Assembly (NCBI GenBank): GCA_016748015.1
Contig: JAAOMT010000543.1
Location: 372,001-436,000 of the forward strand
From: Geosiphon pyriformis uo1
Lineage: Eukaryota > Fungi > Glomeromycota
Length of the DNA stretch: 64,000 bases
Reading direction: 5' to 3'
In this document: in pieces, positions 1-64,000 of the stretch
Numbering within the stretch: position 1 is the first letter of the stretch
Layout of the letters: every line of letters starts with the position of its first letter
The notes under the pieces: generated by a model
Told to the model about the DNA's origin: nothing
What the model saw: the letters and a program-made list of their open reading frames with translations, nothing else
Database searches by the model: none
Program-made: the position numbers and the translations under genes

Positions 1-3000
1 TTGGTTTTTTTTTTTTAAAGTTTATTAATCCACCTTATCTTTATCTTGTTATGTAACATATTTTTCAAAAATTCAAAAGATAATCTGCTGACAATCATGA
101 AGATTTTTAAATTGTGGGTTTGTGACCAAAAGCATTGTTTTTATAAAACCACATTTTCGGTAATCTGCTTATTGATTAAAGCTAAAAGTCAAATTTCATA
201 AATAAAAATTTTCTTCAAAGATTTGGAGACTTAACTTTGTTTCAGGTTATCTTTTGAAACTTTGTCGAACTTAAAAATATTTTAATAGTTTACAATTAAT
301 TTTAATTATTTTTGGAGAATTTTTTCTATGTATCTTGCTTACAGCTATTTTTGATCTATAAGCTAATATATATAAATTTGATGTAGTTCCAGACTACCAA
401 TTTCACAATATATTAAGGAACGGGCATTTTATGCTATTGAAAAAATGATCTAAACTCATTAAACTCGGGGTAAAAATGTATTAACCATTATTAAGTATCA
501 ACCCCACACGTTAACTGGTTTATACCTTTTTTTTTTCTTTGAAACTTATTTTTTGTAAGGAGGAATGAAAGAAAGTTTATAATCTAACAACCTTGATTAT
601 TTTTTTATCTACTTCTCGAATCAAACTTTGATGCACATTACGTCAAAAATGCATGATAAAAAAAAAATATTTCTTTAAATCTCTGAATGAAGAAATTCAG
701 CTTGGAAAATAGCAAAGTTGTTTCATATTGTCGAATAAAAAATTTTTTAATAAACGATTAAGCCACTTATTTCTGTTGTGTGATTAAGTTTCTTTTTTGT
801 ATTGAAAATGGATAGAGCTGAAAACGCCTACCACCCAGAATCCTGTTAGATGTGAATCATTTGAAACCTTTGAGAGAGTGACTTGTAACTTACAATGTTT
901 TCCTTTGGTTTGATTGCTATTATATAATCAAAATTAATGTGTGACAATGAAAATTTCATACAAACTTACCTGTGTAAATCTTTTCAATTCAAAACCATTG
1001 AAGTGTTTCAGGGTCACAATAAATGGTTGTAAGCAGCATCTGAATCAAGACCTGAACCCGATTTTTTGGAATATGCAGTATGCATTTCGTTTCAAAACCA
1101 AGGAGCCAGCAGATATTTTGAATTCGATTCTTGTTCCAAGATTAACTTTATTTTTGAAGTAAGATTACCTTTCTCGATCAACACTACTGTCAGCTTTTTG
1201 AGCGAACAGGATTTTTAACAGGAAAAGTAAGTATCACTTGAGGCCTATTAGACTCGACCTTTACACGAGATTGTTTGTATTGTCAATAAACAAACTTTTA
1301 TAAATATTGTTTTCAGGTTCAAAAATTTTGATTTCGTTAAAGGTGCGACCGCCAGTCGGAAAAATAAAATTTTACTTTGAACCGAAGAAGTTTTAAATCT
1401 TAACAAACGCCAAAAATATTTTATAGAATGGGGTTTTTTTTTCAATCAATTCATATTTTTCACGAAAATTAAACACTAAACTATTATAGGAAGTTTTCAA
1501 GCTTATCCCCCAATACAATATGGGTTCCTTGAAATGAAATTTTTTTCGAGTGACATAAAATAAAAGCTTAAACTCTATAAACCTGATGAAGAATCGATTT
1601 TGAATAATTTTCTTTTTTTAATTCATTGTAAAAAATATCGACCATTTTAATTGAAAAATAATAGGCCTTAAGATCCTAAAGGTAAAAAAAGGATTAACCA
1701 ATAATTAAAATTGTCTTAAAAGTAAATCAGTTTCTGTCGAATATTTGATTTCATTATAAATAAATCTTCGAATAATCACGTGTAGCTTCGGCAAAAATTA
1801 AATTGCTAGTATATATATAAATTTATTTTTAAACAAAAATTACTAATTTTATCAATAAATTTAAATATTGGGAAATTCAGAGTTTTGATATATTTGTTTT
1901 CCGATATAGTTTTTACGCCCGAAATCTAAATCATGACACATAGGTGTGTAATTCATTCGGAGCCTAAATAACCTAAATTCGATTCAAAATCTACAATTTA
2001 CTGTATATACATATTATAGTTTTTAATAAATTAATTAAAATCTAATACATTCAATTATTTGGATTAATATGTTTATTAACTGGCTCTCAGATTAATTTTT
2101 AATATCTTTCAATAATAAAGCAGTTCACCCTTTTAAGAAAACTTTAATTTTTTTTTAAGCGTTTTACAATATAAATCTCGTCTCAGAAGCTTGGATATAT
2201 GTTTTTCAAAAATCATATAAATCTTAAAATTAATCCTAACTCAAAATTAGCCTTTTTACCTTCAATTAAAGGTTCTGAAAATCTTTGATAAATAAAATTT
2301 TCAGAAAATATCATATTGATCCATTTATTCTTTAACAATTGATAATTAGGTTTGAAATATTTTTCTTATTTTTTTTCATATTCAAAAAATTTACAATTAA
2401 TTTTCATAAAATTCTTTCTGATTGTATGCCTAATTAATTATCTGAGAAAATAGTAGTTATTTGAATTTCAGCTATCAATTATGGTGAATTAAAATATTTT
2501 TTTTTTTGAAAATAAAAATTATGAGTTAAATTGTGATAAAGAAATTTTCCTCACAACATCTTAAAGTTACTTTTTAAATTAATTTTTCAAATAAAATAAG
2601 TCAAAAATTGTTTAATCAAAATTTCCCATTCTCTAACCATTTAAATCTCCAGTTTTTTTTTATAAATAAAACATATAAAAAATTTTCTGACACTAAAAAA
2701 GAATGTAATTAAGAATTTTTCTTTAATTCTGATTTTGAAAGTTGACAATCAATATTAAGGGTGAATCAAAATCTTTGGATTCTTTCAAGTTTATCATTAA
2801 AAGCAATTTTTAACAATACTTTTTCAAAATAAAGAAATTGCTAAAGTAATAATTCATACAAGTTGGTAATAGAAAAATATTTTCCCAAAAATATATACAT
2901 ATATAATATTTTAGGCTTTTTTCTAAAAATAACTTGGAACAGCTACCATTAGCAAAATTTCAACCACCACAATGACAAGATAACTATTAGTTCCCCCATA

Positions 3001-3118
3001 TTTTCACAGAATTGTGAGTTTCCACCTATCAAATCTCAGAGATCTATTCTCTTGCTACTCTTTTTGAAAGTTAATTAATCGATCTCAATATAACTAATTT
3101 TAAATACTTTCGTAAAAG

Positions 3119-3900
3119 ATGGAGCTAATTGAAATGAGCTATAAGAAACCCTTGGACCTCCAAAATGACACCGAATCAACACAGAATACGATAGGAAAAT
3201 CGGGTAAACAAAAATGGATCAAAAAATTCAAATCCTGGTTACAAAAATTTACCAAGAGTTCTAAGCTTAAAAATAAGGGAAACATTGCACTTCTCAATTT
3301 TCGGACCAAAATTGAGGCCACTCATTATTCAAACTCATCGTGTTCGGATAGGGCCTGAAATTAGTATTACAAACATGTCTAAGATATTATAATATAAGAG
3401 AGATATCAAGAAGCTCTAGTTTTCCCAAGGGCAAATACAATGCTAATTAAGCTATACAATATGGTTTCATTTGTATCTCAAAAAAAATGGAAAAACTACG
3501 AGGCTGTTGAGTATCTTGAAAAGGAGGATGCGGAAGAATTTCAATATATGAAGAGTAGACATATTACCATTATAACGACTTGATTTAATATTGGCATTCG
3601 ATATCTTTTTAACAGGAAGTTGTACATATGGCAGGCGACAAGAATGATCTACCAATGAACAGAATCTCTGCTTTGATTATTAGGCAGATGCGAAAAAAAA
3701 GCTAGCTCAATCATTGATTCTTGATCAAAGAATTTACAGATAGAAATTGGTCGAGATCTTCAATCTGATAATTTCAAATTGAACCTCTGAGCCTTCCTAA
3801 ATTTTAATAAAGTCCAAATCATCAATTCTTATTTCAAGTCTGGTTACTTAAATGCTGGAGCAAACGAAAATTTAACATTGAGGTATAGAAGCAAAATGGA
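3119..3900 (+). pseudogene. Degraded coding relic, family not identified
   Basis: Protein-like stretches (MELIEMSYKKPLDLQ..., MLIKLYNMVSFVSQKKWKNYEAVEYLEKEDAEEFQY, KNLQIEIGRDLQSDNFKLNL) in shifting frames with internal stops. Confidence 0.3.
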
Positions 3901-4304
3901 TGATGCAATTTTTTAATCATCCCTGAAAGCTTCATAGTACCTTTTATTGCAAAAGAACTTTGAATGCAAGACTATAGTGAAAATGACCACATTGTACCTG
4001 TACATCTTTTCAGACAGAAGATGCAATTTTGTGGAGAAAGATGCTGAAATTTTGTTAATACCATATATCTTGGAGATTCCAATTCTTCCAGTTAATTTAT
4101 CAACAGTAAAATCAATCTTTGACTATTCCACCAATATGGTGATTGATTTAAATCATTCCGTTATGTCAGATCAAGATATGTAGTGATAAATATTTCCATC
4201 GCTAAAATTCTAGATATAAAAAAAATAAACTTTTTTTTAAAAAAATATTTTAATTCATTCATTTATGTTTTCTGAAAGCTCGAAATTCATCTTGGCACTC
4301 ATCT

Positions 4305-5475
4305 ATGTCTAGCAACCTAGGCTCTCCTCGAAATTTACCCAAAAACGCTTTATTAATTCAAAACAGAAGGGAAAATAGTTTAGAAAATGGGTCAAGTTCC
4401 GACGGCGAATGTGACTACCATGGCTTCCCAATTGAATGGCCTCAACAAGAAAACATAGAAAAATGGTTAAACCTGAAATATTATATTAAGATACCCTTAT
4501 TCCAGATCAAGTTTCGTGCCTATCCTCAACCTATCAAGCTTCGCCAGCCATTCTCCAATATGGCATTGTTGATATATCACGTTGGTACACCATACTTGTC
4601 AATTTGCTTTAATGAAATGCAAGATGAATTGGTTGTGCCGTTGGAGGGAATCAAATTTTTACGACTATCAAAAGACAATCGGGATATTATTGTTAATTTA
4701 CATGATGATTGCCCCAAGAAGGTGGGCTTTTATTGTATTATCGAGTTTTCAATGGAATTCTCAAACCGAAATGGGAATATTAATTACTTTTCACTGCAGT
4801 ATGTACACCACTCTAAAGGATTTCCAGATAAAATGCATGCTAGGCCAACAGCAAATGACCCAACTGGCGGGATTTTTGATTCGACAAACGGTTTTATTGT
4901 CACTTCTCATTATTGTGTTCAGACTTGTACTATTAAATGGGTCGAATCAGCACTGAAAAAATGTAAGTCACAGGAGCAATACAATTACTACGAATATAAG
5001 GTGGGGGCAAAATGTTTGGAATATCTAGTTTTTAGACGAAAAATTGCTGAAGTCGGACCTTTTAGAAACAGCCAAAATCCAGTGCGGTCTTACATTATGA
5101 AATGGTGAGAGTGTTAACAATTTTAATGAAATCATCTGACAGTTGCTTAACAAATTTTCACGTTTCTGCTTTATTTCTAACCTAAACTTACTACTTTTTC
5201 CATCACCCATGATTTTATCTCTTTATTAAAATACGTAGTTATATATTACGTGTGTCTTTAGAGATGAAAATCGAGCAATCAAATTCCCAACCAATCAAAG
5301 ATTCCGCGATTTTACAAATATTATTTATAACAGGTTCAAGTATCAACTAAAAGAAGCTCAGGTTGAGGCAAAATATGGATATAGAGAATTAATTAATAAT
5401 GAAAGAGTTTGGCAAATTGCTATCCAGAAGGCAAGTGGACAGGGAGTAAGAAGGATGAAAGTGTTCATTTTTTAA
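4305..5475 (+). CDS. Hypothetical protein with C-terminal PB1-like (ubiquitin-fold) domain; 4 exons (4305-4721, 4800-5000, 5066-5104, 5239-5475)
   Basis: GT-AG introns at 4722-4799, 5001-5065 and 5105-5238 give one continuous frame. The last exon LYITCVFRDENRAIKFPTNQRFRDFTNIIYNRFKY...ELINNERVWQIAIQKASGQGVRRMKVFIF* resembles the PB1 pattern. Confidence 0.7.
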
Positions 5476-5680
5476 TGATGATGTAATTTATAAAAAAAAA
5501 GGTTTTATCTTAACTTTAAAAACCAACCAGCAAATAAGTTTGCTTTTTTTACTCCGCCAAGCCATCAATTTATTCCTTTTAACTATATGGGGTGTACTGC
5601 AACAAAACCAGACAAGGTGAACATGTGGAATAAGACAGTCAGAAAAATTCAAAAATTCAAAATCTTCTTCCTTACCATAT

Positions 5681-5885
5681 TTATTCATCTCGAATGAAGT
5701 CATGGAGAACCAATTCTCATGTTTAACAGGAATTTCTTTGCAAGATTGTACCTTTTGATATTGGCATCACAGTGAAAAGGAGGAAATGGTTGATGGTTGA
5801 ATGAAAGAATAATGAAGCTTCAGAGAGAGCAATATTCACTTCCATGCTTGTATTTCTTCCTTTGTTGGACACCAGGGATGAACAT
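5681..5885 (-). pseudogene. Fanzor (eukaryotic TnpB-like) C-terminal remnant, copy A
   Basis: Minus-strand translation across frameshifts: VHPWCP..GRNTSMEVNIALSEAS/IILSFNHQPFPPFHCDANIKRYNLAKKF.../HDFIRDE*. This matches the Zn-finger/RuvC-III tail (CP..RDxNAAxNIALSGASI.LS...QPLPPF) recalled for fungal Fanzor1 and is homologous to 10488-10597. Confidence 0.65.
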
Positions 5886-5939
5886 AATAAAAAATAACTC
5901 TGGAAAAACAAAATAGCCATGTCTTTGAAGAATTGTACT

Positions 5940-8900
5940 TATTTGTAATTGCTATATTTTTATAAATTTTGTATTGTGTCCGAATTTGTTTCATTTCTCA
6001 TCAAAAATGTTCCTTAACACAGTTATTAATTTCTTGCCAATGTTCAACACAATAAATCAGCAGAGGTTTTAGCACATTAGAAAAAAACTAAGTATAGATG
6101 TGAATATGTTTTCTTTTCTGAACAATAATTTTGCCATATATCCTTTTTGTTTGAGTCTTCTGTTTTTATTATTTTGGCTAGTTTTTTTTCGTATTTTTTA
6201 TCTACACTGTGTTTCTTCTTTTTTGCTGCTTTCTTTGGGGCTTTTTCAAAAAAAGAATATTATTAACAAGGTTTATGATAATTTTGTAAAGCTTGAAAAA
6301 AAGTTGACATTAAATACATATAGTATACTATTATTAGAGCTGTTTACAAAAACTTAAAAGTAGTTGATACTAGCAAAAATAGATTTAAGAGTTTTTAACA
6401 TTGTAACAAAAGCCACAACAATATTTGATCTTTTTCAAAAAAAATAATCTTTTGGCATAAAAAAAGATGTTTTGTGATTATTAGAAGTAGATTCTTTTAT
6501 TTTGAAGACAAATAAAAAGTTAAACAGTTGAACAAAATAATTAAAAAGACAACAAAACTGTCCTAATTTGATTTTTGCTATGTACTTATTCTTTATAAAC
6601 TTATTTAATGAGTTTGTATTCAAAAAAATTATAATAATATTTGTAATCTCTGTTATTTTCAAGATTTTATTTAATATATATTATAAGTTTTTATGTTTGT
6701 AAGTTATTTTGCTAATATTTTTTGTCTTATAGTTTTAAGCTGTTGGTAAATTCCAGACTTTAAATTCCATAGTGAATTTCTAATATATACTAATTTTATT
6801 TGGTTAAGCTTTAATTTTAAAATTTTTTTGTGTAAACTTTTTACAGTATTAATTAAGTCTTTAATTTGTAATATATAGTTTTTAACTAATGTTTATTTTC
6901 AAATGATTCAAAATTTAAATTTCTATGATTAGCATAAACTTGATAACATTAATTTTGCCTTTTTTTTGGTTTAAAATTCAATTTAAGAAAGATTTTGCCA
7001 AATTTTCTTAATAAATGCGCAATTTACTTGTTAACAAATATTAATTTTTATGCAAATTAAAGTTTGTAAATTTATTCAATTTATATTGAAAAATGTTTAA
7101 AAAATAACAGATTTTTTTTTCTGATTTAGTATAAATTGGTAATTCAGTTTTTATTATCAATTAAAATATTGTATTGTTTATAAAATACGTTGTATATGTA
7201 AGTACAATATATTGAGGTTTTATTATAAACTGATTAAAAATTTTAAATAAATAAAAAAAAGCCAGCAATAATAGCAATCCTGTTAATTAGTATTGCTAAT
7301 GGTATATATATTAGATTAAAGAATTTTAGAATTAATTATTATCTGTAAATTGTTAAAAGAAAATTAAAAATCTTTACTGTTGTTATTTTTTTCTTTTTTG
7401 CAAAATATTTTTTGTGGAAAGCTGTATATTAATATTTTATAATATTTTTGACTTGGTTAACATCTTTATAACAAACAAAAAAGCCCAAATAGTTTTTGTT
7501 AATGATTTTAATTCTGTTTTTTTTGGAATTTGAATTTTATGAAGATATTGTGTTTTTTATGCTGCTTATTTTTATTAAATACATTTTTAATAAGTAATTG
7601 CAATAATTTTTTAGTTTTTTTAATCTTTTATAAAACAGAAGCCAACTGTTTATTAATGATAGTTATTCTGAAAACATGATATTTGGTGCTTTGAATTTTT
7701 AAATAGTTGATTTAGATTTTACTTTTTTGTCGGTTTTTTTTGTTAAAAATCTTCATGCCATGCTGTTCTGGCTGGTACAAAGAAAAATTCAGATAATGTT
7801 ACACAAACTCTGGTGTAAATATTATCAATTTTAATGTTTATGGCAGATATGTATGTTTTTTTTAATAAAACTTGACAAAATGCATAATTTTTTGTTATAT
7901 TAACAATAGTTAAAAACACTTTTTTTTCAAATTAATTACTATACTAGTAGAATAGTTAAATTTTGCTGGTTTTTAAACAATTTTTAATGTTAGAAGCAGC
8001 ATTTTTATTTTTATGACTTCTAATATCAACACTTTTTGCCAAATGTTTATATTAATAAAAAAAAATTTTTATCTTTTATTATAGTGATTTTTTTCTTAAA
8101 AAATACTTAATTTTGAATTGAGTTACAAGATTATTTTTTGATAATTTTTTGGGATTTTTATTCTATTTTGAAACAGTTTGCATAATTATAAAGTTCTTAT
8201 ATGGTTCTATTTTCAGCTATAGTTTTATATTAATGGAAGATTTTTTATTATTTAAAACAATAGTAAAGAACTTTTTATTTAATAATGCTTTAATTTTGTA
8301 TTTATAACATAGTTTTATATGTTTTTCGAATTTTTTTTAAAATGTTCTTTTCAATTATTAATTTAAAAATTTGATTAAGTATTATGTAAAAAATTTTACT
8401 AACTTGTTTTCATCTTCTAAAAATGCAAAATAGGGAAAAAAATTATTAATAAACTAAAATTTTTTTTTATATATTCTAAATAACTGGAAACATTAAAATT
8501 TTTAAAATATATAATATTAATAAAACTTTAATGTCTTTTTACAAAGTTATATTTTTTACTGTTATCAAAAAAAATTTTAATATCCAAAAACTTTATAGTT
8601 TTTTTCATGTTTTTGTTAACTAAAAATTTGTGTATTCTAAAATCATAGTTTTAAGAAAAACTTTTGCAAGATCAAAACATTTAATATTTAAATTATTTAC
8701 AAAAAACACTTTTTCTAAATTAATTTGATATATGGTTGGTAAAAGTTAGTTAATGTAATAATAAATATTATAATAATCTAAAACAACATAAATCTTATAA
8801 TGTTTATAATTTTCCAGATAATATTACAAAAATCTTAAGTACTTAATAAATAAACTTTTTTTTAATAACCAATTGCTATTCTATATTAACTAAGCTGTGT

Positions 8901-10480
8901 TTTTAATAAAAAATCTGTTTTAAAATAGTTACAACAATATGGTAATTATTACTCATGTTTTTATTATTATTTGTTTATTTAAGAAATAAAATATTAAAAA
9001 AAATTAAAAATATCAATATTGAAAATAATAAAAAGATTTATTGGAATAATTATCAAAGATTTTTTTCTTATTTTTTTTTGATATTTATACTGTGGTAAAA
9101 TTTTTAATTTTTCAAAAACAGTTAAACAAATTAAAAACATTTATATTATTTGTATCAATTGTTTTATTGAATTTCTCAAGTGATCTTTAACATAGTCCTA
9201 TAGTAGCAAAGCTTAATTAATGTGCATTTTTGAAATTGTGCAGTTTCTGTAATATAATATATTTTTTTATAATTATTTTAAAGATTTTTTTTTGTAAAAA
9301 GAAAAAAGTAACAAATATAAATTGTACTTATATTACTAATTGCAGCAATTTTTTAATGTGTTATTGTTAATTAATGCATAATTTGCAGGCACTTTTTATT
9401 TAAGAACTGCTTTTTAAAATCTTTAAATTACAAATAAAGAAATTATTAATAAAATAAAATATATATATATTGTAACTATTTGCTTAACCAATTTTTGGCC
9501 AGTCCAAATAGATACTATGTTCTAATTGATAATATCAAATCTTTAATATCTTAAAAGCATAACTATATATAACATTTTTGTTTGTGTTTAAAAGATTTTG
9601 ACTGGTTTTTTATGTATAAAAAAACCACAATTTTGATCACATAAGATAAATGATGTCAATAAGCAGAAATACCCTCTTTAAAAGAACTGTATTTTCATTG
9701 AATATGACAAAACAAAAAAATTATTAAGATATTGCATGATTTGTTGTACCAAGGTAAACTTGTTTATTGCAGTGAGTTCAAACACAACTGAACCCAAGAA
9801 AGAAGATATTTTGTTGCTTATCAAAGGTTTTTCTTGGTCAGAAACTGAATCAAACACTCTGTTTGTTCTTGTCATGAATTTATCATTGTTATCTTTTAAG
9901 AATTGTTCCCCTTCAAAAGCCTGTATAAAAAAAGATCTCTTTATGAAAATCTAAAACCCCATATCAGGACCAATGAATTTTGGTTAAAAGTAAACACATT
10001 TGATGCATCTTCAGGATAAAACGTTTTTATACATGTTATAGACAAAAGTTTCTCACTGTTTGATACTTTTTTTTGTTCTTTACTCAATGCAGTAATAGGA
10101 TGAGCCAAAACTACAACAGCCCCGATTATAATGGCAGAGATGGTTAATTGTTCCTAAGATTCCATAAAAGATGGTCTTTGCTCAGTGCTTTTTCACCAAG
10201 ATTGCACACTGTCAAAAAATCAAAATTAGTTAATCAAAGCTTGATGTATTAACTAATTTTTTTCGTCATCTGGCATATCAAATTTACATATTAACCTTTG
10301 ATCCTACCTCATATTTTTTCATGTGTCATGATGTATTATGTAAAAAAGATAATAAAGTTCTTTTTAAGTTATCAAAAGCCATGCAGAAATGAGATATTTA
10401 ACTCAACACTTGCCTATAATAGATCACAGGGCATTTTAAAAGCAATATATAGCACTGAATTATAAATTATCTTTTATTTG
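5940..10480. mobile_element. Hypermutated AT-rich repeat/TE relic block (unclassified)
   Basis: Sharp drop in GC, almost no CpG, stop-riddled ghost reading frames, no intact ORF. Confidence 0.5.
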
Positions 10481-10487
10481 TAATGGT

Positions 10488-10597
10488 GATGAAGGCCCAA
10501 AAAGAGCTATGTTCACCACCGCGTTTGCATCTCTTCCTCTTGTGGTGTGGTTGATCCTCCTTGCTGGACACCAGGGATGAACTCATTCGATGGCCCC
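10488..10597 (-). pseudogene. Fanzor (TnpB-like) Zn-finger/RuvC-III remnant, copy B
   Basis: Translates GAIE*VHPWCPARRINHTTRGRDANAVVNIALFG. It contains the RDxNAxxNI RuvC-III motif after a CxxxxC pair whose first Cys has become TGA. Confidence 0.75.
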
Positions 10598-10940
10598 AAT
10601 GTTATGCCCAGCTCTGAGGTAAAAGGAATTCAAGGCGAATATCTCCTTTATAACTAATTCCAAGCTATCTTGGTGACGGACGGGATAACAGCGATGGTAT
10701 TCTGATTGCTGAGGAGGAAGCCAGGAAAAAGATAAAGATAATGCCTTTTCATTAATGAAAGTCAAAATTGCTTGATCTTCATTTTGTCTGGTTTTTTTGC
10801 ACATAAAACAGCTTCCCGATTAAATCAAATAAAAAAATTAAAATTTACTTAATGTCAAAATGGCTATTGCAATTAAAAGCACGATCAGACAAAAATCAAA
10901 GAATTGATAAAGTATGATCCTGCCTTCAGCCAAATGAATT

Positions 10941-11002
10941 AAAAAAGCTAGCAAAATTGTGAAAATAAATCAAAAAAGCTAGCAAAATTATGAAAATAAA
11001 TC
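10941..11002 (+). repeat. 31-bp tandem duplication (2 copies, 1 mismatch)
   Basis: aaaaaagctagcaaaatt(g/a)tgaaaataaatc occurs twice in tandem. Confidence 0.85.
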
Positions 11003-11178
11003 AAAAATTTTTATGCCAGTTGCCACAAACCTTTGAATTGTATCTAAAAAAATTCAAGTCATTTTGAATATTGATCCATTTCATATAAAAGACACTATAG
11101 AAGACTTCTTTTTTTATTCTATTCAAAATTTGAATATCACTAATTATCATTTCAAATTATTACGATAACAATCTAAAA

Positions 11179-12238
11179 ATGCCCTCATTTCTACCTCACA
11201 CCTTGGGAATTGTTTTATTTGTAGTAGCAACTGTGACTCTATTATGGGGCTTAATTTCATTTCGTAATCACTTATCCCTACGATATTTTAGCTCGCCTTC
11301 TTTCCCAGATAGTATAAAATCAACATACCGGTTCGAGATGACCAAAGCAATTGAAAATGTTTCTTTAATAGCTTTCACCCAATTGGAACCGGATGACTTG
11401 CCCGAATCCGGGTATTTATACTTAATGATTCCTTCTGGTAAATATTTCTAATCGTTAATAAATTCCCAGATATCCCAAAGAGCTTTGTGTTGACATAATC
11501 TATCAAATTTTTATTACTAGAATTTTTTGGGATGCCTGTAAACATGCTTCCATCGTCAATACAACCTCTACTTAAACTGAAGCCATCGACAATAGACCTT
11601 GAACTCATTAGTCAACACGAAATAGACTATATAATGAAAATGGATTTGACTCGGACGAATCACCCATCAATAAAGTTTGATCAGAGAGCTGTAACTCTCC
11701 AACCACTCTTCTTTTATCAAAAACGACAAGCAGTCTTAAAAGAGCTTGGTGGTAAAATTTTTTTAAAAGCTTGTGTAGAGAATTTTTGTAGGTTTGTGAT
11801 AAATAATTTCTTTGTAGCTTAAAGAAGCTAGTTGTCTGGAATTTTGTGAGAAGCCCAGAATAAATATAAAGACATCTTTTGCATTCAGTGGCTAATTTTT
11901 CTCAAGGAGAAGCAACTATATTACGAAATATCTATTTTAATTCCCTTTGGGAATTAATTAGCCGATTAGTTATCCATTTTAAGGAAATTGAATTTTCCGC
12001 TGCAATTTCACACAGCTTGAAACTTTTTTTGGAAACTCAATTGGCTCTAAGTTTTAAAATTTTCACTATTTTGCGTAAACAATATCTTGAGTATCGGGAT
12101 CGTGGTCGACCAATAAGAAATCAGTATAATCATAGTTTTTCTCAAGTCCAAGTGATGCGGCAATCTCCTCTAAATCTCTATATTGAGCTTCGTATTCCTC
12201 GGTGTAAGCTTCTGGATTTTCTTCATACCACAAGATAA
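11179..12238 (+). CDS. Hypothetical protein with N-terminal TM/signal anchor; 3' end uncertain, possibly pseudogenised
   Basis: Exons 11179-11437 and 11522-11751 splice in frame (..LMIPS-EFFGMPVNML..). Hydrophobic LGIVLFVVATVTLLWGLI lies near the N-terminus. Every downstream frame hits stops around 11820-11895. Confidence 0.45.
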
Positions 12239-12253
12239 TATTATTTACTTCTT

Positions 12254-14568
12254 CTAAAAATTGCAGCCTTTGAGTCTCGGGGATTTTAATGTTTTCATAA
12301 ATCCTTTCAATCTGTCAATATGGGAATTGAAAAGAGTTGGTGTCATGAATAAAGTATAAAAAGCTTTGAATTGAGTATTTTTAGTATGCAATTGATTCAA
12401 AACCTGAAGAATATTCCTTAAATAGTGAGCATAGAAATCTAGAGATACTTGTGCCTTTATCTGGTCCCTAATCTCTTCATCTTCTTTTTGGTATTGTTCT
12501 GCTTCTTTAACTGTAATTTTGAAAATTTCACCAATTTAATTCAATATTTGAAGGATGATAAATAAGATTAAAAAAACAAATCATACTCTGCAGCAGAATT
12601 TCCTCAGAAGTCAAAGGTTTATCATTAAAACTATGAGTATGAACTGTGATGAAATGTCCGGAATCCTTTTCAACAGCTATTACCTATGAAGTGGAAAATT
12701 TTTTTTAATAATGTTTAATGAGCAGTTAGAGGAAACGTGATATTCAAAATTTCCTACCCTTAAATAATTATCATCATCAAGAATAATATGAATATCAATC
12801 AAAGAAACCCCACGCGGAGCAGGAGGAATACCAGTCAATTGATATTCCCCGACGAATACGTTGTCTTTTACTAATGCTCGTTCCCCCTGATATACCCGAA
12901 TCAGGGCTGAGGTTTGATAATCTTCGGATGTTGTAAATAGTTGAGATTTTTTTGTCGGTAAAATTGTATTTCGAGGAAGAACTCTAGCCATAAGTCCACC
13001 AGCTGTGGCGATACCCATCGATAAGCGAGCTGTCGGTATATAGCACATAAAATCAAGCATTTTTCTCGGCGGTAAATTAACTGCGGCCATTGCTGCTCCA
13101 AACGCAAATAAGTTATTTGGATTCAGAAAGTTATTGAATTTCTTGTTGAATAAATTGGATAGAATCTCTTGTATCTTTGGAGTTTTTGTGTATTCTCCCA
13201 CTAGTATTATTTCATCAATCCTTTCTTTCCTGATCTGTCCTTCTTTTAGAACCTTTTTGACGTGTTCTAGCGCCTCGTCAAACAGATGTTTGTTGAGCCT
13301 CTCAAATCGTGCACGTGTCAAAATCGTCGAGAAATTGATTCCTTGAAATAATGAATCTATTTGTATTGATGTTTGATGCCGAGTCAACAACTCTTTTTTC
13401 GCTTTTTCTACACTCTCATGAACAAGTTTAATGGCTCTTGGATTTGTGCTGATGTCTTTGTTCAATTTTTGATTTATTTCCTTAGCAATGTAAGTGAGAA
13501 TACTTTGATCCATAGTTTGTCCCCAAATAGTTGGGCTGCCTATTGAAGTTGCTTGATTATATAGGAAATAGCTTCCCGCAGATCTCGATAATAAAGAAAC
13601 TTGAAAGGAATTCCAGGAAAATTCAAAGACAATGACTTTTAACATTTCGTATTGCATCGGTTTCCGATCGAAAAAATAAGCAGTTGCAGCCGCGACATGT
13701 TTATCCTCTTCAAAAGCTACCCTTTCGACGCCTACTCGGAGCCCTGCTTGATTCAATGATGAAAATTGGGTCTCGGTAAAGTATTTTGGAACAACAAATA
13801 GTAACAAGGTAACCCTTTGCCCAATATGAGCTTCAGCCTTTTTGACCATTTTTCTTAGAATCATCTGGGATAATTTATCTGGTGTAAATCTTTTCTTTTT
13901 GCCCTTCAATTTAAATTCTATGAATGGTTTATCATCCTTATCTTTGACCAGGAAAACCCATTTCTAAAAGAACAAAGAATTTTTATTTTCAAAATTAGTA
14001 ATTTAAATCCAGTTTCATGACTAGAATTACTTACTAGACCATTATACGATTCCTTCTCGTATTCTTTTACTAAATCGTTTGTGACTAATGACACTGAAAG
14101 TTCCACTTCTTCGGGAACAAATTTTTTTGTAATGTAATCAATGTAAGGAGTCTCTCGGTTTCCAAACGCATCAGGGATAATTTCGTAACGATCATGTTGC
14201 CAAATTGCCATTTGTGACGAATTTGCCCCTAGATAAATTCCAACCGCAGCTCCCCATCGCTGATAAATGGGATGACCAAATTTTGGCGGAAGTTCTGTGC
14301 TGAAGGTGTCAACTTCGTTTTTTCCTATTCAAAAAGAGCAAATTTGAGCACAACTGCTGATCAAAATCTTTAAATTGAAAATATTTTTGGGTTTATTTTA
14401 TGCTTACCTGGTATACTTAGCGATGAATCGGCATTAATATGTCGAAAGAGGGTATATATAACAATAGAAAGTAAACCTGAGAAGAGTTAGCTATTTGTAA
14501 AAGTTTGGAATTTGCAGCTTTGTCATTTTCTTCAATAAAATCAAATTACCTGCCCTGCGCAAGTTCAT
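12254..14568 (-). CDS. Divergent Hsp70/BiP-like protein with signal peptide, degenerate ATP-binding motifs and truncated lid; about 7 exons
   Basis: Exons 14568-14550, 14476-14408, 14324-14035, 13963-12758, 12683-12587, 12510-12404, 12311-12254. Hsp70 motifs GNRETP, LTRARFERLN, LPTKKSQLFTTSEDYQTSALIRVYQGER, LTGIPPAPRG, IKEAEQYQKEDEEIR. Confidence 0.9.
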
Positions 14569-15180
14569 TTTATTAATGTCTATTTTTCTTAATTTTTTGC
14601 AATATGGAAAGCAAGCATAAAACTCGAAATTTAAATATATGATTTTTTTGAATTACATGATAGAAGTGCGAAAAGTTTCTTCCGAGCACTGCATTATCAA
14701 GGAGAAACCCTGAAACAAACATGATATTCGGATATTCCTAGTTTGGACATATGTTCATTTTCAAATTTATAAAGAACGCAGGAAATTTTGCCACGAGAGA
14801 TTTATGTATTTGGGGGATCGATTGTTTACGATAAATATTTTCATTTTTCTCATGATTTAATTCAGTGTCAAATTTTCAAAGCTGATCAAGCTCATGGAGT
14901 ATTGTGTTTAATTAAAGATGGAAAAATTAGGTTTTCGAAAGGTAAGATCTATTTTTAATAGAAAATGAATTTCGCAATCGCGCCTCAAAATTAAAAAATA
15001 CAAGTTGTGAACGGTTGCTTTATAAATATGCTCCGCGTGTTGTTCGATCGTAAATTGCTTTTAACATAGTCAAAAGTAATGATTAAGCATATCTTAATAT
15101 GTGTAGGTTTGTCTCAAGTATGATTTGAAAGTGTTTAAACCAACATGGTATCATACCTGTTGTATAACGTTAAACGATTA

Positions 15181-16741
15181 CCGTAAACTCCCGTGAATAA
15201 GCAATCCCTGTGAATAAGCAACCCTCCCTTTTTAAGTCTAAAAGTCTTAGAAAATTTGAATAAGCAACCCCTTTATATATACCAAAATAAATTTTTAATT
15301 ATTTATCTAATTCTAATTCTTCAGCAGAAATATTATCTTCATTTACTATTTCATTTAAATCATCAATTTGAGTACTAATTTCTGTATCAGAAATATATGA
15401 TAAATCATCCTCAGTTCCATCTAATGCATTAGAAATTCCACATTTTTTAAATGATTTAATAATCATTTCTAAAGGAATATCTTTCCATACCTCTAAAATC
15501 CACTGGCAAATCAAATTATATTGTGGTTTTTTTGAAAATCTCCATGACTCATCCATAATCGCCATTTTTCTCTCAATCTGTCTTTAAATGGTTTGTTTAT
15601 ACATACATCCAAAGGTTGAATAATTGATGTTAAACCGCCAGGAATAATTGCCACATGAGTATTATTAACATTGCATTTTTGGCGTACTGATTCAGTTTTG
15701 TGCCCTTCAAATGAATCCATAACAAGTAAAGAGGTAGGTTTGGATGCTGTTGATATTCCAGGACGTTTGTTCCAAATTTGATCTATCCATTCACACATCA
15801 AATGTTCATCCATCCAAGCTTTTTCATGCATATATACGACAACGCCTTTGGGAAGATTAGGAGGAGTTCGTACACCTTTGAAAATTATCATAGGAGGGAG
15901 TTTGCCGCCATTGCTTTATAGCCAAGACACAAGTAAACCGATTTTTGTCATTACCAGTTGTTCGAATTTGAATAGTTTTGGCTCCTTTTACATTGATTGT
16001 ATTAGAACCTGCCATGTCAAAATAAATGGGAGTTTCATCCATATTGACTATTTGAGAAAGATTATTCTGGTATGCTAGTCGAGATCGGATTATAAATCTT
16101 TGAAATTCGATGATTTTTTCATTCAAATCGTTGCCTAATGGCACTAAAGCAGTCGAAATTCTTCTTGATAATTCCGCCACAGTAATTTAATGGGAACAAG
16201 TGCCAAAAATTAGACGAATACGTCAAATCACATGTTTAGGATACAAAGAGCTTACGTGATCACAAATGAGAAATCCTTTGGAATTAATATAGTATATTGA
16301 TTAAATAGAAATTTGTTAAGATTCTGAGTCTCATAATAATAGTATCCAATTTCCAATTCGAAACTCGACTTGATAATTTTTGCTACAATGAACCCAAGTT
16401 TCTTAAGATCAACATTACAAGTGCTACAGTATATACTGCTCGAAATCATGCCTCATCCAAAGGTATTATTTTTGTGTTGTTGCATTTCACACAAGTATCT
16501 ATTTCACCACGTTTATAATAATCGAAATATCAGCTTCTAATACCAACGAAATGGCTCAACCAGATGGTCAATAAATTAGCGACGCGATTGAAATTCGTAA
16601 TAGATATATGCACAGTGAATAATTTAACCATTGGACCAATAGGCATTAAGTATTCAAAAAGTCTCGTGAATAAGCAACCCCCCTAAAAAATCGATCCAAA
16701 ATTGATGACGTAGGGGGTTGCTTATTCACGGGAGTTTACGG
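15181..16741 (-). mobile_element. pogo-family (Tc1/mariner superfamily) DNA transposon, non-autonomous, 1561 bp
   Basis: Perfect 24-bp TIRs CCGTAAACTCCCGTGAATAAGCAA (15181-15204 / 16718-16741), TA target-site duplication on both sides, and internal repeats of (G)TGAATAAGCAACCC near both ends. Confidence 0.95.
15299..16180 (-). pseudogene. Frameshifted pogo DDE_1 transposase (DD35D)
   Basis: NMDETP, LVMDSFEGH, IIQPLDVCINKPFK and IIKSFKKCGISNALDGTEDD are spread over three frames. No intact HTH is present. Confidence 0.9.
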
Positions 16742-17251
16742 TATGCCTTTTGTAGATCTCCCAATACTCAAAGCTAAATATCAAAAAACTTACAATGAGG
16801 GTTAGCAGACTTGTCTATTGTCACAATTAAAAGGCTGTCATTGGGAGTTGTAAACTAAAAAATTTCTTTATAAATCGCTGCGATTAGTCACAACTAGTTT
16901 ATAATTTTCAATTTGAAAAGATTAGCTTTGAAAAAAATATTTAATCATTATTTATATTATATTTCAACTTTGACAATATTATTAATAAAAATGGGTATTT
17001 TTTTTGAAACTAACTTTTAAAAAATAAGTTACAATTTATGTTATATTTCAACTTTAGTTATTTTATTAATGAAAACAGTATTTTTTTATGGATTCAAAAT
17101 ATGTCAAGAAATAATTTTAAAAAATACTTTAGAAAAAGAATTTAATTATTAAATTCATCAACTTTACTAACAAAACAGATTTTTTTAGATTATTAATTGT
17201 TGCTAGTTGAGTTCTAAAACTACAGCTGGTCGTCCACGTATTTAAATCGTA

Positions 17252-17464
17252 CCGTACATAATGGAAAATAGGTGACCCTTAAAAATAAGAAACTTTTAAT
17301 TTTAGAAATTTATAAAATAATAATAAGTTTAAAAAAAGAAACCTTTAAATATTATTTCAAAATTTATATTTTTTGTTGATCATTTGTACTACTATGTAGA
17401 CGCTAAAAAACTGAGAATAAGGATCTTTCCATTTTAGAGGTTTCTTATTTTCCATCATATATAG
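17252..17464. mobile_element. Degenerate Tc1/pogo-type MITE (213 bp) in the OPT promoter
   Basis: Imperfect ~35-bp TIRs (CCGTACATAATGGAAAATAGGTGACCCTTAAAA versus reverse complement CTATATATGATGGAAAATAAGAAACCTCTAAAA), flanked by TA on both sides. Confidence 0.6.
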
Positions 17465-17567
17465 TAATTGACTTCTAATTTAAAGGCTGGTTCAATATTT
17501 TCTTTTACATTGTTTAACTCCTCAAAAAACTCTGTTAAAATATAACTATCACAAGATCAATAGTTTC

Positions 17568-20500
17568 ATGGAAGATGTCATAGAGCTTCCGTTGATCACC
17601 AAAAGGAAGTTCACTTATCATCCTGCTCATGAGAGTGAATCCAAAACATCAATCGTAAGTACTTTCGGAATCTATTATATTGAGCGACTAAAATAATTTA
17701 TGAATAAAACTTTCCAAAAGTTTAGCAACGAAAGTAGGGATGAAAACGATGAGAAATCTTTGTTTAGTGAAGAACAAGAATCGGATGATGATGATACAAG
17801 CCAAGAAGAGAATTCTCCAATTCCTATGGTCGCTGCGGTATATTTTGGGCCAATTCGAAAAAATAATACCTTCGTTAAATATTAGGCGTAAACTTGAGAG
17901 TTTTTTATTTGAAATAGACTATTAGTACAAAAGACGACCCATCTTTACCATCTATAACTTTTCGATTTTGGGCATTGAGCTCGGTAGGTATATTTTTTTT
18001 TCTATTTAAACATCTTGTTTCAAATCAAAACTCTGACTCTATCATTCTTCACACAAGTTTTTTGTAATCGTTGGAGCAACCATATCGGAGTTTTACTATT
18101 TTCGCCCTAATGGTGGTAGTTTCTCAATTTTTTTTGTGGTTCTTGCGTCATACATATTTGGTCGATGGATGGCTAAAATCTTACCAACGCAGAAATTTGG
18201 AACTGGCAAATGGTGGGAATTTACATTGAATCCAGGCCCATTTAATGTGAAGGAGCATGTGTGTATAGCTGTCGCTACAGGTTCCGGAGGCGGATCGGCT
18301 TACGGAACGGTATTCTTTATTTGGTAAAGTTCTCCTGGAATTGTTTAAAGATTATTATTATAATTTTTTTATGTATTCCAGGATATTATTGCCATACAAG
18401 AATTATTCTACAAGCAAGAAGTTAATTTCCTCCAAGGAATTTTACTACTTTTGAGCACTCAAATGATCGGCTATGGACTTGCAGGGTTTTTGCGTAAATG
18501 TAAGTGTCTTTGTATATCTAGAATTTTCAAAATAGACTAATTTTGTATTTTCACTTGCTAATTTTTAGATCTGGTTCGACCATCAAATATGGTCTGGCCA
18601 TCCAATCTCGTCTTCGCTTCAATGTTCAACACGCTACATGGAAACGCTAAAGACACAAAAAACCAACTTCGATTTTTCAAAATCACTCTCTTAATTGTTT
18701 TCATCTGGCAATTCTTGCCACAGTACTTTTTTACTTGGCTGACAAGCATAGCAGTCTTGTGCCTAGTTTTTCCTGCTCATTCAACAATCAAAAAGCTTGG
18801 AAGTGGGTACCACGGAGTGGGTATTCTGGACTTCTCGCTTGATTGGAATGCAATTGGACAATCTGCTCCTTTGTATACACCATTGTAGGTACTCTTTTTT
18901 TCCTTGTCAAAAATGATTTTGGATTTACTTTATGCTTAACACATCTTCAATTTTTTAGTTTTTCTTGTGTAAATTGGTATTTCGGGGTTATTTTAGGGGC
19001 ATGGGTCATTGCGCCATTACTTTATTTCAACAATGTATTGTAAGTTAAAATTATATAGATGTATGCTTGAGGATTTTTAACTTTCCTTCCCCTTTGGTCC
19101 TTCACTGTCTTAATCCTGGTTGAAATATAGAGAGGCCCAACGTTTTCCATTTTTAGCTACTTATGGATTAGATAAAAACGGTGAAAGGTAAAACATTTAC
19201 ATTTCAATTAGAGTGACAATTCACCTGTCTGCTTCTACTAATTTGGTTTTGTCATTACTCAAAGATACAACCAAACTGCTCTCATTGATCCTTTTACTGG
19301 CTCATTGAATGAGACGGCTTACGAAGAAATTGGCCCTGTCTATTTATCAGTTACTTTTGCATCTTCCTACTTTTTTTCATTCGTTTTATTCCCGGCAGCT
19401 TTAAGTCATGTGTTTTTATTTTATGGAAAAGACATTTGGCAACGCTTTAAAGCAAACAAATCAGAGGAAAAGGAGGATATTCATTTAAAAATGATGAAAG
19501 TATACCCAGGTAAATATATTTCAATTTTTGAGACGTTCATTTTCTTGTTCGCACTAACAGCGTTTTACTAGATATCCCAAATTGGTGGTATGGAGTAATA
19601 TTCTTTATGATGCTTTTTGTGGCCATTTTTCTTGGGTATACCACTGAAGCTAATTTGCCGTGGTGGGGCGTTTTATTGGCTGTTGGCTTGGCTGCTTTCA
19701 TGGTTTTGCCTATTGGTAATTTGCTTTTCAATTGAGTTTTTTTTAAAATATCCAAACGGTTTTAAATTTCGGTCTTCTTAAATTCCAAAGGAGTCATTCA
19801 GGCAATATCCAACAATTGCGTTGGCCTAAATGTCATTGCTGAAATTCTATGCGGGTACTTTTTCCAGCCATACAATCATATATTTGGGTGTGGTGTTAAG
19901 AACAAACTATTATATTATTATTATTTTATTATATTTTAGATACGTGCTTCCCGGACGGCCCATTGCCAATGTTTATTTCAAATGTTACGGTTATATGGCC
20001 ATGTCTCAATGCCTTTGGCTTGTATCAGATCTAAAACTTGGTAATCACCAGTTCAGATTTCCAACTCTTGTTCGGTCTCGCTTTCACTACATTTCTATCA
20101 TACTTTTACAGGACTATATATGAAAATCCCACCCAAGGCGATGTTCATTTCTCAAACATGGGGAACCTTTCTAGGTGTTTTCATAAACTATTGGGTTCTC
20201 AAGTTGATTATCGCTGCTAAAAGACCATTCCTTGATGGGACCATGCTCGACCCAACTGGTCAGGTGAGTTACTTTAAAACTATATATATCAGATTGTCGC
20301 TTTAAATTCAAAATTCTAATAAACAAATATATCCTTTATCATTTTCAAGTGGACCGGTTTCAGATCACAAATGTTCAACACGCAATCTGTATTATGGGGC
20401 TTAATTGGACCTACTCGTACATTTGGTATTCTGCATTTCACATCAATAATAAAGATAAACTTAGAATGCCCCTCTAATAGAATATTTCATGATTTTTTAG

Positions 20501-21070
20501 GCAAAGATTCTTTATATCACCCACTACTTTGGGGATTTTTTATTGGATTCGTCGCACCAATCCCTCTTTACTTCCTCCATCGCAAATATCCATCAGTCAG
20601 ATTTGATCTCGTTAATGTGCCAATCATTTGCAGTGGTTTGACAATGTTTCCAGGAACCTATACCAATTTCATCATAATGGGCTTTGGGACTTGCATATTA
20701 AGCCAGTATTGGTGTCAACGTCACCACTATTCTTTGTATAAAAAGTCAGTTTTTGAAAGTTTCTAAGCAGAGCTTGCTTTCAGTTTTATAGCGATTCTAA
20801 TTCCGTTAATTTGAACTGCGTATTAGATATAATTACATTCTTTCTGCAGCATTAGATAGTGGCACCCAATTTGCCACTTTATTTATTTTCTTTTTTTTAG
20901 ATGGTGTCATGAAGGTGAGAAAAATCTTATTAGCCTTCATTGATTCTAACTCCAAAAGTATTTGCTCACTATAATTTATTATGGTAAACATCAATATTCA
21001 GATATCTTCCCCGGAATGGTGGGGTAACAATCGTGAGACACAGGGTGAAAGATGTTTTGGGCCTGATTGA
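17568..21070 (+). CDS. OPT-family oligopeptide transporter (~16 introns)
   Basis: Motifs EENSPIPMVAA..DDP, LNPGPFNVKEH, STQMIGYGLAG, MVWPSNL, PGRPIANVYFKCYGY, DLKLGLYMKIPP, SVLWGLIGP, YNYILSAALDSGT, PEWWGN; many TM segments; stop TGA at 21068-21070. Confidence 0.95.
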
Positions 21071-21589
21071 AGATATCGATTTCATTTCGCTAAATCGATC
21101 AAAATACATTAATTTGAGGGATTTTTTAGTCATTATTTGCTAGCACCCCATCTGGTGCTACATATCTCTTAAATTGTTTGCTCAAAACTTTCATATTCAA
21201 TAGATTTAGACAATTTTTATTATTCAGTAACAATCTTTGACGCATAAATTCGATGAAACAATATTCGTTAGCCTCAGACTATTAGCTTCTCGACAGTTTT
21301 TTTAAATTTTAAAAGTGTTTGAGCACGAACAATTGTGCAATTTTTCCTCCCCAATTTTGAATAGGAACCTTTCTCTGCTCGTGCATTATCTTTGTTAAGT
21401 CCGGTGGCTTTCATGGACGTTTGTTCGACGGTTGAGGAGTTTCGGATCGCCGAAGCCTTTTTGAGAATTGAAGCGTTCAGAGTTTAGAAAGTTGGTATTT
21501 CTGTATTATATTAAAAAGGTCATCTTTATAAATAGCTCGCTATAAACCTTTAGCAAGATATAATTTTAGGAATGGTCCTTGATTTATAT

Positions 21590-22130
21590 ATTCATAATAC
21601 GCCTCATAAAATTTTATCCATCCAGGTTTAAGTATTCGAATAATTTAAGGAATTACGATAATATCCCATTACTCCAGCGTAATACCATCGTAAAAAGTGT
21701 CGTAAAAATACTAAATCAAAGCTATTGTTTTCATACGACAACCCCCGTTAAGACGTTTGCATGTACTATTTCTGTTTTACTGTTAGTATCTATCTCGACT
21801 CCAATGAATTTTGATTTAGCAAAGCCACTTACCATCCCAAGTTCCTGGGCCAACAATAAATTTCTACGTTACCTAACGAAAGAGCTTTGATAAAATTTAT
21901 TTATTTATTTGCTTTGACATTTTTCCTATTATTAAATGGAAACTTTTAATTTTTACATGCACTTATTAGTGATTTCTGTACTGCGTTTTAGGCTCACGGC
22001 AATTCTTCAGAGTAGCACTCATTAATTAATCCTGGTTGGTACATATTAAACAACTTAAACAAACATATCATATTTACGGAAACTGTATTAACTTCAGTAT
22101 CGCAGATGGGTGTTATGATGAGAACTACAT
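21590..22130 (-). pseudogene. Class I SAM-dependent methyltransferase pseudogene
   Basis: Fragments VGPGTW, SKFIGVEI, ANVLTG/SYENNSFDLVFLR and VIP*IIRILKPG with frameshifts, deletions and stops. Confidence 0.65.
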
Positions 22131-22743
22131 GTAGTTTTTTGAGAGAAGCTGCTATTTCAAAAAGCCTAATCAATGACTTTGAAAATTTAGAGTCTTTTTC
22201 ATGTAAGGTGATATAGAAAAGGAAAATAATTCTGAGCCTCTAATCCAAATTAAGGCTCTTTACCCCACCTGAGAATCCTTTAGGGAAAAAGTTATTAAGT
22301 CGCTCACTGTGTGACAAGGAAAAAATCTATTTTGTATTTTTTACCAAATTTTTTTTTAGATTGAAAAAAAATTTAACCACAAACAATAATATCCAGACTT
22401 CAAATTTTGATTGATATTGAAATCACCAAAGTATTATTTTTCAACTATTATTTAGACTTGAAGTAAAAATTTGAAAAATAGGCTCCTACCTAGAAATTTA
22501 ACAGTATTTTTTTTTCTAATAATATTTCAAAATCAAAATCAATCAAATTTTTAGTAAAAAAGCGTAACTATCGTAAATGATTGATTATAAACTAATAAAA
22601 ACGGGATAAATTTTCATATAGCTGTCATGCTAGCTTGCCTGACTCTGGAGTATCGAGTTAACTTTAATAAATATGTAAAGGAGTTTTAAAAAAAAAACTG
22701 ATCAAAAGAAGGCGAGGCTATCAATCACTGACACACCAGAATG

Positions 22744-22750
22744 TATAAAA
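22744..22750 (+). promoter_or_regulatory. Candidate TATA box of the micropeptide gene
   Basis: TATAAAA about 75 bp upstream of a GTAAGT donor at 22821. Confidence 0.45.
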
Positions 22751-22971
22751 GGAACACAAATTTACATAAAAACTTTCACAATTTGAAAGCAACCAGCATT
22801 GAAGAAACTTTTTATATACTGTAAGTAAAACATGTTTTGAGTTAAAAATTTCTAAAACTGCCTAAAATATATTAAGCGAATTAGAACAGCAAAGATTTCC
22901 TAATCATCTTAACGAACGTCGTAACCTAACTTAACTAAATTAAGGGAAGCAACCAGAAGCTAACCGTTGAC

Positions 22972-23114
22972 ATGAAATTCAAAAAAGTCTTTAAGAAGTT
23001 GGGAAAGCCGTTCAAGAGGTTGAAGAAGGTATTATGATTCGTTGCGAATATAAATTTTAAATCGACTCGTCTAACTTATTATATTCGAACTAGGTATTCA
23101 AAAAGATTTGTTGA
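22972..23114 (+). CDS. 25-aa cationic amphipathic micropeptide MKFKKVFKKLGKPFKRLKKVFKKIC (exons 22972-23028, 23094-23114)
   Basis: 65-nt intron GTATTA..CTAAC(23071)..TAG, and a 5'UTR intron GTAAGT(22821)..CTAAC..AAG(22944). The heptad hydrophobic periodicity is kept across the splice junction. Confidence 0.65.
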
Positions 23115-25532
23115 ATAATATTTTAATCAAATGTTGAATAAACAAATCTGAGAAAACTTAACAGTTGGGGAAGAACATTTTATGATGAATTTGTCTGTGA
23201 TAATTTGAGGTAACTTTAGATCCCTTATTGGATTTTTTTGACAATGAAAATTATAGGTAGTTTTTATACTGTCAATAAAGTGAAATAAACGTTTTTCTCA
23301 ATAATTTTTTGTAATATCCAATTTCTGAATCAAAATCATGATAAATATTTTGACACTATTTTTTAAAGGAAAATTTCAAATTTAATTGATCTTTCTTTTT
23401 CATGTTCTAAACTATTAAATTATCATTCCTTCAAACCATTTATTTATTTCATGTTTCCTATCTCTTAACAGGTTTGTTCACAGAAAAGCCATTTAAACTA
23501 TCAAATTTGGAGGTTAAAAGTTTGTAAAGCTTTCATTACAGAGGCTTTTGATAATTTCTTGCTTATTTGTGAACGAATTATTTTAAATTAGCTTTGTTTA
23601 TTCAATCAAAAATATTAATAATAAACTTCAATTTTTTTTTTATTAAATAATTTCATTTATCATATTTTTGTTAACCAAATTTATAAAATTTTAATTTCAA
23701 ATATTTAATAATAGTCAAATATATTAAATTAAATAAAAAATTATTATATTTAATCTAAAATATAAAAATATAGAATAATTCTAATATTATGTTATATTAA
23801 TGTTTTTATAAATTTGTTTAAATTCAACTGTAAATAAATTTTTTTGGTATTGATAATTTGATTTTTATGAATTGACAGTCAGATATGTGTTTTTAAGGTA
23901 AAGTTAGGAAAAATTTTCGTTTCCATTAATAACAAAAATAAATTAATATTAGCAAATTCTGTGTCCATTTAGTTAAGAATATTTTTTAAGGTAAATAATT
24001 AATTTATTAGGCGTTGAATGTTATGAACTCTTGTTTAACTAAAGAATAGAATAATAATTCTAAATTTATCGTTTTTCGTTTCACTTCAAAGATTTTCATC
24101 CAATTTATTCTTTAAATATATAAATGGAACTTCTTTTATCCACTTGATACACTAAAAAGTTGAAATAATAACTTTAGAAAAAAAAATTATGCATTCAGCT
24201 CATGGGCCGAATTTCTTTAATATATTATGTTTTTAGAATGAGCTCTAAAAGTCTAATAATATTTATTGAATGTTTCTAAGCATTTGTCATCGTTGGAAAA
24301 TAAATTTTAACTCTCCATTTCTCTTGCTCTTGCGGTGTTGAATAAAACCTTCGTCTCTTTGCTCGTAAGAAACATGGTATAAAAGTAACAGGATTTTTAT
24401 TTTAAAGTGCTCAATAGGTTAACCAATATAACACGACTAACAAATTGTTTTTCAGCTACTAAGTGAACTTAAAATCCTCAAACTACAATACTGATCAGAC
24501 CATAATTCTCCAATTAGTAAATATTAACCATTTCTGAATAGTTTTCGTCTCATTCTCAGTTTCCCATCTAATATTATTGTTAATTAGCTAAATCAATCAT
24601 CGTGAGCGAGCTTCATGCATTTCTTGATAATAATACGAGACTTGAAAAAAGATTTCCAGATGACTATTATGCACAAACAAAATCATTGCACCTTTCTCGC
24701 ATCAAAATTTCTTCCACATTGTGATAAAATTTCATTTTCTCTTTAGACTGCCTCAGAGAATTTATAAAAAACTTTTAGAACAATCAATTATACCAAAAAG
24801 ACTTAATTCATCTTGCGTAAAAAAGCAATCCAAATTTTTGCAGAGAATAACTATCCTTAAATCCCAAAGAAATTCAAATTAATATTTCGCCTTTTAAATA
24901 GACTTCTTTTATTTCTTGGTCTCCACACGGTCTTTTGCCCATTTAAGGAACGGAAAAATTAAAAACCATGTGCTCAGGGATAACCCATTAAAATAGATAA
25001 TGGTCTTTGACGTCAGTTATCACACAACTATTGTTTAAATTATATTAATAGTAGTTGACATCTTTTGATACAAAAGTGATGAATATGACACCACAGGCAT
25101 TCTTAAATTTCATGATGTAAATGGATATCAGAAGTATGATATATGTGTCGTTCAATAGTTTCTTTTATGCATCTTCAACTAATCAGAATTATTTACACTT
25201 TGTCAAAAGTCTCCCTTACTTTAAGTAAATTTTTTTAAAACTTCATGTTCTCAAAGAAATCTCTACATACTTCCAAAGAAGGTACGTATTTATTCCTTTG
25301 AAGTAGAAATTTTGTTCTTTACCTTTTTAAAGTTGCAAACAATGAGATATAAATTGTTTTAAAAATATAAGTCAGGTCTACAATTTTTTTACTTAATCTA
25401 AACTGAATAGGTGCCCCACTAAGAAAGCAGATATAGACTGGTTAATCTGTGCGTGATCAAAAATCAATTTCCAAGAGGAACAAATCCATCTATTCAACTT
25501 TCAAATACATCACGATCCCTCAAGATTATACG

Positions 25533-28445
25533 ATGCTTCCTAATAATCAAAGCATCTCTGATCTCTCCACAAATAATCCAGTTGAGCGTCATCCAAGCAG
25601 TGTTCGAGATAACTCATTAGACATAAGCCCTTACTTAGCTCCAAATGTCAATCATGACGAAACGACGATGTTACCACCCCTGGAACCTATCAGAGGTAAT
25701 GGTGTCAAACCTGTTGAATTTTTAGCCTCAGTTTCTGATGGTAAGTCAAAGGAATCAAATTTTTGCCATTTGAGGATAAACTCAAACTCAAACTTAACCT
25801 TTCGTTTAGATTCGCAAACTTCTCTAATCCCAGCAAAGGAAATAGGTCCCAATGTCACACATCCAGTTGCGATATTGGAACACAAGATTTTTGACTCTAA
25901 TGGAGAAATACCTAAATCCGACATTCCAATTGCCGTTTCATTCCAATGTGATCAAAATCTGGCTTTGAACATCCCTAACGAAAAGACTCATTTAGATAAG
26001 CAAAGAACATTATCAGATTTTTGGAGAGCTGAGCAAATTCCCTCAAGCTCAACAGTAGAACAAAAATTGCACCGATGTACGAACTCCCTTGCCCGCGAAA
26101 ATAAGAAAAGTGAATTTGCTAAAAACATTTGAAGGTGCTGATTAAAATCCTGTTCCATGGAATTAAATGTCTCTTTATTTCAGCAAATGGAAACAATCCT
26201 TCTAAGGTGAACAATGGTAATTCCCATATAATGAATGGTGCCTCCCAAAGTATAGAAATTTTTGCTTCCAGAAAACTAAAGGTATTTCATTAATCAGTGT
26301 TCCAAAAGAGATATTGACCTAATTGACTGGATTTAAGTTCTTAGCTTCTTTCCCTTTAGCTCACCACAATCCCACGATTCTACTTCCCTAAAAGGAAAAC
26401 AAGGAGTGAAGTTATGAGCCCAGAGATACTGGTTATTATTTGAAATTACCAGCTAGCTTCCCCTTGAAATTAAAAGTTGAGAATTCGTTCTTACAATTTA
26501 AATCCTACCACAAAATTAAACTTATTCACCAACAGGAAAGGGTCCGGGAAATTTTTAGTGGGAAAGAATATCTCACACAACCACACTTTGCCCCTGTAAC
26601 GAAGGCTTGTGATTTGCCCAGGTATATAAGTGTTGCTTTTTTTACCAAAATTGACGAACTGGGTGAAGTTTGTGGGCAGGTAACATGTGACGAATTTGAA
26701 AGGTAAGAGCTTGGCTTTGATATAATATTGATTATAGAAAAATTTTAATATTATCTCTGATTTTGTGCAGAGCCTGGAATCATTTAAACGAAATATCCAT
26801 TGATGAAACCTCATTAGTCTTTAATATCCTAAAAAGTGAAGATGGTCAATACTTAATTCCAGATGATTTTTCCTTGGTCTTGGAAGGTAAATAATTTGGT
26901 TTTAGAGATTTTTTTCAGTTTTTAAAGAAGCTTGGAATATTTCTAACAGAAAACTATATTTTAAAGATATTGTTCTGAATCATCCGGGCCTTGAATTTTT
27001 AGCCAGCAATAATGTGTTTCAAGAACGATACAGTATGCTTCGTTTATATATATTAATATTTTTGTTCCCTCGAAATTGACTGATTTCATGTGATTCTTTG
27101 AAATTACTCAGTGGAAACTGTGATTAGCCGGTTGTTTTACGAATTCAACCGTAATTGGTCAAATAAGATGTCTATCAAAGAGTTCCGAAGGATGGATTTT
27201 CCATCCATGTTACGCAAGTTGGAAACGAAGATGGATATGAGCCATGTGGGTCACTTTCGATAATTTGTATTGCATTTTTGTTGTCACTTGGTTACACTGC
27301 TACATCAATTTGCCTCTTTTTTTCCAGACCCACGATTGCTTTTCATACAAACATTTCTATGTCATCTATTGTAATTTTTGGGAGCTCGACACTAACCATG
27401 ATTTGAGAATAAACGAAAAGGAATTGGCCAGCTATGGAAGCGAGGCATTATCAGGCAGAATTGTTACCAGAATTATTAATGGGTGGGGTAAAGTCAGTGA
27501 TCTACCCAGCGAAGAAGAATTAGCTGAGGATCCACAAATGAGCTATAGGGATTTCATTTGTAAGTATAATTTCAAACGTATAATTTTTTTAAACCTTTCC
27601 TTATTTTGATTCCTTAGCCATCAAACCTTTTGTTCAGGGTTTTTCATGTCAGAAATCGATAAAACTACACCCACTGCGATCGAATATTGGTTTCGGTGCT
27701 TGGACTTGGACGGTGATGGAGTACTGAGTGCATATGAATTAGACTACTTTTTTGAGGAGCAGGCTTGCCGTATGAAAATCTTGAGAATGGACCTAATAAG
27801 ATTTGAGGACTGTATTTGTCAGATGTGAGGCATTAGTGACCTTAAAATCTCTATTTTTCTGCAAATTAGGTATTTTTGAACTTATGAATCAATTCTCGCT
27901 CTTTATATATAATTAATAGGTTTGATATGATTAAACCCGCAAAAGAAGGTGTAATTACCCTTAGAGATCTGAAAAAATGCCCTCAAAACGCTGCTCCATT
28001 CTTTGATATGTTTTTTAACTTATCAAAATTTAGTCACTACGATCACCAACAACTACAATCGCGAATTCGACAGCAATTATTATTCGAAGAGAATGGGCAA
28101 GAAACCATCGGGATAGCATTCGAGAATATGAGGTAAAGTTTATTCCGGTATTTTACTACCAATTACCAAGTTTTTATGAAAATAATGTTGAGATCTTTAA
28201 ATTCAAAAAAAAAAAGTGAATTCGACAATTATGCTGAAATGGAATATCATAACCTTGTCGTGGCCGATCAACAAAATAGGAGACGCCTGGAACAACAATT
28301 ATTGGAACAGAGCCTTTTAAAAGACAACCGTGCAGCTAGTAAGTTTGAAGCAAGTAGAAAACATACATTATTTGGGACTGAGGATTATGATGAGAGCAGT
28401 GACGAAAGCGAGGAATTTGAGGATGATGCATATGAAGACATTTAA
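25533..28445 (+). CDS. PPP2R3: Protein phosphatase 2A regulatory subunit B'' (PR72/PPP2R3 family, EF-hand)
   Basis: IPRFYFP, HPGLEFL, FSYKHFYVIYCNFWELDTNHD, MSYRDF, EIDKTTPTAIEYWFRCLDLDGDGVLS, FEDCICQMFDMIKP..ITLRDLK, FFDMFFNLSKF; multi-exon. The start codon is inferred. Confidence 0.92.
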
Positions 28446-29531
28446 AGGTAAACGGCCGATTCATCTTACAAATTTTGAGATCACTTGGAGATTCTTTTAG
28501 ACATCTTGTATTAATAATTCCTTAGACATGTTAGCATAGAATCATTTCCAATTTCAAAAAAATACAAATTTTTTGTCTAGTAGGTTTTAGTATTTAACCT
28601 ACAAGAAATTAAAAGTTTCATTGATTATATCTTTTAATAAGAGCCCAAATTTTCACGATTCTCACTAATCAATTAATCGATTTGATAGTGAAATCATGAT
28701 ACTAAGGCTCCTAAGAATTCAAAAGATATTTTTATAAATATCTCAACCTTTGCATTACATTTTTTACGAATCCAATAAAGATAAAACCTAAGATAAAATA
28801 TTTCAAATGAATTACTAATCTGTTCAAAGAATTCTAATTTTCAAAAAAAATTACATGAGCTACTTGGAAGCAAATTGATATTTGTTTGTAATGGTTGTAT
28901 ATTTTTCTTAATCATCATTCTTGTCAAGACATGGATTATTTTTTCTGGATTATTCAGTATAAACTTGTTTTCCTGAGAAATCTGTATTTGGTAAGAGCGG
29001 TCAATTATTAAAATAAAAATGTATACATCCCATGTTGGTATTTATTCATAAGCATAATTGTCGCAATTCATTTTTAACCATTGTTACATTAATAAAGTTT
29101 CTTGATCGTGAAGCACAAACTCAAGATCAGCAAAAATGCCAAAAAAATATAACAATACATAATTTTCAAAGCTTACGAAATAAAAAATAAAATTTCACAG
29201 CCAATTGAAAATATAAATTCGTAAAAAATAAAATCTCCGAAAAAAGCGTTCAAACATAATTTTATATCAAACTATCTATCAAAATTGCTTTCATTATTGT
29301 CAAAAACTAAAAAAATTTTACAACGTTTATACGCAAACTCCATTTTTAATTTTTTTATTTAATTCATGATGGCTTTTTAACGACAGTGTAAAAATTCTAA
29401 ACATAAAAAAAATTTTCACGTCTAAATTAGTATTTTTTACGCATTGAACTTTTCTGTGTTCTCGCTTACTGAGGTAAAGTCCAAATTCAAATGTTCAATC
29501 TTTCTCAATAAACTGCCAAAGTACTTTAAAC

Positions 29532-31162
29532 TTAAATGCCGCTTCTTAACAATGGTCTGCTTTCATCAGATATTTGCCGGTTAAAGCAGGCACATATAAA
29601 ATTCCCAATTTTTCTTGAGAAGAGGCTTAGGTTCTTTAATAATAAATGCCATTTTAGGTAGAGCCATGGTTGTTTTTCAGTGATACGATCCGTTCTAAGT
29701 CGATGAGTCTTATCGATACATGTGTATACACAGAGCTGTAAAAAGAATTTCTTGAGATGAAATTTGTAAATGGAAAGAAATCTCATACAATTTTACTTAC
29801 AAAGACAGAGGCCAGAACACTTAATGCTACCGAGGCGGTTATCATAAACATAATAATTTGTTGATATTTTACTGCATTCATTACTGGGGCACCAGCAATT
29901 ATTTGACCTGTCATCATCCCAGGAATTGATATAAGGCCAATAACACTGGAAAATTTTTAAGGGTCGGTGGTTGAGTCAAATTCCCCAAAATAACCCTGTG
30001 CAAGAACCGCTAAAAATATAGCAGTTTACCTCATATCATTGATAGTAGGTAGCATTGCTATACGGATGGCCTCCATTGCGACTGGTCTAGCTGCTTCCCA
30101 TCTGGAAGCCCCGAACGCCAAGTAATTTTCAATTTTTTCTCGTTGTTCACTGAATCAGAATTAAAACGATTGATATTGACATTTCAATTTAATACAAACC
30201 GAAACTTGTGAAAGTTTATTTACCTGAGCTGTCTAAGAGTGCTCCCTAAACCGATTGCAACACCATTCATAGAATTTCCAAGCAACATACCCATTACAGG
30301 AATAAACTTAGAGGGTTCCCAAAATGGCTCCTGCGACATGGCGTAGCGGATTCCTTTTTTCAATAAATTGTCAAGAACAAGAAAATTTGCGAAAATCATG
30401 CAGAAAATTTTCCCTTTCGAGGAAATTTAACTTACCAATTATCCCAACAACTAAAGAGCTGACAGTCATAGCAATCAAAATCTTGAAAAACTGAAGTAAA
30501 GGTCATTTTGTGATTTGGAAATTGAAGCATATAAATAAGGAGTAATTTTCTCCGACAACAAATCAGATGAGATTTCTGAACCGCAAGATTTTACCATCCC
30601 CGGATATCTGCGTGTGCTTATATGTGAGACTATTTCATTCGCTCCAAATACGGCAAAAAGCACTGGTTTTCGATGGTCGATAGGTTTTAAAAATTCACCA
30701 TTTATTAATCATTTTCAAAAATCAAAGGTATTTACATGCTATAGCCATAATTGTGAATATGCTTTCTGTTTTGAAAACGTCTTCTAAAATCCATCCCTAT
30801 AGAGAAAAGAAAAAAAGATTTAAATGTACCTTAAAAAGATCAAAATTAATTCGTTTTCTTTACGCACTATTCAGCCCGCTTACCATCACTGTTAACTGTA
30901 CAACACATCGTAATGCCCCAATAAATAAGGATTTTTCCACGCCCAAGCGATAGCAAATGCTTATAAAACCTTTGGAAATTTTCAGGTAATGACGTTTTAT
31001 GAAAATCTTTCAAAGAAACCCCCGACAGAATCTCATATACTAACCATTGATTAGAATGAACAATGATGCAATTCCAACATTTTTCCATGTCAATATTACA
31101 AAGTCGCCATTTTTTTCAGGCCTCTCTAGGAAATTCCAAAAATAATTATCAAAAACACTCAT
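29532..31162 (-). CDS. UPF0014-family membrane protein (YbbM/FetB/STAR2-like), multi-exon
   Basis: LTWKNVGIASLFILING, RCVVQLTVM, FIPVMGMLLGNSMNG, YLAFGASRWEA, AMLPTIN, GLISIPGMMTGQIIAGAPVMNAVKYQQIIMFMI, HRLRTDRI. Confidence 0.92.
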
Positions 31163-31699
31163 AACTTCTAAATTTTCGTTGGGAGATTTTGCGAAAAGAT
31201 TGATTTAACAGAAGTTTTTTGCTAATGATAAAATTGATAGATCAAAATCGAATGATCCATTCTTTTGAGATCTAAAGAGCATTTCGCTTTTGAGCTCGAA
31301 GATCTGTACATTGTTGGCGGTCCAATTAAGAAGTTTGTAGGACTTTGAGTAACTCGCATGCGTTACAACTACCAAATAAAATTTGGAACGTTTTCAAATC
31401 AGGTTTACGATATAGTCAAGAATTTCTTGTGATCGGAAAGAAATGTATGTTGAAGTTAAAAATTACTTTGCGATACCCAATTAAAAAGGAGGATAACTGC
31501 AATTCAGTCATAAATAGAAATTTTCTTTTTTATTTTGGATTTATTTATTTCCATTTGTTACATAGGAAATACATTCGTGTAATCAAATTAATGAATCTGG
31601 ATGCAAAACTCTACAAACACTTATGGCCTGTGTAGTTACCAAATATTCTGAGGTTTCAGCACAAAAATTGAATTCCCTTTCCATTTAATTGAAGGAAAA

Positions 31700-32960
31700 A
31701 GCTTTATTACTATTTATTAATTTTGAATTTGTATTATATATTTTCTCAATTAAGTAAAAAATGGTTATTCAATATTTATTGTTGGTTAAATTAGTAAGAT
31801 ATTAGTTGAAAATTTAACCATAGTAATAAAGAATTTTCATTAATTTCTAATGACATGGTTTCAACTAATAAATATTTTTTGCATTTTGGTAGAAGAAAAT
31901 TTGATATTTGACCAATAGATATTTAACTAAAAAAGCAATATATTGAATAATAAAGTTATGCAAGTTTTTTAAAAAAATTTGGTTTAAATAACATTAAAAA
32001 ATTTACCTCTTATAACCTAAAGCCAAAAACTTTTAGTTATTTTAATTGAGCACAATTCATAGATTTTTTTGATAGAATAAATTTCTAAGAAATTATTTTT
32101 ATAAACCATATTTGTAATTATCAATTCATTAATTAATCATAGGCTGTTTTCAAATATTTTTTAAACGTTTTTATGAAAAATATAAAGTTTCAACATTGAT
32201 CCACAAATTACTTGCTTTTTTATTTTTTTCTTAATTTTGTTTAATAAAGCAATGAAACCAGTCAATAATGATAATTTTTTTAAAGTATTTTTTATATATA
32301 AAATCATCAAAATAATATTAAATAAAAAACATTGAAAAATTTTTTCTTTGATGTTTGTAAATAAAAAATCAAAAAATTTTGATGAAAATATTAAAAGTAT
32401 CATAAATATTATCAAAAATATTAAAAAATCTAAATATTTGCAGTTAATTAAATTATAAAATATATAAATTGAAATATTCTTTTAAAATTTGGTAAATTAA
32501 AAATTGTAAAAATATAAAATGACATTTACATGATATTATTATTAATTTTGAATTTGAGTTTATTTATTTAAATAATTATATATTCATTAAAATTTGCAAA
32601 AAAAAAAACAAAAACTTTTTATATTATTTATTGAATGACAAAGATAATACATATAATTATTGTGACATTTTAAAACTTTCAAATTTTTTTTATGCATCAA
32701 AAATTTATTGTTGTAACAATAAATCAAAAAAATTTGATTCTTTAAATTCAGTAAAGAATTTAAAAATAAATGATTATATGCTGAATGCTTGCTAATTTTA
32801 TTTAAAAATTTTCATTGATTAATTTAATTTTGATTTGAAGAATTTTATGATTGTTTTGATCGGTTGACCAATTGTTAAACAATTAAAATTATATTTTTAA
32901 GAAAAAATTGGTTTAGATTGTTTTTGATAGCTTAATGACAGCCATATTTAGCTACCACGT
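31700..32960. mobile_element. AT-rich hypermutated relic (unclassified)
   Basis: Strong C/G and CpG depletion with abrupt edges; no credible ORF. Confidence 0.35.
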
Positions 32961-33327
32961 TAATTTCATATAATTGCAAAATTAAATTAGACTTATCCTT
33001 GAAGCAAGGGGAATTAAAAGCTTTTGTGCCTGGACTAAAAAATCAAGACATTCGACTAAAGTAATAGAAAATTCCTCGCAGCCCCAATTAATCCGAAAAA
33101 AGGGTGATCAATTTTAGCCTCACCTAACGACTTGTAACATAGACTGATTCGATCACTTCTATATACATGTAGTAATAATTTCATAATGTTTAACAACAAC
33201 TTTTTCCTGATAAGCATCTGATTTGACATGTAGCATTTTTGATCAATTTACTACACAATTTTTTTTCCCATGCTCCTACAAAAATAAATAATCGTTTGCA
33301 AGCCGAAATTTTTCGAGAGAAAAAACG

Positions 33328-34006
33328 ATGACTTCTATTAATTCGTGTCAAAATTTTACAAGAGCTAGTCCTCTAATAGCCTGCTCCACTTTTCGACGCT
33401 CATTATTAAAAAGACGAGAGATAATAGTGATTGCTCAATCATATAGATTTTTATATAATTTTTCTACAGATGGAAATCCAATAAATCCATCGCTTTTTGG
33501 GCAACCAACCTTTAAGTTATTGCACCTTGTAGGTGGTGAGACAAGACCGAGACCGATTGGAGCATTTGTCAGTAAGCAGCGTGCGATAAACGAGATGATT
33601 CGTCGACATAAAATGGATCTGGATCGATTAAAATTGCGGCCGTCCATAAATCGACGTGGTGAGACATTTCGTGAGATTGTGCCTAAAGATTGTGAGCATT
33701 TACGAAATCGATGGATTGTCAGTAAAATGGGAAATATATGTGAGTAATAAAGAATTTTAAAATTATTCCTTGAAATATAATTTTCAATTGAGTAATAATA
33801 TCAAAATGTAATAGGTTATGTTGCCGAAGATGGGGCTAGGCTTGACATTGACACTGGTAGTGGTGTGATGCATTTGTCTGGGCGAAATCTAAATGATGTT
33901 ATTGATACTCATGTCGAAGATTACCAAGAGCCTGATGCAAATGTTGTTTACGAAGATTTTGACAAACAAGAATATCAAAAAGCCAGCAATCGAGTTCAGG
34001 AAGTAG
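33328..34006 (+). CDS. Uncharacterised protein, paralog 1 (possible mitochondrial presequence); exons 33328-33739, 33815-34006
   Basis: A single GTGAGT..TAG intron restores the frame. Clear homology and identical intron position with 35130-36019. Confidence 0.8.
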
Positions 34007-35129
34007 ATTAATAATTTGTAAATAATGGAAATCTGTAAAGCGAACTTTCCCAAATACTATTCGGGAGATACAGAAATTTTGGATAGTCATTAAGCAAATT
34101 TTGATATCTAGCCGGGCCAGTGTTCAGGTTTTTGTTTATTACTAGTTTGCGAATCTATGACTTAAAATAAATATTAATCTTATAATTAGAAAAAACTAGT
34201 CATTTGATTTGTCTACATTTTAAAATACACGTTCAGAGCTTTTCATTACTAACTTAATCGATGATTTATGGAAATTGATTTAGTAAATATACTATTATCA
34301 GAATTCGGTCGATTCAGCTATTCGTCCCAGATAAAGCCAATTTGAAATCGACATCCAAAGATTCATTCTACTTCAATACATGTGGAATGCCAAACTTTCA
34401 ATCTTCAATAAGCGGCAATTGTGATGATTTCGGCAAGAGAAGACGCTGTGGTGAAATAATAATAAATTTGTGTCATAAATGATTAATTCTTACATTTCAC
34501 CTTAATTACCTTAAAATTCTTAGTCTTAATATCATGATATAAAGTCCATCACCGAAATAATTACTAGAAAAAAAAGCGATAATTGAACAAATGAAATCTA
34601 AATAGCCCTCTTAATTTTTCTTTCAGGATATAGATTCATGATAATATAACGGTTCCTTTTTCTTAGCCCCCAAAACCCTCCTTTTCTACCTAAATGAACA
34701 GTTCCATTTTTAAGGCTGCAAAAACGAAGGCTAGTTTTTTAGTATTTAAAATTTATAATGGCTATTCCGAAATTTAAATTGGTGACACAGAACAAAACTC
34801 AATTCTACGGAAAATGATCGTCCAATAACAAATAGTTTGCAGTGTAACTGGGACAGAAATTTCTCCACTTCTTTAGACTCTCGATAAGAAAACTTTCTCC
34901 CCTTAAAAGGTCTTCAGCTATAAAACCGACCAGAGATATTCAAGCAAATCACCAAAAAAGGTGGAATCAGTGATGACTCCATTATTACAATCGGGCTTTG
35001 CCTGGTGAATCAAGTGATTTATCTATGATATCTGACTCACATCTCATTGAAAATAACAATCATTCTTAATAACGGACAGCACCGAGATCAACTAATAAAA
35101 ATAATCTATTAAGCTTTGATCTTCCAAAA

Positions 35130-36019
35130 ATGAAATTTTGCCCCTCACTTCTTAAAGCAAACTCGATTCCTGTATCATGGATCCCTAGCTCAAAAAACTG
35201 CACCTACTCAATTCCTGTCCAATTGACTGATCTGATCTGTCAACAAAGGACAAATATACGACCCTTAATAAGGACACCATCCACTAAGCTATTCTTTAAT
35301 CCAAAACCACTTTCTTTTCCTAGGACAAAACCGATTAATATGCGATGGAAAAAGCCAACCAAGTCCCAAGAAAAAATACTGCTGGCTATATTAGAAGAAC
35401 CTTACACAAACCATCATTCACAAGGTCATTCAAAGGATCATCAAATATTAGACTTTCCGAAGAATAAAACTCGTCTAAGTCCATCGCTGGCCGGTAAAAA
35501 TCTCTATGGATTGGAATTGATAACACTAAGAGCAGCAAACTACAGTCCTATATTTTTTAGCCGTGGACTGTTCGTCGACAAACAGCGGGCCATCAACCTG
35601 ATGCTGATTAAATATAAGAAAGATTTGCAAGAAAGGGAAGGAATAGATTCTTTGAAGATCCGAGGTGAATTTTGCCGAGGAATCATTGTGAAAGAAAAGC
35701 CTAGGTTTTCGAGATTTTGGAAAATAATAGATCTGGGAAGAATAAGTATGAAAATTTGTCATTTTCTTATATTTGGTTAAAAATTTTATTAGCATCTAAA
35801 TAGTGATTGTTTTTGACAATAGATTTGGTCAGCGATGGCTTGGAGCTAGAAATTGACGATGGCAGATCTGATTTGATACGTATATCTAGTTGTTTGGCCT
35901 TTAACCAAATTAATTATGAGGTTGACTATCATAAAGAACCAGAACCGGAGAATCTCGAATATGAAACACTCGATCAAGCTTTTAAAAATATAGAGTTTCT
36001 TAAGTCCGTGGATTGTTGA
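35130..36019 (+). CDS. Uncharacterised protein, paralog 2; exons 35130-35745, 35823-36019
   Basis: Shares G.FV.KQRAIN.M, RGE..R.I, W....G.I|..V..DG..L.ID.G and EP....YE..D with paralog 1. Confidence 0.8.
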
Positions 36020-37081
36020 GATGAAATGGATACCAAAATGTACAAAGTTTCACTTATTCAATTTTGGTGCTCCAAGACTTATTAATACTATTCTAAAAAT
36101 CATTTGTATTTTATCTAGTAACAAATCAAAAGTAAAAATATATCTTATATACAATCCGATTTCGGAGAATTTCATCTATTAAGGCCAAATTTTTCAAAAA
36201 TAAAACACTTGAAGGCAAATAAATTTAATTATTATACGGTGTTTAACCAAAGCATCCTTTTTTATATTCACTGAATGGGATCATTAAAAATGATTATCAC
36301 AATTATTCGCGATTAAAAGTTTTCAATCTCATTGATCGTAATGGATGAGATATTCTGATTTCAAAACTATTATTCAAAAATAAATTTTACATATTACAAA
36401 TAATTAATTATTTTATTTATTGGCTAAAAATAGAATTATTTCAATCACAGAAGCTCTTAAAATGAATTCAGCTGAATTATTTTTCTACAGTTTATTTAAA
36501 GCTGTTATCGTTGGCTTTAGGGCTTAACATCCAAGCTGAGTGATTTTCTTCAATAGTCTACTCATCTTTTGAAACTCGTGAAATACTTTTTCTTTAACAT
36601 AATAACAAATGCACACTTCCCAAAACAGCTTTTTGTCTACTGCTAGCTCTGAGACAAATATTTGTGAACACTCGATATTTGCTAAACCTGTTTTCTAAAA
36701 GGTGAAAGTGAAAATGTGGAAAAGAAATTCTCGCAAATGTATTTCAAAAATTTCTGAAATTAGTATCATTACTTGTTTTACTTTATTACAATACGAGCAT
36801 CTTAAAAATTTAGCGACCAGCCATTAGAAAGACTCAAAATTAATATTTTTCATTATATCAAAATATTGTTGTATGTGTTAAATTATATTTTCTGAAGTCA
36901 AAGAAAAATTTTTGATTTACTACGTGGATGAAAATTTTGAGAAAGTATATTTTAAATATATTATATGATAGTACATGTACTTGGACACAAAAAACGATTA
37001 ATTCCATACAACACTTTAGACCTAAGTTAGTATTTTATAAAAATATTTCCATAAGATTACAAATTTCAGGTTAAAAGTTTT

Positions 37082-37379
37082 TCAAGTCTTCAGCAATGAG
37101 TAGGGCACTAAGTCTTTCAGAATTTTATATTCTCGTATCAATATTCCCTGATTCAGTGACAATAAAGTCGCATTTATATCAACCTAAAATTCAAAATTTT
37201 CACGTAGAATAAAGAGCATAATAAATCTTTCGAATCTTGGAACAAGACTAATTCGATATACTTGACGGCCTGGAATTCTGAGGGTATAGGCATCCCATTC
37301 AAGTTTTTGTTTAGGCAGTACAACTCTAAAGGTCTTTTTAACACGATGGTTTTGTTGCAAGGAGTTATCATAGAAATCA
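37082..37379 (-). pseudogene. 3' fragment (exon-intron-exon) of an unknown gene forming the left palindrome arm
   Basis: DFYDNSLQQNHRVKKTFRVVLPKQKLEWDAYTLRIPGRQ | GTATAT..TTTTAG | VDINATLLSLNQGILIREYKILKDLVPYSLLKT*. Confidence 0.5.
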
Positions 37380-51081: not shown

Positions 51082-51659
51082 AAAAAGACCAATTCACAAT
51101 GTATAAAGGCAATTATTCAAGTTACTCTATCCCTTATTACTTTTACTATATGAAAGTTATATCAGTTTCAGGTCTTTTTTATATTACTTTCGGCTTCTAA
51201 TTGTAAGTACTCGCTTGCAAACTGTATCGCCACTCTCAAAACTTGAATTTTAGCATTGGTCTGATAGAAATATCAAAATTCTAAATTAGCGAATTTTACC
51301 AGGTGAAAATTTAAACCAATTAAAATCTTGTTTTGACAAACCAATCAGAGAGCGATTAGTATGAAAAATTTTTTCGACCGTATCTCTTGTTTATAAGATA
51401 AACTCATTGTCTAGTGAATCTATTATTTATCAATTATAAAAAACAATCTGGATACTCGCAAAAAAACCTAACACAAGAGAACCTTCACGCTATATGAGTT
51501 GAGATTTGTGTAGAGGTAGGCTAAGTATTTCAAAGGAGAATTTACTGGCTTGAGAGTGCATCAAAATGATCAAAGACTTGGTTTATATTCTCACGGTGGG
51601 ATGCGCCTTTGAGTAAATCTTTTATACGAACAAAAATTAACCAAATTGTATCCTATAAA

Positions 51660-52430
51660 GCTTTTTGTAGTCTACGTGATATTGGAATGGTAAAAACGAA
51701 GGATAAAAAGTTTTTAACTCCAGTCCTATCAACTCCACTCTACCAACATTTGTACTCGGCTATAGATCATTTCTGAAGTGACATGGAAAGATCCTCTAGC
51801 TAGTCAAATGATTCAGAAACCCGCAAGGCAGATGGTACCATCTCTTTTACTGATGATGCAGAGAAAATGAATTGGGGAAGATTTCATCAGAATAGCATGA
51901 TCAATTTACCGCAAAGACGGAAGGAATAGATCGGAAGCTTCTAGAAAATGCCTATTTGGCAAGCTATCGTAATTATTGGTACTCAATATAAATAATGCGT
52001 CCATCTGGTAATAATGGGATATCTTCCAAGCCCATTTGCAATCAGAGTCTGACCCAGCATTTGGGTTATATTGAAGGATTTCCTTTAGGAAAATCCACAT
52101 TCCTCATCTGTTCTGAACGGCAAAGTATTGCTAGTTCAGATCGAGAAGATGACATTTGGCCATCAAAAAGATGGCCAGATATCATGTTTGTGATGAAACA
52201 TGGAGAAAAATTACGAGCTCCTAGAAAAAAACACTACCATATACTGTACATTAATAATTTCTCTTAGTTATCTCACGAAAGTAGAAATCAAGGCTCGTTT
52301 AATAACACTATTGATTTACAATTTTTACCCCGATCGTATTTTAAACGATATCACACTTTGGGGAGTAGGGTGTGCGCAAAGCTAGTCTTTGATGAAGATA
52401 TTGTTGAGGATTATCTATTACGATATTCGA
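51660..52430 (+). pseudogene. Relic of a PD-(D/E)xK (Crinkler/REase-like) domain gene
   Basis: CSERQSIASSDRED..WPDIMFVMKHG/EKNYELL..NDITLW fragments with multiple stops and frameshifts. Confidence 0.45.
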
Positions 52431-53289
52431 AAGCTCGAAAAAATAAAATGGTCGGCGTAAAAAACTAACATCTAATGCTTCTCGTGTAATTGATCAGTAT
52501 ATTCAAAAGGATACCTCAAATTCTGCTGAATTAATTCAGTAAATTAGCAGAAGTGAGAATAGAAGTCTCGTCCAACAATTTCAAGACATCTGAACGAACA
52601 TTATATAAATGTCAACTTTCTCTTACTAAATCTATGCTTACCTTACTCCAAATAAAATCGCGAATTGTCATGATGATTGATAGGCATTAAACAAATCCTT
52701 TGATCGATAAAATCTCCACATCATGTATAAAGGGGTTAGGATAAACGACACCCGAGCCAATGTAATTTATTTTTATATTATCAATGAGATACTCTTGGGA
52801 CAAATTTTGCTGTGTCTTGAATATTAGTAAGAAAATTAAGTTCGCAGCGTTATAATTTATTTTTGTATCGTTATAAAACTGGCACTATCTTTTCGAATGA
52901 CCTATCAGATTTTGGAAACCATTTACACATGGTCAACTTAAAGCTGGGTATGTCGTCGCAAATCTCCGATTATGTAGGAACAGATTTAAATTTTGATAAA
53001 TGGAATATAAATTTTCCTTGAAAAGTGGAAAATTAAAGAGATAGAGTTGCATGGTAATTAGATTGAAAAACAATATCTTTTGAAATCAGAATCGATATTA
53101 TAGTTTACCTTCTTTACCATTTAATCCAGATCAAAAGTTGGTAAGTAATTGATATATTTTTTATATGTAGCCATTATACCTTTAAAACATAGATGCATAT
53201 GAAAGAAAAACTACCTTCTAGTATTCATGTAAAGACAAAACACTCCCTTTGTATATGATATAATAAAATTTTACAAACATATTGACCTA

Positions 53290-54480
53290 CTTTTCTCGAT
53301 ACATGTACAAAAATCTTCTAGCGACGACCATTACCGCCTTTGTGCCTATTTTTTACAAATTTTTGACATTATATCTCACCTCATTTCAGAAGTATTATAA
53401 CTTTTGCTTGTTACGTTCATTGACCGATATTTTCATCTCCAATATAAATCATGTGCAAGGCTGCAAAATTAACTCCGCTTTGGGAATAATGGAAATAAAG
53501 TTTATCACATGGGTTTTCGTTTACATTTCTTAATAACTACTTTTAAGTGATAATCACAGATCTGGAATGTTAAATTGTTTAAATAGATCTTTTTTTTTAA
53601 TTCGGATTGGGTTAAAAAATGAATTTTTTATATATTTAAATAACTAATATTTTAAAACTTAATATATCGCACCAACAACTCTTTCACGCTTTATCTCATG
53701 ATTTCGATAGCGAAGCATATTTTGCCGTATTATGTTCTAATGACTATATTTATAATGACGAAAATTTTTATTGAAGAATTCAACAATCTTAGAATTGCCT
53801 GTTGCCGCTCACAAGCTCAGTCTAAAGATTATATAATTGAACATCATGGGTGAAACATGATTCATTCAAGAACCTAAAAGTTGCCCTATCTTCAAATGGC
53901 TTAAATATGAAAGAATTAGAAATATATGGAATGAGGAATTGCTCAATTGGATAACAATATAAAGTTAGAGAAAGTTCTTAACTGGACAGATGAAACCTCT
54001 AACGCCTTTAAGGAATCTATTCAGGAAATTCTATATTTAATTCGGTTCTTTCACATGCTCACGATTGAATACTGATTAAATCCCACAATGTGAAGCAGCT
54101 TGACCACTAGATTCAAGACAAAGACAACGATACTCATTTTCAACCCAATTTGGAAATAATTTTAATTTATTACTTCGAGCCAGTCAATACAGGAGACTTT
54201 TATTCGTTATGCGATGATAAAGAGTAATACCATAATCAAAGTGAAAGAAGCTGGTCAACTGATTGGGTGTTATATCCCAAAATTTTCCCATTCTACCACG
54301 GTAAATATTTAGATGGAAAAGGAGTTTTATCTTTTCCCTTAAAGATGGCAAAGCTGAAAATGCTAAACTTCGTAAATTTGCTAGGTTATGAATACTTAAA
54401 ATACGCTTTTTTAACTCATAAGGAAAACTATATATATCTCTGTTTTCAAAAATATGGTCTTTTCCTTCTTGAAAATCGGA
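53290..54480 (+). pseudogene. BTB/BACK-TLDc family pseudogene (a second TLDc-like scrap may lie at ~52900-53100)
   Basis: NDENFYIEE, LNWTDETSNAFKESIQEILYLIRFFHM (BACK-like) and SFIFSLKDGKAENAKLR (TLDc-like), with stops and frameshifts. Confidence 0.6.
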
Positions 54481-54576
54481 TGATTTAATCTTTTTTTTTG
54501 TCAACAATAATAAAATTCTTCTAAGAGCAGAAAACTACAACCTAAACGAAAAACTAAAATTTAATTTAATGAAAAG

Positions 54577-54927
54577 TTAGTAATTATCCAAAAAAGTTAA
54601 ACCCGTAATTTGAAATTTTCGATTTTTATTATAAGTGATAAATCGAGTAGGTCCTCGATAACCTTCTATGGAAGCTTCTTCAATTTTTACGGTAAATTCA
54701 TCTCTCCAACCACCAGCGTTCACTTGAGCAACTTTTTGTTGAAATTCCAACAAAACTGGACTGCTTTTATTAAGTCCCAACTGATCACCGACTTTTTGCA
54801 CGGAATATTCGATTAAAGTGTGTTCTCCGCAGTGAGAACAAACATGCTCACAATTTCCACTTCTACAAGCACCATTGCAGGTGTTGTAGCGAGAATTTCT
54901 GTATTCTTTACAATTAGTGCAATACAT
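54577..54927 (-). CDS. Small uncharacterised protein (116 aa) with Cys/His-rich N-terminal zinc-binding region
   Basis: Intact ORF MYCTNCKEY..TCNGACRSGNCEHVCSHCGEH; ATG directly preceded by a pyrimidine-rich AG acceptor (5'UTR intron); GC higher than flanks. Confidence 0.7.
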   Translation of the reverse strand: MYCTNCKEYRNSRYNTCNGACRSGNCEHVCSHCGEHTLIEYSVQKVGDQLGLNKSSPVLLEFQQKVAQVNAGGWRDEFTVKIEEASIEGYRGPTRFITYNKNRKFQITGLTFLDNY

Positions 54928-55099
54928 CTTACGAACAAATAAAAAAATATAAGGAATCAGCAAAAGTTTTAAGACTTATCATAGAATTAAAAAAATATTA
55001 CTTTTTTTGTATATGAAATTTGTTCAAAATTTTATTTGACCGTCGACTGGTAAAGAATAAAACTTTGATTTATGAAAAAAATTCCCTCTCAATTTTTCC

Positions 55100-58000
55100 A
55101 TTACTCAGGAAAAATAACGCAAACCACATCATTTTATAAACTTTATCAATAAGATTTCTAATATAATAACCAATTTTATAATAGCAATACAAATTTATAT
55201 TCAATATATATTAATAATAAAATTAAATAAAAAAATTATTATAGATAAACTTACAACTATATTTTGTAGTACTTTTTTTATTAAGCCAACTATTTTGTTT
55301 TTTTCCCGGTATTAATGATAATTTTTGAATTTTTATTGTAAATAATTTTGGTTATAATTTTTTAGTTATGATTTCAATTTATGATTTTCGATTTTTTGTT
55401 AAAAACTAAGTAAATAATCAAAAGTTTATTTTAAGTTAAAGTTGTTTTTTTATACAAAAAAAAAATCTTATTGAAATTTTTAAATCTTTTTTATAATTTT
55501 ATTTATAACAAGATTTTGAACTTGTATTGCTTTTTTAATAACTTTATTAAAAACATTAGATCTATTACAGATTGCTAAAATTATGAATAAACTTAATAAT
55601 ATTTACACCAGTCCTATAATTATTTCCAAAAACCAATAAAGATTTCAAAAACCAACTTTTGAAAACAAATTTTTTGGCAATATTAATACATTATATAAAG
55701 TTTTAAGAACAAAAAAATCCTTCAATAAACAGTTAAATAAGCCAAAATATTTAATTAAAGTATTAATAAAAATACCAATTTTTACTGCAAAATCAAAAAT
55801 ATATAATCGAAATTTTTTAATAAACTAAAATAAAAACAATAAACACTTAAGTATTTGGAATTATAAAGTTTTTTTTAGCTAAAATAGACAATTTGTAATA
55901 TAAAGTTGTCATAAAATATAATTAAAAAATAATAAAATCTAAGCCAAATATATTGATTTTTAAATGTTAATCTAAATTTTATATTAAAACAGTTTTTATC
56001 AAATTAAAATTTTAAGCCAACAATTTTTTAATAAACTTTTAACATATTTAATCTTTTAATTAATAAAATAAATAAAGTAAACATAATTTTTACAAAATAA
56101 TAAATATTTTTAAAAATTGTCTTATTATTAAACATAAAAATTTTTTTTAATATTAAATAATAATATAAAAATAATATTGTATACTTAGGTAATGGTTGGG
56201 CTGCACTTGTAAAACTTTAATAAAAAAAAATATATTGTCAATTTATCTATAAACAATTAACTTAATTATTATTTATAATATTTAAATAATTTTTGACTTT
56301 ATTTTAATAAACAATTAAATTTTTATTTTTGATAATATTATTAATATATTATTTTTTAATTTAATATTAATTACAAAATTACAATTGATTAACAATTCTA
56401 TTTTATATATATTTAAAAAATATTAATTATTCAAATTAATAACAATAATATTAAACACTAATACATATTTTAAAAACAATATTATTGTTTATAATTTAGC
56501 TAAAATTAAAAACATTAAGCTATAAATTTTTATATTTATACCAAAATTAATATTTAAAAAATAAACAATATTATTAATAATATTATAAAAGCCCAAATAT
56601 TTAATTAAATTGTTAATATAAACAGAAACAACTTTTAAATCAGTTTTTTTTAAGCATATTTTAATTGTTACAAAATAATAAATAATTAACAAATATTAAA
56701 AATAAATAACAAATAGTAAAATTAATATACTATTTATAAAATTATTATTAATTATAAAAGTTAAAACAAAATCAAATTAAACAGAAACTAAACTTTTAGA
56801 ATCTAGTTATTTTTAATAGTAAAAGTTTTTTAATTAAAGTAAAATCATTGCTATTTAAAAACTAATTAATAAAAACAATACCAAATTTTTAATAACTTAA
56901 TTACAGTAAAATAAATAAAACAACTAAAACCATTTAAAATTAAAACTTTATTTCTAAAATGAAAAGATATTTATTATATTAGCCAAAAATTATCTTAAAA
57001 AAAATTAAAAATCTAACTAAAAATAAAAAATATTATAAGAACCAATCTAAAACTTATAAAGTTTAAGTTTTATAAAAAAAATATATATTAAAAACATTAC
57101 AAATATTTGCAAATATTATAATACTAGTTACTTTATTTTAGATTAAATTTGTTAAAAATCTTTAAGTTATAAAACAATAAATAATACAGAAATTTATTAA
57201 AAAGTTTTTGAAGAGATTAACATTAATTTTTAAATATTTATAAATTAAAAAGTTATATTTTTTACATATGTTTTTATAAATAAAACTAAATTGAATTTTA
57301 TAACTAATAATAAATTATAAAACCATTAATATTAAATAGAAAAATTGTTTATTTGAAATAGCTTTTTTTAATATTATATTAACAAAAAATTTAATATTTA
57401 TATATTTTTTAATTAAACTAAACTTATATAAGCAATTCATTAATAAAATTTTTTTTAACAATAAAGATAAATAAATTATTAATGCTTAATAAAACTTCTT
57501 TGGTTTTCTAATTAATAAAAATAGTTATAGTTTTATTATTATTTATTAAAATATTATTGATCTCAAAAAATTTACTAACAATATTTAAAATATGTTAAGT
57601 AATAGTTTTATTATTTTTAATTTAAATTATGTTATTAATAAATATATTAACAATTAAATAAAAAATTATTTTACCTTTTATTTTAACTTTCTTAATTTTA
57701 ATAATAAATTTGAAATCAATTTTGTAATTATATAAATGTTTATGTTTTTTAATTTTACAAAAAAAAAGTCATAAAAAATATACAAAAAGTAAAAAAATTT
57801 TATTTGTTATAAACTGAAAAAATATAATTAAATATAATTTTATTAAAATTTTTTTGGCCATTTTAATTAAAAAAATAAAATAAATATTAATTAAAATATT
57901 TTTTTATTTATAAAGTTTAAGAATTATTAACATCTAAATTTTTTTTATAAAAAGCAAATACAAATTTACTTAATAAATAAAAAATTTATTTATCACTATT

Positions 58001-61000
58001 TTTTTGGTTTTAATTATTTATAATTTTATTTATCTTAAATTTAATATTATTAAGCTCTAAAATCAAATTATTATTATTAATTAAATAATCTAAAACAACT
58101 TTATAAAAAGAATACTTTAGTATAATTTAATTATACAATTTTTATTATTGTCAAAGTTTTCTGTATTTTTTAATAACAGTATTTATTTTGGATGTTTTAA
58201 CTATTTAAAATTTATAGTATTTAAAATTTCCTATATATCTTCTTAATTTTAGACAAAATAAAATCAATATTATAATAACTTAAATCAATTAATAATATGT
58301 TCTGTATTTTAAAAGTTTTAATATTATTAATAAATAAACAAATACCCAAAAGTTGTTTAAATTTAAAACCAAGACTTAATTTTAATTTCATAGTAATTTT
58401 AAATACTAATTGTTTATTTTTGGTACAATTAAATATTTTATACCAAATTTTAAAAAAATTTTATTAACTAATAAACATAAAATGTTTTTTTAAAATAATT
58501 TATATAGTATTTAAATTCTTAAATTCTTTTAATTTATTAAATATATTAGTCATAACTATAGTTTTTAATAAAAATAAATTCTTAAAGTAATTTTATTTAT
58601 TATTATTAATATTTTTAAAGTTGTATTTTTAATAATTTTTATTGGTTTGCTTGAACAAAACATTAAATTAAGTATTCAAAAAATTATCTAAATTAACAAA
58701 TATCAAAATAATTTTGTAATTAAATTAAAATACTTAGATATTTTATATATATATTGTTTAACAGGAGCAATAAAAAAACCTGTTAACAAAAATATAATTA
58801 ATTATCTTTTTTATCTCTTTAAAATTATTTTAAGTCAAAATTTTAATCTTAAAAAAACCAATAAAGAAATTACATAAACCTAATTTTAAATACTTTCTAA
58901 AACTAATATTATATTTGATATTATTTTTGTTAAAATTACTTTCTAAAACCACAAATATACTGGTGTTTATCACTTTGACAATAAAAAAATTAATATCAAA
59001 AGTTTAATCTAATTTTATGTTAAGAGATGTCTTAATATATAAACCAAGTATTATAACTAAAATTTTTTTTTAAACAATAAATAAACGAAAAAATAAATCT
59101 GAAATTTTTAAAACTTAAACATATGTTTAATTAAATTATTGTTTATAATTATTGCAATTTCAGAATCCAAAAAATTCGAATATAAACACATAAACTCTAT
59201 TAAATTTATTTATTATTTATAATTTAACATTATTTTTTAGCTTTGTTTTTGTAATAATTGAAACTATATTATTTATATTTTTATGTTATTTAATAATATA
59301 TTTTTATTTTGTAAGATTATTTATTTCTTTTATATTACATATAATAATTTTTCAAATTAAACTAGTTATTAAAAAAAGATATAAATAATTTGCTTTTAAA
59401 AACATTTTATCAAATTTTATGTATTATTATATTAATAAAACCTAACAGTTTAAATAGTTTAGCTCTAAAACTACCCAATTAAGTAATAACAAAATTAAAA
59501 ATACCAGAGTTTACAGATAATATATTGTTTAAAATTTTATTAGTATTAGATACTAGTATTAAAAATAATAAAGAAAAATAAAATATTTAACTTTATAATA
59601 TTAACATAATCTGGTTAAAAAAAAACTTTAAACTTTATTTTAGTTTATTTAACCACAAAACTGTTAATAAAAAAATAATATTAAATAAAATTCAAAAGAA
59701 ATAGAACCAATTTATTAACCAAAAAAGACTACTTAAATTTAAAATTTGCTATCAAAACAACTAAATACAAGATAAATTTTTTTTAACAAATACAGCTCAA
59801 TTATTATCTAGTATATATAAACAAACTAAGTATTTACAACTAAATATAACTTACACATTTTCTATATGTGACCAGTTATTTAAGCCAGTCAAGACTTTAC
59901 AACTTATTTAATTAAAAAAAACATATCAATATATAAAAAATAAATAAAATTCAAAAATTAAACAAATTTTTATGATTATTTTTTATTATAAAAGTTTTAA
60001 CAAGATTTAAAACTAAAAAATAATTATATAAATATTAATGTATTTATTATTTACTTTTTTTTATTTTTTTGCATTTAAAAATAATTTGTGCATAAAATTA
60101 TACATTATATCTTTGTATTCTATTAGTTTTATTATGCTAATTTAATAAAAATTTCAATATAAATGTTTTTAATTATTAATAATACATTAATTTATTTTTA
60201 AATAATTATTTTTCTTATATTATTAAAGTGTATTTAAAAAATAAAATTTGAATTTTTAAATTACCACAATATTTAGTTATTACAAATTATTATTATTATT
60301 ATTATTATTATAATAATATTAAATTTTGTTATTATTTTTGTAATATTTAGTTTTTTAATTTAAATTAAGCATATTATTTAATTTTTTTGAAAAAATTTAT
60401 TTTTATTTAGCACATAATAAATTTGTTTATATATTGTATTATTTTAAATATTAAACAAATATATTTTACAAATATTAATTGCTTTAAATTAAATTCATAT
60501 TCACTTAACAGATGTTCAAGTTTTAAATTTGTATTAAAAACATAATTCAGGAAATTTGCATTTTTTAAATGTAATAAATAATTTTTTTTATAATTTACTC
60601 TTAATTTGAATATAAGTAACCAAAATTTTTTTCAGTGAGTTATCAGAATTAATTAAAGAAAATCCACAATTTTGGTGGTGTATTAATTTTGTAGCTTAAA
60701 ATTTTGCCTTTTATTATAACAAATTTTTTATATTTTTTTGCTAACTTGGTATTTTTTATAATAATTTTACTTTAATTTGGTTTTGGTTTAAACTAGCTAA
60801 AAAATTACAATAAACAAAATCTTAACTTATTTTTATCAGTAAAAAAATAATCGATTGAATTAAATAAATCATAACCTTAGCATAATTTTCAGAAAAAATT
60901 AACGTTAGTCATTACGTTTTTATTAATAATTATTTTGGCTTTTCATTATGGTATTTTTTTATATTAATGCAAACATAATACAAAACTGTTGTTTAGTAAA

Positions 61001-61450
61001 TGATTTGAATAATTATGGCCAATGTCTAACATATTAAAATCAGCAATAGATAATTTTTTATTAATTAAAGTCTTGTTTTTGAAATGATAATTTGCATTTT
61101 TATTTATAAACTTGAGCTGTACTATCAAAAAAATGTTTTTTTTAGTTTTACTTAAAGCTTTTTGAACATTTTGGTTGAACTACCACAACCACATTTTACT
61201 TCCAAAAAATGGAAAGTTTTTTTATATTTTTATGCAATTTGTTTGATTTTGTAGATTTTTTAATAATAAATTTAGTATACATAAGAATGATGTATATAAA
61301 ATTGAAATATATGAAACTTATATATATTAAATCTACTATGGAGCCAAAACTACAGCATTTTACACTTTTTAAAGCAAGAGCAAGGCAAAAAGATTGTTCC
61401 TTATATTTTGAAATTAAAAAATACCCAAGCTGTTAAAAAATATGTGGACC
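55100..61450. mobile_element. Large hypermutated AT-rich TE relic (probable plus-strand ghost ORFs)
   Basis: About 6.3 kb of extreme AT content with residual coding-like patches (e.g. NNIVYLGNGWAALVKL at ~56170) and very many TAA stops. Confidence 0.55.
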
Positions 61451-62294
61451 AAGAAAAGATAACTTATGTTTACCAAAGGGGAAAGGCCAAAAAAAGCTAT
61501 TAAACGAACATTGACAAAATATTTTCAAGAAGTATAGGCGGTTATTTCCAGGTTCTATCTGGAAATAAAATAACGCATTTTAGTAAAATTCCAATATCTT
61601 AATATTAGTACCAAATAAAAACCATCGCAACCAATAATGACTAAGTGGTTACTTAATGTTCCCAACTAAGTAGCTATGTAATTAGGAGGCCATTGTTGCC
61701 ACTAGAACATTTTTTGAAATCGACTTTCCCATTTTATCCCTTAATTGTCCTGAAATATATTCTGCCAAGTTCCCTTTAGTAAAGACCATTGAATAGTGAA
61801 CGGCAGCTTGGTCAGAATAGTGTTATGATAAAGACTCCGGAATTGTTTGTATGACCACTTCTCTGGTGTGTGAGTATTCAAATATTCCATGAGTGCTATT
61901 GTCGAAGTAGAGTTGTAAAGTAACTAGTAGAAAATATTATTGTCATTTTGAAAAATATTACCTTTATGACCAGAATAATGTGAAATTGGGATGTTAGATG
62001 TCGATATTGTTGTAGAAGTGAATAGAAGGCGCGAAACGTTGAAAAAAAGGCTGAATACATAATAACGATTCAAATTAGAGACAAAGACAGTGAAGTCTAG
62101 AGATCTTGGAAAGATTAATAACAGCATACATGTTAATAAGTTTTTAGTTCATAGCTACTAGCAGCAAAACAGAGGTATTTTTCACTTAAATAATTGTGCA
62201 GGTAGCAAGCAGTAATAAAAGATTTTCGAGTGATGTTGCCAAGTTACCACATGTTAAAATAAATGATTAAATTTCTAATTCTAATTAAGTCTAT

Positions 62295-63260
62295 ATAATA
62301 TTATTTTTATTAACAATTTCCGCAAAGTTCCCAATATCACGATTGAAATCATTCTAGGTGTCCCAAAAAAGTAAGTAACCCGCATTGGGATAGGTGATTT
62401 GGGTAGCTCTTGAATTATTGGTGAGCACCTTTGCTGATGAAACTAGTATATTAACTAGATGGTCATCAGGGTGGCAATATTGTGAAATATGTTAACATAG
62501 CCATCATTTTCAGCGTACCCAAAAATTGCAGCTTAAGAATTCGTTTAAAATAAATTTTTAGCATACTTAGATTTCCTTGATGACTAGTTAATGGTGAAGT
62601 AATAGCACCACCTAAAAGAATGTCTTGATCCTCGGATCCCAATAGTCTGGCAGAAAAATAATCAATCAATTGCCTAGTTCCACTCACAACTGTGACCAAG
62701 TTATCTGGGAATATACTCAGTAAAATTTCTCCAAGTTCTATTAATCCAGGCACAAATACAAAGCCAGCTAACTTTTGCTGTCCATACTTTTTCAAATATA
62801 ATCACGCAACAAGATTTCCACAGAACCATCCAATTAGAATGGCTTTCTAATTGGACAGTCTTAGTTATTATCTTTAAGAAATTCGTAAATTATTATTAAA
62901 ATATATCTCAATAAAACCTTTAAGTAAAATTTTTTATTTATATATTTAAACTTGAAATATTTTATTTATTTATAATGAAAAATTTTCACAAATGTTTTCA
63001 GCATTCCTTTAATTAAAAAAAGCTTTATAATCACCATAATGATTAATAAAGAAAATCCGTGACGGAGAACATGACCATTAGTCATCATTGGCCCAATTTT
63101 AGCAACGGTTTAGATTAAAAATAAACCCATTGGTTTTGCAAATCAAAGATGTTATGAAAGGTTTTTTAAAATACACATTTGCCTTTTGCTTAACAATATA
63201 AGGTTTCAATTCAGCCTTTAACTAACGCAATTATCGTTATTGGATGATATGGACGCAAAA
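62295..63260 (-). pseudogene. Alpha/beta hydrolase pseudogene (tandem duplicate)
   Basis: HGFS fragment; nucleophile elbow decayed to LIGWFCG, followed by YLKKYGQQKLAGFVFV; frameshifting deletion before the acid motif; His changed to Tyr (PNAGY); internal stop. Confidence 0.8.
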
Positions 63261-63623
63261 TACTTCAAATTTTAGAAAGCAATCATTTATATTCTTAGTA
63301 GCTATAAGTATTCATTAATTCCAAAAAAATTTAATATTTGTTTGAAATAAAAATTTAGCTGGCCTTGTTTTTGAAGTTTCTGTTAATAGTCTTGGGTTTT
63401 TTTCCCAAAGTCTCGAATAATTTTTATTTGTTTCACTCGTTTCACCTAACTGAAATTTTCGGATTTTCTTGATACAAAATAAAATGCAATTTAAATTTAT
63501 GATATATAAATATTAATCGGAAATTTATTAATTAAAGAAATTTTATAATAAAAGTTATTAGTTAAAATAAACGATTACATTTCCTTAAATTCTATTTCTG
63601 ATTAAATCTATACAAAATTTTAT

Positions 63624-64000
63624 TTATTGATAAACACCTTTTGATTTAACTTCCATCCTTAAATCTTTTTCCGCAAATTCCCCAATATCACGGTTGAAAT
63701 CTTCATAGACGTTCCAAAAAAGTATATGACCCACATTGGGATAGGTGATTTGGGTAGCTCTCGAATTAGTGGCGAGCACCTTTGCCGATGAGACTGGCGT
63801 ATTAATTAAACGGTCATCGGCACCGAAGATTGCCAGAATTGGGGCGGTAATGTTGCGAAATACGTTAACATAGCCATCATTTTCAACGTACCCAAAAATT
63901 GCAGCTTAATTTTAGCAGAAGCAATATAAGAATTAGGTTTAATCGTTAAAAATAATAATAATCTTTTAAACTATGTAAAAATAATTTTTTAGCATACCTG
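63624..64000 (-). CDS. Alpha/beta hydrolase, last exon (63904-63624); gene continues beyond the window
   Basis: AAIFGYVENDGYVNVFRNITAPILAIFGADDRLI...ITYPNVGHILFWNVYEDFNRDIGEFAEK: catalytic Asp and His motifs intact; intron 63997-63905. Confidence 0.85.

What the first reader, a model, noticed from the sequence alone, without database searches (positions are those of the whole stretch)
5490..5885. Fanzor 3' end followed by a candidate omega-RNA region
Seen: the minus strand encodes a decayed Fanzor-like tail through to its stop (5681), then ~190 nt of non-coding sequence of mixed composition with short inverted repeats (AGCAAA-taag-TTTGCT at ~5528-5543; GGTTTT...AAAACC at 5501-5524). Established: TnpB/Fanzor omega-RNA scaffolds lie at or overlap the 3' end of the ORF, and the guide comes from flanking DNA. 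Inference: this is a nuclease-dead remnant that may still carry an omega-RNA. Its adjacent guide segment would run into the 3' end of the convergent gene ending at 5475.
Basis: partly seen in the sequence, partly recalled or inferred. Interest (0 to 1): 0.8.

Follow-up and report, generated by a model that had tools for sequence, protein, structure and literature searches.

The report
Dead Fanzor gene end in transposon
The stretch is the decayed last part of a Fanzor-type (RNA-guided nuclease) gene together with the terminal repeat of the old DNA transposon that carried it in the fungus Geosiphon pyriformis. It is an ordinary genomic fossil, and nothing shows that it still makes a guide RNA.

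Summary
The minus strand of window 6428-5684 is a Fanzor1-like pseudogene that ends at the TAA at 5681-5683. tblastn with relative P0024 gives E 2.4e-35. A profile of relatives hits the solved Fanzor1 structures PpFz1 (E 1e-4) and SpuFz1 (E 3.5e-4).

The copy is dead. It has 7 stops, at least 3 frameshifts and a 20-codon deletion, and all three RuvC catalytic residues are lost.

The boundary needs correcting. The conserved element ends at 5589, not 5490. A 36-bp terminal inverted repeat lies at 5589-5624 and a 4-bp ATAT target duplication at 5585-5588.

The tail plus this end also forms a ~550-bp MITE with at least 46 copies. This is like the ORF-less 'ghost' elements of Spizellomyces. The same TIRs bound 5-8.5 kb elements that encode a DUF7869 transposase, and the AWWT target duplication points to a Sola2-like transposon.

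Every copy of this Fanzor family found in the genome is broken.

The omega-RNA remains unshown. The omega-RNA-equivalent region (about 5589-5775) is the best-conserved part between two near-full-length relatives from other sources. But folding, covariation and Rfam give nothing, and no RNA run was listed.

This is a new member of a known kind. Two other first-reader notes mention Fanzor relics elsewhere in this genome.

The parts
5490..5584 (.). It is not part of the element.
   Evidence: No genomic copy extends past 5584-5586. The inverted repeats are at chance level. Folding gives z = +0.38.
5585..5588 (.). Left 4-bp target-site duplication, ATAT. Its decayed partner ATAA lies at 10804-10807.
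   Evidence: Matching 4-bp AWWT duplications flank other copies: ATAT in most, ATTT in L017, AAAT in L020. The window's right end was read.
5589..5624 (+). Left 36-bp terminal inverted repeat (GGGGTGTACTGCAAC...).
   Evidence: The 29-nt TIR core has 117 genomic matches against 0 for the reversed control. There is a single match in the window. Copies were aligned.
5625..5680 (-). [quoted passage not shown] Together with the TIR and the last ~90 nt of the ORF it is the omega-RNA-scaffold equivalent by analogy with SpuFz1.
   Evidence: The stretch is conserved in L064 and L066: 12 of 90 columns vary downstream of the stop. No structure signal was found.
5681..5683 (-). TAA stop codon of the Fanzor-like reading frame (...FIRDE*).
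   Evidence: It matches the ...SIRDE end of P0001, P0002 and P0024.
5684..6428 (-). Fanzor1-like pseudogene, C-terminal ~250 codons. It covers the RuvC-I surroundings, HC.GHWQG, NKYNSSKTW (from NEYNTSKTC), VHPWC, and KGRNTSMEVNIAL (from RGRDANAAANIAL). Weaker similarity runs up to about 6680.
   Evidence: tblastn with P0024 gives E 2.4e-35; P0012 extends to 6680. Profile A4 hits C673:377884-378282, which is window 5884-6282, at E 4.6e-21 with 7 stops.
5589..10803 (-). The whole 5.2-kb non-autonomous element, with an AT-rich decayed interior and about 10 related copies.
   Evidence: The interior 5870-10480 has about 10 genomic relatives at 65-73% identity. It is collinear with L023 while the flanks are unrelated.
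10487..10803 (-). Right-end part, equal to MITE positions 224-537. It holds a second fragment of the Fanzor tail (VHPWCPARRINHTTRGRDANAVVNIAL, 10582-10490) and a right TIR with an 8-nt terminal deletion (about 10775-10803).
   Evidence: It is 89.5% identical to the MITE consensus, against 79.5% for the left end.

Best explanation
Window 5589-5885 is the 3' end of an old, dead DNA transposon (5589-10803) in Geosiphon pyriformis.

The element carried a Fanzor1-type TnpB-like nuclease gene on the minus strand. What remains is the gene's last ~100 codons, the stop at 5681-5683, a 56-nt spacer and a 36-bp terminal inverted repeat next to a 4-bp ATAT target duplication.

The element has no transposase of its own. 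It shares its TIRs and AWWT target duplication with 5-8.5 kb elements that encode a DUF7869 DDE-type transposase (Sola2-like by TSD). Inferred: it was moved in trans by that enzyme, which recognises the TIR and subterminal DNA.

A ~550-bp deletion derivative is a MITE with at least 46 copies. It keeps both ends and the last 103 codons. Recombination between two copies of the tail segment would explain it (inferred).

By analogy with SpuFz1, the active ancestor would have transcribed an omega-RNA from the ORF's 3' end through the TIR into the flank (inferred, not shown).

In this copy the nuclease is destroyed. The DNA has decayed by C-to-T changes at CpG. No intact partner nuclease of this family was found in the genome. 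The most likely present function is therefore none.
For: Repeat and boundary:
-.

Fanzor homology:
- Profile A1 found 23 proteins, and their sequences carry the D...E...C4...RD signature.
- PDB hits are PpFz1 at E 1.1e-4, SpuFz1 at 3.5e-4 and Cas12f at 0.22 (earlier run).
- PF07282 matches are sub-threshold, E 0.009-0.05.
- hhalign places RDANAAVNIAL on DRDVNGARGIFL of the genome's canonical Fanzors.

Window pseudogene:
- tblastn gives E 2.4e-35, with 7 stops, a 20-codon deletion, three frame changes and loss of the D/E/D residues.

Past coding selection:
- Variable columns at codon positions 1/2/3 are 11/10/32, chi-square p = 2e-5.

No intact copy:
- All 38 A4 hits in G000 are short or carry stops.

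Transposase partner:
- DUF7869 at E 1.6e-16 in the conserved core of L017-L022, which have the same TIRs.
- 4-bp AWWT target duplications.
- Sola2-Fanzor1 chimeras with AWWT duplications are described in PMC3627910.

Decay:
- 79.5% identity to the consensus, 13 of 14 CpG sites lost, and 39 of 60 mismatches are C>T or G>A.

Organism:
- P0006 is KAG9284042.1 of Geosiphon pyriformis. Its contig length equals that of C784.
Against: - Pfam gives no hit for the window's own peptides or for the MITE peptides. The A1 profile alone finds nothing in the PDB. The Fanzor link rests on intermediate relatives.
- The AlphaFold model of the relatives' C-terminal half was unusable (pLDDT 39.5), so no fold-level confirmation exists.
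- The Sola2 assignment rests on the TSD pattern and a weak PF07592 similarity only.
- The left and right ends differ in divergence from the consensus (79.5% vs 89.5%). The 5.2-kb unit may therefore be a composite of two insertions that later moved together.
- The genome search scores only the best candidates, so an intact copy could have been missed.
Confidence: 0.85

Rival explanations
1. The locus, and the MITE copies in general, still produce a functional omega-RNA. The scaffold would be about 5775-5589 and the guide about 5588-5570. A Fanzor supplied in trans would use it, so non-autonomous copies would profit from RNA-guided homing.
For: - The architecture equals that of SpuFz1 and its 134 ORF-less 'ghost' elements (PMC10432273).
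- The MITE keeps exactly the ORF's 3' tail plus the 3' end.
- Between two near-full-length elements from other sources, the last 90 nt of the ORF (0.91 identity) and the 90 nt after it (0.89) are the best-conserved parts, against 0.50-0.88 elsewhere.
- Third codon positions vary less in the last 30 codons: 5/30 vs 27/52, p = 0.002.
Against: - No intact nuclease of this family was found in the genome.
- The window copy is 20% diverged, with its CpGs gone.
- Folding z-scores range from +0.05 to -1.2 on the window, a MITE copy and the consensus.
- RNAalifold gives -1.6 to -7.9 kcal/mol. One compensatory pair stands against two broken ones, and covariation equals shuffles at 237/500.
- The spacer is not better kept among copies than the rest: 0.87 vs 0.91-0.95.
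- The conservation is explained equally well by transposase binding to subterminal DNA.
- No RNA run was listed.
Confidence: 0.08
2. The resemblance to Fanzor is a chance motif. The stretch is only a MITE or part of the 3' UTR of the convergent plus-strand ORF that ends at 5475. The AGCAAA hairpin followed by a T-run would serve as a 3'-end signal.
For: - There are no direct Pfam or PDB hits for the window or MITE peptides.
- hhalign to the genome's canonical Fanzors is not significant (P 0.095).
- The hairpin plus T-run lies 55-70 nt after the stop at 5475.
Against: - tblastn at E 2.4e-35 to a protein family that carries all Fanzor signature motifs, in the right order.
- The family profile hits two solved Fanzor1 proteins at E <= 3.5e-4.
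- The third-codon-position excess proves a coding past.
- The repeat boundary at 5589 separates the element from the flank.
Confidence: 0.04
3. The tail has been recruited as host coding or regulatory sequence (exonised), as seems to have happened to one MITE copy in a bZIP gene model.
For: P0006 (KAG9284042.1, 716 aa, with bZIP and Aft1 domains) ends in 60 residues identical to the MITE tail at C784.
Against: - At the window locus there is no open frame longer than 92 codons.
- Frames are broken three times within 200 nt, and no upstream exon is evident in the AT-rich interior.
- The P0006 model may itself be an annotation artefact.
Confidence: 0.03

Closest known systems
Fanzor1 elements of fungi (SpuFz1 of Spizellomyces punctatus, PpFz1 of Parasitella parasitica) and their 'ghost' Spu-1 elements (Saito et al. 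2023, PMC10432273)
   Same: - A TnpB-like nuclease ORF reads toward a transposon end.
- A short spacer separates the stop codon from the terminal inverted repeat.
- ORF-less ~550-nt derivatives with the same inverted repeats exist in many copies.
- The glutamate of the acidic triad sits in the [DN]E[FY]xTS motif.
- The family profile hits both solved proteins.
   Different: - The sequence is very divergent: PF07282 is below threshold and phmmer of P0028 finds nothing in the PDB.
- The TIR is 36 bp rather than 30, and the target duplication is 4-bp AWWT.
- The derivative here keeps about 103 codons of the ORF tail.
- All copies in this genome are dead, and no omega-RNA has been observed.
Sola2-Fanzor1 chimeric transposons of dictyostelids (DFa-1/2/3, PPa-1/4/5; Bao & Jurka 2013, PMC3627910)
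   Same: - Fanzor1-only elements share ends with a transposase-encoding element.
- The target duplication is AT-rich, 4 bp, AWWT.
- The protein signature D-X-[TS][TS]-X-X-C4 zinc finger-X-RD is present.
   Different: - The host is a glomeromycotine fungus, not an amoebozoan.
- The TIRs are 36 bp rather than 12-13 bp.
- The transposase is identified only as DUF7869 with a faint PF07592 similarity, so membership of the Sola2 superfamily is inferred, not shown.
Bacterial IS200/IS605 TnpB-omega-RNA and its ORF-less derivatives
   Same: The guide RNA is encoded at the 3' end of the nuclease ORF and the transposon end, with the guide taken from the flank. Short non-autonomous derivatives keep the ends.
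   Different: The host is eukaryotic, and the carrier is a cut-and-paste TIR transposon with target duplications rather than a TnpA Y1 or serine recombinase element. The RNA is unproven here.

Membership tests
Fanzor1 / TnpB superfamily (protein) | Ordered signature D ... [TS][TS]xxC - C4 zinc ribbon - X(5,50) - RD (Bao & Jurka 2013) | tested here: met
   Relatives P0024, P0012, P0028 and P0029 show GxDPG, [DN]E[FY]xTSKTC..C, C(V/S)xPxC and RGRD.NAA. The window aligns to all of these segments in order.
Fanzor1 / TnpB superfamily (protein) | Significant sequence similarity to established members | tested here: met
   Profile A5 against PDB sequences: PpFz1 9cf0 at E 1.1e-4, SpuFz1 8gkh at E 3.5e-4, Cas12f at 0.22. 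The link is indirect, because the window and MITE peptides alone give no hit.
Fanzor1 / TnpB superfamily (protein) | Pfam Cas12f1-like_TNB (PF07282) above the gathering score | tested here: not met
   The best score is 16.6 bits against a cut-off of 26.3. None of the 118 genomic PF07282 hits lies in contig C673. This family is a divergent branch that the model misses.
Fanzor1 / TnpB superfamily (protein) | RuvC fold with an inserted zinc ribbon | tested here: inconclusive
   The AlphaFold2 model from the 10-sequence alignment had a mean pLDDT of 39.5. It was too poor for a fold search, so none was run.
Active Fanzor nuclease (this copy) | Intact ORF with the catalytic D, E and D | tested here: not met
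   There are 7 stops, at least 3 frameshifts and a 20-codon deletion. GTDPG is lost, NEY has become NKY, and RGRDANAA has become KGRNTSME.
OMEGA system (nuclease plus omega-RNA) | Non-coding RNA transcribed from the ORF 3' end and transposon end, with its guide in the flank | not testable with these tools
   No RNA run was listed for this organism. The geometry fits (92 nt from stop to element end), but folding, alifold, covariation and Rfam give nothing.
MITE / non-autonomous TIR transposon | Terminal inverted repeats, a target-site duplication, many short copies, and an autonomous partner with the same ends | tested here: met
   The TIR is 36 bp and the TSD is 4-bp AWWT. There are at least 46 DNA hits and 117 TIR hits. 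The DUF7869-encoding elements L017-L022 share only the TIRs.
Sola2 superfamily | Sola2-type DDE transposase and a 4-bp AWWT target duplication | tested here: inconclusive
   The TSD pattern is met. The transposase matches only DUF7869 (E 1.6e-16) and faintly PF07592 (E 0.08). No comparison with named Sola2 transposases was possible.

The most novel reading that the evidence does not exclude
The ~550-bp MITE may be a eukaryotic 'guide-only' OMEGA element. It would keep the last ~100 codons and the 92-nt 3' end because these encode the omega-RNA scaffold. Each of the dozens of copies would then offer its own flank as a guide to a Fanzor made elsewhere. The strongly conserved GTRAGK...CTGAC...TTGCAG intron-like signal in the stop-to-TIR spacer might take part in processing that RNA.
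Probability: 0.08. Interest if true: 0.65.

Novelty: new member of a known kind. Interest (0 to 1): 0.32.

Why it matters
It adds a divergent Fanzor1 branch. Relatives occur in Geosiphon, Mortierella, Lichtheimia, Morchella and soil metagenomes. Pfam's TnpB zinc-ribbon model misses this branch, so surveys based on that model undercount Fanzors in early-diverging fungi.

It also gives a second example, after Spizellomyces, of a numerous ORF-less derivative that keeps the presumed omega-RNA end. Here the derivative rides on a Sola2-like transposon.

For this locus itself the result is sobering. It is a methylation-worn fossil with no partner nuclease, so it is not a lead for a working RNA-guided system.

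Tried and rejected
- Pfam on the window's and the MITE's stop-free peptides: nothing.
- PF07282 scan of the whole genome: 118 hits, none in this contig. These belong to another, canonical Fanzor family.
- tblastx and blastn of eight canonical Fanzor loci against the window and MITE: only noise plus one antisense-frame hit at the RuvC-III motif.
- hhalign of the MITE tail against canonical Fanzor C-termini: aligns the right motif but P is 0.095.
- Two TIR hits near PF07282 hits (C439, C669): unrelated neighbours, or a MITE fragment downstream of another Fanzor.
- AlphaFold2 of the relatives' C-terminal half: pLDDT 39.5 and unusable, so no fold search was run.
- phmmer of P0028 against the PDB: nothing.
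- Search for TIRs around the intact P0028 gene in L063: none. Its neighbour is a Cdc6/Orc1-like host gene.
- Rfam: only a chance osmY hit, E 0.67.
- RNA runs: none listed.
It was redone from files.
- The splice structure of the convergent plus-strand gene could not be settled, because the simple GT...AG junction gives an in-frame stop. It was left open.

Full report
**Setting.** The window is contig C673:372001-436000 of a 128-Mb, 27% G+C eukaryotic assembly. One protein found later, P0006, is KAG9284042.1 of Geosiphon pyriformis. It lies on a contig whose length (836,512) equals that of C784, and its C-terminus is identical to a repeat copy I fetched from C784.

**The observation.**
- The minus strand of 5681-5885 does not hold one open frame. 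It holds pieces in three frames.
- The two small inverted repeats are present, at 5501-5524 and 5529-5544.
- They are not remarkable. 16% of 94-nt tiles of this window carry as many 6-bp inverted repeats. The 101-nt stretch folds like its shuffles, z = +0.38.

**A repeat with a sharp boundary.**
- Window 5300-6100 has 46 matches in the genome. Almost all start at 5584-5586.
- Pairs of the first ~40 nt in opposite orientation lie 430-560 bp apart. This marks a MITE.
- A 29-nt core of the terminal repeat occurs 117 times, against 0 for the reversed control. It occurs once in the window.
- An alignment of 29 copies gives a 559-nt consensus.
- Flank comparison shows a 36-bp TIR that begins GGGGCGTGC and a 4-bp target duplication. 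The duplication is ATAT in most copies, ATTT at both ends of L017 and AAAT at both ends of L020, which fits AWWT.
- In the window the duplication is 5585-5588 and the TIR is 5589-5624.

**The larger element.**
- MITE positions 1-274 lie at 5583-5860 and positions 224-537 at 10487-10801.
- The interior, 5870-10480, is AT-rich and has about ten relatives at 65-73% identity.
- A copy 28 kb upstream (L023) is collinear with it but has unrelated flanks.
- The right TIR has lost 8 terminal bases and is followed by ATAA.
- The element is thus 5589-10803.
- Its two ends differ in divergence from the MITE consensus, 79.5% against 89.5%. It may be a composite that moved as a unit.
- The same TIRs and target duplications bound 5-8.5 kb elements (L017-L022). 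Their shared 1.9-kb core encodes DUF7869 (E 1.6e-16), with a faint similarity to the PF07592 DDE transposase.
- Those elements share only the TIRs with the MITE.
- Bao & Jurka (PMC3627910) describe Sola2-Fanzor1 chimeras with AWWT duplications, and Fanzor-only elements that borrow the ends of a transposase-encoding element. This case fits that pattern. The Sola2 label is my inference from the target duplication.

**Is it Fanzor?**
- Direct tests failed. Pfam finds nothing in the window's or the MITE's peptides.
- The genome's 118 PF07282 hits lie elsewhere.
- A profile of the MITE peptides finds nothing among PDB sequences.
- The MITE consensus, however, has a 103-codon frame that reads ...ECVHPRCPARRINHTTRGRDANAAVNIALSG.... 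hhalign puts that motif on the DRDVNGARGIFL of the genome's canonical Fanzors, though without significance.
- The exhaustive profile search gave the link. It found 23 proteins. Several extend upstream and show GxDPG, HC.GHWQG, TNEYNTSKTCPFC, ECVHPRCPAR and RGRDANAAANIALSG in that order.
- These proteins come from Morchella conica, Mortierella sp., Lichtheimia, soil metagenomes and an 802-aa intact ORF from a Logan assembly.
- A profile of them hits Parasitella Fanzor1 (E 1.1e-4) and Spizellomyces Fanzor1 (E 3.5e-4) ahead of Cas12f (0.22) (first version).
- PF07282 stays below its cut-off.
- With P0024 as query the window gives E 2.4e-35 over 6428-5727 on the minus strand.
- The same alignment shows the damage:
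  - seven stops;
  - a 20-codon deletion;
  - three frame changes;
  - the RuvC-I aspartate lost;
  - NEYNTSKTC turned into NKYNSSKTW;
  - RGRDANAA turned into KGRNTSME.

**History of the tail.** I compared three lineages: the G. pyriformis consensus, L064 from a soil metagenome, and L066 from assembly GCA_003990765.1. Across them the tail varies at 11, 10 and 32 columns of codon positions 1, 2 and 3 (p = 2e-5). It was therefore a selected coding sequence. In G. pyriformis itself all 38 matches to the family profile are short or full of stops. The window's left end has lost 13 of 14 consensus CpGs, and 39 of its 60 mismatches are C>T or G>A.

[quoted passage not shown] In addition, 134 ORF-less ~550-nt 'ghost' elements keep that end (PMC10432273). 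Here the stop lies 92 nt from the element's end, and the MITE is the counterpart of the ghosts.

In favour:
- L064 and L066 end at exactly the same TIR.
- Between them the last 90 nt of the ORF (0.91 identity) and the next 90 nt (0.89) are the best-kept parts of the whole element.
- Third positions vary less in the last 30 codons, 5/30 against 27/52, p = 0.002.

Against, or neutral:
- Transposase binding to subterminal DNA explains the same conservation.
- Folding energies equal those of shuffles, for the window, a MITE copy and the consensus.
- RNAalifold finds only tiny hairpins, or a weak 11-bp long-range helix with one compensatory pair and two broken pairs. Covariation equals shuffles.
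- Among copies the spacer is not better kept than the rest.
- Rfam has nothing.
- No RNA run was listed.

The equivalent of the scaffold is about 5589-5775 and that of the guide about 5588-5570. That is 95 nt or more past the TAA at 5473-5475 of the convergent ORF, so it does not reach that ORF's coding end.

**Verdict.** This is a fossil end of a Fanzor1-carrying, probably Sola2-type, non-autonomous transposon. Its placement of the RNA is off by about 95 nt, and the RNA itself is unshown. It is a new member of a known kind.

Noticed in passing
L040 (G000:C784:167600-168500); protein P0006: The G. pyriformis gene model KAG9284042.1 (716 aa, with bZIP and Aft1 domains) ends in 60 residues that are the MITE-borne Fanzor tail. 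This is either an exonised MITE or an annotation artefact.
   Followed up: partly
window 5589-5675 (minus strand); L064:1960-2040; L066:3410-3495: On the Fanzor strand the stop-to-TIR region looks like a ~79-nt spliceosomal intron: ATATG|GTAAGG (GTGAGT and GTGAGG in the two relatives), then CTGAC, then TTGTTGCAG|CACGCCCC. It ends 8 nt before the element's end and is kept in three lineages.
   Followed up: no
L017-L022 (e.g. G000:C702:46000-54150); window about 60720-61530: 5-8.5 kb elements with the same 36-bp TIRs and AWWT duplications carry a conserved 1.9-kb core encoding DUF7869 (PF25273), probably the transposase. A fragment of that core also lies near the end of the window.
   Followed up: partly
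G000, 118 places (e.g. L009 = C701:384126-387323): The same genome holds a second, canonical Fanzor1 family (...EAYTSKTCSQCG...DRDVNGARGI) that PF07282 detects. Many copies carry stops.
   Followed up: no
L064 (JGI 3300010376 contig) and L066 (GCA_003990765.1, RBNJ01000604.1): Both carry near-full-length copies of the divergent Fanzor family that end at the same TIR. L064 has two in-frame stops and L066 one frameshift. The family may therefore have been active recently in other fungi.
   Followed up: partly
L063:266-2674: An intact 802-aa member (P0028) in a Logan assembly has no detectable TIRs and lies next to a Cdc6/Orc1-like gene. It may be a domesticated or single-copy Fanzor.
   Followed up: partly
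window 5584-5876 and other copies: Transposon copies have lost nearly all CpG sites to TpG/CpA. This points to cytosine methylation of repeats in this fungus.
   Followed up: partly
window 4305-5475 (+): The convergent ORF of 267 codons, plus a further coding-like exon ending at TAA 5473-5475, has no Pfam match. Its splice junction could not be resolved by eye.
   Followed up: no

Follow-up and report, generated by a model that had tools for sequence, protein, structure and literature searches.

Very short basic proteins and peptides are known from ribosomes, from host defence and from symbioses. The classical eukaryotic micro-protein is eL41/eS32, a basic helix of 25 residues that is buried in rRNA. 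Cecropin-, BMAP-27- and melittin-type peptides fold on anionic membranes and disturb them. Hosts that house intracellular bacteria also produce cationic peptides, including the legume NCR peptides, coleoptericin A of weevils and the BCR peptides of aphids. These peptides bear signal peptides and belong to gene families; most are rich in Cys, and the host sends them into symbiont compartments enclosed by a membrane. The fungus Geosiphon pyriformis hosts Nostoc together with a Mollicutes-related endobacterial population (PMC13315312).

The locus described here lies in the Geosiphon genome and would encode a basic peptide of 25 amino acids. Whereas eL41 is universally conserved in eukaryotes, limited short-peptide searches have found no relative of this peptide. 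Like the symbiont-directed peptides it is cationic and comes from a host of intracellular bacteria, but unlike them it is single-copy, linear and leaderless, and its link to a symbiont is conjectural. Judged from its sequence, the candidate looks like a stand-alone spliced micro-gene and not like part of a longer open reading frame (ORF), a repeat or a copy of eL41. A preliminary description of the locus had interpreted it as a gene encoding an amphipathic cationic peptide, and this interpretation appears plausible.

Genomic setting

The window, that is, the whole 64-kb stretch of DNA that was analysed, corresponds to C673:372001-436000 in an assembly of 128 Mb and 792 contigs. The candidate stands alone in a 4.7-kb gap between two larger genes, and no other convincing ORF is present there. 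The upstream neighbour, an OPT oligopeptide transporter gene, has its end at 20766. The downstream neighbour encodes a PP2A B''/EF-hand subunit, and its 11 exons have been mapped exactly to 25533-28442; the long exon matches the 649-aa G9A89_015268, a hypothetical protein of Geosiphon pyriformis, with 99% identity. At the DNA level the micro-gene locus is single-copy in the 128-Mb genome.

Several other identities of the region have been considered. The preliminary description had named a longer ORF in another frame as an outcome that would speak against a micro-gene. No longer open frame crosses the region on either strand, and a longer ORF or a minus-strand gene was rejected on this ground. 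The codon-antisense frame is open for just 24 codons and is without usable splice sites. A 5' exon of the PP2A B'' gene or a 3' end of the OPT gene was judged unlikely, as these genes are 2.4 kb and 1.9 kb away and introns of this genome measure 65-250 nt. A host gene for a snoRNA or other ncRNA was also rejected, because the candidate region contains no Rfam family and no tRNA and its introns are without C/D-box motifs by eye.

Two features of the surroundings were recorded in passing. The PP2A B'' model (G9A89_015268) removes a 69-nt in-frame stretch, 25741-25809, from inside a continuous open frame of 227 codons; this intron has a GTAAGT donor, and the stretch could equally stay as coding sequence. 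Extreme A+T blocks occupy 44000-50000 and 56000-60000 of the window, with a G+C content of 10-20% compared with ~30% elsewhere in the window, and the GC skew is strongly negative at 56-60 kb.

Gene model

The coordinates of the gene model are given in Table 1. The TATA box, the 5'UTR intron and the coding intron, each intron with its CTAAC site, agree letter for letter and in position with those given in the preliminary description. The start at 22744 in that description needs a correction. A TATA box is indeed located there, and for this reason the transcript is expected to start some tens of bases downstream and exon 1 to be shorter than first drawn.

Table 1. Features of the candidate micro-gene in window coordinates; a slash within a motif marks the splice junction.
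Feature	Position	Strand	Remarks
TATA box TATAAAAG	22744-22751	+	77 nt upstream of the first donor; read from the sequence
Exon 1, non-coding leader without ATG	22775-22820	+	start inferred ~30 nt past the TATA box
Intron 1, 5'UTR, 124 nt	22821-22944	+	donor CT/GTAAGT at 22820/22821; CTAAC at 22926-22930; AG at 22943-22944
Exon 2	22945-23028	+	27 nt of leader; ATG at 22972; 19 codons; A at -3
Intron 2, 65 nt, phase 0	23029-23093	+	donor AAG/GTATTA at 23028/23029; CTAAC at 23071-23075; AG at 23092-23093
Exon 3, coding part	23094-23114	+	six codons (third heptad, terminal Cys) and TGA
3'UTR	23115-23160	+	AATAAA at 23137-23142; 3' end approximate

In this reading of the sequence, removal of intron 1 also removes an ATG at 22832, and the candidate ORF of 19 + 6 codons opens at the first ATG of the spliced leader. 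Retention of intron 2 would close the frame after two more codons and would give a 21-aa peptide of similar character. The donor of intron 2, GTATTA, is a weak splice signal. The AATAAA of the 3'UTR is weak evidence as well, since this hexamer is common in AT-rich DNA and occurs 3.5 times per kb per strand in the 64-kb window. The 9-mer AGCAACCAG is found in both leader exons, at 22790-22798 in exon 1 and at 22948-22956 in the opening part of exon 2; it may act as a leader element or be coincidental.

Splice signals and joint rarity

Both candidate introns have the form GT..CTAAC..AG, and the model combines splice signals with codon periodicity in the manner of a coding gene. A strict search for GTAAGT..CTAAC..AG in the 64-kb window returned intron 1 as the only match on the plus strand and three matches on the minus strand, and TATAAAAG occurs six times per strand. 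The sizes and donors of the candidate introns agree with those of the annotated PP2A B'' introns (n=10), which measure 68-95 nt apart from a single 254-nt intron; GTATTT is among their donors.

The acceptor of intron 2 opens directly with V-F-K-K, and in this way the third heptad of the peptide repeats the first. An AG/VFKK acceptor occurs once in 528 kb of strand sequence, namely at the junction of intron 2 with exon 3. The K-V-F-K-K units of heptads 1 and 3 are written differently, with four of the five codons synonymous but not the same; that a heptad unit returns beyond an intron in other synonymous codons suggests that the peptide has been under selection. The earlier argument that a periodicity continuing across the splice junction speaks against chance is valid in view of both observations.

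Rough chance rates have been assigned to four features of the model: a strict intron within 100 nt upstream (~3e-3), TATAAAAG within 150 nt of the donor (~1e-2), an ATG-free leader (~0.2) and AG/VFKK within 150 nt past the donor (~2e-4). The rough product of these four rates, taken together with an expectation of about one such ORF per genome at most, places the joint chance far below 1e-6, and pure coincidence is for this reason regarded as unlikely.

An origin of intron 2 by tandem duplication of the exon-3 region, with AGGTATT at both ends, was rejected. The local alignment was reached by 72 of 2000 shuffles, and control segments outscored it.

Coding signal

The G+C contents at codon positions 1, 2 and 3 of the candidate are 16, 16 and 64%, and position 3 in exon 2 reaches 74%. 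An equally high excess of third-position G+C was found in only 6 of 1616 short ORFs, and this signal contributes a further, independent factor of ~4e-3 to the chance estimate. The candidate uses AAG and AAA at a ratio of 7:4 and TTC and TTT at 3:1. The corresponding ratios in the PP2A gene are 13:20 and 10:30, and eL41 has an AAG:AAA ratio of 5:3. Exon 2 as a whole has a G+C content of 40% compared with ~25% in its flanks, and ranks within the highest 3.4% of 84-nt windows taken from the intergenic DNA.

The eL41 gene of the same genome

A search with the PF05162 (eL41) profile identified one locus in the genome, C694:253224-253298, which is not the candidate. In this gene a TATA box stands 63 nt before the GTAAGT donor of a 5'UTR intron of ~200 nt, and a further intron separates the TAA stop from the last sense codon of the single 25-codon exon. 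Spliced 25-codon genes thus do exist and work in this organism, and the eL41 gene can usefully serve as a model for how micro-genes are built in Geosiphon. The possibility that the candidate is a paralog or a diverged copy of eL41 was rejected, with 4/25 identities, a local score of 22 against a shuffle mean of 23.8 and no similarity at the DNA level.

The predicted peptide

Translation of the two coding pieces yields 25 residues, including 11 Lys, 1 Arg and no Asp or Glu, with a net charge of about +12. The peptide consists of M-K-F-K followed by three imperfect heptads, KVFKKLG, KPFKRLK and KVFKKIC, so that Cys is the last residue. Nonpolar residues occupy positions 3, 6, 7, 10, 13, 14, 17, 20, 21 and 24, and a Gly-Lys-Pro element is located in the center. 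The composition and the heptad positions of the nonpolar residues are thus as first described. The absence of a signal or pro-peptide was also borne out: the N-terminus has no hydrophobic core, with at most two adjacent nonpolar residues and with Lys at positions 2, 4, 5, 8 and 9.

The peptide has an Eisenberg hydrophobic moment of 0.71 that peaks sharply at 100 degrees, and 18 of 100000 composition-preserving shuffles reach this value. Among 1616 ORFs of 18-60 aa in 264 kb, both strands included, the candidate alone has a moment of at least 0.70. The 64-kb window contains 472 ORFs that start with ATG and are 18 aa or longer, and among these the candidate alone has a K+R content of at least 40%. 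An i.i.d. null model built from the chance ORFs of the genome predicts ~0.3 basic amphipathic ORFs of such quality per genome, and compositional patchiness probably raises this expectation to about 1 per genome. With ~0.3-1 such ORFs expected in a genome-wide scan, the properties of the peptide alone do not exclude chance. The case for a micro-gene is carried by the gene architecture rather than by the peptide.

In charge and moment the peptide agrees with the linear cationic amphipathic helical antimicrobial peptides, which are a functional class and not a homology family. The term 'cecropin-like' used in the preliminary description finds no support in a family sense: there is no Pfam match, and the only look-alike in the PDB is 2igr (CB1a, a designed cecropin-B derivative), at E = 10 and by way of a common KVFKKI unit. 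Membership in the cecropin family (PF00272) is likewise unsupported, as the N-terminus is also without a signal-type hydrophobic core.

Search for relatives

A Pfam scan of the 21-aa unspliced ORF found no family at E values up to 10, including eL41 (PF05162) and cecropin (PF00272). No paralog was detected in the 128-Mb genome by DNA or by the exon-2 peptide beyond the locus itself, and two back-translated degenerate patterns of exon 2 gave 0 matches in JGI metagenome contigs. A degenerate heptad pattern applied to the whole genome gave 19 matches compared with 23 for a reversed control, which is chance level. Of the relatives with available data, Ambispora gerdemannii and Ambispora leptoticha are the nearest; their PP2A B'' proteins are 56% and 51% identical. 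Two Ambispora PP2A B'' contigs contained no similar K-rich micro-ORF and showed no synteny with the window beyond PP2A; their short upstream sequence of 1.4-2.4 kb makes this a weak test. The paralogs and orthologs for which the preliminary description had proposed a search did not appear in the genome, in the JGI metagenome contigs or in the two Ambispora contigs within these limited searches.

The heptad pattern also met a near-identical 30-nt string that codes for F-K-K-F-N-K-x-F-K-(R/K) on at least eight contigs. Its sites include C136:113574, C352:113609, C592:134297, C668:353043, C705:233828, C706:610713 and 938600, and C787:1561531. The string presumably represents conserved sequence within a dispersed repeat or a transposon ORF, and it is unrelated to the candidate.

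Interpretation

The promoter and splice signals suggest that the locus is probably transcribed and spliced. The leading reading, with about even odds, is a real, lineage-restricted and unannotated three-exon micro-gene whose peptide is made and functional. The features that are statistically unusual, namely the moment, the splice signals and the codon-position G+C, argue for more than chance. A membrane-active or antimicrobial-like function, drawn entirely from physical chemistry, is possible but doubtful.

In the mechanism proposed for such a function, the first AUG of the spliced mRNA would open the 25-codon frame and the product would be leaderless, with no signal peptide. In water the peptide would have no defined structure, whereas on an anionic surface it would form a two-faced helix whose Phe/Val/Leu/Ile side is buried and whose Lys side rests on the phosphates. 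Given this folding on anionic surfaces, the most likely mode of action would be binding to anionic membranes, with permeabilisation at a higher dose. Because a signal peptide is lacking, the accessible targets would be cytoplasmic, and those met first might be the wall-less Mollicutes-related endobacteria, organelle membranes or RNA. Alternatively, the peptide might leave the cell through a non-classical exporter. The intracellular antibacterial, endosymbiont-control or membrane-regulator roles put forward in the preliminary description are speculative and come from physical chemistry only; as Geosiphon carries Mollicutes-related endobacteria as well as Nostoc, a control of endosymbionts by the peptide is conceivable. 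The specific proposal that a leaderless cytosolic lytic peptide from an eL41-style gene polices wall-less Mollicutes-related endobacteria lying free in the cytoplasm is highly improbable. If true, the peptide would amount to an 'intracellular antibiotic' of the host for which a secretion signal is unnecessary, since its target lacks an enclosing host membrane. A point against the leading reading is that a cytosolic peptide with these properties should be dangerous to the mitochondria of the host as well.

The micro-gene may also be real and its product a housekeeping polybasic micro-protein, which binds RNA or ribosomes like eL41/eS32 or is taken up by mitochondria in a presequence-like manner. 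The 25-codon length and the layout shared with the eL41 gene of the genome, the codon use resembling that of the highly expressed eL41 (AAG over AAA) and the lack of a signal peptide all fit such a product, and mitochondrial presequences are also basic amphipathic helices without acidic residues. It is nevertheless unlikely, as the similarity to eL41 stays within that of shuffled sequences, no Pfam match exists and a canonical eL41 is encoded elsewhere in the genome. Micro-proteins of this sort are widely conserved, whereas the candidate is without a detectable relative, and its 40% of bulky hydrophobic residues on one face is typical of membrane binders and not of peptides buried in rRNA. Presequences, for their part, are rich in Arg and precede a mature protein.

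Two further explanations do without a selected peptide. The decidedly unlikely one is a locus that is transcribed and spliced into a non-coding or proto-gene transcript, in which the ORF is young or arose by accident. Against it stand the third-position G+C of 64% compared with 16% at positions 1 and 2, which is unlike raw AT-rich DNA, the heptad that recurs across the intron in different synonymous codons, and an ORF that begins at the first AUG with A at -3. It would account for an orphan with no paralog or ortholog found in the searches; A-rich DNA readily gives Lys codons, and comparable basic amphipathic ORFs are expected by chance at the rate of ~0.3-1 per genome given above. The other, that there is no gene and that whole-genome scanning singled out a chance coincidence of promoter-, splice- and ORF-like features in intergenic DNA, is improbable. 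Each motif is short, AATAAA and TATA-like strings are abundant in the genome, no homolog has been found, and the splice sites were originally picked to yield the neatest peptide. These points have to be set against the joint rarity of the features, which by rough arithmetic is far below 1e-6 and to which the codon-position G+C adds its own factor.

Should the three-exon micro-gene be expressed, it would, eL41 aside, rank with the smallest spliced fungal genes known to encode a protein, and would be a rare case of a eukaryotic amphipathic peptide of antimicrobial type encoded without a signal or pro-sequence. Its expression would also raise the question of how early-diverging symbiotic fungi control cytoplasmic bacteria, since both a cyanobacterium and wall-less endobacteria are intracellular here. 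The candidate would also show that standard annotation of glomeromycotan genomes misses micro-genes that can be recovered by sequence statistics. If it is not expressed, it would serve as a warning that a gene model arising by chance can look convincing.

Comparison with known peptide systems

Leaderless bacteriocins, phenol-soluble modulins and fungal a-factor-type pheromones resemble the candidate in that the translation product is approximately the active peptide and has no secretion signal. Export of such a leaderless peptide, if any, would need a dedicated transporter, and no gene for one is adjacent to the candidate. The bacterial examples differ from it in being prokaryotic and unspliced. 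The a-factor precursors have a CaaX end and are lipidated, whereas the candidate ends in K-K-I-C, which is not a CaaX box. A pheromone precursor of the a-factor type was rejected on this basis, as Cys is the last residue directly before TGA.

Cecropins, BMAP-27/28 and melittin-type peptides share with the candidate a length of 20-40 residues, a high positive charge and the absence of acidic residues in the active helix. They also share a hydrophobic face with i/i+3/i+4/i+7 spacing and a central Gly/Pro kink, and the K-V-F-K-K-(I/L) unit is present in cecropin B too. Unlike these host-defence peptides, the candidate has no homology to them and no signal or pro-piece, and the peptide would be the whole product of a three-exon fungal micro-gene. 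Cecropins have a hydrophobic C-terminal helix, whereas both halves of the candidate are equally cationic.

The candidate is like eL41/eS32 (PF05162) in having 25 codons, a very basic composition and a predicted single helix. At the gene level, the eL41 gene of Geosiphon and the candidate both have a TATA box, an intron in the 5'UTR, a single main coding exon and a further intron close to the stop. The candidate differs from eL41 in that its peptide is Lys/Phe-rich and amphipathic rather than Arg-rich, and in that the intron follows codon 19 and not codon 25.
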